Shown here piece by piece: positions 1 to 51,874 of a DNA stretch of 51,874 bases; position 1 is the stretch's first letter, and every line of letters begins with the position of its first letter. The stretch comes from Patescibacteria group bacterium (lineage in GTDB: Bacteria > Patescibacteriota > Minisyncoccia > Moranbacterales > UBA1568). The stretch spans positions 1-51,874 of the forward strand of contig JBBTWT010000019.1 in the NCBI GenBank assembly GCA_038078615.1. Direction: 5' to 3'. Under the pieces are notes generated by a model that did not search any database, was not told the origin of the DNA, and was given only the letters and a program-made list of their open reading frames with translations. The position numbers and the translations under genes are program-made.

Positions 1-184
1 CCTTACGAAGTCTTTGTAGAAGGGAAATTAGTTGCACTTCACGCTAGAATGTAGGACCTCTTTTCCTCAAGTATTTCAATTGTCTTCCTTTATTCTAGGC
101 TTACAATATGGCTTTCAGATCCTTCACCAACAAAGATATTTTTCTTGCATGGAGGAAAAGAGGTGCGGGGTCAAGCCAAAATAC

Positions 185-2965
185 TTAGTTTTTCTCTTCG
201 GGAAGATTGGCCACAAAAGCCTCCGTACGGCGATCCCGAAGGAGCGCGTATAAGAAATTGAGCGCGAAGAGCACGAGCGCGGCGCTGAGGAGAATGCGGA
301 AAGTGAATATCACGGATCCGGGGATGTATGATGCGATAGCGGCGAAATATTTGCGCGGGCCTTGGAGCGCGCCTCCGGTGATGCCCGGCTCCTGAAGTTC
401 TACCTGGGCGACCGTAGAGAAATTGATCTCCGGGGAATCAAATGGGGAAACGTTCCAGATATCATACAGGGCGCGACGGGTATCATTCGACTGCACTACT
501 TGGGCAATAAGGCTAATGTTATATATTCCAGATGCCGGTTCGGATGCCGTGAAATGAAGTTCTCCGGCAGATTCTTCAACGACTGTGCCGCCATCCACGG
601 TCCATTCTTTTTGCGCCGTCCCTCCGAGAAAAGGAGGGATGAATGTAGCGTGAAAACCGAGTACACCGCCGGAAAATGCCTGAAATATGGACTTGCTATA
701 GTCATTGCACAAGCCGTCAGGACAGGCCGTCGCATCAGCTTTGCCGGTAATATCCTTGTATTGCCCGAGGAATTTCGGCCATACGACACTCTTGTCGAGA
801 GATTCTATGGCGACTGCCGGCTCCACGACACGGAACGCGCGCGTGAGCGTCAGGATATTGCCCGTATTGACATCATTCGCGGTGACCGTAATCGAATATG
901 TTTCCCCGGGATTCCCCGTTATGGGGAAAAAGTTCACTTCATTCTGTTGACCGGGTTTCTCGACTCCGTCAAACGTCTCGCAATCGGGAGAGACGCCGGC
1001 TTTGGAACAAACCAGAGGCTGACCATTGATTGTCCAGTGAAAGTTTGACAGACCCGCGGGATCGATCCGAAGCCCGATGATCTCGTTCTTGATGACCCGG
1101 CACACGGTTCTGTCCAAAGAATCATTGTTGCAGATAAGCGACGGGTTGTCCGCGAGCGTCACCCGCATCACTCCTCCGAGAAGAACGGTATTCGCTTTAT
1201 AGGCGCTGATTTTTTTCTTGGTGGAAACAAATTTCACGATAACATCGCCTCTCCCCTTACGCACGATATTGTCATCGCCGAAATTCTCCGTTACGGTAAC
1301 CTTGAAGCGCAGATACCCCACGCCGCCGATAAGATATTTGGAAGTTATATCCTCCGGAGCGTCAAGCTTCACCCTGATGCTGTCCAGGGCGTTACCCCTG
1401 ATGCTGCCGAGCAGTCCGGCTTCACGCAACTCTTTCGTGATATCGGCGGCATTATCAAAATTTATATTTTTGCTAAACTCCACTTTCCAGTCAAAAAGTA
1501 TATCAGCCAGATTGCGCTGGGCGTTGGTGACGGTCGCCTGAGTGATGACGATGTCGCCAGCCTGATCTTCCGTCTCATCATTGATCGGATTGTTCGGCGT
1601 AGCGCTGACGGCTACTTCCAAATTTGTCGCTTGGCCGCCTTTGGTCGGGTCCACGAGGTTTTTGGGAATACACTTATTGAGATCGAAACTGGCGGTCGGA
1701 ATTTCCACCGCGTATCCCTTGATGGTTTTCGTGTATGAACCCGTTCCATCGGCAAGTTCGATAGGACAGTTTTTTTTGGGAAAAGCCCACATGATCATAT
1801 GGGACGAGTCGTCGTGTTTGGTCGGATTCGCCGACGTTCCTTCAATCACAACGCCAACCTCATCGCCGGAAACATAGTTCCATACGAATACCGATTGTCC
1901 CAATCCGACGACATTGGCCTCGTCCTTGTTGCCGTTATCAGCCGTATCGGGATCGACCGGATCCGTCCCCCAAAACTCCTCTTCATTTTTGCCGAAAGAT
2001 CCGTCACCGCTTTCCGCCCCCTTGGCATTGGGAAACAGATGCCTGCACTGGGTTCCCGCACCCGAAGATGTCTGGGAAGAACAGGTGGTAAGGGCTGTCC
2101 CGCAAGAATTGGGTGGCGTGATATCCGTGACACAGCGAGGAGTGCCGACGCTGCAAATAGGGGTACCCGTAGCAGAACAGGCCGGGGCGCCATAAATGGA
2201 ACATACTACACCAGAGCCACTCTCTTCATCACCCTCATCCACCACACATGCTGGAGAGGCGCCTTCCGGACAAGTAGAGGCTTGGGATGTATTGGAAGAA
2301 CTGCCTGTAAGCTCATAATTTATCCCGGATTTCGCGTCGTTCACATAACAATGATCCGGAGCATTCGTCTTGTTGTCACCACCGAATCTGGCCTTATAAC
2401 CGTCATCATCAAGAGGGGTGCCAGCCGGCGGCTCCTGTTTTTCATATCCGTTCTGCGCGATGATTCTCGCCGCTTCGATTTTCCAGTCTTCGACGGTGAT
2501 GTCGCCTGTACTTTCCCGCTTGTCTGTGCCGCGCTTCGTATCAGAGGCATTGCAGAGATCGAGAGTCGCTTCATCCGTGACATTATTGTCCAAATCGCAT
2601 CCCTTGCGCTTCAGATACCACGTATAATAGAGTGCCGATTCTTCATTGGCAAAACGGAGAGGAAACGCTTTCGCCGAAAGCTTTTCCCCCGGCTTTGGAT
2701 CGCTCGGATTGAAGAACAGCGAGACTTCCGGGGGTTGCTTCTTGTTATCGGAAACGTTGAAGCTCTGCCCCTGGTTTCGCAAAGAGCCGAGATCCAGATT
2801 ATAACGGGCTTCCAGTTCAGACGCCACTTGCGAAGGTGATTTGATTTGTTGTGGAGTTGTACTAGGGCCACCTCGAGCAGAAGCGGAAAAAGCGCTCGCA
2901 ATAAAAAATTCCAGAGCAAAAACGATGGCAAGGATTGTTTTTTGTTTTCTACGAAGCGATCGCAT
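185..2965 (-). CDS. Large secreted/surface protein (signal peptide, Cys-rich segments, TSP3-like acidic motif, C-terminal TM anchor)
   Basis: 926-aa ORF; basic then hydrophobic N-terminus ending AFSASA; Cys-rich segment (CPEGASPAC...CSVGTPRC); EEEFWGTDPVDPDTADNGNKDE motif; hydrophobic C-terminal helix. Confidence 0.75.
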   Translation of the reverse strand: MRSLRRKQKTILAIVFALEFFIASAFSASARGGPSTTPQQIKSPSQVASELEARYNLDLGSLRNQGQSFNVSDNKKQPPEVSLFFNPSDPKPGEKLSAKAFPLRFANEESALYYTWYLKRKGCDLDNNVTDEATLDLCNASDTKRGTDKRESTGDITVEDWKIEAARIIAQNGYEKQEPPAGTPLDDDGYKARFGGDNKTNAPDHCYVNDAKSGINYELTGSSSNTSQASTCPEGASPACVVDEGDEESGSGVVCSIYGAPACSATGTPICSVGTPRCVTDITPPNSCGTALTTCSSQTSSGAGTQCRHLFPNAKGAESGDGSFGKNEEEFWGTDPVDPDTADNGNKDEANVVGLGQSVFVWNYVSGDEVGVVIEGTSANPTKHDDSSHMIMWAFPKKNCPIELADGTGSYTKTIKGYAVEIPTASFDLNKCIPKNLVDPTKGGQATNLEVAVSATPNNPINDETEDQAGDIVITQATVTNAQRNLADILFDWKVEFSKNINFDNAADITKELREAGLLGSIRGNALDSIRVKLDAPEDITSKYLIGGVGYLRFKVTVTENFGDDNIVRKGRGDVIVKFVSTKKKISAYKANTVLLGGVMRVTLADNPSLICNNDSLDRTVCRVIKNEIIGLRIDPAGLSNFHWTINGQPLVCSKAGVSPDCETFDGVEKPGQQNEVNFFPITGNPGETYSITVTANDVNTGNILTLTRAFRVVEPAVAIESLDKSVVWPKFLGQYKDITGKADATACPDGLCNDYSKSIFQAFSGGVLGFHATFIPPFLGGTAQKEWTVDGGTVVEESAGELHFTASEPASGIYNISLIAQVVQSNDTRRALYDIWNVSPFDSPEINFSTVAQVELQEPGITGGALQGPRKYFAAIASYIPGSVIFTFRILLSAALVLFALNFLYALLRDRRTEAFVANLPEEKN

Positions 2966-3008
2966 ACCCGGGTGAGGTAACTTTGGATTATTTGCTCCAC
3001 GGAGATCT

Positions 3009-3671
3009 CTAGCGCAGTATCAGGAAAAAGACATCGGCCAAGAAAAGAAATGCCCAGCTCGCCGCGAACGAGTACCAGATGGATCCGGATCGGTACGCGA
3101 TGAACCCTGCGAATGGCGAAAAAATAAGGAGCGGCGCCATCTGCCAGGAGACGGCATAATTCAGGGAAGCGAATCCGAGAAACAGCGCTGTCTGGATAAG
3201 TACCGAGAATATCCCGAGTGCCCGCAGCCAGAGAAACATCACCAGTCCGCGAAAGAACACCTCATACAACAGCGTCACGAACGACACCAGCACGAGCTCA
3301 TACAGTACGAACCAGAGAAAGTTCGTTTCAACGAGCACGGGGAAAACATACCGCCCGCGAAATTCCGGAAACGTGAACGCGAGCCACACCACTGCCGCGC
3401 CTGCCGCTACGATGCTGACGATACCCGCGAGCACGCCTGCGGTGAGATTTCCTTTCTGAAAGCCGAGATTTTTCAAGGACTCCTTGAGTACTATTTTACT
3501 ATAGAACACGGGAATCACCAAGAAGAAAACGATGCTCACGATGAAGCCCTGAAACACCGGACTCAATCGGTCGCTCTCGGGAAAAAATCCGAAAAACCCG
3601 AGCGAGAAGAAGACGAGGAGTCCGGTGACGATGAAACGGCGGTTATTCGAGAGTATTTCCAGGAGAGGCAT
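3009..3671 (-). CDS. CPBP (CAAX/Abi) family intramembrane protease-like protein
   Basis: Multi-TM 220 aa; YEVFFRG resembles EExxFRG; GFIAYRSGSIW motif; conserved His positions appear replaced. Confidence 0.65.
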   Translation of the reverse strand: MPLLEILSNNRRFIVTGLLVFFSLGFFGFFPESDRLSPVFQGFIVSIVFFLVIPVFYSKIVLKESLKNLGFQKGNLTAGVLAGIVSIVAAGAAVVWLAFTFPEFRGRYVFPVLVETNFLWFVLYELVLVSFVTLLYEVFFRGLVMFLWLRALGIFSVLIQTALFLGFASLNYAVSWQMAPLLIFSPFAGFIAYRSGSIWYSFAASWAFLFLADVFFLILR

Positions 3672-3699
3672 ACTCTTTATATGGATGTTTGTTATGGCG

Positions 3700-4377
3700 T
3701 TACGCGTACGCTGGTGCTTCAGGGGCTGGATTTTTTTCAGCCTCTTCTTTCGCTTTCTTGTAAGCTCTTCTCGCCAAGAAGTATAGCACGATGACCATCG
3801 CCGTCATTATAGGTAGGAAATTCAGCCCGAAGCCGACCGCTTCGATGAGACCAAAGCCTATAATCACCAATCCGCGTACCAGAAACATATTCATCCTCGT
3901 GTGCTGCGAAGATCTGTCGAACATCGCGAGCAGGATCCAGATGAGAAAGGTAAAACAGATGGTCACAACGGTGCCGATGCCCGGCAGCGATCCGATGCCC
4001 GCAAAATCAAGCAAATCTTTGAGCAGGGCGATCATCGCAACCCCGAGATAGAGAAGCACGGACGGTTTTTCTCCGGTAAACTGAGCATTCGCGGCGGTTC
4101 TTCCTTGCTCGTCTTTTACTCTCCCGCTGCGGACATCCCGCCGCACCTGTCGCGCTCTTTGCAAAGCGCTCATTTTGCCAGTACTGCCATCAGAAGCAGT
4201 CCGTTGAGACGCCCCCGCGGTTGCTCCTCGGGACGCTCCGGCACGGCCGGTACTGCCGGTGGCAGCGGACCGAGCCGCCCCGGCTCCCGCACGGCTTCCG
4301 GCGGCGGCAGCTCGAGATGCGCCCGCGGCGGCGGTGACGGCTCCTCTGGCGGCAACGGCGATGATCGGCAGTACCAT
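3700..4377 (-). CDS. Hypothetical membrane protein with Ala/Gly-rich N-terminus
   Basis: 225-aa ORF with 3-4 C-terminal TM segments, co-oriented in the VirB4 cluster. Confidence 0.65.
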   Translation of the reverse strand: MVLPIIAVAARGAVTAAAGASRAAAAGSRAGAGAARSAATGSTGRAGASRGATAGASQRTASDGSTGKMSALQRARQVRRDVRSGRVKDEQGRTAANAQFTGEKPSVLLYLGVAMIALLKDLLDFAGIGSLPGIGTVVTICFTFLIWILLAMFDRSSQHTRMNMFLVRGLVIIGFGLIEAVGFGLNFLPIMTAMVIVLYFLARRAYKKAKEEAEKNPAPEAPAYA

Positions 4378-4438
4378 ACGGATGCGTATTAATCGTTTCT
4401 CTTATCCTCTCCCGCAATGCATGATCCCATTTTCTTCC

Positions 4439-6301
4439 TTATTGTCCGGCATCGAACTCTTGTTTCGCCTGTTCGATCTCGAGCAGCTGGCGCGGATCGG
4501 ACGTGATGATCTGATCTTCGCTGTAGGAAGCGACCACCTTGATGGCCGCGTGCTTGGATCCGGCGAAGAAGATGCCCTCGCCCACGTTGCTCTCGAGCAG
4601 GAGGAATTTCTCGTGATCCGTGAGATAGAACGTCTCCGCCACCAGATCGATCGAGGACGCGGACTGGCGGAGCAGAAGCTGCATCGAGGAGTTCGTGATG
4701 ATCGGTTTGCCGTAGCGCGAAGCGGCGAAATCTCCGATATCCTGCGTGATGGTCGTCAATCCCGTATAGTATTTGCGGCAGCGTTTGGCGATGCCGAAGA
4801 GAAACGACGCCGCATCCTCATTCTGCATCATCACCCAGGCCTCGTCCACCACGATGATGCGCTTCTTCATATGCGAACGGATTTCGTTCCAGATGAACTG
4901 GAGGATGATATACATAGCGATGGGACGGAGCTCTTCTTCCAGATCGCGGATATTGAACACGACGAGCTGATTCTGCATTTCCACATTGGTCTGCTTGTTG
5001 AGAAAACCGCCGAAAATCCCCTCCGTATAGCGCTCGAGGCGCGCCGCGAGCGACTCGGCACCCTCCATATTCTGCAGTACGGCATAGAGATCGGACATCG
5101 TCGGAAATGAAGACGCGGTAAAAACGGAAAAATCGCTTGTCTCCTGAATATCGCGGATAGCGTAGGATTCGCGGATAGCCCGCTCGAGAACCGCGTCTTC
5201 TTCCGGCGTGACGGAGCCGAGCATCAGGTGCAGAAGCCCGATCAGGTTCGCTACCGTATTGCGAAATACGCCGACACTATCCTCGTCGCTGACTTTTTTC
5301 GGCAGATCGAACGGATTGAGATGGACGTTGGAGTTGAGCGATACCTTGAGAAACGTCCCGCCGACGGCCTCGCACAGATGCTTGTATTCGTTTTCCGGAT
5401 CGATGATGATGACGCTCGCTCCGAACATCATCGAGCGGAGCACTTCGAGCTTCACCGTGTAGCTTTTGCCGGCGCCGGACTTGGCGAAGACGACCATATT
5501 GGCATTCTCCATCTTGAAACGGTCGAAAAGCACCAGACTGTTGTTGTGGCGGTTGATGCCGTAGAGGATGCCCTCATTCGAGGAAAGGTCCGAGGAAACG
5601 AAAGGAAATGTCGTCGAGAGCGGTTCCGTATTCAGGTTGTTCGCCACGTCCAAAGTATCGGTTCCGAGCGGGCGCGTCGACGCGAACCCCTGATCCATAC
5701 GCATCACCGACGGCTTGACATAGACGAGCTGGGCTTCGAGGGCTCCTTCCACCGCCTGACATTTCTGGCTCAAGTCTTTCTCGTTCTCCCCATAGAAGGT
5801 TATATACAGACCGAAGCGGAAAAATTTTTCCGTCCCCTGCTGCAGCTTGCTGCGCAAATTCTCGATGTCTTCGAGGGCGGTATCCAATACCGGATCTCTG
5901 ACCTGCCCGCCTTCCGCCTCGATATGGATCTGCGACTGCACCTGCGACGATGCCTTGCGCAGATTCTTCAGTATTTCCGCCGTCTCGATCGGATGTATGA
6001 ACAGAGCTATGTCCATCGAAAAATCGGTATTGATGATAGGCGAGAGCCAATTCGTAGAAAGGTAGCGCGGATAAGCGATGACGAAATACGTGCGCGTCAG
6101 CACCTCTCCGATCTGCATCGTGTTGGGACTGAGCTTGATCGCGGGCGGCGCGATGAGGTCGCGGATGGTCGCGATGCCCTTCTGATACAAGAGATCGCTC
6201 GCGCTCGGCTTGGCGCGGCCGAACACCGGCAAGAAGCTTTTCTTTTCCGTGGCAGCCGATTTTTTCGTGTTGGCGTCTTCGAAAATGATTCCTGGGAGCA
6301 T
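4439..6301 (-). CDS. virB4: VirB4-like type IV secretion ATPase
   Basis: Walker A AKSGAGKS, IIIDPENEY, Walker B IVVDEAW, RKYYTGLTTITQ; downstream of a PrgI gene. Confidence 0.88.
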   Translation of the reverse strand: MLPGIIFEDANTKKSAATEKKSFLPVFGRAKPSASDLLYQKGIATIRDLIAPPAIKLSPNTMQIGEVLTRTYFVIAYPRYLSTNWLSPIINTDFSMDIALFIHPIETAEILKNLRKASSQVQSQIHIEAEGGQVRDPVLDTALEDIENLRSKLQQGTEKFFRFGLYITFYGENEKDLSQKCQAVEGALEAQLVYVKPSVMRMDQGFASTRPLGTDTLDVANNLNTEPLSTTFPFVSSDLSSNEGILYGINRHNNSLVLFDRFKMENANMVVFAKSGAGKSYTVKLEVLRSMMFGASVIIIDPENEYKHLCEAVGGTFLKVSLNSNVHLNPFDLPKKVSDEDSVGVFRNTVANLIGLLHLMLGSVTPEEDAVLERAIRESYAIRDIQETSDFSVFTASSFPTMSDLYAVLQNMEGAESLAARLERYTEGIFGGFLNKQTNVEMQNQLVVFNIRDLEEELRPIAMYIILQFIWNEIRSHMKKRIIVVDEAWVMMQNEDAASFLFGIAKRCRKYYTGLTTITQDIGDFAASRYGKPIITNSSMQLLLRQSASSIDLVAETFYLTDHEKFLLLESNVGEGIFFAGSKHAAIKVVASYSEDQIITSDPRQLLEIEQAKQEFDAGQ

Positions 6302-6313
6302 GGATTTTGATGT

Positions 6314-7012
6314 TTACCTGAGCGGGGTGAGTTCGATATCTTCGACATTTTTGAGGGTGGCCGCGGTGAACAATGACGGATTGTAACTGTTGAACAAAAG
6401 CTCGATGATCTCTTCCGTATTGAGCTGCGTGACGTTCACTCCCGTTCCTCCCAGCGCCGACATCACATGGCTGGTGCGCTGGAGCAGCTGCAGCTTGTAC
6501 GTTTCAAAGAGATTGCCATGCGCGCCGACCGACTGTTTGGAGCGGAAAATACCGAGCAGTTTGTCGACAAAGCCGCTGTGCTGGTCCTCGACGGAAGAGA
6601 AGGGAACGATCACATAAAAATATTTCGACATAATATCCGACACTTCCGTCAGATTCCTGATGAAAGACCGGTATTCGGAAATCTGGAAACGCAGAAGTTC
6701 GTTCTGCTGCTGTTTTTCCTCGTTCTGCAAAAGCTCGAGATACGGATCGATGTCGAAGTGACGCGAACTGATGAAGATCTGGACGGGAAAATCGAGCGAG
6801 TTGAGAAACGACTGATACTGGTTGATGATGGCGTCCTGCTCCTCCGTCGCTTTCAGGTAAAAATTGAGGGATGAGACGAGCAGGACGGCGCGCAACGCCC
6901 CGCTCTTGAGCACGATGGTATTATCGCGGATCTCATTGACATCCACGTATTTCTGCGTACTGGAGGCGCTCGCAGATTTGTTTTTCGGCTTGAGAAGCTC
7001 TGTCGCTTTCAT
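6314..7012 (-). CDS. VirB4-associated (TraC/TraE N-terminal-like) protein
   Basis: STQKYVDVNEIRDNTIVLK...SSLNF...FLNSLDFPVQI; lies between PrgI and VirB4; ATG at 7012 chosen as start. Confidence 0.7.
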   Translation of the reverse strand: MKATELLKPKNKSASASSTQKYVDVNEIRDNTIVLKSGALRAVLLVSSLNFYLKATEEQDAIINQYQSFLNSLDFPVQIFISSRHFDIDPYLELLQNEEKQQQNELLRFQISEYRSFIRNLTEVSDIMSKYFYVIVPFSSVEDQHSGFVDKLLGIFRSKQSVGAHGNLFETYKLQLLQRTSHVMSALGGTGVNVTQLNTEEIIELLFNSYNPSLFTAATLKNVEDIELTPLR

Positions 7013-7086
7013 TTGTTTCTTTTTTATCTCTTCTCTTCTTTCTTCCTTTTTTCCTGATTCCTCCCGCCTGCCGGACGGGCGGGGAT

Positions 7087-7503
7087 TCACAATACCTGAT
7101 GCCCTTTCGCCCCCCGGCTATCGAGTATGCGCGCCAGTTCTCTCAGTTTTTCTTGGTTTATCTGTTTTTTGGCATCCACGGTGTCCGCTGCCTTTGGCGG
7201 CTCTTTGGCTGCGGGCAGAGATTTCACCGGCCGCTCCCATACGGATACTTTCCGGCGGAAGAGAAAGAGTATCGTATAAAAAACAAATGTCGTGAGCGGA
7301 AAGCCATTGGGCCGATAAAAGGCAAAGGCGGCAAAGATGAGGACGGTCGGGATGGCGATGATGATGGCGAGCGAGGTATCGAAGGTGTTGAAAGCGGTAA
7401 GCAGCACCGCCCCCATACCGATCATCCAGAGGAGCTGCTTCCAGGTAAGCGGACCGGCTACCTTGTCTTCGACATCGATGAATTGCGGAACGCTGAACAT
7501 CAT
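7087..7503 (-). CDS. PrgI family protein (VirB3-like)
   Basis: N-terminus FSVPQFIDVEDKVAGPLTWKQ followed by two TM helices. Confidence 0.8.
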   Translation of the reverse strand: MMFSVPQFIDVEDKVAGPLTWKQLLWMIGMGAVLLTAFNTFDTSLAIIIAIPTVLIFAAFAFYRPNGFPLTTFVFYTILFLFRRKVSVWERPVKSLPAAKEPPKAADTVDAKKQINQEKLRELARILDSRGAKGHQVL

Positions 7504-7641
7504 ACTTTTGAAGAGGAATCGTGAATTAAGAATCACGAATTGAGAACACGATGCTTTACACGGCAATGTATTATAACATGTTTCCCTTCTTTTTTCATGA
7601 TTCCTGATTCATGATTTATGCTTCATAATTCCCTTTTCCCC

Positions 7642-8889
7642 TTACTCTTTCCCTCCGAGACTGACCGGGTGGATGTGAAACGGGTTGGGCTGCGGCGCTG
7701 CGGGTTTCGGGGCGGGTCGCGGCGCGGGGGCGGGAGTCGGAGCAGGCTGAAAAGTCGGCTGAGGAGTGGGTCGCGGCGCGGGCGGCATCACTTGTGGCGC
7801 CGGTTTCGGAGAGAGTGTCCGGTGTTCTGCCGCCTCTCGTTCCGCCGGAAAAACGTGCGTCGTGGAGAAATTGACGCTGCCGATCTCTGCGGAGCGCGGC
7901 GCTCTTCCCGTAGCAACGCTCGAGGGGGCACTGCGCCCGATGCGCAACTCGCCCGAAACGCTGCCTGCCTTGGGCAGGCTGCGGGCGGGACCGCCACTCA
8001 CATACTCCGTGTGCGCGTTTTCCTTTGCCTTTTCTGGTACGAAAAATGCCGTGTTTTGCACAGCTCTGGCATGCTGGGAAACGGCCGGCGGCTCACTGCC
8101 AGCCTCGCCGAGTCTAGGCGGGCGGTCTCCCATCAGAACACCCTGGAAAGCCGGAAAGATTATTTCCTGACGTTCCGCATCGATCGCGAGCGGAAAGTTC
8201 TCTTCCACTGATTTCAGTATGAGGTTGATGCGCTCGCGCTCCTGTGCGGAAAGTTTCTTGCCGTTTTCCGAACGGAAGAGGAGCCCTCCGCGCTGCACGT
8301 TGTCGTGATGCCCCACGCCGAGCTCGTCGCGATAGTACTTGAGCCAATAGAGGAGCGACGGACGCACCGGTTCCGGCTGCGACTTGATCCGGATACGATC
8401 CTCCGTGATCAGCTGATTGCCCAGGTTCTCGTATTTCGACAGCGCCTGCAAGAGCGGCATGTTCACCGTCACGGCTTTCGCCTCTTCCTGTTTTTCCTCC
8501 GTCTCCGGTGTCGGCTGGATAGTCAGGATTTCTCTCCGGATGAACTCCGTGATCGCCCGCGCCTGGTTCGGATCGCCGCCGCTGACCTGCATCAGCATCG
8601 ATCCGATCTTCGCCTCGCATTCCGGAAGCGACAGTTCCCCGAAAAAAATCTTGCGAATGAGTAGAGTAATATGCCCGATGGCCTCGCTATTCAGTCGAAA
8701 CGTATCCTGCAGTACTTTTATTTTTTTTGGCAACTCATCAGAAAGCAGGATGTTTTTCTTTTCTTGCGGCAAAGCCTTATAGGTTGCCCAGATCTGAGCC
8801 ACAGCAGACACGGAGCCAGTCTCCTCTGCGCCTACGAAAAGCAGCGGATAATAATGATGGTCGGTAATGGGTTGCGATACCTGAGACAT
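7642..8889 (-). CDS. Hypothetical protein with Pro-rich C-terminus
   Basis: 415-aa ORF with a PAPxP low-complexity tail, inside the T4SS-like cluster. Confidence 0.7.
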   Translation of the reverse strand: MSQVSQPITDHHYYPLLFVGAEETGSVSAVAQIWATYKALPQEKKNILLSDELPKKIKVLQDTFRLNSEAIGHITLLIRKIFFGELSLPECEAKIGSMLMQVSGGDPNQARAITEFIRREILTIQPTPETEEKQEEAKAVTVNMPLLQALSKYENLGNQLITEDRIRIKSQPEPVRPSLLYWLKYYRDELGVGHHDNVQRGGLLFRSENGKKLSAQERERINLILKSVEENFPLAIDAERQEIIFPAFQGVLMGDRPPRLGEAGSEPPAVSQHARAVQNTAFFVPEKAKENAHTEYVSGGPARSLPKAGSVSGELRIGRSAPSSVATGRAPRSAEIGSVNFSTTHVFPAEREAAEHRTLSPKPAPQVMPPAPRPTPQPTFQPAPTPAPAPRPAPKPAAPQPNPFHIHPVSLGGKE

Positions 8890-8958
8890 ATCTATATTTT
8901 TGTGTTTCTTTACCTGTGTATTCTAAAAGCCTACGTATACATCACCCTGCTTCCCTAT

Positions 8959-10959
8959 TTATGTTCTTGGGCGCGTTCGATATCCTTCTTCTACGGCGAT
9001 CTTCGGACCCTCAACTTTAATTTTTACCCCAGAAAGGATTTTGGTCCATTCTTCTTGGACATCGTTACCCGCCTTTTCCATTACTTTGGTCATCACGGAC
9101 TGCATCTTTTTTGGATCCATATTATTCTGGACATACTGATGGAAAGCGGGGTCGCTATGGATACCCTCCTGTTTCGCGATATCTTCCGAACCCATTTTTC
9201 CGATCGTATCAGCGTAGGCCTTATTGGTGTCCCCATGGACATTGACCTCATACTCGACTATCCCTTTTACTTTGCCTTCTTTCTTCATCTTTGCAGAAAC
9301 GGCTTTTAGCTGATTCACGGCCATAGCTTTATCTGCCTCGGATGATGTTGCATCGACCTTCTTCAAAGAGCTCTGTACTTGCCCCCCACTCATTCCAAGC
9401 GCATTCCTGCTGGCAGATTCCAGAACCTTCGCATACATATTCATATCGTCATTCACTGCAGCAAGCGCCTTTTGCAAGTGTTCGGGTGAATTGAGATTCT
9501 TTGATTCCGCAAGCGCGAGAGCGGCAGCCTTTCGTGTGACCTCATTACCAGAAGACAGATCCTGTTCCAATGTCGGGATACCCGTATTGTTTTTCTTATG
9601 CTCTGCAGCCTTCTCTCGGATTTCCTTGTCCTTGATACTTCTGAGCTCATGTGCGACGCCACCCTTCCATCCTTTCTCACCACCGACACCTATAATGCCA
9701 CCCTTGAGACCAGCCTCAATCTTGCTCGGCGCCTTCCACCATTTCTGAACTTTGTTGATTCCGGTTTTTTCCTTCAATCCGCCACCGATACCGCGCATCA
9801 CAGGATTGTCATATGTAGCCTTCTTTGTTAACCACTTGCTAGCTTTCTGCCCAAAACCCACGACTGACGAAGCCCCGGCGATGGACATTTTCTGCGCCAG
9901 GCCCATCGCCATCCAGAGAATGATGATCGGGATCGAATACATCGCCATAGCCGCGACAAACCCCATCTCTTCGGGTGTCGTCACGCCCGTCGCGACTTTT
10001 TTGAAACCGACTATGAACGCGCTCTGCTCATCACCGATTTCACGGAAAAACCGCGTCGCGACCAGTAGCATAAACATCGCCGCCGGGCCAAAAAGCGCAT
10101 ATTTCCAGAAACTTTCCCACCACATCTTGGAATACTGCTCCATCCCGGGAACGATGGATGCCGCGAACCCGACCGATGAAAATACCAGAAGGATAAGTAG
10201 CGCCAGCAAACGAATGAGGAACAAGACAGCCAGAGTAAGAAGCGTGATAGAGAAAACAAACATGAAAACGATCGCTGCTATGAGTCGAGACACGGTTATG
10301 GTGTCCGTATCAAGTTTTTCTCCTTTCCTGCTGCCCGGTATCAAAATTGCTTCAAGTTGTGAGGCCCGCAATGCCGTACCAAATGATTCGCCGGGCTTGT
10401 TCGGATCGTTCAGCATCTGATTGGCAAAAAAATACATCGGCACATTGGTCGCGTCAATCAAAGCGCGGGTAACAGGGAAACTGAAGTTGATGAACAGCGC
10501 CGCCAAGACCAGACTCAAGAGCGCTTTTTTGAAATCCTTCTGTATCTGGAAAACCACCGTAAAGGCTATGTAGAGGAGGACAAGAATGAAAAACAAGTTA
10601 AAGAAATCGCGGATGAATTTCCACATCTCATACACGCTTTGCCTGTTGAAGAGCCCCGGGTTCCCCGAAATATAATTGGGGTCTATAGCCCATCCGAAAA
10701 TCGTTACAGCGATAGAGGCGAGCCATCCAAAGAAAACAAAAACTCCATAGAGAAGCCATTTGAACCCACTCTCAGCGGCTTCACCAATATCTTCACTAAA
10801 ACAAAACCCAGATCCACCATCTGCTTTACACGAAGCAAACAGAGACCTCGCAGAAACAACCCATACATCAGCAAACGCAAAAATTACTCCAGAAAAAACA
10901 AAAAACGCCAGCAATAAAACAAACAGTTTTTTCTTTTTGTTTACACCAAACACAAACAT
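8959..10959 (-). CDS. VirB6/TrbL-like polytopic membrane protein
   Basis: W..IRDFFNLFFI...LFINFS...LIDATN pattern, many TM segments and a soluble C-terminal tail; ATG at 10959. Confidence 0.7.
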   Translation of the reverse strand: MFVFGVNKKKKLFVLLLAFFVFSGVIFAFADVWVVSARSLFASCKADGGSGFCFSEDIGEAAESGFKWLLYGVFVFFGWLASIAVTIFGWAIDPNYISGNPGLFNRQSVYEMWKFIRDFFNLFFILVLLYIAFTVVFQIQKDFKKALLSLVLAALFINFSFPVTRALIDATNVPMYFFANQMLNDPNKPGESFGTALRASQLEAILIPGSRKGEKLDTDTITVSRLIAAIVFMFVFSITLLTLAVLFLIRLLALLILLVFSSVGFAASIVPGMEQYSKMWWESFWKYALFGPAAMFMLLVATRFFREIGDEQSAFIVGFKKVATGVTTPEEMGFVAAMAMYSIPIIILWMAMGLAQKMSIAGASSVVGFGQKASKWLTKKATYDNPVMRGIGGGLKEKTGINKVQKWWKAPSKIEAGLKGGIIGVGGEKGWKGGVAHELRSIKDKEIREKAAEHKKNNTGIPTLEQDLSSGNEVTRKAAALALAESKNLNSPEHLQKALAAVNDDMNMYAKVLESASRNALGMSGGQVQSSLKKVDATSSEADKAMAVNQLKAVSAKMKKEGKVKGIVEYEVNVHGDTNKAYADTIGKMGSEDIAKQEGIHSDPAFHQYVQNNMDPKKMQSVMTKVMEKAGNDVQEEWTKILSGVKIKVEGPKIAVEEGYRTRPRT

Positions 10960-11119
10960 ACGTTTCCAAAATTGACAGGAAAAACCATCGTGCCCAGTAT
11001 ACCACGAAAAACCGCAAAATAAAACCAGATCCGCTCCTTGCTTCCCCCACACATCCCCCTCCCTCCCCACTGTACACAATTTGTAACGGTCGTTATAAAT
11101 TGTGTACAGGAAAAAAACG

Positions 11120-11149
11120 AAAAAAACGCCCCCTTTATTGGAGGCGTTT
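11120..11149 (-). terminator. Intrinsic terminator
   Basis: AAACGCC/GGCGTTT stem followed by a T-run on the minus strand, after the STAS-like gene. Confidence 0.55.
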
Positions 11150-11179
11150 GAGTCGTGCCGATACCACACCAAGTCCCGA

Positions 11180-11461
11180 TTACACCTTGACCCCCGAGTA
11201 CTCCCGCAACGTCTTGAGTGTCGCCTGCACCGTCGGATTTTCCGTATGTTCCAGCCGGATATCGCGGAATTCTTCCGAGAGTTTCGTGATCACCTCGTCC
11301 GCCCATGACGGCGTCAGTACCTTGACCCCGGCAAAATCGATTTCCAGCAGCTCGTCCCTCTTCACATCTTTTGTCAGGTAAGCGGACAACGCCAAATATG
11401 CCTCACGGCCGGCTGGCCGCGAAATGAGCATATCTCCGAACTTTTTCATTTCTATACGCAT
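11180..11461 (-). CDS. STAS-like (DUF4325-type) protein
   Basis: 93 aa; LISRPAGREA, IDFAGVKVLTPSWADE; paired with the upstream HATPase. Confidence 0.75.
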   Translation of the reverse strand: MRIEMKKFGDMLISRPAGREAYLALSAYLTKDVKRDELLEIDFAGVKVLTPSWADEVITKLSEEFRDIRLEHTENPTVQATLKTLREYSGVKV

Positions 11462-12056
11462 ACTGTCCGTCGTTTATCCTTCCAAAATCGCCAGACACCC
11501 CCCACACCGTCTCGGATGGGAAAACGTTCATACCCTTTTCCAGCGTCATCGTCGCATTTCCTGATGCGAAAGTCAATCGCAATCCATTTTCGCTTACCAT
11601 CGAACGGACGAATTTCAGCCCATTGCCGCGATTTTCCGGAGCACGCCCGGAAAGCTTTTCCGTAAATGCCGTTTCAAGAGCTTCTGCGTCCGTAGCGAGA
11701 CTTGCCTTGACGCGCCGAAGCGTGTCCAGTACGCCCCTTCCTCTGTCTGCAAGAATGACCTTTGTCTTTCCATCCGCAAATACGTCGAAGGAAAACCAAA
11801 CTCCTGGAACGTCCCGCCAATTCCCGATATTGTGGTCGAAAGAATTATTGCCGATTTCGCCAGCGACGGCGGAAATGGCATATGCCCTCATCTCATCGAT
11901 ACCGCGGCGTACCAATTCTCTGGTCATCCTTTCCAGTCTTGCCTGAAAAGTATCCCGAGTCTCACAATGCCAATCAGCCGGAATATCTATTGCACTTCCG
12001 CTCGGCTCTACCCATTTTTTCGCAAGCTGTTCTTGGTTTTCAATGGCAGTTTCCAA
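11403..12056 (-). CDS. HATPase_c (GHKL) ATP-binding protein; native start codon displaced by IS30, possible C-terminal frameshift
   Basis: N-box EIGNNSFDHN, G1 DRGRG, G2 GNGL; native ATG reconstructed at 13104-13106; G6 run at 11498-11503. Confidence 0.75.
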   Translation of the reverse strand: METAIENQEQLAKKWVEPSGSAIDIPADWHCETRDTFQARLERMTRELVRRGIDEMRAYAISAVAGEIGNNSFDHNIGNWRDVPGVWFSFDVFADGKTKVILADRGRGVLDTLRRVKASLATDAEALETAFTEKLSGRAPENRGNGLKFVRSMVSENGLRLTFASGNATMTLEKGMNVFPSETVWGVSGDFGRINDGQYAYRNEKVRRYAHFAASRP

Positions 12057-13101
12057 CTTCTAACGCAACAGGGTACACTGGTTCATCCGTAACCATCTAC
12101 CCATATGCCGAAGCCATATACCCGCCTCTCCGATGCCGAGCGGGAAGAGATCAGCATCGGACTGGAACAAAGCGAAAGCCTCGGACGTATCGGACGCAGA
12201 CTCGGGAGGCCCGCGAGCACCGTGAAATATGAACGGGACCGGACGAGAGGGAAACCTTACCGGGCCCACGAGGCCTCGAGAGATGCCAAGAAGAAGGTTG
12301 TTTCCCGAAGAGCAGGGAAGACGAAAATGATGAAAGACCCGAGGCTTCGGGCCGTTGTCCACGAGGGCCTGCGAAAACACTGGTCACCGGAACAGATATG
12401 CCGTACCCTAGGCAGTATGGATATGTCCCTCTCTCACGAAACCATCTATCGGTACATCTACGTCCTCCCGAGAGGGAGTCTCAAGAAAACGCTCATTGAG
12501 GGACTGCGGCAGGAACGGGCGTACCGGAGGAAGAATGGGAAAGGAGAAAAGGCTGAAACACGGGGAAAGATCGCGGATATGCTCTCCATCGAGGAGCGTC
12601 CGAGAGAGGTCGCTGATCGGACGGTCCCCGGACACTGGGAGGGGGACCTCATCATTGGGAAATACAAGCAGACCGCCATTGGTACCCTGGTGGAGCGGAC
12701 CACAAGATATACCATCATCGTCCCGCTCCGGAATGGGAAAGATGCCGCTTCCGTCAGGAAGGCATTCGCCAAGGAACTGGGACTCCTCCCAGGGCACATC
12801 AAAAAGACCCTCACCTATGATCAGGGAAAGGAGATGAGCCAGCACCGGCAGTTCACGATCGATACCGGTATCCAGGTCTACTTCGCCCATCCGGGGAGTC
12901 CCTGGGAGCGGGGAACGAACGAGAATACGAACGGGCTCTTGAGACAATACTTCCCAAAAGGAACAGACTTTGATACCATATCAAGAAAGACCATGAAGAA
13001 GGTCCAAAACGAATTCAATGAACGCCCAAGAAAGGCACTCGCCTTTTCCACGCCAAAAGAAAAGTTCAATGCCCTTGTTGCATTAGAAATGTGAACCTAA
13101 G
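12045..13101 (+). mobile_element. IS30-family insertion sequence (1057 bp)
   Basis: 26-bp imperfect terminal IRs (18/26 identical, core TTCTAAyGCAACA); 2-bp AT target duplication at 12043-12044 and 13102-13103; single transposase. Confidence 0.88.
12105..13094 (+). CDS. IS30 family DDE transposase
   Basis: N-terminal HTH, WSPEQI, GHWEGDL, TYDQGKEM, PWERGTNENTNGLLRQYFPKG. Confidence 0.97.
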   Translation: MPKPYTRLSDAEREEISIGLEQSESLGRIGRRLGRPASTVKYERDRTRGKPYRAHEASRDAKKKVVSRRAGKTKMMKDPRLRAVVHEGLRKHWSPEQICRTLGSMDMSLSHETIYRYIYVLPRGSLKKTLIEGLRQERAYRRKNGKGEKAETRGKIADMLSIEERPREVADRTVPGHWEGDLIIGKYKQTAIGTLVERTTRYTIIVPLRNGKDAASVRKAFAKELGLLPGHIKKTLTYDQGKEMSQHRQFTIDTGIQVYFAHPGSPWERGTNENTNGLLRQYFPKGTDFDTISRKTMKKVQNEFNERPRKALAFSTPKEKFNALVALEM

Positions 13102-13160
13102 ATCATAATTTTTCTTCAAATCTGCCTTTAGAGTAGCAGAGATATGGCTTCCATACAAGC

Positions 13161-13193
13161 AAAAACAGTTCTGGTATCACATCAGAACTGTTT
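13161..13193 (-). terminator. Intrinsic terminator
   Basis: AACAGTTCTG/CAGAACTGTT stem plus T-run downstream of the LysM-CHAP gene. Confidence 0.65.
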
Positions 13194-13274
13194 CATACTC
13201 TCTTATCCTGCATCACTCCCGCCAAACCTGCCTGCCGGTAGGCAGGGGCGGGCAAGCATCCTGCATCTCGCATC

Positions 13275-14546
13275 TCAGTAGATATACCCCTTGATCACGC
13301 GGCTGGAGGCGGAGAGGACGCGACGGTCGATTTTCCCCCAACCGACATAGTTCATCTCGGAGACGGTGATGTTGCCGCCGCTCACTTTCTCTACGAGCGC
13401 CACGTGACCATAGAAACGATTTTCTGTCGTGACCACGATAGCGCCGACGGCCGGAGTCTTGCCGGTCCTGTAGCCGAGCGCTCTCGCCTGATAGAGCCAG
13501 GTGCCGGCATTGCCGCGCCACGGCACATAGCGTTTCTGCGCCAAATACCAGGTACAGTAGCCGTACGGGAACTTATGCCCCGTTCCGGCCTTGCCATCGA
13601 GCTTGCGGAATCCGGAAGAAATATCGGTCGCCGTACCGCCTGTCGGAGTCGCGTACTGACGGCGCTCGAGGCCGCCTGAAGCCACACTGGAAGGAACGGG
13701 GATATCCTTCTGCCCGCCGGGGATGACGATGACATCGCCCACTTCGATCTCGCCGTTGGCCGGCAGACTGTTGAATGCGATGATCTTGTCTTTTTCCGCC
13801 TTGAATTTCGCCGCGATAGTATCGATGGTGTCCCCTGACTTCACGGCATAGGAGAGGCCGGCCACCGGCAGGATGAATATCTGATCGCCGGGCTTGATCT
13901 GATCCACGTTGTCCAGATCGTTCGCCCAGAGTATCGTGTTGATCGTAATGCCGTTTGCGGCCGCGATACCGCTCACCGTATCGCCGGATTCCACCGTGTA
14001 GATCTTCACGCCGCCGTCTTCGCTCGGATCCTCCGCGATGGAGCTCGTCTCCGTAGAGAGCATCACCTGGTTCTCGAACGCGAGCCCGTGGATATCAAGG
14101 AGGGACGTATCATCCTTCTGATCGCGATCGACGGCATTGGAGGCGTTCGCCAGGGGCACGAGAGAGAGATTGTCTTTCTTGCTGACCTGCGCGGCGATGC
14201 GATGCTTGGCGGACAATGATGCCTCGCTCGCCGTATCGCCATTCACATAGCCGAAAAGCAGGCTGTCCGAGTCCTGACCCTGGGCGAAGTTGCTCGCCGA
14301 CACCAGGAGAGTGCTCGACGCGACGATGGAAAAGGCCGAGTAGTTGCGAAAAACACGCACGACCCGGTAACCGGAAATTTCCTTGATAAACTGCAGGAAA
14401 CGTGTCTGGAGGTGGTGGGTGCGGGTATGAAGCTCCTGCAGGCGGGTCCGCATGTCCGTTTTTTCCTCCGTTTCATGGACACGCGAGAACAGGGATCGGG
14501 CACGCTCCCGCGCCGTTCTGACACCAGCCTTGAGCCAGGAAACCAT
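13275..14546 (-). CDS. LysM x2 + CHAP domain cell-wall hydrolase
   Basis: YTVESGDTVSGIA and YAVKSGDTIDTIA LysM repeats; FPYGYCTWY...GHVALVE...SEMNY CHAP motifs; start placed downstream of the promoter (uncertain). Confidence 0.88.
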   Translation of the reverse strand: MVSWLKAGVRTARERARSLFSRVHETEEKTDMRTRLQELHTRTHHLQTRFLQFIKEISGYRVVRVFRNYSAFSIVASSTLLVSASNFAQGQDSDSLLFGYVNGDTASEASLSAKHRIAAQVSKKDNLSLVPLANASNAVDRDQKDDTSLLDIHGLAFENQVMLSTETSSIAEDPSEDGGVKIYTVESGDTVSGIAAANGITINTILWANDLDNVDQIKPGDQIFILPVAGLSYAVKSGDTIDTIAAKFKAEKDKIIAFNSLPANGEIEVGDVIVIPGGQKDIPVPSSVASGGLERRQYATPTGGTATDISSGFRKLDGKAGTGHKFPYGYCTWYLAQKRYVPWRGNAGTWLYQARALGYRTGKTPAVGAIVVTTENRFYGHVALVEKVSGGNITVSEMNYVGWGKIDRRVLSASSRVIKGYIY

Positions 14547-14664
14547 TGAGTGAGTACGAATAGGAACCCTCGCCTTTCGATCGATATACCCCCTGAGAAC
14601 GGCATCCTGCGGCAAGCCGAGGAAAAGCGCCCATCGGGAATCTATCCTAATTTTTACAGAATCC

Positions 14665-14693
14665 AGTATAGCCCGATAACCGGTTTCCGTCAA
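14665..14693 (-). promoter_or_regulatory. Sigma70-type promoter for the LysM-CHAP gene
   Basis: TTGACG-17 nt-TATACT. Confidence 0.6.
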
Positions 14694-14927
14694 TGAAAAA
14701 GCTGTATTTTTCTCTATTTTTTGGCTTATCTCAGTCATTTTATACTGTATAAACGGCCGCTGGAATCGGTCGTGGTAAGCGAGCCCGCTGGTATATATGG
14801 GCGCCGCTCCATTCTGTCTCCCCGCCATCGCTTATCCGGCATCACGCATCGATTATTCCGGTCTCTGTGGTACAATCCCAATGTCTCCTAATATATCGGA
14901 GCTTTTCCAATACTGATTTCATAGGTT

Positions 14928-15953
14928 ATGTACCCCTTCGAAAAGCCGCGCAATGAGATCGAACGCCTGGCAAAGCGCTTCTGCGATCACCTGGAGATAG
15001 AAATGGGCCGTTCGCCACGGACGCTCTGCAGCTATGCGAACACGCTCTCCTACTTTTTCGTCTGGGGAAATGTCCGGACGCCGGCAGACATCACCGCGGA
15101 AAAGGTCCGGGAATACCGCATCTATCTCAACCGGAAAAAAACGCGCGGCGGCGGCACCCTGAAAAAGAATACCCAAGCCTACCAGGTCATCGTGCTCCGG
15201 ACGTTCCTCAAGTACCTCGCCAAGCAGGACATCCAGACGCTCGCCGCCGAAAAGATAGAGATCGGCAGGATTCCCGATCGCCGGATCGACTTCCTCGAAT
15301 TCGAGGAGGTGGAGCGGCTGATAGCGGCTGCGGATCCGGCCTCGGCTCGTCTCCCGTCTCGACTCGGTCGATCCGAGGCGGACGGCCAGACGGGGGATAC
15401 AAGCCGGAAAATGTTCCGTGACAGGGCGATTCTCGAGCTGCTGTTCTCTTCCGGGCTGCGCGTCTCGGAACTAGTCGGTCTCGACCGGGCACATCTCAAT
15501 CTCGACAAGGAAGAATTCAGCATCCGCGGCAAAGGCGGCAGGCTCCGCATCGTCTTCATCTCACCCGCCGCCAAATCAGCGCTCAAGGCATACCTCGACA
15601 GACGCGCCGATGTCGATCCGGCGCTCTTCGTCGCGTATGGGAAAAAAGGTCTTGTCAACAGAAAAAACGCGGCGCGCGATACCATGCGTCTCACACCAAG
15701 AAGCATACAGCGCCTCGTGAAGCACTACGCCAAAAAAGCCGGCATCGTGAAAGACGTGCATCCGCATACCTTGCGCCACAGTTTCGCGACCGACCTCCTC
15801 GTCAATGGCGCCGATATCCGGAGCGTCCAGTCGATGCTCGGCCACGCCTCCATCACGACGACGCAGATCTACACCCACATCACCGATGAACGGCTCAAAG
15901 AGATCCATAAGTCCTTCCACGCCAAAAGAAAAAAGAGATCAGCCAACAGCTAA
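14928..15953 (+). CDS. XerC/XerD-type tyrosine recombinase
   Basis: RDRAILELLFSSGLRVSEL, GKGG, HPHTLRHSFAT, LGHASITTTQIYTH (R-H-R-Y tetrad). Confidence 0.92.
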   Translation: MYPFEKPRNEIERLAKRFCDHLEIEMGRSPRTLCSYANTLSYFFVWGNVRTPADITAEKVREYRIYLNRKKTRGGGTLKKNTQAYQVIVLRTFLKYLAKQDIQTLAAEKIEIGRIPDRRIDFLEFEEVERLIAAADPASARLPSRLGRSEADGQTGDTSRKMFRDRAILELLFSSGLRVSELVGLDRAHLNLDKEEFSIRGKGGRLRIVFISPAAKSALKAYLDRRADVDPALFVAYGKKGLVNRKNAARDTMRLTPRSIQRLVKHYAKKAGIVKDVHPHTLRHSFATDLLVNGADIRSVQSMLGHASITTTQIYTHITDERLKEIHKSFHAKRKKRSANS

Positions 15954-16014
15954 CACATAACAGTCAGCAAAAAAACAAGCTTAGAAGCATTTATCATTGT
16001 TATCTGTTGTTTGT

Positions 16015-18276
16015 TTATTGCTTCCGCAGAGGCGCGACGCCGAGCATCATTTTCTTGACGCCGGAGCGCTTGAACGCGATAGTCGCCAATGTCCCGGCGA
16101 TGGAGATGATAAGTCCCGATCCGAACTGCGGATGCTCCACCATATCGCCCGGACGGACGTCTTCCGGCACGAGCGGCTTTTCGTCCGTGTTCTGTGTCTG
16201 CGGATATTCCGGGCGCTTTTCGGCTCCGGCAGCCAGTATGCGACTCTTCTTCGAAACGGCCGGAAAGCGATGGAAGGATTTCTGAAAATGCCGTTTCCCG
16301 AGCATCCCCGACGAGACGCGCTCCGCCTCCTCGATCAGATGCGCTGGGATTTCCTGCAGGAATCGCGACGGCGGATTCGCCTGCGTCGATCCGTAGAGCA
16401 TCCGCTGCTCCGTGTAGAGAAGGTGCACCTTTTCCTTCGCGCGCGTCAGGCCGACATACATCAGGCGCCGTTCTTCTTCCAGTTCCGCAGGCGACGTATG
16501 GCTCCGCGAATGCGGAAATATCCCTTCTTCCAGTCCGAGAATGAACACGTGGGGGAATTCCAATCCCTTGGCACTGTGTACCGTCATCACGTGCACCGCT
16601 TCGCTCCCCTGGCTGATCTCATCCGTATCCGAAGACAGCGCCACTTCCTCGAGAAATCTATGAAGCGCCTCATCAAGCGGCATATCACCGTACTTCTGAG
16701 CGACTGACAGAAGCTCTTTCACGTTTTCCTGACGCGTCTCTCCTTCGGCCGTGCCGTCGGCGAGACTCTCGAGATAGCCGCTTCTTTTCGTGATGGTGTC
16801 CAAAAGTTCCAGGAATCTCAGATCGGGTCGCGCCTGTATTTCTGCCCGCAAGCGGAGAAATATATCGACGAAATTCCGGATTGTCTTGATCTTCGGGTCA
16901 CGCAGTCCGCTGATCTCGGGAGTCAGTTTGTACCCGGCATCAAAAAGGTTGAGATTGCTTTCTCGTGCAAACTGAATCCACTTCTCGAGTGTCGCTTTGC
17001 CCAGGCCCCGCGTCGGCTCGTTGATGACACGTTCGAGCGCGAGGGTGTCACGCGGATTCTCGAGCAGCCGCACATAAGCGATCATATCCTTGATTTCCTT
17101 GCGCTGATAGAATTTCAGTCCGCCGACGATGCGATACCGGATCGAGTGGCGCAGGAACATCTCTTCGAGGATGCGCGACTGGGCATTGGTGCGATAGAGC
17201 ACTGCGAAATGATTGAATGGCCGACCGTTCGCATGCTCTCTCGCGATGGTTTCCGCGACATACCGGGCTTCGGCCTCCTCGTCTTCGGCCGGGACGAGCG
17301 TGATCAGCTCCCCGGCTGCTATCTCCGTCCAGAGTTTTTTATGCCGCTGATGGAGATTCTTCCCGATGATGCCTGTCGCCGCATCGAGGATGATCTGCGT
17401 CGAGCGATAATTGCGATCGAGCGTGATGACCGTGGACAGCGGATAATCCTTCTCGAAATTGAGGATATTCCTGATATCCGCCTGGCGCCAGCCATAGATC
17501 GACTGGTAATCGTCGCCGATGACGAACAGGTTATTGTGTTTCTTCGCCAAGAGATGCACGAGGAGATACTGGGGATAGTTGGTGTCCTGGTATTCGTCCA
17601 CCATCACATAGCGGAAGGTGTCTTGATATTTCTCCAACACTTTCGGATGTTTTTGGAACAGTTTCACGGTGAGCATGATGAGATCATCGAAATCGAGCGC
17701 GTTTTGCGCACGGAGCGCGGCCTGATAGTGCGTGTAGACTCTTGCGATGATTTCCTCATAATAACTGCCGGCCTCTCGCGTACACTGCTCCGCGTCGGTG
17801 AACGCGTTTTTGGCACGGGAAATGGCATCAAGGAGAGCGCGTGGTTTGACCTGATCGGGATCGATCTCGAGCTCCTTCAGCGCCTTTTTCACCATCGATT
17901 CCTGATCCTGGCTGTCGAGAATATTGAAACGCTTGTCATAGCCGAGCGCCTCGATCTCGCGGCGCAGGATGCGGCAGCAGATATTGTGAAATGTCCCGAC
18001 ATGCTGCGGGAGGACCGCCGCGCCATACTCGGCCGCCTCGCTCTGTCCGAGCAGCCGCAGGGTACGCTCGCGCATTTCTTCCGCCGCCTTGTTGGTAAAC
18101 GTCACCGCGAGGATGTTCGCGGGCGGCACTTTTTTCCCGTCGATGAGATGGGCGATGCGGTGCGTCAGCGTCTTCGTCTTGCCAGATCCGGCCCCGGCCA
18201 AGATCAACACCGGCCCCTCTGTCGTGAGAACCGCGCGCAACTGTTCCGGATTCAGCCCCTTTTCCCAAAAACGCAT
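16015..18276 (-). CDS. pcrA: UvrD/PcrA ATP-dependent DNA helicase
   Basis: AGAGSGKT, VDEYQDTN, GDDYQSIYGWR, TVHSAKGLEF, EERRLMYVGLTRA; ATG at 18276. Confidence 0.93.
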   Translation of the reverse strand: MRFWEKGLNPEQLRAVLTTEGPVLILAGAGSGKTKTLTHRIAHLIDGKKVPPANILAVTFTNKAAEEMRERTLRLLGQSEAAEYGAAVLPQHVGTFHNICCRILRREIEALGYDKRFNILDSQDQESMVKKALKELEIDPDQVKPRALLDAISRAKNAFTDAEQCTREAGSYYEEIIARVYTHYQAALRAQNALDFDDLIMLTVKLFQKHPKVLEKYQDTFRYVMVDEYQDTNYPQYLLVHLLAKKHNNLFVIGDDYQSIYGWRQADIRNILNFEKDYPLSTVITLDRNYRSTQIILDAATGIIGKNLHQRHKKLWTEIAAGELITLVPAEDEEAEARYVAETIAREHANGRPFNHFAVLYRTNAQSRILEEMFLRHSIRYRIVGGLKFYQRKEIKDMIAYVRLLENPRDTLALERVINEPTRGLGKATLEKWIQFARESNLNLFDAGYKLTPEISGLRDPKIKTIRNFVDIFLRLRAEIQARPDLRFLELLDTITKRSGYLESLADGTAEGETRQENVKELLSVAQKYGDMPLDEALHRFLEEVALSSDTDEISQGSEAVHVMTVHSAKGLEFPHVFILGLEEGIFPHSRSHTSPAELEEERRLMYVGLTRAKEKVHLLYTEQRMLYGSTQANPPSRFLQEIPAHLIEEAERVSSGMLGKRHFQKSFHRFPAVSKKSRILAAGAEKRPEYPQTQNTDEKPLVPEDVRPGDMVEHPQFGSGLIISIAGTLATIAFKRSGVKKMMLGVAPLRKQ

Positions 18277-18370
18277 ATTTTCCTCGTGTATTTTTGTGTA
18301 GAACTTTAGTATTCTAGCATAATTCACCCCTGCCCTATACCTCCCATTACCAATAAGGATGTCAGCCAAA

Positions 18371-18408
18371 TAAAAAAACCACCACACCAAAATTGCAGGA
18401 TGTGGCGG
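18371..18408 (-). terminator. Intrinsic terminator after the radical SAM gene
   Basis: CCGCCACA/TGTGGTGG stem followed by a T-run on the minus strand. Confidence 0.55.
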
Positions 18409-18446
18409 CGAACCAACTAAGGAACAATATCCGCGGGCAAAATAAG

Positions 18447-19499
18447 CTATTCCTCTGCCACTTTTTGCACGCTGACCTTCACTGGAAATAGACGGGGAGA
18501 TGGGTTGATAGGAGGAGCATGGGTTTGATCGAGCATGATGCAATACCCACTCTCAATTTTCCTTCGCGCGTTCATAGACCCTACGATCTCCGACAGAGAA
18601 TTTTTCCTTACGTTGAATTCCCCGCGAGAAGCATGGTGGTCCGGACAGAGTTGCACATCGCCGTTATTTTTCACTGTAAGACCAAATGAAAAGATCGCGC
18701 AATGATTTTCTTCAGTGGATGACGGGGAGAACAGTGTGTTATGCTCATTTGCAAGCTCCGTTAGCTCTTTTTCTGGGTTCTGTCCGCCATCTCTATTCCC
18801 GAGCAACTTCCACAAAGACGGCTGTTCCTTTGCCCAGTCCACTGCTTTCACGGGCCTCACAAACAGAGGAAGGTTGACTTCTTCGCAATACTGGGCTATC
18901 GCCGGAAGCTCATCCATGTTTTCCCTGGTCAAAACGGAGTTTGCAATTATCCTGTGCGCTACCTTATTTTCTCCAAGTTTTACCGCGGTATTACGATAAA
19001 CTTGAATAGCGGATTTGAGATTTGATATGAATCTCCCATACTGCTTTTTTGTTGTATGATAGCGTTCCAAGAAGTGCTCTTCTTTAAAGGAGTCCAGTTT
19101 GACCCCGAGAGACACCCCATGATCCCTCATCCACGCGAGAAGATTCTCATCCACGCGTCCTGTGAGGTTGGTGTACACGACGCTGATGAGCCCCCGCTCA
19201 TGCGCCGCCTCAATTGTCTCCCGAAAATATGGGTCGAGAGTCGGTTCTCCCGTACCGGGAACGACGAGCGTCCTTGCCCCAAGTGCCCGTGCGTCTTCGA
19301 GCAACAGAACTCTCTCAGAGAGGGTTAGGATGTCATCCCCGTCATTATTTAAGTCGCTACCGTTGAAACACCAGTCACATCTATAATTGCACGTGCTAGA
19401 GAAATCCAGCGACAACTGCGTGATTCCTCCCGCTTCGAATGTCTTCCGGTACACGCTCATCGGGAAATGGTATCCGGCAAATAAATTCAATGTTTTCAT
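18447..19499 (-). CDS. Radical SAM protein with a Cys-containing C-terminal (twitch/SPASM-like) extension
   Basis: CNYRCDWC motif, GTGEPTL, YTN; C-terminal HC...GDVQLC...YC; GGAGG RBS before ATG 19499. Confidence 0.88.
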   Translation of the reverse strand: MKTLNLFAGYHFPMSVYRKTFEAGGITQLSLDFSSTCNYRCDWCFNGSDLNNDGDDILTLSERVLLLEDARALGARTLVVPGTGEPTLDPYFRETIEAAHERGLISVVYTNLTGRVDENLLAWMRDHGVSLGVKLDSFKEEHFLERYHTTKKQYGRFISNLKSAIQVYRNTAVKLGENKVAHRIIANSVLTRENMDELPAIAQYCEEVNLPLFVRPVKAVDWAKEQPSLWKLLGNRDGGQNPEKELTELANEHNTLFSPSSTEENHCAIFSFGLTVKNNGDVQLCPDHHASRGEFNVRKNSLSEIVGSMNARRKIESGYCIMLDQTHAPPINPSPRLFPVKVSVQKVAEE

Positions 19500-19575
19500 T
19501 GTCTGATCCTCCAAGTTGTCAAAAAACCAATATTGATAGAGTGTACCCTCTTATTGGCACCCTCTATTTCTTGTA

Positions 19576-19631
19576 TTGACACTAACAAACTATTGTGGTA
19601 TTCTCAATAGTGTCGCCGAGTCTCGACGACA
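19576..19631. promoter_or_regulatory. Overlapping divergent promoters plus palindromic operator candidate
   Basis: (+) TTGACA-17-TATTCT; (-) TTGAGA-17-TAGTGT; near-palindrome TGTCGCCGAGTCTCGACGACA at 19611-19631. Confidence 0.6.
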
Positions 19632-19647
19632 CGACACAATAAGACCT

Positions 19648-20421
19648 ATGCTGGAACAAATTTTACATACATTGGGTATTGGCTCCGTTGAGGCATCCGT
19701 ATACAACACGCTCGTCGAAAGCGGGCCGGTATCCGCGGGTTTTCTTGCACGCAAGATGCATATTCCACGCTCATCTCTCTATGGTTATATGGAAACTCTC
19801 CGCTTAAAAGGACTCGTACGGCAGAGTCATACATACGATAAAAAAATATGGCAGGCAGAACCTGTCGAAACCATCGGATCACTCATTCAGAATGATATTG
19901 AGAGCCTAATAAAAACACAAGAAAAGTTTCTTGTCGCACTACCGGATATTCAGAAAAAATATGTGGCGGCTTCTGTCGCGCCGACGGTCACTCATTTCGA
20001 AGGGGTAGAGGGGATGAGGCAGATGTTCCGGGATATCTTGCTCTGTCACGATATCAAGACGGTGGCGCTGTGGTCTATGAAAGATGCTGTTCACTTTCTT
20101 GGGCGGGAATTTATGGAAGAGTTAAACACCAAGAGGGTGAAGAGCCGTATTTCTCTCCGTGTAATCTGGCCTAAGGAAAAAATGGTTGACGTATCACGAT
20201 TTGAATTTCTGATTCATGACAAGAAATTTCTCCGCGATATTCGTATCGCTCCGGCAAACATCACGACCTCTATTGGATATTGGGTATATAACAACAAGAC
20301 TTTGTTCATTTCATCGAAAAAAGAATCCTTCGGTTTCATCGTAGAAAGCGCGGAGCTTGCCGACATGCTTCGCAAACAATTCGAAGTTTTTTGGGAGATG
20401 TCAAAACCGATCAAGCAATGA
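19648..20421 (+). CDS. TrmB family transcriptional regulator
   Basis: LGI...EASVY..L...G wHTH with PRSSLY; FEGVEG; C-terminal PLD-like YNNKTLFIS. Confidence 0.85.
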   Translation: MLEQILHTLGIGSVEASVYNTLVESGPVSAGFLARKMHIPRSSLYGYMETLRLKGLVRQSHTYDKKIWQAEPVETIGSLIQNDIESLIKTQEKFLVALPDIQKKYVAASVAPTVTHFEGVEGMRQMFRDILLCHDIKTVALWSMKDAVHFLGREFMEELNTKRVKSRISLRVIWPKEKMVDVSRFEFLIHDKKFLRDIRIAPANITTSIGYWVYNNKTLFISSKKESFGFIVESAELADMLRKQFEVFWEMSKPIKQ

Positions 20422-20485
20422 TAGTAGATATTTTTTCGGAATCACAAAAGTGAATACTCCCTCGTCTGTGTTAGAATGAGTTTAT

Positions 20486-22120
20486 ATGAAACATTTTCTC
20501 CCTCGCATCGTTGCATCGATCGAAAATGCGCCGCTCTCGCTCGCCTCGTTCGTATTGTCTTTTTTCGCGCTTATCATCGTTCGTTTACTTATCGAAAATG
20601 CGCTCGGATTTTTCGGCGAACGCTCATTTTTCTTTTTTTTCTTCGAATTCACGCACACGTTCCTCTTTTTCTTGTGCTCCTTCCTCTTGCTCCTCCCCAT
20701 CGTGCGCTTCGCCGGAAGCATCGACTTCCGGAAAGCCGTGAATATCCTCTTGTTCGGTTTTCTCATCATCCTTACGCCGCCCATCATCGATACCGTCGTG
20801 TTCCGTGGCAGTCAGTTCTGGAGTTTCTATGAATTCGACGGCTTCATCGGGCTCATCAAGAGATTCTTCACGCTGTTCGGCGATACGCCCGACATCGGCA
20901 TCACCTACGGCGTGCGAGCCGAGGTCGTCATCGTAACGCTCGCGCTCGGCCTCTATGCTTTCATCAGATCGCGCCGCATAGACAGGGCGCTGCTCGTTTC
21001 TCTCATCACCTATGCCATCCTGTTCATACTCGGCACGTTCCCCTCATGGCTCACGCTGATCATCCTCTCGTTCCAGAAAAGTTTCCTCGCGATAAGTGCC
21101 AGCGACGTGGCTGCGCTCTTTCTTACCCCGGAACATATTTTCGCCCGCAACCTCACGGATTTCAGGAGCGTCCTCAATGTGAAAATGAGCATCGTCTACG
21201 GAGCGTTTTCCGTTTTCTTGGCAGGCTTTCTCCTCTTCCGCGAGTATCCGAGATATTTTCTCGCTCTCTGGAAAAATTCCCGTCTGCCGCAACTCATCTA
21301 TCACGGCGGGCTGCTCTTTCTCGGCATGGCGATGGCCATGATCTTCACCGGGGCACCCCTGAGGCTCGACTTCTTTCATATCGTCGGTACTTTCGTGCTC
21401 TTGTCTGCCGTCGGATGCGCCTGGTACGCCTCGGTCATCGCCAATGACTGCTATGACATCCGCATCGACGCGCAAACAAACAAGACCCGCCCGCTGATCG
21501 AGAACACCATCCCTTCAGAACTCTACAAGACCTTCGGTATCCTGTTTTTCATTGCCTCACTCGTTCTTTCGGGCATCGTCAGTTTCTCGGCGCTGCTGCT
21601 CCTCGCCGGGTATCAGGCGATCGCGTGGCTCTATTCCGCACCGCCGCTCCGCCTCAAGCGTTTCCCGATCATCGCGACCGTACTGGCCGCTTTCGCCGGC
21701 GTTCTCGTCCTCGTCATCGGTTTTCTCGTCATTTCTCCGGAAAACGGACTTCGTATGCTGCCTCTGCCGATTCTTTCTTTCCTGTTCATCGCGTATGCTC
21801 TCTCGCTCACCATCAAGGATTTCAAGGATATGAAGGGCGATGCGCTCGACCATACCTATACCCTCCCCGTCCTCCTCGGCGCGGCAAAAGCGAAACTGTT
21901 TATCGGCAGTCTCGTATTTCTCCTTTTTGCCGGCAGTCCACTCATCCTGAATGCCCGTTCGCTGTTCGTACCCGCACTCTTTTTCGGCAGCCTCGCATTC
22001 TGGATTCTGCAGAAAGGTACGGGCGATGAGACTTCTTTGTTCGCGTATCGCAAACTCCCAGGAATCATCCTCGCCATCACCACCGGCTTTGGGCTGACGA
22101 TTGTTTTACTTTTATTTTAA
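20486..22120 (+). CDS. UbiA family prenyltransferase with an N-terminal membrane extension
   Basis: Asp-rich motifs NDCYDIRID...RPL and KDFKDMKGD; YSAPPLRLK; many TM segments. Confidence 0.85.
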   Translation: MKHFLPRIVASIENAPLSLASFVLSFFALIIVRLLIENALGFFGERSFFFFFFEFTHTFLFFLCSFLLLLPIVRFAGSIDFRKAVNILLFGFLIILTPPIIDTVVFRGSQFWSFYEFDGFIGLIKRFFTLFGDTPDIGITYGVRAEVVIVTLALGLYAFIRSRRIDRALLVSLITYAILFILGTFPSWLTLIILSFQKSFLAISASDVAALFLTPEHIFARNLTDFRSVLNVKMSIVYGAFSVFLAGFLLFREYPRYFLALWKNSRLPQLIYHGGLLFLGMAMAMIFTGAPLRLDFFHIVGTFVLLSAVGCAWYASVIANDCYDIRIDAQTNKTRPLIENTIPSELYKTFGILFFIASLVLSGIVSFSALLLLAGYQAIAWLYSAPPLRLKRFPIIATVLAAFAGVLVLVIGFLVISPENGLRMLPLPILSFLFIAYALSLTIKDFKDMKGDALDHTYTLPVLLGAAKAKLFIGSLVFLLFAGSPLILNARSLFVPALFFGSLAFWILQKGTGDETSLFAYRKLPGIILAITTGFGLTIVLLLF

Positions 22121-22132
22121 GCAAAAGTAGTC

Positions 22133-22915
22133 TTATGGTATTTTGTTTTCTTTATAGCCTTTCGATATCTTCCAGAAATAATCAAACTGACTCTGGAAAG
22201 TTTCGCTAAGCTCTTTGCTATCGATTATGAATCCATAATTTTCTCTCTTCGACGATATAAAGGCGACTTTGTTCCCGTATATCCCATAGCCCATCATAGA
22301 GTCGATTTCTCCCGGCAGAATTTTTATGTTCCGCAATGATTCTCGCTCCGGAGTCAGATACGGATGTTTTTTCAAATCAACCGCGCTCCTTTTGGGCCAC
22401 AAGACATCAAGATAAATCATGCGCTTAGCTCTTTCCGCTTGAAAGAACGCAAAGACTTCTTCTGGAACAGTCTTGATCATCTCGCCGACCGGCCAGAACC
22501 AGCATGTCTTTTGCGGCCTCGATCGCAGGATGTCATGAAAAATAGCCGCGGCTGCGCCCGGTCGATCATAAACTGTAAATTTTGGATTATAGCTTGGCGC
22601 GATGAATTCCGAAGATAATATTTTTTCGAATTCCTGCTTGGCTGCCTCGATATCTCTTTTCTTATCATTGAAAAGGTTCGCTATTGTCTCGATATCTTCC
22701 GCATAGAAAAGGGATCCCTTCTCGGTCATCCCTTTCTTCACCAAGCCTTTTTCAGCCAAAGACCCAAGATGACCATAGATAGTAGTTCTGGGTAGATTGA
22801 GCTTTCTGCCTAATCTTACAACGCTCATTCCTTCTGGCTCGGAAAGCAGGGTAATGAGGGTGTCCGCTTCCATTGCGGCTATTCCGAGTTGATGTAACAC
22901 GTTCTTTAGGCTCAT
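22133..22915 (-). CDS. TrmB family transcriptional regulator (second paralogue)
   Basis: LPRTTIY wHTH; IYGNKVAFISSKRENYGFIIDS, similar to the 19648 gene. Confidence 0.85.
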   Translation of the reverse strand: MSLKNVLHQLGIAAMEADTLITLLSEPEGMSVVRLGRKLNLPRTTIYGHLGSLAEKGLVKKGMTEKGSLFYAEDIETIANLFNDKKRDIEAAKQEFEKILSSEFIAPSYNPKFTVYDRPGAAAAIFHDILRSRPQKTCWFWPVGEMIKTVPEEVFAFFQAERAKRMIYLDVLWPKRSAVDLKKHPYLTPERESLRNIKILPGEIDSMMGYGIYGNKVAFISSKRENYGFIIDSKELSETFQSQFDYFWKISKGYKENKIP

Positions 22916-22935
22916 ATAAAGCAAATTATTTTATT

Positions 22936-22990
22936 TGATGTCCGATGTCGACGACACATTGACTATATCAATGAATAGGCGTATAGTCAA
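22936..22990. promoter_or_regulatory. Palindromic overlapping divergent promoters
   Basis: TTGACT-17-TATAGT present on both strands within 22959-22990; adjacent TGTCGTCGA motif on the minus strand. Confidence 0.65.
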
Positions 22991-23024
22991 GTGTTTCTTT
23001 AACAACTTGATAAGGAGAATAAAG

Positions 23025-24026
23025 ATGCTAACGCTACTTGAACTACGTAACCAGGCAGCACAATTGTTGCTTGAGGTGCAGAAACTACTCTCGATGAAAG
23101 TCAATGAGTTGGCAGCCCTGATTCCAAAACGAAAGCTGGAACGACAATACTTCGCGCCAATATACGCTAGTAACGTATGTGGCGCATCCTGCCCATACTG
23201 CGCCTTCCACAAGGGGAGTGGGGTGCGAAGAATAACTCTGACATTTGAACAGGCTCTGCAAGAAGCGCTCTTTCTGAAAGGAAAGGGGTGCGATTCAGCG
23301 TATTGCCTAACCGGAAGCTTCCCGGAAAAGGATATCGCCAAGGTCGGAAGCATGACCGAGGTAAATGCGCGCGTACTTCGAGCAATCCATCAAGTCGGAT
23401 TATTTCCGGTGCTTGAGTCGTCTCCCTTCTCAAGGGATAACCTCGCAGCACTTTTGGAGAGTGCTGGGGGTCGTGGTCGCTACGTGCTCTTCATGGAAGC
23501 CTACAATCAGGACGTCTATCGGGCGCTACACGACAACGATCCCTACAAAGGAAACCCGGAGAAGCGCCTCCAACAAGTCGAATTGGCCTTAGAGGCTGGC
23601 TGGCAGGAGGTGGGAATCGGCTTTCTTATTGGACTCAATCCGAACATCACGGAAGAGGTTACTAGTCTCGTTGCACACTATCGCTATCTGCGAGAAGAAC
23701 GCGGCGTACACACGGTGACCCTCTCCGTGCCGAGAGTGAATCCAGGCACTGGCGTCGAAGCCACACAGTGGACAATTCCGGATGAAATGTTTACCAAGGT
23801 CGTATTCGTGCTGCAGATCTTATGCCCGGATGCGTGGATCGTTCTCACTGGGAGAGAAAGCGCTGCGCTGCGAGACAGGCTCATTCCCCTCATCAACCAG
23901 TGCATCATCGGCGTGTGCGGGAGTACGGTGCCAGGCGGATATACGCTCGGCAATGACGCGCAAGATGGGCAATTTGCGCTCCTCGATAGACGCTCTATCA
24001 AGGAGCTTCGGTACAAATATAACTGA
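23025..24026 (+). CDS. ThiH/HydG-like radical SAM enzyme (BATS-domain subgroup)
   Basis: FAPIYASNVCGASCPYCAF, LTGRE...RD, GSTVPGGY, GQF..D.RS; AAGGAG RBS. Confidence 0.8.
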   Translation: MLTLLELRNQAAQLLLEVQKLLSMKVNELAALIPKRKLERQYFAPIYASNVCGASCPYCAFHKGSGVRRITLTFEQALQEALFLKGKGCDSAYCLTGSFPEKDIAKVGSMTEVNARVLRAIHQVGLFPVLESSPFSRDNLAALLESAGGRGRYVLFMEAYNQDVYRALHDNDPYKGNPEKRLQQVELALEAGWQEVGIGFLIGLNPNITEEVTSLVAHYRYLREERGVHTVTLSVPRVNPGTGVEATQWTIPDEMFTKVVFVLQILCPDAWIVLTGRESAALRDRLIPLINQCIIGVCGSTVPGGYTLGNDAQDGQFALLDRRSIKELRYKYN

Positions 24027-24039
24027 AAGGAGAACTGCC

Positions 24040-24924
24040 ATGAAGAATTTCACATTAGATCCAGGAAACGCGAATGTCGTATTCATCACGATCGATTCGT
24101 GCAGGTACGACACGGCGGAACAGGCGCACATACCATTTCTCGCGGGACTTGGAGGGCTGGCGTGTGCATATACGCCAGGCAACTACACTGTTCCCGCCCA
24201 CCACGCGTTTTTTGTCGGGCATCTTCCCACCGCTTTCACATCAGCACAACCGTATTACTCAGGTGCAAATGGGCAGCTGTGGCGAATCAAGACTGGAGCG
24301 GGAGAAGATTCCGGCGCATGGGTTACCTTGCAAGGGAAAAACATTCTCGAAGGATATCGAAACCTCGGTTTCTATGTCTTGGGTGTCGGGGGAGTGACCC
24401 AGTTCAACAAAGGCAGTCAATTACGGGAATATTTCGGGCAGGACTTCCTCTACTGGGGACCGAATCTCGATGAGGAGCCCTGTGCATCAAGACCTGAAGA
24501 GTGGTTCCCATTGCTGCATTGCGGGGAAATCGTTGACAAACTGCAACCTCACGAAAAGTGGTTCCTGTTTGTGAATTGTCCGGAAACACACTTCCCCTAC
24601 GATACGGGAGAGGGGCTGATGGAAGACAAGCTGGAAATCCTCAGGTTAATTCGGCCGCACTTCAATCTGCGAGAATCTGATGCACCTATAAACACCGCCG
24701 CGACTGGATTACTTCGCCGTATGCAGATCAAGGCGCTAGAGGCGGTGAATACAAGAATTGCCAACCTCTTCGCGGCGTTACCACGGGAACGGCCGATCCT
24801 GGTCGTTATTTGCGGAGATCACGGCGAGATGTTCGGGGAAGTGTTTGCAGGAAAGCCTCGCTTTGGACACATCATATCATCTCCGGAAGTCCTTAGGGTT
24901 CCTCTAATAATTGGGTGGCGTTAG
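24040..24924 (+). CDS. Alkaline phosphatase/sulfatase-superfamily hydrolase (STM4013-like)
   Basis: NVVFITIDSCRYD, PGNYTVPAHHAFFVGHLP, ETHFPY, GDHGE, VPLII; AAGGAG RBS. Confidence 0.8.
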   Translation: MKNFTLDPGNANVVFITIDSCRYDTAEQAHIPFLAGLGGLACAYTPGNYTVPAHHAFFVGHLPTAFTSAQPYYSGANGQLWRIKTGAGEDSGAWVTLQGKNILEGYRNLGFYVLGVGGVTQFNKGSQLREYFGQDFLYWGPNLDEEPCASRPEEWFPLLHCGEIVDKLQPHEKWFLFVNCPETHFPYDTGEGLMEDKLEILRLIRPHFNLRESDAPINTAATGLLRRMQIKALEAVNTRIANLFAALPRERPILVVICGDHGEMFGEVFAGKPRFGHIISSPEVLRVPLIIGWR

Positions 24925-24944
24925 TCGCCCACGTTAAAAAAATT

Positions 24945-24984
24945 GAAGCCTCAATCCTGAACGGGAACGGGGCTTTTTATTTTT
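24945..24984 (+). terminator. Probable intrinsic terminator
   Basis: AAGCC...GGCTT stem plus T-rich tail between convergent genes. Confidence 0.5.
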
Positions 24985-25004
24985 AGCCAAAACTTCAATA
25001 AAAT

Positions 25005-25802
25005 TCATTGCTGCCATACTTTCTGCAGGCGTTCCCAATCATCCACCGACAGTGCCTGGGCGCGGATATCCGTACGCAATCCGATCACGCCGAGCTTTTC
25101 TTCGACGATTTCTTTCGGCACGGAAAAGCTCGAGGAGAGATTGTTTACCAGGGTCTTCCTCCGCGCCGCGAATCCGGCTCGTGCCAGGCGGAACACCTTG
25201 CGGTCTTCTTCCGGATCATAGGCGCGTTTCGGCACGATGCGTATCACCGCGCTCTCCACTTTCGGCACCGGATCGAACGCCTCCTTCGGTACGGAAAATT
25301 TCTTTTCCACCGTCGCATAGTACTGCGCCATCATCGAGAGCAGGCTCATATCTCCCGGCTTGGCGGCCAGCCGATCCGCCACTTCGTTCTGCACCATAAG
25401 CGTGAGCGACTGCGGCTGATATGGCAGCGCGAGGAGCGTCCTGATGATCGGCGCCGTGATGTAATATGGGATATTGGCGATGATCTTGTAGGGATGCTCG
25501 GCGAATCCGGATGCCTCGAGCAATTCTTTCAGATCGATATCCAGGATATTCCCCTCGAGGATGGAAACGCTCTTCGAATCGATGAAGTGCTGCTGCAAAC
25601 GCAGGACGAGCAGGTGGTCGAGCTCGATCGCCAGCACTTTTTCCACGAGCTCAGAAAGCCGAAACGTGAGCACGCCGGTTCCGGGGCCGATTTCCAACAC
25701 CCAATCGGCCGGCCGCGCCCCGGCTACCTCGAAAATCCGATCGATAACATCAGTATCAATAAGAAAATTCTGCCCCAACGACTTTTTCACTTTCACTTGC
25801 AT
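25005..25802 (-). CDS. rsmA: 16S rRNA m6,2A dimethyltransferase
   Basis: KKSLGQNFL, LEIGPGTG, ANIPYYIT, PVPKVES, RRKTL. Confidence 0.96.
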   Translation of the reverse strand: MQVKVKKSLGQNFLIDTDVIDRIFEVAGARPADWVLEIGPGTGVLTFRLSELVEKVLAIELDHLLVLRLQQHFIDSKSVSILEGNILDIDLKELLEASGFAEHPYKIIANIPYYITAPIIRTLLALPYQPQSLTLMVQNEVADRLAAKPGDMSLLSMMAQYYATVEKKFSVPKEAFDPVPKVESAVIRIVPKRAYDPEEDRKVFRLARAGFAARRKTLVNNLSSSFSVPKEIVEEKLGVIGLRTDIRAQALSVDDWERLQKVWQQ

Positions 25803-25804
25803 AT

Positions 25805-26277
25805 CGATACGAATGACCCGAATTAAATTCGAATGCTACGAATGAAACTCGCTATTCAAAACACGTTTCGGTTTCAAATGCGACTGTCTGAAATTAACGA
25901 TCATGCCCAACTCGAGGTTCGCCCCACGCAGATATCTCTGCATCTGATAGTAATCTTCCTTTGTAATATAGTTCTTAGCCTTAAAATCAACAATGATCTT
26001 GTTATCGATAAGAAAGTCGACTCTGTTTCCGTCTGGAGACTCATGCTGAAGTCTGCATATTTCAAACTCTCTCTCATAATCGAATTTATTCTCAGTAAGC
26101 AGCTGTTCAAATCTGTCCGAATACTGTTTTTCTCTGCAAAATCGCCCCAATTCCTTGTGTATCCTAAAAAACAGTCCGGTCAGAACATATGACAACTCTC
26201 TGTATAAAATTTCTGACATATGCTTGTTTCGGTTTTTATTCGTATCATTCGGATGCTTATTCGTATCATTCGGGTCG
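25805..26277. repeat. ~47-bp imperfect inverted repeats (CGAAT-based) flanking the GxxExxY gene
   Basis: 25805-25852 (+) cgatacgaatgacccgaattaaattcgaatgctacgaatgaaactcg vs 26230-26277 (-) cgacccgaatgatacgaataagcatccgaatgatacgaataaaaaccg. Confidence 0.75.
25836..26219 (-). CDS. GxxExxY family (PD-(D/E)XK-like) protein
   Basis: HKELGRFCREKQY, RVDFLIDNKIIVDFK, QMQRYL, GMIVNF. Confidence 0.88.
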   Translation of the reverse strand: MSEILYRELSYVLTGLFFRIHKELGRFCREKQYSDRFEQLLTENKFDYEREFEICRLQHESPDGNRVDFLIDNKIIVDFKAKNYITKEDYYQMQRYLRGANLELGMIVNFRQSHLKPKRVLNSEFHS

Positions 26278-27261
26278 CTAGTTCACTATCTCTTCCATCT
26301 TCACGTTGATGACGCCTTGGCCGATACTGGCGATTTTCGCGAAGGCGACCTTGTCGAGATCGATGATGCGCCCCGGCACGAACGGGCCGCGGTCGTTGAT
26401 GACCACGATGACGCTCTTGCCGTTGTCGACATTGGTGACTTTCACGTAGCTCCCCTTCGGCAGCCACGGATTGGCCGCTGCCATCGTCCCCGTCCAAGCA
26501 TACCATGACGCCGCGCCGGTATGCTTCTTCCCGAGCTTCACGTAAGTGCCCTGCGTCGTGATTTCCGTCACCGGCTCCCTGATGGTTTCCGTCTTGAGCA
26601 GTTTGCGATTCACTTCCTTGCCATCGTGCGAACTGACGCGATACGTCAGGCGCTCGATGCCCTTCTCGCCTTTCTGCATCACGATCGTCTTGCGCCACGA
26701 GAGTGCATCATCCTCGTTCGTTTTCTTGTCGAACGCGATCGGCTTGTCGACGGTCTGTTCCTCGATCCGCACCCGGATAATCGTCACCTGGATACCGCTG
26801 TGTGCGAACGTGTCCCGATCCGGCTTCACGATGTCATCCTCATCGAGCACGATAGCGCTCTCATCGAGCGCCTGTCCCACGGAGAGCGCCTGCGTACGGA
26901 GTACTCGCTCACCGCCGTCGACACGCACGATCACCGCATGCGCCCGTCCGATGATGATCCTCATACCGGAAAACAGCGCGGTTTCCTCGCTCGGGAAAAC
27001 GCTGTCGCCGTCCGTCAGGGATAATTTTTCCGCGGAGAGGAATGCTCCCACGGTTTCTGCGGAAATATCCGCAAAAGAAAAATCGAGACCGCCGTCGGTG
27101 AGCGCGATTGATTTCTTATCGCTTTTGTCCCACGGCTCCGTCTCCGTCTTTCCGAAAACGATATATGCCCCCGCACCGAGCAACAGAAATATGACAAAAA
27201 AAGAAAAGAACTTGGCTCCTCTTTTTTTCTGCATTTTTTTCATGTCTAGCTCGTAATCCAT
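26278..27261 (-). CDS. DUF348/G5 domain protein with C-terminal RlpA-like DPBB domain
   Basis: N-terminal TM; G5 motif QKGEKG...GT; GAASWY, INDRGPF..GRIIDL. Confidence 0.85.
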   Translation of the reverse strand: MDYELDMKKMQKKRGAKFFSFFVIFLLLGAGAYIVFGKTETEPWDKSDKKSIALTDGGLDFSFADISAETVGAFLSAEKLSLTDGDSVFPSEETALFSGMRIIIGRAHAVIVRVDGGERVLRTQALSVGQALDESAIVLDEDDIVKPDRDTFAHSGIQVTIIRVRIEEQTVDKPIAFDKKTNEDDALSWRKTIVMQKGEKGIERLTYRVSSHDGKEVNRKLLKTETIREPVTEITTQGTYVKLGKKHTGAASWYAWTGTMAAANPWLPKGSYVKVTNVDNGKSVIVVINDRGPFVPGRIIDLDKVAFAKIASIGQGVINVKMEEIVN

Positions 27262-27299
27262 AATTTTTCGTTCACTGCCAGTCGCCAAATAAAATCAGG

Positions 27300-27440
27300 C
27301 TTTTTTCACAAGAATCTTTCTGGGAGAGTTGAAGTTTTTTTGAGCATGGTGCCGTCGTTTCGACGGATCAAAAAAAGTTCATAAGAGAAGTTCGTCGCTG
27401 GACGAACGAATGACTCCCAGGGAGATTGCTTGTGATAAAA
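27300..27440. repeat. Structured intergenic element (long closing stem with two inner hairpins)
   Basis: TCACAAG.AATCT..CTGGGAG pairs with CTCCCAG..AGATT.CTTGTGA; inner CCGTCG/CGACGG and GTTCGTC/GACGAAC hairpins; 33-bp core recurs at 30344-30376. Confidence 0.65.
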
Positions 27441-27462
27441 ATGCTTAAAATTCAGATACAAC

Positions 27463-28986
27463 TTACTCCTTGAATCGATACTGCAGAGCCTCGGCGAGGT
27501 GCGGCACCTCGATGACCGGCGCCTGTGCCAGATCGGCGATCGTGCGCGCCACCTTGAGAATGCGCATATAGGCGCGGGCGGAGAGCTTCATCTGCGCCAC
27601 CGCGGCACGCAATATCTCGCGCGTCTCGGGGTTGAGCGCACAGAATTCCTTGACCATATGGCTCGTCATCTCCGCATTCGTCCGACATTCCAGATCCGTG
27701 AAGCGTTTTTTCTGCACCTCCCGTGCGCTCTCCACGCGCTTCCTGATGACGCCGCTTTTTTCCGCGCCGGTATCCCTGCCTTCCAGCTTATCAAATTTCA
27801 CACGTGGTACATCGATATGCAGATCGATACGGTCGAGAATCGGCCCGGAAATCTTCTGCCGGTACCGCACAACCTGGAACGGCGCACAAGAACAGACACG
27901 TTCGGGATCCCCCGCGTGTCCGCACGGGCACGGGTTCATCGCCGCGACCAGCATAAAACGCGCGGGAAAAAGTAGCGATCCTTTCGCTCGCGACACGGTG
28001 ATCTCCCCGTCCTCAAGCGGTTGGCGCAAATTCTCCAAAACTGCCCGGGAAAACTCCGCAAACTCATCGAGAAACAGGACGCCCCGATGTGCCAGGCTGA
28101 TTTCTCCAGGCTTGGGAAATGTCCCGCCACCCACGAGCGATATCGCGCTCGCCGTATGATGCGGAGAACGGAACGGGCGCATCGTGATGAGCGACTTGTC
28201 TTTCGACAGGCGTCCGGCGATCGAGAATATCTTGGTGATCTCCAGGCTCTCCTCCAGATCCAGGCGCGGCAGGATCGTTGGCAGCGTTTTGGCGAGGAGT
28301 GTCTTGCCGCTCCCCGGCGGACCGATGAAGAGCGTGTTGTGCCCTCCCGCAGCCGCGATCTCGAGCGCCCGCTTGGCATGCTCCTGCCCCAATACGAACG
28401 ACATATCGAGCGTGTCGCTCTCCTCTCCGGCAAATACGACCTCGTCTCTCGTGAAAGGAACAATCCTCATTTCGCCGCGCAGGTGTTTCGCGGCATCGAA
28501 CAGATTCTTCACCGGGATCACGTCGATGCCCGTGGCGAGCGCCGCCTCATAGGCATTGTCTGCCGGAACGTATATCTCCGCGAACCCTTTCTCTTTCGCG
28601 TAGAGCGCGATCGGCAGCACTCCCTGCACGCGCCGCACGCTGCCGTCGAGGGCGAGCTCGCCGATGAACAGCTTCTTCCGATAATCGAAAGCAAGCTGCT
28701 CTGTCGCCAAGAGGAATCCGAGCGCCATCGGCAGATCATATATCGGGGTATTCTTGGGCAGATCGGCCGGCGCCAGATTGACCGTCACGCGCCCGCACTG
28801 ATGCGGCGGCTTGAAACCGCTATTCTTGAGCGCGGCGCTCACGCGATCACGCGATTCCTTGATAGCGGTATCCGGCAATCCGACCAGCGTGAAATGGTGC
28901 AACCCCGCGGGGAGCACGTCCACCTCCACTTCTACCGACACGCTCTCGAGCCCGAGAGTCGCCGCGGAATGCACTTTCGATGACAT
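27463..28986 (-). CDS. comM: YifB/ComM Mg-chelatase-like AAA+ ATPase
   Basis: VGLPDTAIKESRDRV, GPPGSGKT, PFRSPHH, GEISLAHRGVLFLDE, AMNPCPCG. Confidence 0.93.
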   Translation of the reverse strand: MSSKVHSAATLGLESVSVEVEVDVLPAGLHHFTLVGLPDTAIKESRDRVSAALKNSGFKPPHQCGRVTVNLAPADLPKNTPIYDLPMALGFLLATEQLAFDYRKKLFIGELALDGSVRRVQGVLPIALYAKEKGFAEIYVPADNAYEAALATGIDVIPVKNLFDAAKHLRGEMRIVPFTRDEVVFAGEESDTLDMSFVLGQEHAKRALEIAAAGGHNTLFIGPPGSGKTLLAKTLPTILPRLDLEESLEITKIFSIAGRLSKDKSLITMRPFRSPHHTASAISLVGGGTFPKPGEISLAHRGVLFLDEFAEFSRAVLENLRQPLEDGEITVSRAKGSLLFPARFMLVAAMNPCPCGHAGDPERVCSCAPFQVVRYRQKISGPILDRIDLHIDVPRVKFDKLEGRDTGAEKSGVIRKRVESAREVQKKRFTDLECRTNAEMTSHMVKEFCALNPETREILRAAVAQMKLSARAYMRILKVARTIADLAQAPVIEVPHLAEALQYRFKE

Positions 28987-29054
28987 ATTTGAAGATGAAT
29001 TAGGAATTTAGAATCAAGAATCGTGAATCAAGAATGAAAAATTTTTTAGAAATC

Positions 29055-29486
29055 TTAACTCCTGATTCCTGATTCCTGATTCTTTGTAATGCCTTTGCTC
29101 CATCGGATGACAATAGATATCGTCCCGATGGTCAGCAATGCGTCTGCCAAATTGAAAGCCGGAAAAGGCGGCAGGGCTACATAATCCATAATACAGCCGA
29201 ACAGCAGCCGTTCCAAGAGATTGCCCAGGCCGCCGGACACCACGAGGAGCCACGGCCACTGCGCGGAGAAAGACTGTTCCTCACGATAGCAGGCGGTCAA
29301 TACCGCCAAAACAGCGAGACTGAGGCCTATGAGCAGCCACATCGGCAGCAAAATCCCGAACGGACCGCCTGGATTGCAGACGTTTCCCGCGATATCCGCC
29401 CCCGCTGCCCAGAAACGGAGCCAGAAATGCAGCCAAAGAAAAAAGGCTACAAAAAGTACCGCTCCGAATACTTTCTGCAGCCCCAT
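29055..29486 (-). CDS. lspA: Signal peptidase II
   Basis: NPGGPFG, GGLGNLLER, DY...AFNLAD. Confidence 0.8.
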   Translation of the reverse strand: MGLQKVFGAVLFVAFFLWLHFWLRFWAAGADIAGNVCNPGGPFGILLPMWLLIGLSLAVLAVLTACYREEQSFSAQWPWLLVVSGGLGNLLERLLFGCIMDYVALPPFPAFNLADALLTIGTISIVIRWSKGITKNQESGIRS

Positions 29487-29506
29487 AACGCGGTGTCCTT
29501 TCTCTT

Positions 29507-29851
29507 TTAGATGGCGGTGCGGGCGGCAGGGTAGACCTTCAGGCGATCGACGCTGATTTCCTTGCCCGTCTTCTCGCAGATGCCGTATGTCCCTTTGCTC
29601 ATTTTCTCCAAAGCGTCAGTGGCGTCTTTCAGCTGCCCCTCAAGATTCGATTCCAGCGCGAGATTGTCCACGTACCCTTCGACTTCGGTCGCGTTCTCAT
29701 CGGGATCGGTACCGATATTCTCGATCTGGGTCTCATAGCTGCCCGCTATCCCGGTCGATTTCGCGAAACGGGAAAGCTCACTCTCCAGACGCGATTTTTC
29801 TTCGAGAAGTTTCTCCTTGAGTTCCGCGATCAGCGTAGCATCAAACGGCAT
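29507..29851 (-). CDS. TraR/DksA family protein
   Basis: Coiled coil, DENATE, ALEKM..GTYGICE..G.EI...RL..YP. Confidence 0.8.
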   Translation of the reverse strand: MPFDATLIAELKEKLLEEKSRLESELSRFAKSTGIAGSYETQIENIGTDPDENATEVEGYVDNLALESNLEGQLKDATDALEKMSKGTYGICEKTGKEISVDRLKVYPAARTAI

Positions 29852-29923
29852 AATATGGCTCCTTCAAAAAATTAGTCCTGGTCTCTTCGTGTACACAAGT
29901 ATACCAAAGGGCTGCCTATCTGT

Positions 29924-30313
29924 CTATAAAAAAATATGCTCCAGATGCCGGATAGAGGCTTTCCTCAGGATATCGTCATACAGGATGGAGAGCGCATCGA
30001 AATGATAGGCTGCCGACTCGCAATGCTTCTCCCGAAGATAGTGCGCCGCGATGCGCTCCAGCTTATGCAGTTTGGCGGGCGTGATGCCCGCTTCCGGCAG
30101 GATGGCGCTCCCCGCTGAGCCGAGCCGCGTCTTCACTTCCACGAAGACCAGCTCCTTCCCGATCTTCGCCACGATATCTATTTCTCCCAACCGCCGCCCC
30201 TTGGCGTTGCAATAATTGGTTTGGAGAATCTTGTACCCCTTCTGGCGCAGATAGCGGCACCCGAGATCCTCGCCCAAGGAACCAGCCGCTGATTTCAATG
30301 AAAATTTTCCCAT
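29924..30313 (-). CDS. yraN: YraN family PD-(D/E)XK nuclease
   Basis: GSLGEDLG..YL..KGY, GEIDIV, FVEVKTR. Confidence 0.92.
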   Translation of the reverse strand: MGKFSLKSAAGSLGEDLGCRYLRQKGYKILQTNYCNAKGRRLGEIDIVAKIGKELVFVEVKTRLGSAGSAILPEAGITPAKLHKLERIAAHYLREKHCESAAYHFDALSILYDDILRKASIRHLEHIFL

Positions 30314-30422
30314 ACATATATGATATCATACCTGCCTTGGCGGGACGGATTGAAAAAAGTTCATAAGCGTAGTTCGCGGGGTTTGTTGTTCGTAGCCGCT
30401 CAAAGTCTCGCGAACGAGCAAC

Positions 30423-30994
30423 AAAAAAACGGCCTTATAAGCCATTCATATCCCTTTTCTTCCCGACTTACCGCTAAACCCTAATAGCTAAATGCTGTTA
30501 AGAATGTTGGTGTCGGGCGTTACGACGCCCAATAATTAAATACTTGGCTGTAACGCCCGAACTTGCATGTGCCAACAGGTATGTCGGTTACGTAGCCTCG
30601 GGTGAGAAGGCATTTGTAATCCATTGAGCATTCCTGTATTTTGTGCTCATGCACCATCGCAGTTGGCCTAACGCTTCAACTACTTCTCCCTTCACCGTTC
30701 TCTGGCATTGAGCCTTTATTTTTTTGAAAGAACAATTTTTTGTTTCTTTTTGTTTTTCTCCTGGATTTTTTATTTTTCAGGAGGAAACATTTGTTTTTGT
30801 TTTGGGTCTCCGTGTTAGGACGGAGCGGCTTGGATACTTTGATCCAAACACTTGAACAGTGAAAGAGTCCCCCTTCACAATCAGGGGGAAATTGTGATTG
30901 GGAACTCTCCCACCGTTCAGGAAAACGTCCGCCGTCCGCCAACCGGCGGAGGAGGAAGAAGAAGGAAGCGATTGTCAAAGAAATTCTATCTAAC
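30423..30994 (-). ncRNA. Candidate large structured non-coding RNA (unassigned)
   Basis: Own promoter and terminator, no credible ORF, 5'/3' closing helix and multiple long stems with strand-specific G-U pairs. Confidence 0.55.
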
Positions 30995-31000
30995 AAACTC

Positions 31001-31029
31001 ATTATAGCAGAAAAAATGCCTTCGGTCAA
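31001..31029 (-). promoter_or_regulatory. Near-consensus sigma70 promoter
   Basis: TTGACC-17 nt-TATAAT with extended TG. Confidence 0.75.
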
Positions 31030-31155
31030 TCAATATCGCTTCTCTTTGCTTCATTGCAGGCATTTTTCACCGGTTGTCGCAGAATCATTCTTTTTTTCGA
31101 TATCCTCTCAGAAAAAATAAATACATTACTTTCTCTATCGATAAAATTTTTGGCT

Positions 31156-32334
31156 TTACGAGGCCTCATTCTTCACAGACTGCTCCTCCTCGCCAGCCGG
31201 ATACGTGGCCATATCCAGTATCGCGCGCAAAGTATCCTTGCTCGTTCCGATGTACCACCGATCTCCATCGAGGACATAATCGAACGATACGTTCCCGGCG
31301 CTTCCGATGTTTGTGAAGCGTATAGGAAATCGACCAGAGGTGCTCGACTGGAAAACAAGACTCTCGGGAACGACCGCGTCTGACTCAAAAATGAGCGTCT
31401 GCAGCGCGTACGGCAAACCGCTTTCTGTTTTTGCAATAACCGGAGCGGCAGCCTGCGCATCTTTGAATGTCAAAACAAGTCCGAGGCGCACGCCCACAGT
31501 ATCGTTATATGCGTACAGAGAAAACGGTTCATCAATAAGGGCCAGCAGATCTGAATCCAGACCAAGTTTCAAGAGAAAAGCGAAACGGCTGAATGCGAGA
31601 GGATTATTGTTCCGGTCAGTGACCAAAAATTCTACCGGCTTCGAGATGTCAGCTTCTTTGATGCGCAGGGCGGCTTGAGCAAGTGTCTTGCGGATGTCCT
31701 CGGAAGACACCACCTCCGTATCGACAGAGAGATAATTCGGCTTATCCAAAGAAAATGGCAGCGGTTTCGGCGCTGGCGTTTCCGGCAACTCAAGCGGGCT
31801 TTCACTGGCTTCCGGCACAGGATCCGTTTTCAGCAGTTTCCCCAGATCGCCTGCCGTAAAATACCAGAGGGCGCCGACAACACAGAAGATAGCGATGAAA
31901 ATCACGATAATGCCTATAATAAGGGTTTTGTTGCTCTTTTTCGGCTCATTGATGATAAGCGCCCCTTCAGGCACCATCGATGTCAGGCCATTTCCCAAAA
32001 CCGGCCGCTGTGAGAAATTTGAAGCCGGCTGGCTCATACGCTGAACGGAAACTCCGAAAGGGTTACCCTGTTTCCCCATTCCTTCTTCCTGCGGCTGTGA
32101 TATCCGCTCCCCTTCTTCACTGAACGGATTGATGACCAAGTAAGATGATTTTTTTCCAAAAGAAGCATCTGGATATTTTTGCTCTTTGTCTTGGATCGGC
32201 ACCGTCTCCTGTGTGCCGCTCTTGATATCATCAAGGTCATCCTGCATGGTACGCACCACCGCAAGAGCGCTCGGTATTTCTTTTTTTGTTTTCCGCTCAG
32301 GAACTTGCTTGCGTGAAAAGAACGCTGGTGTCAT
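31156..32334 (-). CDS. Hypothetical single-pass membrane protein
   Basis: 392 aa; VRTMQDDL N-terminal motif; central TM helix. Confidence 0.7.
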   Translation of the reverse strand: MTPAFFSRKQVPERKTKKEIPSALAVVRTMQDDLDDIKSGTQETVPIQDKEQKYPDASFGKKSSYLVINPFSEEGERISQPQEEGMGKQGNPFGVSVQRMSQPASNFSQRPVLGNGLTSMVPEGALIINEPKKSNKTLIIGIIVIFIAIFCVVGALWYFTAGDLGKLLKTDPVPEASESPLELPETPAPKPLPFSLDKPNYLSVDTEVVSSEDIRKTLAQAALRIKEADISKPVEFLVTDRNNNPLAFSRFAFLLKLGLDSDLLALIDEPFSLYAYNDTVGVRLGLVLTFKDAQAAAPVIAKTESGLPYALQTLIFESDAVVPESLVFQSSTSGRFPIRFTNIGSAGNVSFDYVLDGDRWYIGTSKDTLRAILDMATYPAGEEEQSVKNEAS

Positions 32335-32430
32335 ACGTTTTTTCAGTGATGAAAATTAAATACAAATGAGAGAGTGTCACCTCTCTCATCAGTATACACC
32401 AAATTTTTTCTTCCGGTAAGTGGCGAGAGG

Positions 32431-34545
32431 CTATTCTTGGCCGCTCATCTTGCGAAGCGCGTCTTTGTGCGACAGGTTGATGCGCCCCTGACTGTCGATT
32501 TCTTTCACGATGACCGGCACGATATCGCCGACCTGCACGACGTCTTCGACGTTGCCTACGCGATGATCGGCAAGTTCGGAAATATGGATCAGCCCTTCCT
32601 GATTCGGCAACACTTCGGCAAAAGCGCCGAAATTCATGATGCGCGTGATACGGGCCTGAAACAGTTCGCCGGCCACCACTTCGCGCGTGATGTTGTTGAT
32701 CCACTCGACAGCTTTGGCGGCGCTCGTCTCGTCTGTCGAGGTGATGAACACCGACCCATCGTCCTCGATATCGATAGAGACACCGGTTTCATCGATGATC
32801 TGGTTGATCACTTTGCCGCCGGGGCCGATGACATCGCGAATCTTGGCCGGGTTGATATGGAGCGTGATGATGCGCGGGGCATACGGAGACATCGTGGTGC
32901 GCGGTTCGGGGAGTGTCGCAAGCATCTTGTCCATGATGAACATCCGGCCTTCTTTGGCCTGTGCGATGGCCACCTTCAATACGGCCGGCGTCAGCCCGTC
33001 GATCTTCACATCCATCTGCATAGCGGTGATGCCGTCCTTCGTTCCGGCTACCTTGAAATCCATATCGCCGTAGTGATCTTCCAGTCCCTGGATGTCGGAC
33101 AGTACCTTGTATGAGCCCTCTTTCCCTGTGATCACACCCATCGCGATGCCGGCCACCGGTTTCTTGATCGGAACACCGGCGTCCATCAGCGAGAGCGTCG
33201 AACCGCAAGTAGAGGCCATCGAGGATGAGCCATTGGATTCCAGAACCTCGGAGACGAGGAGAATTGTGTAGGGGAACTCTTCCTTGCTCGGAAGCACCGG
33301 CAGCAGCGCTTTCTCTGCAAGCATCCCGTGACCGACTTCGCGTCGGCCTGGTCCTCGCATCGGCTTGACTTCGCCGACCGAGTACGGCGGGAAATTATAG
33401 AAGTGCATATAGCGCTTCTTCATATCCACCTCCATGGTGTCCACCACCATCTCGTCCCCGGGAGCGCCGAGCGTCGTGACGGTGAGCGCCTGCGTCTCGC
33501 CGCGCGTGAAGAGTCCGGTGCCGTGCGTACGCGGCAGAATGCCGACATCGCACGTGATCGGACGGATCTCCGTGATGCCGCGGCCGTCCGGACGGGCATC
33601 TTTTTCGAGGATATTCTTATGCACCGCCTCATCGGACACTTCGTCGATGATGATCGCGAGCAGTTCGGAGAGATTTTTCTGTTCCGGATACTTGTCTGCG
33701 GCGTAGACGGTGATTTTTTCCTTGATTTCGGCCACTTTCGTTTCTGTCGCCTGCTTCGGACGGATATAGAGCGCTTCGGCCATGCCGAATTCGGCGCAAA
33801 CCTTGCGGATATCCGCCTCGAACTCGTCCGAGCCCCGGAGGAGCGCTGGCAGGCGCTTTTCTTTGCCCGCTTCCGCGCGGATCCCTTCGATAAAGCCGGC
33901 TATTTTCTGGATTGCTGCGAAACCGAACTCGAACGCTTCCGCCATCTTTTCCTCGGTGATCTCCCGTGCGCTCGCTTCGATCATATTGATCTTCTCCTTG
34001 GTACCTGACAGGAGCAGATCCAGGGCGCTGTTCTTGTTCTCTTCGCTTGACGGATTCAAGACGAAATTGCCGTCCTGCAGGCCGATACGCGCGGCGCCGA
34101 TGGGGCCGTTCCATGGGATATCGGAGAGCGCAAGCGCCGCCGAAGCCGCGATCATCGCCACGACATCCGGATCGTTCTCTCCGTCATAGGAGAGCGTCGT
34201 GACTATCACCTGCACTTCGTTGCGCATCCTACTGTCGAACAGCGGCCGGATCGTACGATCCACGGCGCGACCGGAAAGAACGGCGTCATCGGACGGCCGC
34301 CCCTCGCGCTTGATGAAGCGCGAACCCTTGATCTTGCCCGCGGCATAATACCGCTCCTCGTAATCCACCATGAGCGGAAAATATCCCATGATCCGGGACA
34401 TCTCCTTGCTCATCACGGCGGCTGCGAGCACCACCGTATCCCCATACCGCACCGTCACCGATCCGCTCGCCTGCTTGGCGAGTGTTCCGGTCTCGATGAC
34501 AAGCTCCCGTCCCCCGAGTTGGAGGGACCATTTTTTCTCCTGCAT
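32431..34545 (-). CDS. pnp: Polyribonucleotide nucleotidyltransferase
   Basis: [43 protein letters not shown] and S1 domains. Confidence 0.97.
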
Positions 34546-34727
34546 ACGTTTCTGTCCTGCAGGCAAGCTAACAAACACGCGACTGAGCCCAGTGGCCGCA
34601 CTCGTGTACCTATTAACCCTGCCCGCGGAATAATTAAAAAACTTACCGGCTTCCCACCTACTCTACCTGAGAATGCCCTCGTTGTCAAAAAAACGCGCCT
34701 GCGGAGCGCACCTCTTCTCGATTCCCG

Positions 34728-35228
34728 CTAACCTATCAGGAATCGCTTCTTGTTGGCCGAGAGGTTGATGAAGTCGTCCGCGGCCTCGACGAGCTTCTGA
34801 CTCGCGGATTCCGCGAACGCGATCGCTTCGACACGGCAGCCGTAGGTGCTCTGTACGTATTCCACCAGCGACACGTAGTCCCCGTCGCCGGACACGATCA
34901 CGATCACGTCGAGTTTGGCAGCCATCTTGATCGCGTCGACGGCGATACCGACATCCCAGTCGCCTTTCTTGGAGCCGTCAGGGAAGATCTGCAGGTCTTT
35001 CGTCTTCACCTCGAACCCGCTTTTCTGTAGCGCCTCGAAGAACTTCTCTTCCGTCGCCTCCACCGTCTTGATGCCGTAGGCGATCGCGCGGATCAGCTTG
35101 CGCTCTTCCGTCGCCGCCATGAGCACGTTCTTGAAATTCACTTTCTTACCGTACAACATCCGTGCGCTGTAATACAGGTTCTGGATATCCACCAATACAC
35201 CGACTCTTTGTTCGCTAAATTTAGCCAT
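34728..35228 (-). CDS. NYN domain (LabA/DUF88) protein
   Basis: VDIQNLY, KGDWDVGIAVD, SGDGDY. Confidence 0.9.
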   Translation of the reverse strand: MAKFSEQRVGVLVDIQNLYYSARMLYGKKVNFKNVLMAATEERKLIRAIAYGIKTVEATEEKFFEALQKSGFEVKTKDLQIFPDGSKKGDWDVGIAVDAIKMAAKLDVIVIVSGDGDYVSLVEYVQSTYGCRVEAIAFAESASQKLVEAADDFINLSANKKRFLIG

Positions 35229-35315
35229 AATTAGTATCAATCACCAATCATCAAGTGCCAATCATCAAAAATTTGGAGATTGTTTCTTGGTTATTGGTTA
35301 TTTACATAAGGGGGC

Positions 35316-35582
35316 TTATGCAAGCCCCACAGTCTTCACTACCGCCTTGTATGCCTTCTCATCGGTCTTCTCAAGATAGTCCATCAGCTTCTTGCGTTTG
35401 GAGACCATCTTCAGCAATCCGCGGCGAGAATGGAAATCCTTCTTGTTCTTCTTCAGGTGCGCCGTCAGCTTCTTGATCTGCTCGGTAAAGAGCGCGATCT
35501 GATATTCCGGCGAGCCGCTGTCCTTCTCGTGACGCTTGACTCCTTTCGTCACCTTCTCCTTCTGCTTGTGCGTGAGTGCCAT
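35316..35582 (-). CDS. rpsO: 30S ribosomal protein S15
   Basis: DSGSPEYQIA, HLKKNKKDFHSRRGL. Confidence 0.97.
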   Translation of the reverse strand: MALTHKQKEKVTKGVKRHEKDSGSPEYQIALFTEQIKKLTAHLKKNKKDFHSRRGLLKMVSKRKKLMDYLEKTDEKAYKAVVKTVGLA

Positions 35583-35595
35583 AATTCGTTCGGCG

Positions 35596-35684
35596 ATACG
35601 CTCGTGCCGCCCTGGCGGGACCAGCGTATGCTACATAAAAAAATATTATAGACGAAAAGTAACACGGATATCCGATCCTGGCAA
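35596..35684 (-). promoter_or_regulatory. rpsO promoter and leader hairpin
   Basis: TTGCCA-17-TACTTT (35684-35656); ATACGCT/AGCGTAT stem at 35596-35629 (possible S15 autoregulatory leader). Confidence 0.45.
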
Positions 35685-35734
35685 GAGGTATTGAATTTTT
35701 GAACTCTCTACAGTCACTTTTCAATCTATTCTGC

Positions 35735-36802
35735 TTATCTATCTCTACCATCAGGGAGGTAGTTGGTTTCAATGTTCTTGCGCAATGTATAAGCATTGCC
35801 ATGCTTCATCAGGCCAAGATATGACCGCACGGTTTCCCGCTTGCCTTCCTTTTCGCGGATATTGCGGAAGGCTCTGTTTTTGGTAACGGTGCGTAGCACT
35901 CGATGGTCTGGGAAGTGCGTCCATCCAAGAAAGTCCACGCCGGAAGCCACTGTTTTGATGAACACCTTATCCGGATGAAGTTTGAGACCAAGACGAAACT
36001 CAAGAAAGGCGCTTATCTGTACAAGAATTGTTTTCAGTTGTTCCTTATTATCCGAAAAAATCACAAAATCATCAGCATAGCGGATATAGTATTTTGCCTT
36101 TGTCTGATGTTTCATAAACTGGTCGAACTCGTTCATATAGACGTTGACCAGAAGCTGACTTGTAAGGTTGCCAAGTGGCAAGCCTTTGCCTTTCTCTGTA
36201 TGAAAGCTCCCAATGATCTCTGAAAGAAGACCGAGAATATCCTGGTCAGAGATATGCTTTTCGAGAATCCTTAGCAGAATGTTCTGGTCGATAGAAGCAA
36301 AGAACTTCCTCACATCGCATTTGAGCGCCCACGCAGTCCTGGTGTGGTTATGGGAAGCCTTATGAGCAAAGCTGCGGAAGCGGTCGAGTGCCTTGTGGAC
36401 TCCTTTGTCATTGCGGCAGGAATAAGAGTCAGCAATAAACAATCGGTCAAAGAAAGGGTAGAGGACGCGGTAGATGGCTCGATGAACTACTCTGTCTCTT
36501 ACCCGTGCCTTATGGATATTCCTTGGCTTTGGGTCGGAGATATTGAAAGCCTCATAGTTAGAATGACGATAGGTTTTGAGAGTAAGTTCTCGATGGATCG
36601 CAAAAATGTTATCTGCGAGATGCAGTTCAAACTCTTCCACATCTTTACGCTTGCGCTTCCCTCGGATAAACTCTGTCCAGGCCTCAAGGAGATTTTCGAG
36701 AGAAATGATATGATGATAATTGTCCGATAATTTTACTTTTTCCTTATGCTTTCTTTTAACAGCCCCCCCCCCCGCAGTTCTCCCCTTGTTGCAAAGGCTC
36801 AA
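35735..36802 (-). CDS. DGR reverse transcriptase (start uncertain)
   Basis: PKPRNI, RDRVVH, KCDVRKFFASI, GLPLGNLTSQ (DGR-type SQ), RYADDF, GVDFLG. Confidence 0.95.
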   Translation of the reverse strand: MSLCNKGRTAGGGAVKRKHKEKVKLSDNYHHIISLENLLEAWTEFIRGKRKRKDVEEFELHLADNIFAIHRELTLKTYRHSNYEAFNISDPKPRNIHKARVRDRVVHRAIYRVLYPFFDRLFIADSYSCRNDKGVHKALDRFRSFAHKASHNHTRTAWALKCDVRKFFASIDQNILLRILEKHISDQDILGLLSEIIGSFHTEKGKGLPLGNLTSQLLVNVYMNEFDQFMKHQTKAKYYIRYADDFVIFSDNKEQLKTILVQISAFLEFRLGLKLHPDKVFIKTVASGVDFLGWTHFPDHRVLRTVTKNRAFRNIREKEGKRETVRSYLGLMKHGNAYTLRKNIETNYLPDGRDR

Positions 36803-37124
36803 GGCTGCCTATCAATTGTGGCACAGCGCGGTTGCACATATTCCAAAGCTTCATCGTTACACATTCGGAGGGAAGATAGATAAACTCTTTCTTGAGATAT
36901 TAGAAATCATTTTCCGGGCGCAATATGCCAAGCCGGAGCAGAAACTCCAATACCTCATTGCCGGGAGCGGCAAAATTGACCTTCTCAAATTCTTTCTGCA
37001 AATCGGCTGGGAAAGTAAGCTCGTAGATAACAAAAAATACCTCGCGCTTTCTACTGAACTTCAGGCAATTGGACGGATGCTTGGTGGGTGGAAAAAAGGT
37101 TTGGAAACAAAACTCTCGCCCTAA
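36720..37124 (+). CDS. avd: Avd-like four-helix-bundle accessory protein (start uncertain)
   Basis: PKLHRYTFGGKI...IDLLKFFLQI...IGRMLGGW; located between RT and TR. Confidence 0.85.
   Translation: MSDNFTFSLCFLLTAPPPAVLPLLQRLKAAYQLWHSAVAHIPKLHRYTFGGKIDKLFLEILEIIFRAQYAKPEQKLQYLIAGSGKIDLLKFFLQIGWESKLVDNKKYLALSTELQAIGRMLGGWKKGLETKLSP
36763..36773. repeat. C11/G11 homopolymer tract in the RT/avd overlap
   Basis: agCCCCCCCCCCCgc read directly. Confidence 0.9.
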
Positions 37125-37147
37125 AGACGAGAGAAACTTTACGCGTG

Positions 37148-37263
37148 GCCGGGGCAGAGAACCTGGTTGTCAGCATTCCAGTTGCCATTCTCGTCGAGCC
37201 TCCAGTCGTTGACGTTCCACTTGCGGTTGTCGGAGTTCCAGTTGACATTCACGGCGAAGACTT
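37148..37263 (-). repeat. DGR template repeat (TR)
   Basis: 116 bp; 10 AAY codons in the target frame; differs from the VR only at adenines. Confidence 0.96.
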
Positions 37264-37511
37264 TGTGCCTTGAACCATCCATTCCACCACCCTTTGAGTG
37301 GACTACTCACTCCTCTCAGGGTTGTATCGTATGCGGGACATAGAAGTCCACCAGTTCAAGACACCAACGCATTATATTTTTTTGAAAATAAAATGGCACT
37401 CTAGTTGAAGAAAGTTCCGCAACTACTCTGGCACATTTCATTTCCAGTATCCTGACCTTTCAGCCGTAGCCGAAAGAAATTTCCAACATACCTCTTTCAT
37501 TGTATCAAAAC

Positions 37512-37553
37512 AAAAAGACCCCGGGAAGCTGCGGATGCAGTTTCCAAGGGTCT
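37512..37553 (-). terminator. Hairpin plus T-run downstream of the DGR target gene
   Basis: GACCCTTGGAAACTGC-ATCC-GCAGCTTCCCGGGGTC-TTTTT. Confidence 0.7.
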
Positions 37554-37598
37554 AAGAGACTAAGTGTCCAAGGGTCTTTTGCCTAAGTGGCGAAAGGG

Positions 37599-38255
37599 TC
37601 AGAGTGCCGCGTTGCCGGGGCAGAGAACCTGGCAGTCAGCACCCCAGCAGCCACACTCGTCGAGCCTCCAGACGAAGACGAGCCACCAGCGGTTGCCGGA
37701 GTCCCAGAGGACACGCACGGCGAAGACTTCACCGCCCACACCTTCCAGGTAGAAGAGGTAGTAGCCTTCTTTGCCGTTCGGGTACATCTCGATCAGGCTG
37801 GCGATGTCTTCCCAGTTGCCGAGGTGGCGCTTAGGAAGGTCCGGACGAACTTCACGGTCGTAGGCGTTCTTCTTGAGACGTCCGATTCCGTAGGTCCGCC
37901 TGGGTGTGCTTGCCACCGGCTTGAGTACCGGCAGGATGCGCTCCCGGAAGGAACCATACAGGTATATGCCCGAACGGCTGAAGAATTCGTTCGGGTCGAT
38001 CGGTTTGTCCCGGGCCGGAAAGGTGATCGGGTCTTCCGGCTTCAGGATACTAGTTTCCCGGAGTATCTGAACACCTTGCACACTTTCAAATTTCAATCCC
38101 TTGATCATCCTTTCCAGATGCGGACGGCCCTTCGCCGTCGCGAGGACGTGAAATTCCTCCTCGCTCACGCCATGCGCGCGACGGATCTCGTCCATCGTAG
38201 CGCCGATCTGCATGGCGAAGCCAAACCCTGAAACCACCTGCGACTTCTTGCTCAT
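37599..38255 (-). CDS. DGR target (variable) protein, 218 aa
   Basis: GAGGAG RBS and ATG 38255; VR encodes the C-terminal ~38 codons. Confidence 0.9.
   Translation of the reverse strand: MSKKSQVVSGFGFAMQIGATMDEIRRAHGVSEEEFHVLATAKGRPHLERMIKGLKFESVQGVQILRETSILKPEDPITFPARDKPIDPNEFFSRSGIYLYGSFRERILPVLKPVASTPRRTYGIGRLKKNAYDREVRPDLPKRHLGNWEDIASLIEMYPNGKEGYYLFYLEGVGGEVFAVRVLWDSGNRWWLVFVWRLDECGCWGADCQVLCPGNAAL
37614..37729 (-). repeat. DGR variable repeat (VR)
   Basis: 95/116 identical to TR; all 21 mismatches fall at TR adenines. Confidence 0.96.
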
Positions 38256-38394
38256 TACTATTCTCCTCGATCCACTCCTCACGGCCCCACATATGCAGAG
38301 TCGCCCCAAATGGATCATCAAGGAACACACTCCCTTTTTCGCTCGGGAGCTTGGCGGTTTTTGCGTTTGCTGAAGCAGCATCGAAAAACATTGA

Positions 38395-38423
38395 AGTGTA
38401 GCATTTTTTGGCTTTTTTGTCCA
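38395..38423 (-). promoter_or_regulatory. Promoter candidate for the DGR target gene
   Basis: TGGACA-17-TACACT with extended TG. Confidence 0.5.
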
Positions 38424-38452
38424 GCCCGCTGAACTGGCTGGCACAGCGTGTC

Positions 38453-39646
38453 TCAAGCGCCATTTTCTCCCGGATCAATCCACTTGCCGTCTGACTTGAT
38501 CAGGGCGATGAGCTCCTCTACCGCTTCTTGTTCCGGCACCGCGCGCTTCACGAGTACCTTTTTCCGGTACAAACTGACTTGTCCGTGCGCTCCGCCGACA
38601 TACCCGTAGTCCGCGTCCGCCATCTCGCCAAGTCCGTTCACGATACAGCCCATGATCGCGATGTGCAGTCCTTTCAGATGACCCATGCGTTCCTTGATGG
38701 TGTTGGTCACCGGCTCGATATCGAACAGCGTCCGCCCGCACGACGGACAGGAAATGAATTCCGTCCGTGTGATACGCCGATGTGTTGCCTGCAGTATGCC
38801 ATAGCATGTCGGGATTTCCTTGGCGGGATCTTCCGTCAGTGAAACGCGAATGGTATCACCGATGCCCTCCAGAAGGAGCGTCCCGATACCGAGCGTTGAT
38901 TTCGCGCGACCCTCTTCGCCGTTGCCTGCCTCCGTCACGCCGAGATGGATCGGGTAGTCCATCCCCTCCTTGTCCATCGTCGCGATGAGCAGCCGGTTGG
39001 ATTCGATCATGACGAGGGGATTCGATGCCTTCAGAGCGACCACGATATCGTTGAACCCGTGTTTTCGAAAAATCCGCAGATACTCCATCGTCGACTCCAC
39101 CATCCCGAGCGGCGTATCGCCGAAACGTGACAGCACCCGGTCGGAGAGCGACCCGTGGTTACACCCGATACGGATGGCTTTTCCTGATTGTTTCAGGGCC
39201 TCTATGAACGGCAGGAGGCTTTCTTCTATCCGCTCTATCTCCTTGGCATAACTCGCGTCGTCGAATGCCAACGTACGAAATATCTTTCCATCGAGAAAAT
39301 TTCCTGGGTTGAGACGGATCTTGTCCGCCCATTTCAGCGCCTCGAACGCCGCGGCCGGCAGAAAATGGATATCGGCAATGAGGGGAATGTTGATACCAGA
39401 CTTGAGGAGCATTTCCCGAATCGGCCCAAGCGCCTGCGCGTGCCGCGGCGTCGGTGTCGTCAGACGAATCAGCTCCGTCCCGGCCTTCACGCAAGCCATA
39501 ATCTGCGCGACCGTCGCCTGCAGATCGAGCGTGTCGGTATTCGTCATTGTCTGTACACGAATCTGGTTGTCTCCACCGATCGGGACACCACCGACATTCA
39601 CGACGCGTGTTTTTCTGCGTGGCTTCAGTGCCGCAAAAGAATCCAT
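38453..39646 (-). CDS. ispG: 4-hydroxy-3-methylbut-2-en-1-yl diphosphate synthase
   Basis: PLIADIHF, RLNPGN, NHGSL, HLGVTEAG, GDTIRVSLT, CPSCGR, MGCIVNG. Confidence 0.95.
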   Translation of the reverse strand: MDSFAALKPRRKTRVVNVGGVPIGGDNQIRVQTMTNTDTLDLQATVAQIMACVKAGTELIRLTTPTPRHAQALGPIREMLLKSGINIPLIADIHFLPAAAFEALKWADKIRLNPGNFLDGKIFRTLAFDDASYAKEIERIEESLLPFIEALKQSGKAIRIGCNHGSLSDRVLSRFGDTPLGMVESTMEYLRIFRKHGFNDIVVALKASNPLVMIESNRLLIATMDKEGMDYPIHLGVTEAGNGEEGRAKSTLGIGTLLLEGIGDTIRVSLTEDPAKEIPTCYGILQATHRRITRTEFISCPSCGRTLFDIEPVTNTIKERMGHLKGLHIAIMGCIVNGLGEMADADYGYVGGAHGQVSLYRKKVLVKRAVPEQEAVEELIALIKSDGKWIDPGENGA

Positions 39647-39694
39647 AGGATCTCACATAAAAGACAGACTGACTCCGCAATAATTTTCTGCCGT

Positions 39695-42142
39695 CTACAA
39701 CAACGTGAAGGCTGAAACGCTATCGCCCGGCTGCGGCTTCATCACGCGTACCCCTTGCGTCACGCGGCCGAGGAGCGGCACGCTTTTGAACGGCACCCGG
39801 ATAATGGTTCCTTTTTCCGACGTCAGGATGAGATCGTCTTCGATGACCGCCGTACTCGTAATAGCCGCTCCCACCAGCTTGCCGGTTTTCGAAGTTACCT
39901 TCATCGTCTTGATGCCGGAACCGCCGCGCTTCTGTACCTTGTACGATTTGAGTTCGCTTCGTTTACCGAAACCGTTCTGTGAGAGAATCAGGAGCTCTAG
40001 CCCTTTCTCGCCCTTCGGGATCACATCCATACCGACGATCTTGTCGCTCCCTTTGAGCTTCATCCCGCGTACTCCGGAAGCGCTGCGCCCCATCGGCCGC
40101 ACATCGGTTTCCTTGAATCTGATAGCCTGGCCGTCGCTCGTCGTCAGCACGACATCATCGGTACCGGTGGTCGGACGCACCCAGCCGAGCGTGTCCCCCT
40201 TGTCGAGTCCGATCGCGATCAGTCCGCTCCGACGCACGTTCTCGAAATCCTCGAGCTTGCTTTTCTTGATCGTGCCGTTCTCCGTCGCCATAAAAAGATA
40301 TTTGAACGCGTCGTTGTTGCTGAAAGCGATGAGAGCGGTGATCTTCTCTTCCTGCGCCACCTGGAGGAAATTGACGATGGCCTGCCCCTTCGAGGTGCGC
40401 GAGGACTCCGGGATCTCATACGCCTTGGTCTGGAATACCTTGCCCGTGTTCGTGAAGAACATCAGGTTGTCATGCGTCTGTATGGAGAGCACCTGGGCGA
40501 TGCGGTCCTCTTCCTTGGTCGTCGCGCCGATGACGCCTTTGCCGCCGCGTTTCTGCACGCGATACGCGGAAGGATTCATCCGCTTGATATAGCCGTCCTC
40601 CGTAAGCGTGATGATGGCCTCGTCGTTCGGGATGAGATCCTCCTGCCTGAATTCCGTGATGCCGGTCTTCACGACTCTCGTCCGGCGCTCGTCGCCGAAC
40701 CGGTCCCGGAGCTCGATGAGCTCGCTCTTCACGAGCGCCAGTATTTTTTTGTGGTGCTTCAGGAGGTCTTCGAGATATGCGATGAGCTTCAGTTTCTCTG
40801 CCAGCTCGTCCTCGATCTTCTGGCGCTCGAGGCCGGCAAGCGTCTGCAGGCGCATCTCGAGGATCGCGGTCACCTGGGCGTCGGACAGTCTGAACCTGCT
40901 TCTCAGGTTCACGTGCGCCTCTTCCTTGGTCGGCGACTTTTTGATCGTCTCGATGATTGCATCGATGTGGTCAAGCGCCTTTTTCAAGCCTTCCAGGATA
41001 TGCGCGCGATCCTTCGTCTTCTCTAGATCATACCGCGTGCGACGCACAACCACCTGTTCGCGATGCTTGATGTAGTGTTCGAGGATGGCTTTGAGCGTGA
41101 GGATCTGCGGATCGACACCATCGACGAGCGCGAGCATGTTCACGTTGAAATTCTTCTGCAGGTCCGTCATCTGATACAGCTGGTTGAGCACTTTCTGCGG
41201 AAATGCTTCCTTTTTCAGATCCACCACGATGCGCACGCCGTTCCGGTCGGACTCATCGCGCAAATCCTTGATGCCATGTATTTTGCCTTCTTTCACCAGC
41301 TCGGCAATCTTCATAATCAGCGATGATTTGTTCGTCGCATACGTCATCTCGGTGACGATGATCTGGAACTGGCCGCTCTTGTTCTCGACGATCTCCGCCT
41401 TGGCACGCGCCATAATCGGCCCCTTGCCGGTGGCGTAGGCTTCGCGGATATCTTTGACATTGTATATAGTGCCTCCCGTCGGAAAGTCCGGGCCCTTGAT
41501 GAACTGCATCAGATCATCCACGGTCGCTTCCGGGTGTTCGATCAGGTGACAGATGCCGTCCACCAGCTCGTTCAGATTGTGCGGCGGGATGTTGGTCGCC
41601 ATACCGACCGCGATACCGACCGTGCCGTTGAGCAATAGCTGCGGGAGCTTGGCCGGCAGCACCAGCGGTTCTTCATGCATGCCGTCGAAGTTCGGTATGA
41701 AATTCACCGTATCCTTGTCGATATCGAGGAGCATCTCTTCCGCGATCGCCTTCAATTTCGCCTCGGTGTAGCGGTAGGCGGCGGGGCTATCGCCGTCCAT
41801 CGAGCCGAAGTTCCCCTGCCCCCACACGAGCGGGTAGCGCAGAGAAAAATCCTGAGCCATGCGCACCATCGTATCGTACACGGCCGTATCGCCATGCGGG
41901 TGCCATTTGCCGAGCACCTCACCGACGACGGTCGCCGACTTGCGGAATTTGGCCGTCGAACGAAGACCCGTAGACCACATCGAATACAGGATGCGCCGAT
42001 GCACCGGCTTCAATCCGTCACGCACGTCAGGAAGAGCACGCGCCACGATGACGCTCATCGCGTAGTCGAGATACGACTGCTTGACCTCGTCCGTGATGGA
42101 ACGATCTTCGATTTTTCCCTCATGAAACGCTTTTTCCTGCAT
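39695..42142 (-). CDS. gyrA: DNA gyrase subunit A
   Basis: [22 protein letters not shown], GyrA box QKRGGKG; ATG 42142. Confidence 0.96.
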
Positions 42143-42176
42143 ACCCGGTGATGAATGAGTGATTTTTTCGCGAGAT

Positions 42177-42524
42177 TTAACGGCTCGGTACGCCTTCGCC
42201 GGCATCCTGCGCGCCCGCCTGGAACTGCTCATTGAAATATTGCTCGCCGGTTTTCGTGTCCTGTCCGTCGACACGGAGCGGCTCCGATTGTTCGAGGAGG
42301 CTGCCGAGCGACGGGATCTGGCCGTCAGGAAGCAGGTCCTTGCCCTTTTCGGCGGCGGCCGGGATGTCCTGACCGACATTTTGGAAACCGGACTTGAGCG
42401 ACAAAAGCCAGATGCCGAGAATGAACGCCATGGAGACCGCGAGGCACGCGAGCACATAGCGCTTGCGGATATGCTCCGGCTGCTCACGGATCCATTCTAT
42501 TCTCTCCCACAAACCTCGTGCCAT
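42177..42524 (-). CDS. Hypothetical single-TM protein
   Basis: [11 protein letters not shown] followed by a TM helix; co-oriented upstream of gyrA. Confidence 0.6.
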
Positions 42525-42559
42525 ATGTTTTAGTATGTAAAATGTGGCGGTGTTCTTCA

Positions 42560-43219
42560 TTATACGCCTCGTTCCAATAAAACAACTTCCATCGTCTTGC
42601 CTTCCAGATCCTTTTTCTTGATGCTCAGTTTCGGCAGCGCCTGTTTCGGACAGTTGCCGAGCGCGTCGCAGAATGCCTTCTCCGTCTCGAGTGGCAGCGT
42701 CAGTCCGGCGATCTTGTAGTGCATCGGGATGACGATGTTCGGCTCGATCTTGCGCACCAGTTCCGCGGCAAGCTTCGCCCCCACGGTATCGGATCCAGCA
42801 ACCGGAACGAACAGCAGATCCACGCCGTTCAGCTTGTCCAGCAGTTCCGGGGAGATATCATGCCCGAGCGCTCCCAGATAGCAGATATGGATATCCTCGC
42901 TCTCGAAAATGAAGACGGTATTCTGCCCCCTCTCCCTGCCTTCCGCCGCATCGCGATAACTCGGGAAACCGAGCGCGGCGACACCCTTGGCGGCATATTC
43001 TCCCGGCGCATCAAAAACGATTGTCCCCTCCTTGTAAGCATCTTTCGTTTCTTCGCCATTCGTATGGGACAAAAACACGAGATCGACTTGGCCCTGCGGC
43101 GAACGCAAACCGGAACCTTTCTGCAAAGGATCCGTCCAGATAACGACGTCCTCGGTCGCACGACCTGCCGGTTTTGTGCTTATCTTGAAGCAAAAATCCC
43201 CGTAATACTGTATGTTCAT
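42560..43219 (-). CDS. MBL-fold metallo-hydrolase-like protein
   Basis: MNIQYYGDFCF, TDP, PGEY, IPMHY; metal-binding His motif appears degenerate. Confidence 0.8.
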   Translation of the reverse strand: MNIQYYGDFCFKISTKPAGRATEDVVIWTDPLQKGSGLRSPQGQVDLVFLSHTNGEETKDAYKEGTIVFDAPGEYAAKGVAALGFPSYRDAAEGRERGQNTVFIFESEDIHICYLGALGHDISPELLDKLNGVDLLFVPVAGSDTVGAKLAAELVRKIEPNIVIPMHYKIAGLTLPLETEKAFCDALGNCPKQALPKLSIKKKDLEGKTMEVVLLERGV

Positions 43220-43553
43220 AGCAAGCGGTAATAGTCTCAAAAATTCCCTCCGATCAAGAAGAATATATTCCAGTGTACCACGCTCTCCCTCCCTCTGTCC
43301 ATTCAAAAAACCATTTTCTCATCCGCTCTCATCCGCACTCTTGCCAAAAAGAAATCTTTCCTCTATACTCATGGAATCGTATCAAAGACAGAGGTTAATT
43401 GGCTAACACAACTGAATACAGGGATGTCAGAATCCTTGGTTTGAGTCCGTTATCCAAGACGCCCCTGTGGTGTTTTTTCCTTTTTATAAGCCATAATCGC
43501 TCGATATAATCATTCATCGCGAGCCGAGCGTACTCACACATCAACCGTACATT

Positions 43554-44753
43554 ATGATCAAAACAGCGCCAGTCAAAGAAATATCCGCCAACCCGTCCGT
43601 GATGGAGACGCTGCTGTCCCAGCATGTCGTCGAAGTCCCCGAGATAGGCGATGTCGTGCACGGCACCGTCATTGATGTCTCGTCAAGCTCCGCCCTCATC
43701 GATCTCGGCCCCATCGGCACCGGCATCGTGCTCGGCAAGGAGATGCGCGACGGTCTCGGGCCGGAAGGCAAGCTCAAAGTCGGCACGACCGTCACCGCCA
43801 CCCTCATGGACTATGAGAACGAGGACGGCCACATCGAGCTCTCCATCCGCGAGGCTTCCTACGAGAAATCCTGGGACGATATCGAGCACAAGCTCACCAA
43901 CCGCGAAGTGGTCACCACGAAAGTCGTGCAGGCCAACAAGGGCGGACTGATGATCGAGATCAACGGCATCGCCGGGTTCCTGCCGGTTTCCCAGCTCTCG
44001 AGCGAACACTATCCGCGCGTCGAGGACGGCGACAAGAACAAGATTCTCGACCTCCTGAAGAAGCTCATCGGCCAGGAAGTGCACGTGCGCATCCTCGACG
44101 CCGACCGCGAGAACGAGAAACTGATCGTCAGCGAAAAAGCCGCCCAGAGCGAAAAGGAGCGCGGCCTCATCAACCTGCTCCGCGTCGGCGAAGTCGTGCA
44201 GGGCGAGGTGAGCGGCGTCGTCGATTTCGGCGCGTTCGTGAAGTTCGCACCGCCCACCAAGGAAGGAGAGAAGAAGCCGGCGGAGAAACTCGAGGGGCTC
44301 GTGCACATTTCCGAACTCGCCTGGCAGCTCATCGATGATCCGCGCGAGATGATCAAGACCGGCGACAAGGTGGAGGCCAAGATCATCGGTATCGAGGACA
44401 CCCGCATCTCGCTCTCGATGAAAGCGCTCAAGGAAGACCCGTGGAATACGGTGCTCGAAAAATACAAGGTGAGCGACATCGTGCCGGGCAAGGTGGACAA
44501 GATCAACCACTTCGGCGCCTTCGTCTATCTCAACAAGGATATCCACGGCCTCGCGCACGTCAGCGAATTCCAAGAAGTCTATCCGGGCAAGAAGATTGAG
44601 GAAGTCTTCAAGGAAGGCGAGACCTACTCCTGGAAAATCCTCTCCATCGAGCCGAAGAGCCACCGTATGGGGCTGCTCCCGGTGAAAGAAGGCGCTGCCA
44701 AAGAAACGAAAGAAAAGAAAGCCGTTCAGGAGGAAAAAGAAGTTCAGGCCTAA
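43554..44753 (+). CDS. rpsA: 30S ribosomal protein S1 (four S1 domains)
   Basis: ANKGGL, GFLPVSQL, VDFGAFV, EGLVHISEL. Confidence 0.9.
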   Translation: MIKTAPVKEISANPSVMETLLSQHVVEVPEIGDVVHGTVIDVSSSSALIDLGPIGTGIVLGKEMRDGLGPEGKLKVGTTVTATLMDYENEDGHIELSIREASYEKSWDDIEHKLTNREVVTTKVVQANKGGLMIEINGIAGFLPVSQLSSEHYPRVEDGDKNKILDLLKKLIGQEVHVRILDADRENEKLIVSEKAAQSEKERGLINLLRVGEVVQGEVSGVVDFGAFVKFAPPTKEGEKKPAEKLEGLVHISELAWQLIDDPREMIKTGDKVEAKIIGIEDTRISLSMKALKEDPWNTVLEKYKVSDIVPGKVDKINHFGAFVYLNKDIHGLAHVSEFQEVYPGKKIEEVFKEGETYSWKILSIEPKSHRMGLLPVKEGAAKETKEKKAVQEEKEVQA

Positions 44754-44759
44754 GGCCGC

Positions 44760-44790
44760 CAAAACATCCTGCATCAATCAGGATGTTTTT
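44760..44790 (+). terminator. Intrinsic terminator
   Basis: AAAACATCCTG/CAGGATGTTTTT stem. Confidence 0.7.
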
Positions 44791-44814
44791 GCCTCAGACC
44801 ACCAAAGAAAAAAT

Positions 44815-45378
44815 ATGCGGAACATATTCATCATTTCCGGCCCTTCCGGCGCCGGAGAGGACTCCATCATCAGCGCGCTTGAAAAGCTCTTCCCCACCGA
44901 ACGCGTCGTCACTACCACGACTCGCCAGATGCGCACGGGAGAGAGCGAGGGAAATCCGTACCACTTCCTCTCCAGAGAAGCGTTCCAGGAAAAAATCAAG
45001 GCTGGTGAATTTTTCGAATATGCCGAAGAAGATAACCATCAGCTCTACGGCACGACACACAGAGAGATCGGGCGCATCAAAAATGTCAAGAAAGTCGTGC
45101 TTTGGAAAATGGACTACCAAGGAGTCATCACTATGAAAAAGATCCTCCCCGAAGCTGTCTCTATCCTCATTATGGCACCTCTTGATATTCTCGAGCAGAG
45201 AATCCGCAGGCGCGAGAACGTTACCGACGATTTCGTGAAAGGGCGCTTGAAACATGCTCAGGGCTGGTTTGACAATAGAAACATATTCGATTATGAAGTT
45301 GAAAACGAACAAGGCAGGTTCGACGAGACGATCCAGAAAATCGCCGCGATCATCAAGGAGCATACGGCCCTCGCGTGA
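44815..45378 (+). CDS. gmk: Guanylate kinase
   Basis: SGPSGAGEDS, TTRQMRTGE..G..YHF, YGT. Confidence 0.88.
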   Translation: MRNIFIISGPSGAGEDSIISALEKLFPTERVVTTTTRQMRTGESEGNPYHFLSREAFQEKIKAGEFFEYAEEDNHQLYGTTHREIGRIKNVKKVVLWKMDYQGVITMKKILPEAVSILIMAPLDILEQRIRRRENVTDDFVKGRLKHAQGWFDNRNIFDYEVENEQGRFDETIQKIAAIIKEHTALA

Positions 45379-46360
45379 AGCGCCGCTCTCTCCTTTCGTC
45401 CGGCGCTTCATCAAGCGCATCCAGAATACCGTACAAAAATCCGCTCTCTGGCGGAAGGGAGATGTTTTTATCGTGGGCGTTTCCGGCGGAGCGGACAGCC
45501 TGTGTCTGCTCGACGTCCTGTTTCTGCTTTCCAAGAAATATGATTTCACGCTGCATGTCGCTCATGTAAATTATCATCTGCGCGGTAGGGCATCGGATCT
45601 CGATGAGATGCTGACACGAGAAATGGCCGAGCGCTACCATCTCCCCTGCTCCGTCTTGTCACAGGGAAAGAGACCAAAGAATGATGTGGAAGAAACGCTC
45701 CGCGATATCCGCTATGCTTTCTTCGCGAAACTGCGCCAGAAAACCGACGCGGACAACATCGCGGTCGCCCACAACCAGGATGACCAGGCGGAAACGCTGC
45801 TCCTGCGGCTGCTCCGCGGATCCGGGCTCTCCGGGCTCTCCGCCATGCGCCCGAAAAGCGGCCATATCATCCGTCCCCTCATCGAAATGAGCCGCGCCGA
45901 TATCCTGCACTACCTGAAAGATCGCCGCATCGCGTTCCGCGAAGATGCGAGCAACGCCGACCCGCGCTATCTGCGCAATCGCGTCCGTCACGAGCTGATC
46001 CCGTTCCTCGAAAAAAACTTTCAGCCGCAGACCCGCAGACTGCTCGCCGAAACCGCGACCATCCTCGCCGGCGACTACGCTCTTTTAGAAAAACATCCCG
46101 CCGCCTTCTCCGCGAAGCACAGCCCCCTCGGTGCGGAATTTTCGCGTGCCGCCCTCCTCGCGCTCCCCGAACCGCTCCTCTGCCGCGAGCTGCGCGCCCT
46201 GCTCCGGCCGTTCCTCGCCGGAAAGAATCCGGGGAAAAACCTCCTGGGCGAACTCATAAAATCCCTCAGAAGCGCCAAAAGAAAAACGCAGACCGTCGTC
46301 TTCAGAGGATTGAAGTTTGTCCGCGAAGGTGATACAGTGAGACTACTCAAACGCACATAA
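45375..46360 (+). CDS. tilS: tRNA(Ile)-lysidine synthetase (start ambiguous; possible 1-bp indel near 45378)
   Basis: GVSGGADS, AHNQDDQAET, IRPL, DASN...RNRVRH; body lies in the frame of ORF 45254-46360. Confidence 0.88.
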
Positions 46361-46387
46361 TCCGGGATATTCATACTCGTTGCAATT

Positions 46388-48226
46388 ATGGAAAAAATGC
46401 TGAAAAACCTCTCCACCCTGATCCTCCTGTTTCTCCTCATATCCGGCATCATCATCCTCTATCAGACGCCGGACAAGAAGCCCGCGCCGATCTCCCTCTC
46501 CGAGCTCGTGACCGAAATCAACCAAGATCAGGTGAAAGCCATCGTCATAGAGAGCAACGTTCTCGACATCGAGCTCCAGGACGGCAATCGGCAGAAAGCG
46601 AGCAAGGAGTCAGAGAGCTCTCTCACCGAGACGCTCGTGAATTACGGCATCGACAAGGAAAAACTGGGCAAGGTCTCCATCACCATCAAGGAAGAATCCG
46701 GCTGGAGCTTCTGGCTTGCCGGCATCCTGCCGTTCCTGCTGCCGTTCATCCTCATCGGCGCGTTCATCTGGTTCATGATGCGCCAGGCGCAGCGGGGCAA
46801 TTCGCAGGCGCTGTCGTTCGGTATGAGCCGCGCCCGCATGCTCGATCCGAAGGACAAGAAGAAGCGCATCACTTTCGTCGATGTCGCCGGAGCGAAGGAA
46901 ACCAAAAATGAGCTCGAGGAAGTCGTGGAATTTCTGAAACATCCTAAAAAATTCCTCAATATGGGGGCAAAGATCCCCAAGGGCGTGCTTCTGCTCGGCC
47001 CTCCGGGAACCGGCAAAACGCTGATGGCCAAGGCGGTCGCCGGCGAAGCGGGCGTGCCGTTCTTCAATATCAGCGGGTCGGAATTCGTCGAGATGTTCGT
47101 CGGCGTCGGCGCCAGCCGCGTCCGCGACCTCTTCAAGCAGGCCAAGAAGAATGCCCCGTCTATCGTCTTCATCGATGAGATCGACGCTGTCGGCCGGCAT
47201 CGCGGCGCGGGCTTGGGCGGTGGACACGACGAGCGCGAGCAGACGCTGAATCAGATATTGGTCGAAATGGACGGTTTCGAAACCGATATGAGCGTCATCG
47301 TCATCGCGGCTACCAACCGCCCAGACGTACTTGATCCGGCGCTGCTCCGCCCCGGCCGCTTCGACCGCCGCGTCACGATGGATCTCCCGGATATCAACGA
47401 GCGCGAGCAGATCCTCATCATCCATACGAAAAACAAGCCGTTAGAAACGGATGTGAAGCTGCGCGTCATCGCCGAGCGTACGCCGGGATTCTCCGGTGCC
47501 GATCTCGCAAACCTGTTGAACGAAGGCGCGATTCTCGCGACACGCCGCAACAAGAAAACTATCGGGATGTCGGAACTTACCGAGTCCATCGAGAAAGTGA
47601 TCCTCGGCCCGGAACGCCGCGGACGAGTCATCAACAAAAAAGAGAAGGAGATCATCGCCTACCACGAAGGCGGCCACGCTCTCGTCGGCGCGAGCCTCCC
47701 CAACGCCGACCCGGTGCAGAAAGTCTCCATCATCTCCCGCGGACATGCCGGCGGCTACACGCTCTCCGTCCCCTCCGAGGACAAGAGCCTGCATTCCCAC
47801 AGTTATTTCATCGATGAGCTCGCGATGTTCCTCGGGGGCTACGCCAGCGAGAAACTCATCTTCGGCGATATCACTACCGGCCCGTCAAGCGACCTGGAGC
47901 GTGCCACCCAGATGGCGCGCAATATGGTCACGCGTTACGGCATGAGCCGCCTGGGCGCCCGGACCTTCGGCAAAAAAGACGAGATGGTCTTCCTCGGCCG
48001 CGAGATGCATGAGGAGCGCAACTATTCGGAGAAGACCGCGCAGGATATCGATACGGAAGTCTCGCACCTCATCGATCAGGCGTTCAAGCGCGCCACCGAT
48101 ATCCTCACCGAGAGGCGCGCCGTCCTCGACACGCTCGCACGCACGCTGCTCGAGAAAGAGACTCTCGAGAAAGACGAGTTCGATGCCATCGTAGGCATAG
48201 CCGCTCCCAAAGAGATGCCCGTCTAA
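46388..48226 (+). CDS. ftsH: ATP-dependent zinc metalloprotease
   Basis: Two TM helices, [26 protein letters not shown]. Confidence 0.97.
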
Positions 48227-48241
48227 ATTCTCGCACTACTT

Positions 48242-49144
48242 ATGGAAAGATTGCGCTTCCGTGAATTTTTCTTGCAGGCCTGGGCTGCCGCAGCGCCACG
48301 GAAGCTCCCGTGGATTTTCGGTGCTGTCATCGCCGCCGCAGGTATCGCAGAAAATCAGCTCAGCGAACAGATGCTTGGCAACCGCGCCTCTTTCAAAGAC
48401 CTCATCCAAGCGGCGTCAGAAACAATGCCGGAAACGATGTCCATCATTCTGATTCTTATCCTGCTGTTTGCCATCAGTATTTTCGGGAAAAGCAATTTGA
48501 TCGTTTCGCTCGCCTTCATCACCGGAAAAACCGGACTTCCCAATCACCCGAACACCGCGCATACCATAGCCAAAAATTTCTTCCGCGCGTTTCGGCTCGA
48601 GTGTCTCGCATTTCTCGCCATCTTGGCAGTCATCGGCATCCTCGCTATTCCGCTTCTCATCGCCTCCTCGCGCAATCCGGAAGCACTCACCCTGCTCATA
48701 CCCCTCTCTATTTTTACCCTCATTCTTGTTGCGATCATCGTCTTCCTGATCAAGCAACTTGCCCTCTTCTATCTTCTCTTGTCTCCTGTCCGTACTCGCG
48801 AAGCGATCGAGCTCGGCAGCGCTCTCCTCTACCGTTTCGTCATCCCGAACCTTTTGTTCGGGCTGTTCTCCCTCGCACTCGCCATTCTCTTTACTTTTTG
48901 CGTGAACCTCGTTATCCTGGGTATTGCCGTTCTTTTCGACAAGGCTTCCGTTCCGGTTCCGGAAACATACGCATCGCTCGCGATAGGCTTCGCGTCATTC
49001 GCCTGGTTCGCGGTTTTCCAGCAGGCGCTCTGGCTCGCTTTTTTCAAATCAATCGCCAGTCCGCGCGAACCTGAAAAAGTGGTCGAAAAAGAAGAGGCTG
49101 CGTTGATCACCACCAATCTCCCTGAAATCCCGCCGGCACAGTAG
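48242..49144 (+). CDS. Hypothetical polytopic membrane protein
   Basis: 300-aa hydrophobic ORF directly after ftsH. Confidence 0.7.
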   Translation: MERLRFREFFLQAWAAAAPRKLPWIFGAVIAAAGIAENQLSEQMLGNRASFKDLIQAASETMPETMSIILILILLFAISIFGKSNLIVSLAFITGKTGLPNHPNTAHTIAKNFFRAFRLECLAFLAILAVIGILAIPLLIASSRNPEALTLLIPLSIFTLILVAIIVFLIKQLALFYLLLSPVRTREAIELGSALLYRFVIPNLLFGLFSLALAILFTFCVNLVILGIAVLFDKASVPVPETYASLAIGFASFAWFAVFQQALWLAFFKSIASPREPEKVVEKEEAALITTNLPEIPPAQ

Positions 49145-49151
49145 AAATGAC

Positions 49152-49225
49152 GGGCGTATAGCTCAGCTGGTTAGAGCGCTACATTGACATTGTAGAGGTC
49201 TCCTGTTCGAATCAGGATACGCCCA
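49152..49225 (+). tRNA. tRNA-Val(GAC)
   Basis: GGGCGTA/TACGCCC acceptor stem, GCTC/GAGC D stem, CTACA-TTGACAT-TGTAG anticodon arm, TCCTG-TTCGAAT-CAGGA T arm. Confidence 0.95.
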
Positions 49226-49272
49226 CAGAAATATGAAAGGCTTCCGCCCAAGGCGGATCGGCCTTTGGCTGA

Positions 49273-49372
49273 CAGTGTTGGTTACCCGCCCGACTGGACG
49301 ACGCCAGTCGTTCGGGCGGAGAGCGTCACATTGACATTGTGAAGGTCACTGGTTCAAATCCAGTATCACCCA
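49273..49372 (+). pseudogene. tRNA-Val(GAC) remnant with a hairpin inserted in the D-loop
   Basis: Intact anticodon arm TCACA-TTGACAT-TGTGA, T arm and 3' acceptor strand ATCACCC; no matching 5' strand upstream. Confidence 0.7.
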
Positions 49373-49384
49373 CAAGGTGCGGGA

Positions 49385-49417
49385 TAGAGGTCTCCTGTTC
49401 GAATCTGGACAGACCCA
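49385..49417 (+). repeat. Third partial copy of the tRNA 3' end
   Basis: TAGAGGTCTCCTGTTCGAATC (21 bp) identical to 49193-49213. Confidence 0.75.
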
Positions 49418-49496
49418 CACCGCATTCAGGCATCCCAGCGAGGGATACAGATATCCGGTTCTCCTCCAAAGCGGGCAGAAAAGTCTGGATGCATCT

Positions 49497-49532
49497 AAAA
49501 AACCTGCGCTTGCGAGCCCAGGTTTTTTGTTT
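49497..49532. terminator. Bidirectional terminator
   Basis: AAAAAACCTG...CAGGTTTTTT stem. Confidence 0.65.
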
Positions 49533-49550
49533 TCCAACAAGTTGCATGCT

Positions 49551-50537
49551 CTATCTGAACTGGGCTCCCGGTCCCTGTGAGCGGATATCCCGATTCAACG
49601 CGGTATCAACCTGGTTTTGCACATTGCCAGTTTCCCTTTGAATATTTGACTGCACCTGCCCTATGCCATTCTGGATGAGATTGCTGATTACTTTATTCGC
49701 CATAGCTGATACGACACCCGCTAACAATGCTCCCGGATTTTCTGCGGTAGCGAGCATCTGGTTCGGGAGATTCTGTACCTGTATTTGGGCCGCTTCAATG
49801 ACTCCGGATGGCGCTATTATCGACCCCCCTGATTCGGATGGCAGAAAACCCCCCTCTGATTTCTTAGCAAGCGCTATCTGCTGTTCTTGTGCCAATTTGT
49901 TCTGATATGCCTGCTCGGCCTGCAAGGCAAAACCGAAAGGATTGTTGGCCGGATTGGAAAAGAACGCGTTGAACGCTCGCCAATCTCCCTCCGCGAACAT
50001 CGCTTGCGGACTCGCGGTGTATTCTTCCAAATTGGTAACATTCGGCGTTCCTCTGGCTACGGTGACATTCCTCCCTACCGTGATCAGATAATTGGCAAAA
50101 CTGTCTTTGATCCCCCCGCCCCTGTTGCCGGCACTCGCATAGTTCGCCGAAGACCCTTTGCCACGCGTCGTCATCGTAAAAAAATCATTCATATACAATT
50201 CCGTCCGCTCTGCTGGTCCCTGGTACAAAAAATCATTGTAGTTGGTGATGAACAATGCCTGCCCCGATGACCCTCCGCCGCCGATGAGCTGTCCCACTTG
50301 CTGATTCAACGCCTGTATGGCCGCCGCTTTCAACGCTCCGAGCAAAGCACCCTCAATCGCTCGTGCGATTTCTTCCATCATTGTCTTCTTAGACACCCCC
50401 ACTTCCGTAGAACCCCAATAGTCTGCCTGAGCGCGAGGCGCTCCCACCATGAGTATACTGGACACAAACAACCAAAAAAGAAGCACTCGCCAAAACACTC
50501 TGGAATCTGTTCTATACTGTAGTTTTGAGAAAAGCAT
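49551..50537 (-). CDS. Hypothetical secreted protein
   Basis: Signal peptide ending AQA; helical Gln/Ala-rich body; NPANNPFG motif. Confidence 0.7.
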   Translation of the reverse strand: MLFSKLQYRTDSRVFWRVLLFWLFVSSILMVGAPRAQADYWGSTEVGVSKKTMMEEIARAIEGALLGALKAAAIQALNQQVGQLIGGGGSSGQALFITNYNDFLYQGPAERTELYMNDFFTMTTRGKGSSANYASAGNRGGGIKDSFANYLITVGRNVTVARGTPNVTNLEEYTASPQAMFAEGDWRAFNAFFSNPANNPFGFALQAEQAYQNKLAQEQQIALAKKSEGGFLPSESGGSIIAPSGVIEAAQIQVQNLPNQMLATAENPGALLAGVVSAMANKVISNLIQNGIGQVQSNIQRETGNVQNQVDTALNRDIRSQGPGAQFR

Positions 50538-50538
50538 A

Positions 50539-51531
50539 CTACAAATTCAATGGGATTTCTTCAATGCCGTAATCAGACAATTTCTGCTGTACTTCATCAA
50601 TAAACCCCTTTATGCCACCAATTAACCCTTGTATCTTGGAAAGTGCGGCTATCTGGCCCAGCGGATCGTGTTCTTTCTGGGACGGGTTGAGCTCTTCTTT
50701 CAATTGCATGGCATACTTGGCCATTTTCAGAGCTTTCACGTGCACGTCGAGCATTTTCTCCGGAACCTCCACGTCTTGCAACTCTGTCAGCATCTTCTCC
50801 CCCTGTTTCGATAGCTGATTGATGTATTCCATATTGCCCGATGACAAAGAGGCAATGAGATCACCGGAAATACCCCCGAGTATCCCGCTCAGCTCATCCT
50901 TTGTCTGAAAAGCGCGTGGCATATTATTCGCCGCCAGATATGCCACGACTGTCAGATACCCGATCGCGTCTTTGCGTTCTTGCTCGGCACGATCCTTGTC
51001 TTTGAGACTCTTGGACAGCTTTTTTATTTTTATACCCTCGATATCGACTTCCGGCAACGTTATTTCTTTTTCAGCACTGCCTTCAAGCATTTTCGTGACG
51101 GAATCATTGATATCCTCCAGAGAAACCGCTTTGCCCTCCTCATCAGTATCTTTCAGGATATTGACAATTTCACTGGAGACCTTCTGCGTCAGGTTTTCCG
51201 ACGCTTCTTGCGTGATAACAAGCGGAACTTCAGCTTCTCTGATTATCTTATCACCGGGGGCGCGCCGCAATGGATCATACCCGCTCTCCACTTCCACACC
51301 ATCACCGTATCCGTCGTCATCGCTATCCTTGTCCGACGGGTCCGTACCGTACAGTTTTTCCTCGTCATTGCTCAGCCCGTCCTGATCGGAATCCTGGAAG
51401 ATATTCTTCGTGCTCGTTGATTCATCCGCGAAAACGAAAACGGCCGCGCTCAAAAGAAGCAGGCTGAAAAAAAGAAACAATGCGAACTTCGTACCCTTCT
51501 CCGGAAAGCTGAGGAAAGACGCTGTATGCAT
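50539..51531 (-). CDS. Secreted/membrane-anchored protein with bacterial TSP3-like Ca-binding repeats
   Basis: DSDQDGLSNDEEKLYGTDPSDKDSDDDGYGDGVEV..GYDP. Confidence 0.75.
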   Translation of the reverse strand: MHTASFLSFPEKGTKFALFLFFSLLLLSAAVFVFADESTSTKNIFQDSDQDGLSNDEEKLYGTDPSDKDSDDDGYGDGVEVESGYDPLRRAPGDKIIREAEVPLVITQEASENLTQKVSSEIVNILKDTDEEGKAVSLEDINDSVTKMLEGSAEKEITLPEVDIEGIKIKKLSKSLKDKDRAEQERKDAIGYLTVVAYLAANNMPRAFQTKDELSGILGGISGDLIASLSSGNMEYINQLSKQGEKMLTELQDVEVPEKMLDVHVKALKMAKYAMQLKEELNPSQKEHDPLGQIAALSKIQGLIGGIKGFIDEVQQKLSDYGIEEIPLNL

Positions 51532-51874
51532 ATCGCGGGTTTGTTTTTTATGTATTTGTATTATATCACATTTTCACGTGCACGCTTCAACGCCATCTTA
51601 GCAAATAAATAATCCCCTGCAAAGCGGAAGCGAGGATGTTTGTTCCGCCGCTATGTCAATTGATGCAATGCGATACATCACCGATCTCTTCTTCTCCGCG
51701 ATGCGCTCGCGAAACGGGCTCCCATACACCGCCCTCGCCGCATTCAACGATGCAGGTCTCCGCTGAAGATGAATACCAGAGCATCTTCCAATAAAATATA
51801 TTATGCAATATTTTTTATATTTGTCAAGCCCTGTACCATTGCAGCGTCAAGTTGACACTTCCCAGTTCTCGGAG

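Follow-up and report, generated by a model that had tools for sequence, protein, structure and literature searches.

A large candidate structured RNA, probably of a new family, in the bacterial order of Candidatus Moranbacteria

Bacterial RNAs longer than about 400 nt that combine an elaborate conserved structure with an unassigned function are very few. Those already known have proved to be ribozymes, the cores of ribonucleoproteins or RNA cages that assemble themselves. OLE RNA belongs to anaerobic or extremophilic Firmicutes, in which there are also genes for OLE-associated proteins, and ROOL and GOLLD RNAs are often associated with phages or prophages. The passages of PMC12286853 considered here describe assemblies of such ornate RNAs and not catalysis. 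According to them, OLE forms a dimer via loop-loop and other RNA-RNA bridges, and the kissing loops of ROOL and GOLLD, first seen by covariation, are bridges between copies in RNA-only cages.

Analysis of the window, the whole 51,874-nt stretch of a Patescibacteria contig that was studied (JBBTWT010000019.1, assembly GCA_038078615.1), revealed a predicted transcription unit for a candidate non-coding RNA on the minus strand between 30423 and 31029, with a promoter and a terminator of its own. The original prediction had proposed an unannotated large structured RNA at this place. Its main inference is supported by our analysis, and the observation as a whole is partly confirmed. The elements of the predicted transcription unit are as follows.

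31001 to 31029, minus strand: sigma-70-type promoter (−35 element, 17-nt spacer, extended −10 element), with 11 of 12 hexamer matches
30423 to 30994, minus strand: predicted transcript of about 572 nt, its 5′ end placed from the −10 element and its 3′ end from the terminator T-run
30972 to 30982, minus strand: 5′-leader motif, kept in the genus only
30448 to 30512, minus strand: variable 3′ tail from helix P10 to the terminator, as seen in the alignments
30423 to 30447, minus strand: intrinsic terminator, a hairpin followed by seven T, kept in the homologue alignments

The promoter and the hairpin with its T-run had both been read from this locus before, and both stand. The promoter columns are invariant in 37 of 37 aligned homologues, and just 13 sites in the 759-kb assembly fit such a near-consensus promoter. 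The reading of the leader motif as boxA-like was not sustained: it is conserved in the genus only, its 15 matches in the genome are about the number estimated for chance, and in two relatives none falls within 1.5 kb 5′ of the 16S gene. The length of the RNA in relatives is estimated at roughly 400–600 nt. Of 21 sequencing runs listed in a search, 20 contain at least part of the stretch, and none is registered as RNA.

The minus strand of the region folds at −203.9 kcal/mol, compared with −146.0 ± 6.9 for dinucleotide shuffles (z = −8.3, with 0 of 100 shuffles as good), and the plus strand gives z = −5.9. Many pairs of the model are G-U in most sequences and would be A-C mismatches on the opposite strand, so the minus strand fits as the transcribed one. 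The open reading frames of the region are short or start within the promoter. Across 131 homologues the longest sense frame has a median of 53 codons, and the starts of these longest frames are scattered, which indicates that no reading frame is conserved. This agrees with the earlier statement that the region holds no credible ORF.

Comparison with Rfam 15, a check that the original prediction had proposed, placed no family in the RNA region at gathering thresholds, although its 4227 models include OLE, ROOL, GOLLD, raiA, HEARO, 6S, SRP, RNase P, tmRNA and the group I and II introns; the only matches in the window were two tRNAs elsewhere. At E values up to 10 there were 13 chance-level matches in the region, the best of them at 22.9 bits against a cut-off of 49. 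ARAGORN found neither a tRNA nor a tmRNA in the region. RNase P, tmRNA, SRP and group II signatures had not been recognised by eye either, and these searches agree with that. RNase P RNA and tmRNA were rejected as identities since the genome encodes both elsewhere, the former on contig 11 (49.7 bits, full model length) and the latter on contig 41 (104 bits). No paper on a large structured RNA in Patescibacteria or Moranbacteria turned up in our literature search; the supplements of discovery papers could list the motif.

In the window's genome we detected no 6S RNA and no SRP RNA. The small and the large bacterial SRP RNA models each matched 0 of 21 genus genomes, the SRP M domain was found in 0 of 21 genomes, and the SRP54 GTPase domain gave only weak P-loop matches. 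Two of the latter were inspected and are presumably Mur-type ligases. A tblastn search with E. coli Ffh returned nothing in the window's genome or in a complete relative of 1.05 Mb. As a separate observation, the SRP proteins Ffh and FtsY were not found, and their absence is phylum-wide in the samples.

Two identities were rejected on this basis and on the fold. For SRP RNA there is no model match and no Ffh or FtsY, and a phylum-wide lack does not track an RNA specific to one order. For 6S RNA, the fold is multi-branched with at least ten helices, and a 5′/3′ closing helix is not conserved.

Upon BLAST search the region had matches in 55 of 61 related genomes, which include 35 of the 36 other genus genomes and cover most of the order's other families. 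Identity of the RNA inside the genus is 77–89% in the best BLAST pieces (360–550 nt), and the protein encoded upstream is 34–60% identical. An nhmmer profile built from the genus matched 17 of 19 loci fetched from other families with E below 1e-5, and these matches are near full-length and include the promoter. Homologues, which the original prediction had suggested looking for by BLASTN or nhmmer, are found across the order. Six genomes were negative by BLAST, of which five were examined with a covariance model of the 5′ domain; the RNA was found in three of these five, and the two others gave no match with that model.

We also scanned one genome per species of bacteria and archaea with a 24-position motif taken from the apex of helix P1, and found at least 119 loci in these species-representative genomes. 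Where lineage labels are given for the loci listed, they read Candidatus Moranbacteria/Moraniibacteriota, Parcubacteria or Patescibacteria, the others being generic or automated-pipeline labels. The profile of the whole RNA matches 79 of the first 80 motif loci. Among the 119 loci listed, 108 have a consensus promoter upstream and a T-run downstream, and 7 of the 11 that do not have them are at contig ends.

Our survey of the class covered 151 genomes drawn evenly, using two independent covariance models, one with 133 positions for the 5′ domain and one with 151 positions for the 3′ domain. Both models match an identical set of 6 genomes, each of which belongs to the order of the window. Neither domain model matched any of the 145 genomes from other orders of the class, a search in which weak relatives could be missed because Infernal's stricter filters were used. 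By these matches, the RNA is confined, in the samples searched, to the order of Patescibacteria that holds Candidatus Moranbacteria, a lineage of ultra-small groundwater bacteria.

All genes around the RNA locus are on the minus strand. Upstream lie the gene of polynucleotide phosphorylase (pnp) and then that of a 392-aa protein; downstream follow YraN/UPF0102, a DksA-like zinc-finger protein, signal peptidase II (lspA) and a ComM-type ATPase. The 392-aa protein has no Pfam family and a chance-level NCBIfam match only, and its sequence looks like that of a single-pass membrane protein. It was considered and rejected as a partner of the RNA, as nothing points to RNA binding by it.

The order pnp, membrane protein, RNA, yraN, dksA-like is fixed. 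Among the 119 motif loci listed, of which 96 have at least 1.5 kb of upstream sequence present, yraN follows the RNA in 108, the gene of the membrane protein precedes it in 97, and pnp stands beyond the latter in 87. The spacer between the RNA and yraN varies in length, and some genus members carry insertions of a few hundred bases in it. Directly 5′ of the yraN start codon there is a conserved −10-like element. BLAST finds one copy of the RNA in the window's genome, and no match to the region was found in a phage collection. The RNA gene is thus a chromosomal, vertically inherited gene and not a mobile element. A decayed mobile element had been named as a match that would speak against the RNA, and none is seen here.

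A model of 97 pairs in 19 helices was evaluated on an independent MAFFT alignment, in which 20 of the 37 sequences belong to the genus and 17 to other families. The helices below are given in window coordinates, and all features are on the minus strand.

30856 to 30916, minus strand: P1, a long irregular hairpin, with 15 of 22 pairs changed on both sides among 44 sequences; P1a pairs 30916–30905 with 30867–30856, P1b 30903–30901 with 30873–30871, and P1c 30896–30892 with 30880–30876
30881 to 30891, minus strand: C-rich apex loop of P1, nearly invariant outside the genus and varying in several genus members
30828 to 30849, minus strand: hairpin P2, 30849–30843 with 30834–30828, 7 of 7 pairs changed on both sides, holding the top mutual-information pairs
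30808 to 30825, minus strand: hairpin P3, whose loop bases 30819–30814 are the 5′ half of a loop-loop contact
30790 to 30804, minus strand: A-rich linker 1, its A positions nearly invariant across the order
30758 to 30783, minus strand: variable hairpin P4, absent, short or expanded in other families
30736 to 30757, minus strand: A-rich linker 2, also with nearly invariant A positions
30697 to 30733, minus strand: P5, 30733–30727 with 30703–30697, enclosing hairpin P5a; 96.8% paired, 0 of 7 pairs changed on both sides
30691 to 30700, minus strand: c2, a second copy of the P1a 5′-strand sequence and the alternative (ALT) partner of 30863–30854
30661 to 30681, minus strand: hairpin P6, 5 of 5 pairs changed on both sides; loop bases 30672–30667 are the 3′ half of the loop-loop contact
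30565 to 30652, minus strand: long-range helix P7, enclosing P8 and P9
30652–30645 with 30572–30565, minus strand: P7a, 6 of 7 pairs changed on both sides
30637–30633 with 30579–30575, minus strand: P7b, 5 of 5 pairs changed on both sides, 96.2% paired
30586 to 30622, minus strand: P8, 30622–30616 with 30591–30586, supported mainly within the genus, 71% paired in 37 sequences
30595 to 30611, minus strand: hairpin P9 with a 9-nt loop at 30607–30599, 66.9% paired by columns
30513 to 30560, minus strand: hairpin P10, 30560–30550 with 30523–30513, with inner stem P10b; 11 of 11 pairs changed on both sides, 95.3% paired

Standard pairs fill 87.2% of the cells of this model, compared with 76.9% in shuffles, a value that 0 of 500 shuffles reach, and 38–43% when the strands are slid by 1–3 columns. 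Both sides have changed in 71 of the 97 pairs, against a shuffle mean of 46.5 (again reached by 0 of 500), and the covariation score reaches 0.314, where shuffles give 0.163 and slid controls 0.07–0.10. Kinship among the genomes makes the shuffle counts overstate significance; it bears less on the slid controls and on the counts of distinct pair types. At least ten helices show compensatory changes. P1b (53%) and P9 (67%) appear poorly paired in the column alignment because of gap placement, and covariation in the MAFFT alignment is scant or poor for P5 and upper P1. When P9 is read directly, its stem sequences are found to differ among clades around an unchanged 9-nt loop. RNAalifold predicts P1 on the 44-sequence alignment of the 5′ domain.

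A blind scan used no structure at all. The 131 distinct homologues, 94 of which had been collected through the P1-apex motif, were placed on a sequence-only profile, and column pairs were ranked by APC-corrected mutual information. Nearly all of the top pairs fall in stacked antiparallel runs. The scan recovers P1, P2, two segments of P7, P10, a contact between the loops of P3 and P6, and a 10-bp ALT helix.

Two stems of the original prediction reappear in the model. Its 20-bp stem (30900–30919 with 30853–30872) is P1, here 30916–30901 with 30873–30856, with many G-U pairs and strong covariation, and its perfect 11-bp stem (30513–30523 with 30550–30560) is P10. The hexamer extension proposed for the latter fared less evenly. 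Its pairing stands at 83%, with changes on both sides in 3 of the 6 pairs, but it shares bases and so competes with the better supported P7; it may be another competing pairing. The proposed closing helix (30954–30966 with 30451–30463) is not conserved: the cells are 54% paired against 37–52% in slid controls (two helices taken together), and most rows are gapped. Duplex energies of leader and tail are likewise no better than those of shuffles, the median z being −0.17 in the genus (n = 20) and −0.02 in the others (n = 104). That leader and tail can pair in the window itself is explained by a pyrimidine-rich leader that faces a purine-rich tail.

The contact of 6 bp between P3 and P6 joins loops that lie about 145 nt apart. 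It is 93.4% paired, with changes on both sides in 5 of the 6 pairs. By the precedent of ROOL and GOLLD it could equally be intermolecular, since covariation does not separate intra- from intermolecular pairing. A possible five-pair contact of the P9 loop with the 5′ strand of P10, in which 2 pairs have changed on both sides and 3 show no compensating change, has modest support and may serve as a lead only.

A five-base C-rich core is present in the P9 loop of 48 of 49 sequences inspected. The constancy of the P1 apex is circular for the loci that were collected with that motif. When the constant C-rich loops were compared with 16S rRNA, RNase P RNA and tmRNA, the duplexes were no better than those of shuffled loops, of which 29–72 of 100 were as good, and the best perfect matches of the loops were 6–7 nt long, with positions that differed between two 16S genes. 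That the loops mimic the 3′ tail of 16S was rejected too: the 16S ends of relatives are canonical, and the resemblance is a few bases by eye.

The strand 30863–30854 has two partners, namely the 5′ strand of P1a (30916–30905) and a near-duplicate of it at 30700–30691, about 160 nt downstream. The ALT helix formed with the latter has 10 pairs, 5 of which have changed on both sides, and is 91.4% paired. It excludes P1a and shares four bases with the 3′ strand of P5. In one clade with quite different sequence at both places, ALT persists as a 14-bp duplex. The median duplex energies are −14.7 kcal/mol for P1a and −16.6 kcal/mol for ALT, compared with about −7 to −8 for shuffled partners, and both duplexes reach −10 kcal/mol or lower in 104 of 109 sequences (22 of the 131 were dropped for gaps).

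Taken together, these results argue that the locus very probably encodes a genuine structured RNA that is functional and represents a new family. A large structured RNA with its own promoter and terminator had been proposed, and the order-wide conservation, the covarying pairs, the blind scan and the absence of any Rfam match all point the same way. As the best explanation, the RNA would be made constitutively and would act in trans as a stable structural or scaffold RNA, in a ribonucleoprotein or in an RNA-only assembly. A protein or another nucleic acid would dock at the constant C-rich loops, and the competing helices would be either a toggle between two folds or an exchange of the duplicated strand between copies. 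Strand exchange between copies is raised here because of the cryo-EM of OLE, ROOL and GOLLD (PMC12286853). The RNA would not primarily be a leader of yraN.

We lean slightly towards the statement as a whole, in which an order-specific, independently transcribed gene of a large non-coding RNA would be constitutive and trans-acting, and possibly bistable or self-associating. Its functional part, a trans-acting scaffold or a bistable mechanism, is more tentative and falls somewhat short of even confidence. Because the RNA is confined to one order, the word housekeeping reflects our reading of the promoter and of the ubiquity of the RNA. A further-reaching version is doubtful. In it, the RNA would represent a new class of ornate RNA machine, with a global switch between two folds or a swap of the duplicated strand and the kissing loops between copies that leads to an RNA-only multimer, possibly catalytic or scaffolding, and with a housekeeping role that arose in a single order of the candidate phyla radiation and is limited to it.

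The main rival, which we consider improbable, is a giant cis-acting leader, that is, a riboswitch or attenuator for yraN, the dksA-like gene, lspA and comM, in which the two pairings would set a stop at 30447–30423 against read-through. It draws on the same competing helices: the mutually exclusive pairings both covary, and a further competing pairing adjoins P10. The RNA also stands upstream of a same-strand yraN in 108 of the 119 loci listed. Two pairings and a fixed place upstream of a same-strand operon are also expected of a regulatory leader, and count to that extent against the explanation given above. However, the competing strands (30916–30854 and 30700–30691) are at least 240 nt from the terminator and share no base with it. 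The alternative that the original prediction had offered, a very long leader of yraN, is less likely because the terminator with its T-run forms a strong, conserved stop, the length of the spacer before yraN varies, some members of the genus having a few hundred bases inserted there, and yraN has its −10-like element directly before its start. A length of about 570 nt also far exceeds that of any leader known to us.

The RNA could instead be a large ribozyme, self-processing or acting on another substrate, with the unpaired stretches and the loop contact forming an active site. Most natural RNAs of such size and complexity with a known function are ribozymes, and the large multi-helix fold, the tertiary contact and the strongly conserved unpaired nucleotides would suit one. 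Yet no catalytic Rfam family matches, the sequence holds no evidence of processing, and we know of no other comparably complex large ornate RNA for which catalysis was ever shown. We regard this possibility as less probable still than a leader.

It is very unlikely that the RNA is an extremely diverged and enlarged 6S or SRP RNA. The strength of the promoter and the ubiquity of the RNA suit a housekeeping RNA, and neither 6S nor SRP RNA is detected in the window's genome, nor SRP RNA in the 21 genus genomes; against this stand the lack of an Rfam match even at E up to 10, a multi-branched architecture instead of a single rod, an unsupported closing helix, and SRP proteins that the samples lack across the phylum, in contrast to an RNA restricted to a single order. 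The reading of the locus as non-functional, whether as the remains of a mobile element, as an overlooked protein gene or as conserved signals at the DNA level, is close to refuted, since the sense frames of at least 60 codons in 50 of 131 homologues have scattered starts and no conserved frame, compensatory changes keep the pairing, and the locus is single copy in fixed synteny with no phage match.

The RNA would add to the few large RNAs of unassigned function one from the candidate phyla radiation, which is huge, almost uncultured and largely obscure in its cell biology. The candidate brings more than 100 homologues, a covariation-backed structure, a tertiary contact and a pair of competing helices. 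With homologues, structure and contact in hand, an in vitro transcript is suited to chemical probing, mass photometry and cryo-EM without cultivation. The RNA is also a clean marker for the order. Its value is that of a well-defined new object rather than of a solved mechanism.

Among the described systems, 6S RNA is similar in having its own promoter and terminator; no 6S RNA is detected in the window's genome, and the neighbouring DksA-like protein belongs to a kind that binds RNA polymerase. 6S RNA is a constitutive and strongly expressed housekeeping RNA, and such expression is only inferred for the Moranbacteria RNA. The latter is about three times longer and multi-branched, in contrast to the rod with a central bubble of 6S RNA, and does not match its model. 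Bistable leaders, such as riboswitch expression platforms and attenuators, share with it a strand that has two mutually exclusive and maintained partners. They differ in that here the competing strands avoid the terminator, no aptamer matches, and the downstream gene has a promoter-like element.

ROOL and GOLLD are likewise large ornate RNAs with loop-loop contacts. The Moranbacteria RNA differs from them in that no Rfam model matches and in being chromosomal and syntenic, with no phage match. OLE is in the same size class (about 600 nt), and it too has many covarying helices, long conserved unpaired stretches and a single chromosomal copy. There is no match to it in sequence or structure, the phylum is different, and no OLE-associated protein was recognised among the six neighbouring ORFs scanned at the locus. 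OLE also lies inside an operon, whereas the Moranbacteria RNA has a promoter and a terminator of its own.

Around the ~572-nt large structured non-coding RNA candidate of the window (30423-30994, minus strand), and elsewhere in the window and in the 759-kb genome assembly to which it belongs (G000), the following features were located:

30925-30950 (approximate), minus strand: G+C-rich hairpin in the 5′ leader of the RNA
30314-30420 (approximate): shorter stretch related to an element found between the RNA terminator and yraN in other loci, from sequence comparison with genus loci
49310-49364, plus strand: second tRNA match (32 bits, barely over the threshold)
G000 contig 11 (locus L021), 32809-33187, minus strand: RNase P RNA, full length on the bacterial type-A model

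The window and some genus members have the G+C-rich leader hairpin, in differing forms; other members lack it. This hairpin is a variable insertion immediately 5′ of P1, the long 5′ hairpin of the RNA. Downstream of the RNA, five of the genus loci (L002, L004, L005, L009, and L019) have, between the intrinsic terminator and yraN (the next gene on the same strand), an additional element a few hundred bases long. Inverted repeats were found inside this element, which is possibly a small mobile element or a small structured one.

Immediately 5′ of the yraN start codon there is a −10-like element (window ~30314-30330, minus strand), which is conserved in most genus members. Because this element abuts the start codon and leaves no space for a ribosome-binding site, the sequence suggests that the yraN mRNA would be leaderless.

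The second tRNA match spans only positions 10-63 of the model, and a normal tRNA sits 85 nt before it. This match may represent a tRNA that is truncated or unusual.

At the level of whole genomes, outside the window itself, no parts of the signal recognition particle (SRP) were detected in G000 or the sampled relatives. Neither the SRP RNA models nor the SRP M domain had a match in any of 21 genomes of the genus. At E-values up to 1e-10, the SRP54-type GTPase domain was found in all 14 control genomes but in none of the 151 genomes sampled from the class, nor in any of the 121 sampled from the phylum. Two of the weak matches to this domain were inspected, and we take them, from their sequence, to be Mur-type ligases. 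The SRP protein Ffh of E. coli gave no tblastn match in G000, and none in a Moraniibacteriota chromosome (complete, 1.05 Mb) in which rplS and trmD were detected. For short proteins, the lack of a tblastn match cannot be trusted completely, because rpsP was missed though another search located it. Our literature search found no report of SRP absence in these bacteria. According to an excerpt of PMC10768705, SRP genes share a locus-tag prefix with the other secretion genes of the host. Either the phylum is truly without SRP, or it was systematically missed by these searches.

The RNase P RNA of G000 scored 49.7 bits against the bacterial type-A model, whereas the gathering score is 100. Therefore, this RNase P RNA is unusually diverged.

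Follow-up and report, generated by a model that had tools for sequence, protein, structure and literature searches.

A homopolymer shared by avd and RT is probably an on/off or dimmer switch for the mutation machinery of a Patescibacteria DGR

We found that the divergent avd and reverse transcriptase (RT) genes of a Patescibacteria DGR overlap head to head across a run of 11 C (G on the other strand), and that an unstable simple-sequence repeat is kept at the same junction in related CPR loci. The anatomy of this junction and its conservation across the family are well supported. Judged from this conservation, the C-run is probably an on/off or dimmer switch for the DGR mutation machinery. In the form that we favour, with a moderate degree of confidence, the tract would switch reading frames heritably, at the 5′ end of avd and, in the clade of the locus described here, of RT as well, with ATG, TTG and null states. 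The window referred to throughout is the whole stretch of 51,874 nucleotides that was analysed (GCA_038078615.1, JBBTWT010000019.1:1-51874), given as one strand from 5′ to 3′, and positions are counted from its first letter.

The locus is a genuine DGR. As assembled, the RT ORF (35735..36802, minus strand) runs for 355 aa from a TTG start at 36802 and matched the Pfam family RVT_1 with an E-value of 2.2e-27, and its homologues at 58-99% identity are the RTs of CPR DGR loci with adjoining TR and avd. The avd ORF as assembled (36720..37124, plus strand) also begins with TTG and encodes 134 aa; it matched the Pfam family bAvd (PF22296) over residues 24-127 (E 1.4e-13, 51.7 bits against a cut-off of 40), and NCBIfam DivGenRetAVD over residues 21-126, corresponding to profile positions 1-104, at 63.2 bits, which is under the cut-off of 80 for that profile. 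A repeat pair search placed the template repeat (TR) at 37142..37263 on the minus strand, and the target gene at 37599..38456, on the same strand, carries the VR at 37608-37729. The TR/VR pair is 122 nt long and 82% identical, and TR adenines account for 21 of its 22 mismatches when read on the target-sense strand. The order of target/VR, TR, opposite-strand avd and RT is that of DGR architecture B3, TR-(avd)-RT, which is defined in the examined text of Wu et al. (2018; PMC5758913), where the B3 layout makes up 90% of the CPR set. From these features the DGR looks functional. The contig bearing the VR had a lower depth than its flanks, at 18 versus 30.5 in the probable source run (X1) and 10.1 versus 22.7 in X2, despite the VR occurring twice in the assembly, and this dip gives a hint of other VR variants and of an active DGR.

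The window's copy of the junction repeat is a homopolymer at 36763..36773, C11 on the plus strand and G11 on the minus strand, flanked by a G at 36762 and a G at 36774. The Avd domain sets in immediately 3′ of it, at residue 21-24 of the avd ORF. The likely true start of avd is the ATG at 36746..36748 on the plus strand, 17 nt 5′ of the tract; with 11 bases (n = 11) it is off the frame of the Avd body and opens a short ORF of 45 aa in the wrong frame (36746..36883, plus strand), and with n = 10 or 13 it comes into frame, with the ATG-initiated leader MLSFNS ahead of the tract and the tract read as prolines. The TTG codons at 36786 and 36789 share the Avd frame and are possible downstream avd starts. 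On the opposite strand, the assembled RT ORF translates the tract as Gly-Gly-Gly and holds no in-frame ATG, GTG or TTG from the tract to the conserved IIS..ENLL motif. Upstream of the RT body on this strand lies a further ORF (36756..36854, minus strand) with ATGs at 36854 and 36839, which is the codon-aligned antisense of the Avd N-terminus; it ends at the TAA at 36758-36756 when n = 11, fuses to the RT body at n = 10 or 13, and is joined to RT in the database proteins P0025, P0023 and P0011.

We rebuilt the tract by script at n = 9 to 13 and recomputed the ORFs of both genes. At n = 10 and 13 the avd ORF from the ATG was 125 and 126 aa long, and the RT ORFs from the two ATGs were 372-373 and 367-368 aa. 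In the assembled state, n = 11, full length was reached solely through the TTG ORFs, with 134 aa for avd and 355 aa for RT, and at n = 9 and 12 neither gene had a full-length ORF. The sequence-only reading of this DNA had placed C11 at the same positions and proposed that the avd ATG is off frame at 11 bases and the RT-side ATGs run into the TAA, that the only in-frame starts are then TTG (avd 36720 or 36786; RT 36802), and that 10 or 13 bases bring both ATG ORFs into frame; the sequence, the ORF list, a read of the minus strand and the scripted series agreed with it in every named start, stop and frame.

It had further suggested that one slippage event could switch both proteins on or off together. 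In the script the two frames do shift together, and this part of the claim stands with a different weight: the codon boundaries are aligned on both sides of the tract, and because of this alignment the RT ORF is in frame whenever avd is. Read on the other strand, the window's avd ATG forms an in-frame His codon of RT, and the RT-side ATGs form in-frame His codons of Avd in the conserved HIPKLH stretch. Co-phasing of the two ATG ORFs thus appears to be largely a geometric necessity and no independent evidence of design. In the subclade of L001 and L169 the ATGs are at other positions, shifted by one base on either side of the tract, and the two ORFs remain co-phased; the two subclades weakly suggest that selection keeps it. 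The interpretation is thus partly supported, and a plain on and off needs qualifying: the present n = 11 is not a clean OFF, since both genes are full length from TTG and may still be expressed. A search for inverted repeats that could form a hairpin in 36600-36950 found none.

Short-read data are error-prone at homopolymers this long, and contigs are broken at the tract; C11 could be a consensus error for C10, or else a neutral run without function. The former had been raised as a caveat with the original observation. We regard this explanation, in either form, as disfavoured and very improbable. The independent contig set of the probable source run reproduced C11 with 0 differences over 1817 nt, and a locus from another species of the same genus (L168, genome G018), at 78% identity, likewise has C11 and agrees with the window in flanks and frame state, which makes the caveat of a miscounted C10 an unlikely one. 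The run is also more than a chance feature of its genome. Across the 759-kb genome, each additional base up to 7 cuts the number of G/C runs about five-fold (C5 246, C6 44, C7 5), and there are nevertheless 14 runs of at least 8 bases and 10 of at least 9, far above this decay in run length. Four of these 14 runs are located at the avd/RT junctions of the genome's DGR copies: C11 on the window's own contig (contig C19), C10 on contig C39, C9 followed by a dinucleotide repeat on contig C1, and G14 at the end of contig C33, 22 nt from the contig end. Against an artefact there is also the repeat's presence at the junction in 145 of 154 informative loci, with RT identities down to about 58%.

This comparison comprised 161 loci, of which 80 came from one-genome-per-species contigs and 80 from metagenome contigs, together with the window. 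A tract was scored as a run of at least 7 G within 130 nt upstream of the RT body. Seven of the loci had too little upstream sequence, their contigs beginning less than 60 nt from the expected tract, and 154 were informative. We found a G/C run of 7 to 16 bases at the avd/RT junction in 133 of the 161 loci (133 of the 154 informative ones), with the following lengths: 7 bases in 6 loci, 8 in 13, 9 in 42, 10 in 41, 11 in 20, 12 in 5, 13 in 4, 14 in 1 and 16 in 1. The remaining 21 loci included 12 with another simple repeat at the junction position, namely (TTGG)10, (CTGG)10 and (CTGG)9, (TTCG)9, a 7-mer in 11 and in at least 8 copies, (CT)6, (CT)7 and (CT)9, (GT)8 and (GT)10, and one poly-C with Ns; the other 9 comprised four with a short or decayed G run, one with a weak (GT)4 and four with nothing. 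Every replacement repeat has a unit length that is not a multiple of 3, and copy numbers are unequal among related loci. To judge from these loci, the conserved feature is repetitiveness and not one specific sequence. The expectation attached to the original observation, that homologous CPR DGR loci would keep a poly-G/C tract of variable length at this junction, was thus borne out, with the addition of the 12 loci in which other repeats take its place.

We then examined where avd begins in these loci. On the avd strand, an ORF of at least 90 codons opens 0-2 nt after the tract in 117 of the 133 tract-bearing loci, and the conserved Avd N-terminus comes within two or three codons of its opening. 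A conserved avd start downstream of the tract was considered and rejected: an ATG, GTG or TTG occurs within 8 codons in just 64 of 113 distinct junctions, and the start-like codons found there are mostly TTG, swapping with TTA as a plain Leu codon. Upstream starts were scored with the Avd HMM as anchor, as an in-frame ATG with no stop between it and the Avd body. All 9 loci whose tract is short or missing had such an ATG, whereas it was present in only 44 of 127 poly-G loci (Fisher p 1.3e-4), about what random phase would give, and in 6 of 11 loci with another repeat. Among the nine is the tract-less DGR of the same genome (on contig C33), in which the ATGs of avd and RT adjoin back to back. 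Many of the Avd proteins in the database open with M-x(2-20)-PP(P) ahead of the Avd body, and in others the called start is a TTG or ATG further downstream. Closer to the window, L081, L082, L001, L168 and L169 all keep an ATG 16-19 nt 5′ of the tract, and the leaders of the clade are MLSFNS for the window itself and, for relatives, MSSLNT, MSSSNT and MNSSLNT.

The phases of these upstream ATGs can be read in two ways. In tract-bearing loci, open upstream ATGs showed no in-frame enrichment (phases 50/58/52), and neither did the closest one within the 26 nt that precede the tract (15/22/17), a stretch in which 59 of the 113 distinct junctions have no ATG at all. Random phases fit a free-running switch, and they fit equally a tract that is not read from those ATGs. 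Weighing this with the contrast between 9/9 and 44/127 and with the leaders of the database Avd proteins, which together uphold the earlier claim that avd reads through the tract, we conclude that avd would normally start upstream, with the tract inside its 5′ coding region and its frame essentially random among assembled loci.

For RT, the window's clade and the wider family differ, and the claim of read-through holds for one and not for the other. Across the wider family an in-frame RT ATG lies downstream of the tract in 101 of 133 loci, most often at 13 nt (37 loci), and the motif TAnnnT directly follows the tract in 55 of 133, which looks like a promoter geometry with the tract in or beside the spacer, a -10 box and a leaderless RT start. 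In the clade of the window (the window, L001, L081, L082, L168 and L169), 6 of 6 loci have no in-frame ATG, GTG or TTG between the tract and the IIS codons, so that RT must read through the tract, and the -10-like box after the tract is degenerate. Read-through by RT appears, on this basis, to hold for the window's clade and not for the wider family. In database RT proteins from the clade, the Gly run is entered from each of the three upstream frames. The L001/L169 subclade is assembled with C10 and has its RT ATG 44 nt ahead of the tract, and there the ATG ORFs of avd and of RT are both in frame; in the window and L168 (C11), as in L081 and L082 (C10), each of the two is off by one base.

A frame switch calls for changes in length, and several observations touch on these. 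Between species, tract lengths range from 7 to 16. Two RT proteins (P0005 and P0008) enter the Gly run from different frames and then agree at every one of the 339 residues that follow it. Contigs end at the tract in three of the four sequencing runs whose contigs were compared, and in a 99%-identical locus from the same genus (G004) the break between two contigs falls exactly on the tract. Elsewhere in the set, 7 of 161 loci begin less than 60 nt away and three loci carry N gaps at it. Contig breaks at a G/C run of 10-11 bases can stem from sequencing error alone. In locus pairs with flanks at least 99.8% identical, the tract length was the same in 5 of 5, some of which are possibly one data set filed twice. 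The C11 common to the window and L168, at 78% identity, may point to a state that is stable and functional and not 'off'. The preferred reading supposes that length changes at a high rate in populations.

Two other mechanisms would leave a repeat at this position. The tract might work on transcription, as a spacer of variable length within the RT promoter or a shared divergent control region, with both proteins starting outside it and its length tuning promoter geometry. The post-tract ATG and TAnnnT of the wider family speak for this. Longer tracts tend to lie closer to the Avd Pro codon (Spearman -0.39, p 4e-4, n=79, relatedness ignored), and the putative spacer, measured from an nTGGnA hexamer to where the tract ends, has its mode at 18 and a main range of 14-23. 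The genome of the window itself carries TTGACA-N7-9-G9-10-TAnnnT upstream of four non-DGR genes, and its paralogous DGR on contig C39 has G10-TATTCA-N11-ATG. (Two paralogous ORFs behind other poly-G promoter-like sites matched no Pfam family above cut-off.) A promoter spacer is an attractive reading for the wider family, but its defining elements are missing from the window: no TAnnnT follows the tract, CCC as the Pro codon leaves no TGG(T/C)A hexamer, recognisable -35/-10 hexamers are absent around the tract, with no TTG/TGG hexamer at 16-19 nt, and a promoter scan of 36550-37000 returned 1 site, downstream of the tract, against 0.7 expected, a match at the level of chance. Nor does it agree with the 6 of 6 clade loci that lack a canonical RT start after the tract, with repeats of 36-77 nt in some relatives, which exceed any -35/-10 spacer, or with the avd ATG lying upstream of the tract position in all nine tract-less or short-tract relatives. 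We consider a transcriptional role of this kind unlikely as the explanation of the window's tract.

Alternatively, the slipping might take place in RNA polymerase or in the ribosome, such that every DNA length yields a minority of in-frame product and the tract is a constant throttle that keeps Avd and RT scarce. A random frame in assembled loci (44/127; phases 50/58/52) is expected if the DNA phase is irrelevant, the equal lengths in the five near-identical pairs and the C11 of two species speak for a stable tract, and the VR is seemingly diverse although the consensus has the 'ATG-off' length, which is a hint only. There is good documentation of transcriptional slippage on A/T runs and far less of it on G/C runs, and this imbalance counts against a throttle. 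The tetra- and heptanucleotide replacements in some relatives are left unexplained by such a throttle, and P0005 and P0008 differ in length at the DNA level. We think a throttle of this sort improbable, to about the same degree as a promoter spacer.

The heritable frame switch in DNA, our preferred reading, would work as follows. A slippage-prone repeat is kept at the head-to-head avd/RT junction of TR-(avd)-RT DGRs, a type characteristic of CPR/Patescibacteria. It would sit inside the 5′ frame of avd, read as prolines between the ATG leader MLSFNS and the Avd body, and in the window's clade also inside the 5′ frame of RT, read as glycines. Slipped-strand mispairing that adds or removes one base would reset the frames of avd and RT together. 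With 10 or 13 bases both proteins would be made at full length from ATG; with the present 11, full length would be reached from TTG alone and weak or no expression is expected; with 9 or 12 there would be no full-length avd or RT. The outcome would be a heritable and reversible on, dim or off setting of DGR mutagenesis. We infer for this scheme that TTG starts are weak and that expression tracks frame. A broader idea, which we put forward more tentatively though as a real possibility, is that a CPR hypermutation system is itself placed under a second, untargeted hypermutable element: a single repeat shared by avd and RT would set mutagenesis stochastically to on, dim or off in each lineage and confine its cost to a subpopulation, and would be kept, with changing motifs, across much of Patescibacteria.

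To our knowledge, no natural system of targeted protein hypermutation is known in prokaryotes besides DGRs, and little is understood of how cells control when these fire. Phase variation by repeats has several forms in other bacteria. Haemophilus influenzae uses tetranucleotide repeats as 5′ coding contingency loci, and its fimbrial genes hifA and hifB share a divergent promoter with a (TA)n spacer; homopolymers in promoter spacers are known from N. meningitidis porA and Bordetella fim. As at hifA/hifB, one repeat between divergently transcribed genes would here set both at once, and as in the promoter-spacer systems (for the Bordetella tracts see PMC1891110) the tract of most relatives abuts a -10-like box upstream of RT; unlike in either, the tract of the window lies inside ORFs, without recognisable -35/-10 elements around it. 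The nearer likeness is to coding contingency repeats. Examples besides the Haemophilus tetranucleotides are the poly-G tracts in the hmbR/hpuAB ORFs of N. meningitidis (PMC3786947) and the G/C tracts of Campylobacter (PMC8355987). What the DGR junctions have in common with such loci is a G/C run of 9-11 bases, or a repeat of 2, 4 or 7 nt, placed directly behind the start codon, where a one-unit change shifts the frame, together with frames that differ between related loci and an over-representation of such runs in the genome. The differences are that the genes here encode two mutagenic-retroelement enzymes and are not surface or restriction-modification genes, that one tract is common to two divergent overlapping ORFs, and that the host is an ultra-small CPR bacterium of groundwater, uncultured and either free-living or episymbiotic.

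The layout of target/VR, TR, opposite-strand avd and RT is the same as in the B3 loci of Wu et al. (2018; PMC5758913), in whose examined text the word 'homopolymer' has 0 occurrences and a repeat at the avd/RT junction is not mentioned. Among the papers listed in searches of the DGR, phase-variation and CPR literature, we found no description of such a repeat. If the preferred reading is true, a conserved contingency repeat on the two DGR enzyme genes would be a simple control layer that is readable from sequence, and tract length would predict which populations are mutagenesis-competent. It would also explain why avd and RT often look frameshifted or start-less in CPR genomes, and why contigs break there. 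For annotation, gene callers assign arbitrary starts to the avd and RT genes of such loci.

The genome that carries the window (G000, 759 kb) encodes four DGR RT paralogues, namely that of the window itself and those on contigs C39 (56% identity), C1 (49%) and C33 (41%), with loci L163, L164 and L165 on these contigs; an additional avd was found at the end of C33. At the avd/RT junction on C39, a C10 run (C39:5098-5107) was observed, and the RT ATG lies 17 nt downstream of this run. The junction tract on C1 is a G9 run (C1:24135-24143), preceded on the RT strand by a (GA)n repeat. No canonical RT start was found downstream of this G9 run, and an ATG ORF upstream of it is out of frame by one base. 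The terminal avd of C33 adjoins a G14 run (C33:14548-14561), 22 nt past which the contig ends. No tract was present at the junction of the C33 DGR, in which the ATGs of the two genes stand back to back (C33:4956-4984).

Among the related DGR loci, poly-G at the junction is replaced in a single RT subclade (RT N-terminus MPKI.F; L043, L066, L103, L069, L075 and L149) by repeats that have a tetra- or heptanucleotide unit and a length of 36-77 nt, and the repeated motif varies among these members (TTGG, CTGG, TTCG and TGATTGC). Errors of sequencing or assembly at the tract probably account for about 50 C's with an N gap at the junction of L060, and for 27 loose G's on a contig from sequencing run X2 that stops at window position 36759. 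P0011, a called database protein of 503 aa, runs from a translation of the template repeat through the avd antisense and the Gly run into RT. This protein shows that some relatives can have an RT strand that is open all the way from TR to RT.

Poly-G runs of 9-10 were also identified upstream of non-DGR genes of G000 (C2:1234-1243, C27:10740-10749, C21:9189-9197 and C11:68576-68584), and the context of all four is promoter-like, with TTGACA, a 7-9 nt gap, the G run and TAnnnT. Two of the genes behind these runs, with ORFs of 294 and 286 aa, are paralogues of each other, and a Pfam search assigned no family to them above its cut-off. The start of one ORF, located at the end of a contig, resembles a signal peptide. 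These sites may represent additional contingency promoters of G000.

The 3′ part of the target gene recurs at C22:6856-7445, where 590 nt are 96% identical to the window (37400-38700 compared), and the VR of this second copy is identical to that of the window (0/122 differences). The copy may represent a target paralogue or a recent duplication, or it may have been duplicated in the assembly because of VR variants. In the contig sets of sequencing runs X1 and X2, the VR (window 37604-37745) was placed on a separate short contig, the depth of which was below that of the neighbouring single-copy contig (18 versus 30.5 in X1, and 10.1 versus 22.7 in X2), a hint that the VR is present in further variants in these samples.

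Follow-up and report, generated by a model that had tools for sequence, protein, structure and literature searches.

What is known of how diversity-generating retroelements (DGRs) work comes almost wholly from a single element, that of Bordetella phage BPP-1 (mtd-avd-TR-brt), which has its priming site in a long spacer 3' of the TR. According to Handa et al. 2018 (PMC6182149), this element requires about 140 nt of RNA from that spacer, and priming occurs from Sp 56. For CPR bacteria, the main text of Wu et al. 2018 (Nucleic Acids Res 46:11, PMC5758913) describes architecture B3, written TR-(avd)-RT with avd on the reverse strand, which is assigned there to "90% of the CPR set".

The DNA analyzed here (the window) is 51,874 nt long and corresponds to contig JBBTWT010000019.1 (assembly GCA_038078615.1) of a Patescibacteria group bacterium, in which the element occupies positions 35,735-38,255. 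We consider it very probable that this locus is a complete chromosomal DGR of the CPR/Patescibacteria type with architecture B3, including an RNA that would work as proposed below. The layout itself is of a known type; what seems to be undescribed is a conserved RNA scaffold together with a poly-G run. The preliminary description of this DNA had called a complete element, and the RT, the Avd, a target of 218 aa and the TR/VR pair were indeed all present. The order it gave also agreed with the ORFs and Pfam matches: on the minus strand, the target gene with the VR (37599-38255) is followed by the TR, avd (36786-37124, on the plus strand and antisense to TR and RT), and the RT ORF (35735-36802). 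The flanking genes are rpsO (35316-35582) and ispG (38453-39646). Among 12 further flanking ORFs between 23.8 and 48.2 kb, nine match Pfam families, each of an ordinary cellular kind (KsgA-like methylase, PNPase, GyrA, S1, TilS-like, FtsH, and others), three have no Pfam match, and no phage-like gene was detected, in agreement with the earlier remark that the element sits between rpsO and ispG without phage genes nearby.

The TR (37142-37263) and the VR (37608-37729), both read on the minus strand, carry a clear signature of adenine-specific mutagenesis. In a gapless alignment of 116 nt (TR 37148-37263 versus VR 37614-37729), 21 of the 31 TR adenines are substituted in the VR and no other base differs, so that 12 codons are recoded and 12 residues changed; this recount matches the figures first reported exactly. 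The alignment extends to 122 nt, and the additional stretch contains a single mismatch, a C in the TR versus an A in the VR, within the GC-rich 3' end, which has the form expected of a difference between IMH* (roughly 37142-37166) and IMH (roughly 37608-37632). Over the 122 nt, TR adenines account for 21 of 22 mismatches (9 to G, 9 to T, and 3 to C), with a binomial P of ~1e-11 for at least 21 of 22 mismatches on A given the TR adenine fraction of 32/122. The TR adenines are distributed over codon positions 1, 2, and 3 as 12:18:1, and the 21 changes fall on position 1 (10) and position 2 (11) and nowhere else. The 25 nt past the last changed adenine are identical except for the one C/A pair, after which TR and VR diverge. 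The VR occupies the 3' end of the target gene, where 7 nt separate it from the stop codon.

Comparison with other sequence data suggests that this signature is not merely old. In a close strain (genome G001), the RT is 99% identical and the TR differs by 1 nt, and 16 of the 17 sites at which the VR differs are TR-adenine sites. Moreover, in run X1, from the probable source sample, the VR appears as a two-allele bubble at 37604-37745, with one allele at depth 18 and 0 differences, the other at depth 21.6 and 16 differences (counted, not assigned to sites), and shared flanks at 2x depth. If the limits of the bubble are read on the assumption of 31-mer unitigs, subtraction of 30 nt places them at 37634 and 37715, both of which are TR-adenine sites; under the same assumption, 37715 is the outermost changed site on its side and 37634 adjoins the outermost one, 37633, on the other. 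Since VR alleles differ at adenine sites between close strains and two alleles are present in X1, the element is, as judged from these sequences, recently active. An exact-match search with the 27-nt VR 3' flank against the metagenome contigs yielded 0 matches. Contigs of run X3 left 37630-37742 uncovered and those of run X8 left 37517-37714 uncovered, gaps that carry no weight in either direction. A second target, a paralogue, was found on contig C22 of the same genome. Both VR polymorphism and remote VRs elsewhere in the genome had been raised at the outset as things to look for, and both were found. Within the MAG, the VR is identical in the two target paralogues (0/122 differences), so no independent diversification is visible there, and the RT has no start codon at the position used by its relatives. 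These two observations would suit a fossil cassette, in which the TR/VR divergence is old and the target is no longer diversified. However, because X1 contains two alleles with flanks at 2x depth, the identity in the MAG looks like an assembly collapse. The fossil explanation is also opposed by the concentration of VR differences on adenine sites between strains with nearly identical RTs and TRs, and by an intact RT ORF with its YADD motif, and we regard it as very improbable.

The RT ORF encodes 355 aa from TTG 36802 and matches RVT_1 with an E-value of 2.2e-27. Its translation contains the motifs LGNLTSQ and YADD, and [I/L]GxxxSQ is the mark of DGR RTs. The best relatives among solved structures are the reverse transcriptases of 8ub7-8ube (E 1.5e-45), whereas the top-scoring group II intron RT has an E-value of 8.9e-24; 8UBE represents the BPP-1 DGR according to a preprint. 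No DGR-RT-specific NCBIfam model was matched by the RT, for which the best NCBIfam model was a group II RT far below its cut-off, and PADLOC returned only generic RT models for the RT and no match for Avd or either target. TTG 36802 is the only canonical start codon of this ORF, and the ATG of its relatives aligns at about residues 16-20. A homopolymer of 11 G residues (G11, 36763-36773; C11 on the avd-sense strand) lies between the avd and RT starts. It falls within RT codons 10-14, and the avd TTG at 36786 is 13 nt downstream of it. The expression state of the RT is uncertain, because its sole start is a TTG upstream of G11 and none occurs at the position of its relatives. The avd ORF is open from 36720, with a likely start at TTG 36786 or 36789. 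Its product matches PF22296 (bAvd) with an E-value of 1.4e-13 and 51.7 bits (cut-off 40), reaches 63.2 bits against the NCBIfam model DivGenRetAVD, below the curated cut-off of 80, and has no match among PDB sequences at E <= 0.01. The HMM match starts at residue 21-24 of the long ORF.

With respect to BPP-1, the present element shares adenine-specific mutagenesis, the RT clade, an Avd partner, the IMH/IMH* logic, and a C-terminal VR. In BPP-1, by contrast, avd lies upstream of the TR in the same orientation (B1) and the element is phage-borne, whereas here avd is inverted between TR and RT and the element is chromosomal; the co-oriented upstream avd of the BPP-1-type B1 arrangement is absent from this locus, and of its long TR-RT spacer RNA no counterpart other than a conserved hairpin plus U-tract was found in the ~47 nt past the TR that were aligned. 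It was this inversion that led the preliminary description to regard the gene order as non-canonical and possibly novel, a view it would have given up if the arrangement proved routine in the clade. The order is unusual only when BPP-1 is the reference. Compared with the CPR B3 elements in the main text of Wu et al. 2018 (PMC5758913), the locus has the same components, order, orientation, chromosomal site, and CPR host, likewise a single adjacent target with the VR at its extreme 3' end, and no architectural difference at all. An inverted avd directly upstream of the RT was observed at 75 of 80 RT-related loci, the other five having no more than 101 nt of upstream DNA, and in all four cassettes of the element's own 0.76-Mb genome. 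Furthermore, every cassette with a detectable TR/VR pair (64/64) has the order VR..TR-(avd)-RT, and the closest relatives of both RT and target are labelled Candidatus Moraniibacteriota. The inverted order is thus routine in this clade, and the claim of novelty for it falls; as first noticed, the layout would make this simply one more CPR DGR. Nevertheless, four DGR cassettes in 0.76 Mb, one of them serving two paralogous targets, represent the outlay of a minimal genome on surface or ligand-binding variation.

The target protein has no match in the sequence families of Pfam or NCBIfam, and of 92 homologues none is named and none has a Pfam domain. In lacking a recognizable domain, it resembles most CPR targets as presented in the main text of Wu et al. 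2018 (PMC5758913). The columns that vary among targets coincide with Asn codons of the TR. An AF2 model (pLDDT 79.4) contains a confident C-terminal domain at about residues 65-215. A Foldseek search of the PDB with this model gave nothing at E <= 0.001, and the best Z in a wide VIA-align search was 4.8, below the noise level of the tool. C-type lectin-like domains, FGE-like enzymes, and TvpA make up most of the weak best matches for residues 60-218, with Z of 3.4-4.5, also below noise; that to Treponema denticola TvpA (PDB 2y3c) has a below-noise Z of 4.2 over 129 aligned residues with an rmsd of 4.0. If the model is correct, the VR would lie at the C-terminal end of a compact alpha/beta domain, as it does in DGR variable proteins of the C-type-lectin fold.

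The non-coding parts of the cassette contain the features that distinguish it most from the BPP-1 picture. Directly 5' of the TR, covariation detected by RNAalifold outlines a three-helix RNA domain on the minus strand (37265-37364), in which P1 pairs 37364-37353 with 37276-37265, P2 pairs 37349-37346 with 37339-37336, and P3 pairs 37322-37315 with 37296-37289. In an alignment of 61 sequences, 20 of its 22 pairs show compensatory changes, and 96.1% of cells can pair, versus 73.4% after shuffling (0/500 shuffles) and 34-53% when the structure is slid along the alignment. A covariance model of this domain (R1) matches the window locus and one other cassette of the same genome (C39), and gave no match at E <= 0.01 to the more distant cassettes C1 and C33 of that genome. 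When 151 genomes were sampled from the phylum, 25 had a match to R1. The six best outside the training set are all upstream of an inverted avd, with an RT next in five; the sixth locus (L092) ends before the expected RT position. An Rfam search of 35200-38700 at E <= 1 returned two chance-level matches elsewhere and none at 37103-37400. Folded as a single sequence, the predicted TR RNA is no more stable than its shuffles (z = +0.73), an uninformative result, and structure in the TR RNA is supported by covariation only. When the whole RNA was aligned, structure was predicted only in the 5' domain and in a 3' hairpin, none in the TR, and no long-range pairing was predicted between the 5' domain and the 3' region.

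This 3' hairpin with its U-rich tail (37103-37133, minus strand) begins 9 nt after the TR end. The 9-bp stem (37133-37113) and tail show an intrinsic-terminator pattern, i.e., a GC-containing hairpin plus U-tract; the feature spans the avd stop codon (37122-37124). A hairpin and T-run follow the TR in 59 of 64 cassettes, versus 271 of 3200 random windows (8.5%) and 9 of 64 positions after the VR; the counts come from our own pattern script, since the MAFFT alignment is poor in this region and RNAalifold recovers only 4-5 pairs there. The stems covary, and the base of the hairpin and a pyrimidine-rich motif preceding it are conserved in sequence and not just in pairing. We propose that the hairpin is either the predicted 3' end and terminator of the TR RNA or a hairpin recognized by RT/Avd. 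At the other end, a predicted sigma-70-like promoter (37371-37399, minus strand; GTGCCA, 17 nt, TATAAT; 10/12 matches) would place the 5' end of the TR RNA near 37364, where P1 begins. Alignment A3 shows a conserved -10-like box at this position, and promoter-like sites in VR-TR intervals occur in the sense direction in 30 of 64 cassettes versus 8 of 64 in antisense. Further upstream, a hairpin and U-tract follow the target gene (37505-37553, minus strand; hairpin 37553-37516) with a fold z of -3.08 and 0 of 200 shuffles as stable; it is likely a terminator that would part the target mRNA from the TR RNA.

From these sequence features we infer the existence, the start, and the end of a discrete TR RNA of ~260 nt. 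The promoter at 37399-37371, between target gene and TR, would drive this non-coding RNA, which would consist of the 5' three-helix domain (37364-37265), the 122-nt template (37263-37142), and the 3' hairpin and U-tract (37133-37103); its end would coincide with the stop codon of avd, which is read convergently. RT and Avd would be produced from a divergent gene pair whose starts flank the G11 run, would bind the RNA, and would copy the template into cDNA with misincorporation opposite adenines. This cDNA would then replace the VR, both in the 218-aa target (at its 3' end) and in the paralogue on C22, with the GC-rich IMH, one base different from IMH*, serving as the guide. RNA-protein recognition, the priming site, and any role of the G run are likewise inferred, whereas the sequences themselves show the parts and their order, the adenine-specific TR/VR differences, the VR alleles that differ at adenine sites between close strains, and the conservation and covariation of the RNA elements.

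A different account was given in the preliminary description, which took the layout as novel and placed a functional spacer antisense to the 3' end of avd, so that TR RNA and avd mRNA would converge and the RT would need a promoter inside avd. The avd stop codon is indeed only 17 nt from the TR end on the opposite strand, and in BPP-1, according to Handa et al. 2018 (PMC6182149), the spacer 3' of the TR contains the priming site Sp 56 and is needed as far as about Sp 140. Against this, the conserved, covarying structure sits 5' of the TR, the TR is followed by a conserved hairpin and U-tract, no conserved pairs were predicted beyond that hairpin in an alignment that reaches ~47 nt past the TR end, and the promoter scan gave no promoter-like site on the RT strand within avd. 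Neither the antisense spacer nor the internal RT promoter was therefore supported, and, with the layout published and typical of the clade, this account appears improbable. The discrete RNA proposed here differs from the BPP-1 arrangement in that a large conserved structure lies 5' of the TR and only a hairpin of ~30 nt plus U-tract lies 3', in place of a long 3' spacer, for which the inverted avd leaves no room. A compact RNA of ~260 nt would be a candidate for a second mode of template recognition and might provide a smaller programmable mutagenesis cassette.

Another alternative concerns the fate of transcription after the TR. The transcript from the TR promoter may continue through antisense avd and the G run into the RT, with the hairpin acting as an RT/Avd recognition or priming element; the RT would then be co-transcribed with its template, and avd expression would be opposed by antisense transcription. 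The start codons of avd and RT are ~30-45 nt apart in most cassettes, which leaves little room for two separate promoters, and the conservation of the hairpin base and pyrimidine-rich motif in sequence as well as pairing would also fit such read-through. In addition, TR and brt of BPP-1 are co-oriented (main text of Wu et al. 2018, PMC5758913). On the other hand, a U-tract directly after the stem in 59/64 cassettes is the classic signature of a terminator, and the combination of a TAnTAT box and an ATG located 13 nt past the G run, seen in 20 of 70 cassettes, is compatible with a local, near-leaderless RT promoter. Read-through is thus possible but, in our view, rather unlikely, and the discrete RNA remains the preferred reading.

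The poly-G run is not peculiar to this cassette. Of 79 cassettes, 70 have a G run of at least 7 nt where avd and RT meet, and 69 (about 87%) have one of 8-13 nt between the two genes; runs of at least 8 nt number 69 in the junction versus 2 elsewhere in 595,574 nt. Most cassettes have the run in the interval that separates the avd and RT start codons, outside the ORFs. Its length differs in 7 of 11 pairs whose 60-nt flanks are at least 90% identical, and assemblies break at it. Known contingency loci, such as those of Neisseria and of the Bordetella fimbrial genes, carry poly-G or poly-C tracts either in the promoter or in the 5' part of the coding region. The run described here resembles such phase-variable loci in being a G:C run of 8-13 nt at a gene start with a length that varies between near-identical relatives, and differs from them in lying mostly between start codons rather than inside an ORF. 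The literature on DGRs that was covered, which did not extend to Paul et al. 2017 (Nat Microbiol 2:17045) or to the supplements of Wu et al. 2018, contained no report of homopolymer, poly-G, or phase-variable tracts. The words 'promoter', 'G-rich', and 'stem-loop' are all absent from the main text of Wu et al. 2018 (PMC5758913), which therefore appears to contain no 5' RNA domain, TR-proximal hairpin, or poly-G run.

Taken further, these features would form an undescribed CPR RNA architecture, with a 5' three-helix scaffold for RT-Avd and a 3' terminator-like hairpin, serving a machine gated by a hypermutable poly-G run; we put this forward as a tentative reading that may well not hold in full. 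If it is true, the hypermutator would itself be phase-variable, by frame (in this cassette the run falls within the sole RT reading frame available) or by promoter/leader geometry, and if the G run switches RT or Avd, a targeted hypermutator would be under stochastic control. A role of the run as a substitute for a Shine-Dalgarno sequence was considered and rejected, as the run is separated from the ATG by a GAGG-like motif and the TAnTAT box. The run was also viewed as part of a spacer whose total length from a TGGCAA box to TAnTAT would be fixed; judged by eye, the distance on the left (4-11 nt) did not appear to offset differences in run length.

The DGR in the window is real and complete. 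Its template repeat (TR, 37142-37263, minus strand) and variable repeat (VR, 37608-37729, minus strand) form a gapless direct repeat of 122 nt with 22 mismatches, 21 of which are TR adenines replaced in the VR by G, T or C (9, 9 and 3, respectively); the remaining one is C in the TR versus A in the VR, within the GC-rich 3' end. Given an A fraction of 32/122, the binomial probability that at least 21 of 22 mismatches fall on A is ~1e-11. For the 116-nt pair of the preliminary description (37148-37263 and 37614-37729), our recount was identical, with 31 TR adenines, 21 substituted, no other changes and 12 codons altered. Substitutions are confined to codon positions 1 or 2, and just one of the 31 adenines lies at position 3. 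The three genes were also present as described, namely the RT ORF (35735-36802, minus strand; RVT_1, E = 2.2e-27), avd (36720/36786-37124, plus strand; PF22296 at 51.7 bits, above the cut-off, and NCBIfam DivGenRetAVD at 63.2 bits, below the cut-off of 80) and the target ORF (ending at 37599, minus strand; no family match). The best solved relative of the RT is the reverse transcriptase of 8ub7-8ube (E = 1.5e-45; best group II intron RT, 8.9e-24), and 8UBE is named as the BPP-1 DGR RT in a preprint. The element is flanked by housekeeping genes (PNPase, an NYN-domain protein, S15, IspG, GyrA and others), and no phage-like family was detected in 12 further ORFs scanned, three of which had no match at all, in agreement with the reported lack of phage genes nearby. 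The NYN-domain protein, a predicted RNase, is encoded at 34728-35240 (minus strand), between pnp and rpsO and just downstream of the DGR RT.

The order of the genes, with avd inverted, had been regarded as non-canonical. It corresponds to the layout TR-(avd)-RT, parentheses denoting the reverse strand, defined as architecture B3 by Wu et al. (2018, PMC5758913). From 545 tblastn-confirmed RT relatives in the genome collection, 80 were kept for a survey; their titles are almost all Patescibacteria/CPR, with Candidatus Moraniibacteriota the closest. Using an Avd HMM grown iteratively from the window's Avd, an opposite-strand avd was found immediately upstream of RT in 75 of the 80 loci, and the other five (L005, L048, L061, L068 and L070) have at most 101 nt of upstream DNA. 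A TR/VR pair, defined by at least 80% A-specific mismatches, was detected in 60 of the 80, and all 60 are ordered VR..TR-(avd)-RT. Among the 20 loci without such a pair, 17 have less than 1200 nt upstream, and three (L037, L066 and L084) yielded no pair under the filter although their avd is inverted and their 4-kb upstream flanks are complete; remote targets or overly diverged VRs may be the reason. The genome to which the window belongs (759 kb in 44 contigs, 87.7% complete) contains four cassettes of the same order, one in the window (contig C19) and three with RTs on C39 (~4115-5116, minus strand), C1 (~23141-24115, minus strand) and C33 (~4984-5997, plus strand), which are 56%, 49% and 41% identical to the window RT, respectively. 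The C33 cassette has two VRs, and a fifth avd-like ORF lies at the end of that contig (14201-14521). Since the layout is published and the inverted avd is common both in the survey and in this genome, the arrangement is routine in this clade; in CPR bacteria this gene order is what the literature reports as typical, and thus the claimed novelty falls. What makes follow-up worthwhile is a set of lineage-wide features extending beyond this window: a 5' RNA scaffold, a terminator-like hairpin and a poly-G run.

The preliminary description had placed the equivalent of the spacer antisense to avd. Our data point instead to a covarying domain 5' of the TR and a hairpin with a U-tract at the avd stop codon. 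The latter (37133-37103, minus strand) has a 9-bp stem, starts 9 nt past the TR end, spans the avd stop codon and ends in a U-rich tail. Using a pattern script, a hairpin plus T-run starting within ~25 nt of the TR end was detected in 59 of 64 cassettes with a detectable TR/VR pair, versus 271 among 3200 windows drawn at random from the same strand and 9 among the 64 that follow a VR, and the stems covary. In nearly all cassettes the 5' arm of this hairpin is pyrimidine-rich and the 3' arm purine-rich. The 5' domain (37265-37364, minus strand) comprises the 100 nt directly preceding the TR and forms three conserved, covarying helices, with the consensus fold placing helix P1 at 37364-37353 paired with 37276-37265 (minus strand). 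RNAalifold analysis of the window and 60 loci yielded 22 pairs, 20 of them with compensatory changes; 96.1% of cells were in standard pairs versus 73.4% in 500 shuffles (none reached the observed value), pairing dropped to 34-53% when partners were slid by 1-3 columns, and the covariation score was 0.79 versus 0.31. When the whole predicted RNA was aligned, the 5' domain and the 3' hairpin were the sole regions of conserved pairing, and the TR had none. No Rfam family matches these elements. A covariance model of the 5' domain (R1) matched the window and the C39 cassette, which was outside the training set, and had no match at E <= 0.01 at the C1 or C33 cassettes. Applied to an even sample of 151 genomes from the phylum, it gave 31 matches in 25 genomes; the six best non-training matches are all upstream of an inverted avd, with an RT following in five, while the sixth locus (L092) stops short of the expected RT position.

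Further examination of the region upstream of P1 revealed a promoter-like site (10/12 matches, minus strand) ending 7 nt before this helix, with a -10-like box conserved in the alignment. Promoter-like sites occur on the sense strand in the VR-TR intervals of 30 of 64 cassettes and on the antisense strand in those of 8. After the target gene, a hairpin with a U-tract (minus strand; stable fold, z = -3.08) is the predicted target terminator. Promoter, 5' scaffold, template and 3' hairpin would together constitute a self-contained RNA of ~260 nt, for which we infer the transcript ends, RNP formation and priming. It is also possible that a transcript reads through from TR into RT. In BPP-1, according to Handa et al. 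(2018, PMC6182149), cDNA synthesis starts at the 2'-OH of nucleotide 56 of a spacer lying 3' of the TR, and this spacer is required out to approximately nucleotide 140; in the RNA proposed for the window's lineage, in contrast, a terminator-like hairpin would take the place of the spacer, together with the 5' scaffold.

A run of 11 G residues (36763-36773, RT strand) lies between the avd and RT starts. Runs of at least 7 G were found at this junction in 70 of 79 cassettes (at least 8, i.e., G8-13, in 69), with lengths of 7 (1 cassette), 8 (7), 9 (13), 10 (30), 11 (15), 12 (2) and 13 (2), and G or C runs of at least 8 numbered 69 in the junction versus 2 in the remaining 595,574 nt of these loci. 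An RT-frame ATG is located 0-35 nt past the run in 50 of the 70 cassettes (exactly 13 nt in 20), and on the opposite strand 47 have an avd start 2-26 nt past it (43 of them TTG); thus, the run is intergenic in most cassettes. The window is one of 17 cassettes of the 70 without an RT-frame ATG after the run. The sole canonical start of its RT, TTG 36802, precedes the run, so that G11 would be translated as glycines and a one-base length change would shift the frame. Among closer relatives, L008, L009 and L010 carry G10 and, in their assemblies, lack an in-frame start. Run length was unequal in 7 of 11 locus pairs with at least 90% identical 60-nt flanks. Contigs of a relative's genome (G001) end on both sides of the run, and those of sequencing runs X3, X6 and X8 break at 36759-36772, which is not the case for X1, the probable source. 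Judging from these assemblies, the junction G run is widespread and length-variable across cassettes, which fits a hypermutable tract gating RT and/or Avd, a putative phase switch. Our literature search, within the texts it covered, found no paper linking DGRs to homopolymer, poly-G or phase-variable tracts.

Comparison with G001 showed that the window DGR is recently active. The RTs are 99% identical and the TRs differ by one base; the VRs differ at 17 positions, 16 of which are TR-adenine sites, and the whole 963-nt alignment has 32 mismatches, 15 of them outside the 122-nt VR. Thus, the element has diversified since these strains split.

When the genome was searched with the TR for remote VRs, as had been recommended, a second VR was found on contig C22, at the end of a 234-aa target paralogue (C22:6623-7445, i.e., L002 927-1749). 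Its N-terminal half differs from that of the window target; its final ~130 residues and the 120 nt of 3' flank match without exception. The two VRs show 0/122 differences and lie within ~500 nt of 100% identity (window 37481 to ~37990). In X1 contigs, the segments common to both targets (37487-37633 and 37716-37952) reach a depth of ~55, twice that of the unique flanks (~30), loose ends at 37487 and 38001 run into C22 flanks, and the VR forms a bubble (37604-37745) of two alleles, one with 0 differences (depth 18) and one with 16 differences by count (depth 21.6). Assuming 31-mer unitigs, the bubble limits minus 30 nt are 37634 and 37715, both TR-adenine sites; on one side 37715 is the outermost site with a change, and on the other 37634 adjoins the outermost, 37633. 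The doubled depth, two alleles and loose ends indicate that two target paralogues exist and probably bear different VRs, and the identical VRs in the MAG look like an assembly collapse of the two.

None of the 92 homologues of the 218-aa target is named or carries a Pfam domain, and wherever a source is named it is Moraniibacteriota or Moranbacteria. In the C-terminal 40 residues of the alignment, the variable columns fall on the TR Asn codons, between invariant hydrophobic and Trp positions. An AlphaFold model (44 sequences) had a pLDDT of 79.4, exceeding 90 over most of residues 70-200. A Foldseek comparison with the PDB gave nothing at E <= 0.001, and an exhaustive VIA-align search gave Z <= 4.8 throughout; rows spanning residues 60-218 were dominated by C-type lectin-like domains, FGE-like enzymes and Treponema TvpA (2y3c, Z = 4.2). 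The fold may plausibly be CLec-like. The central stretch of the target gene (37735-38090) has no DNA-level alignment to the G001 locus (L085), while both ends align (91-95%), and in an X6 contig 378 nt at the same place are replaced by 399 other letters; the sequences suggest that the central part of the target may undergo cassette-like exchange.
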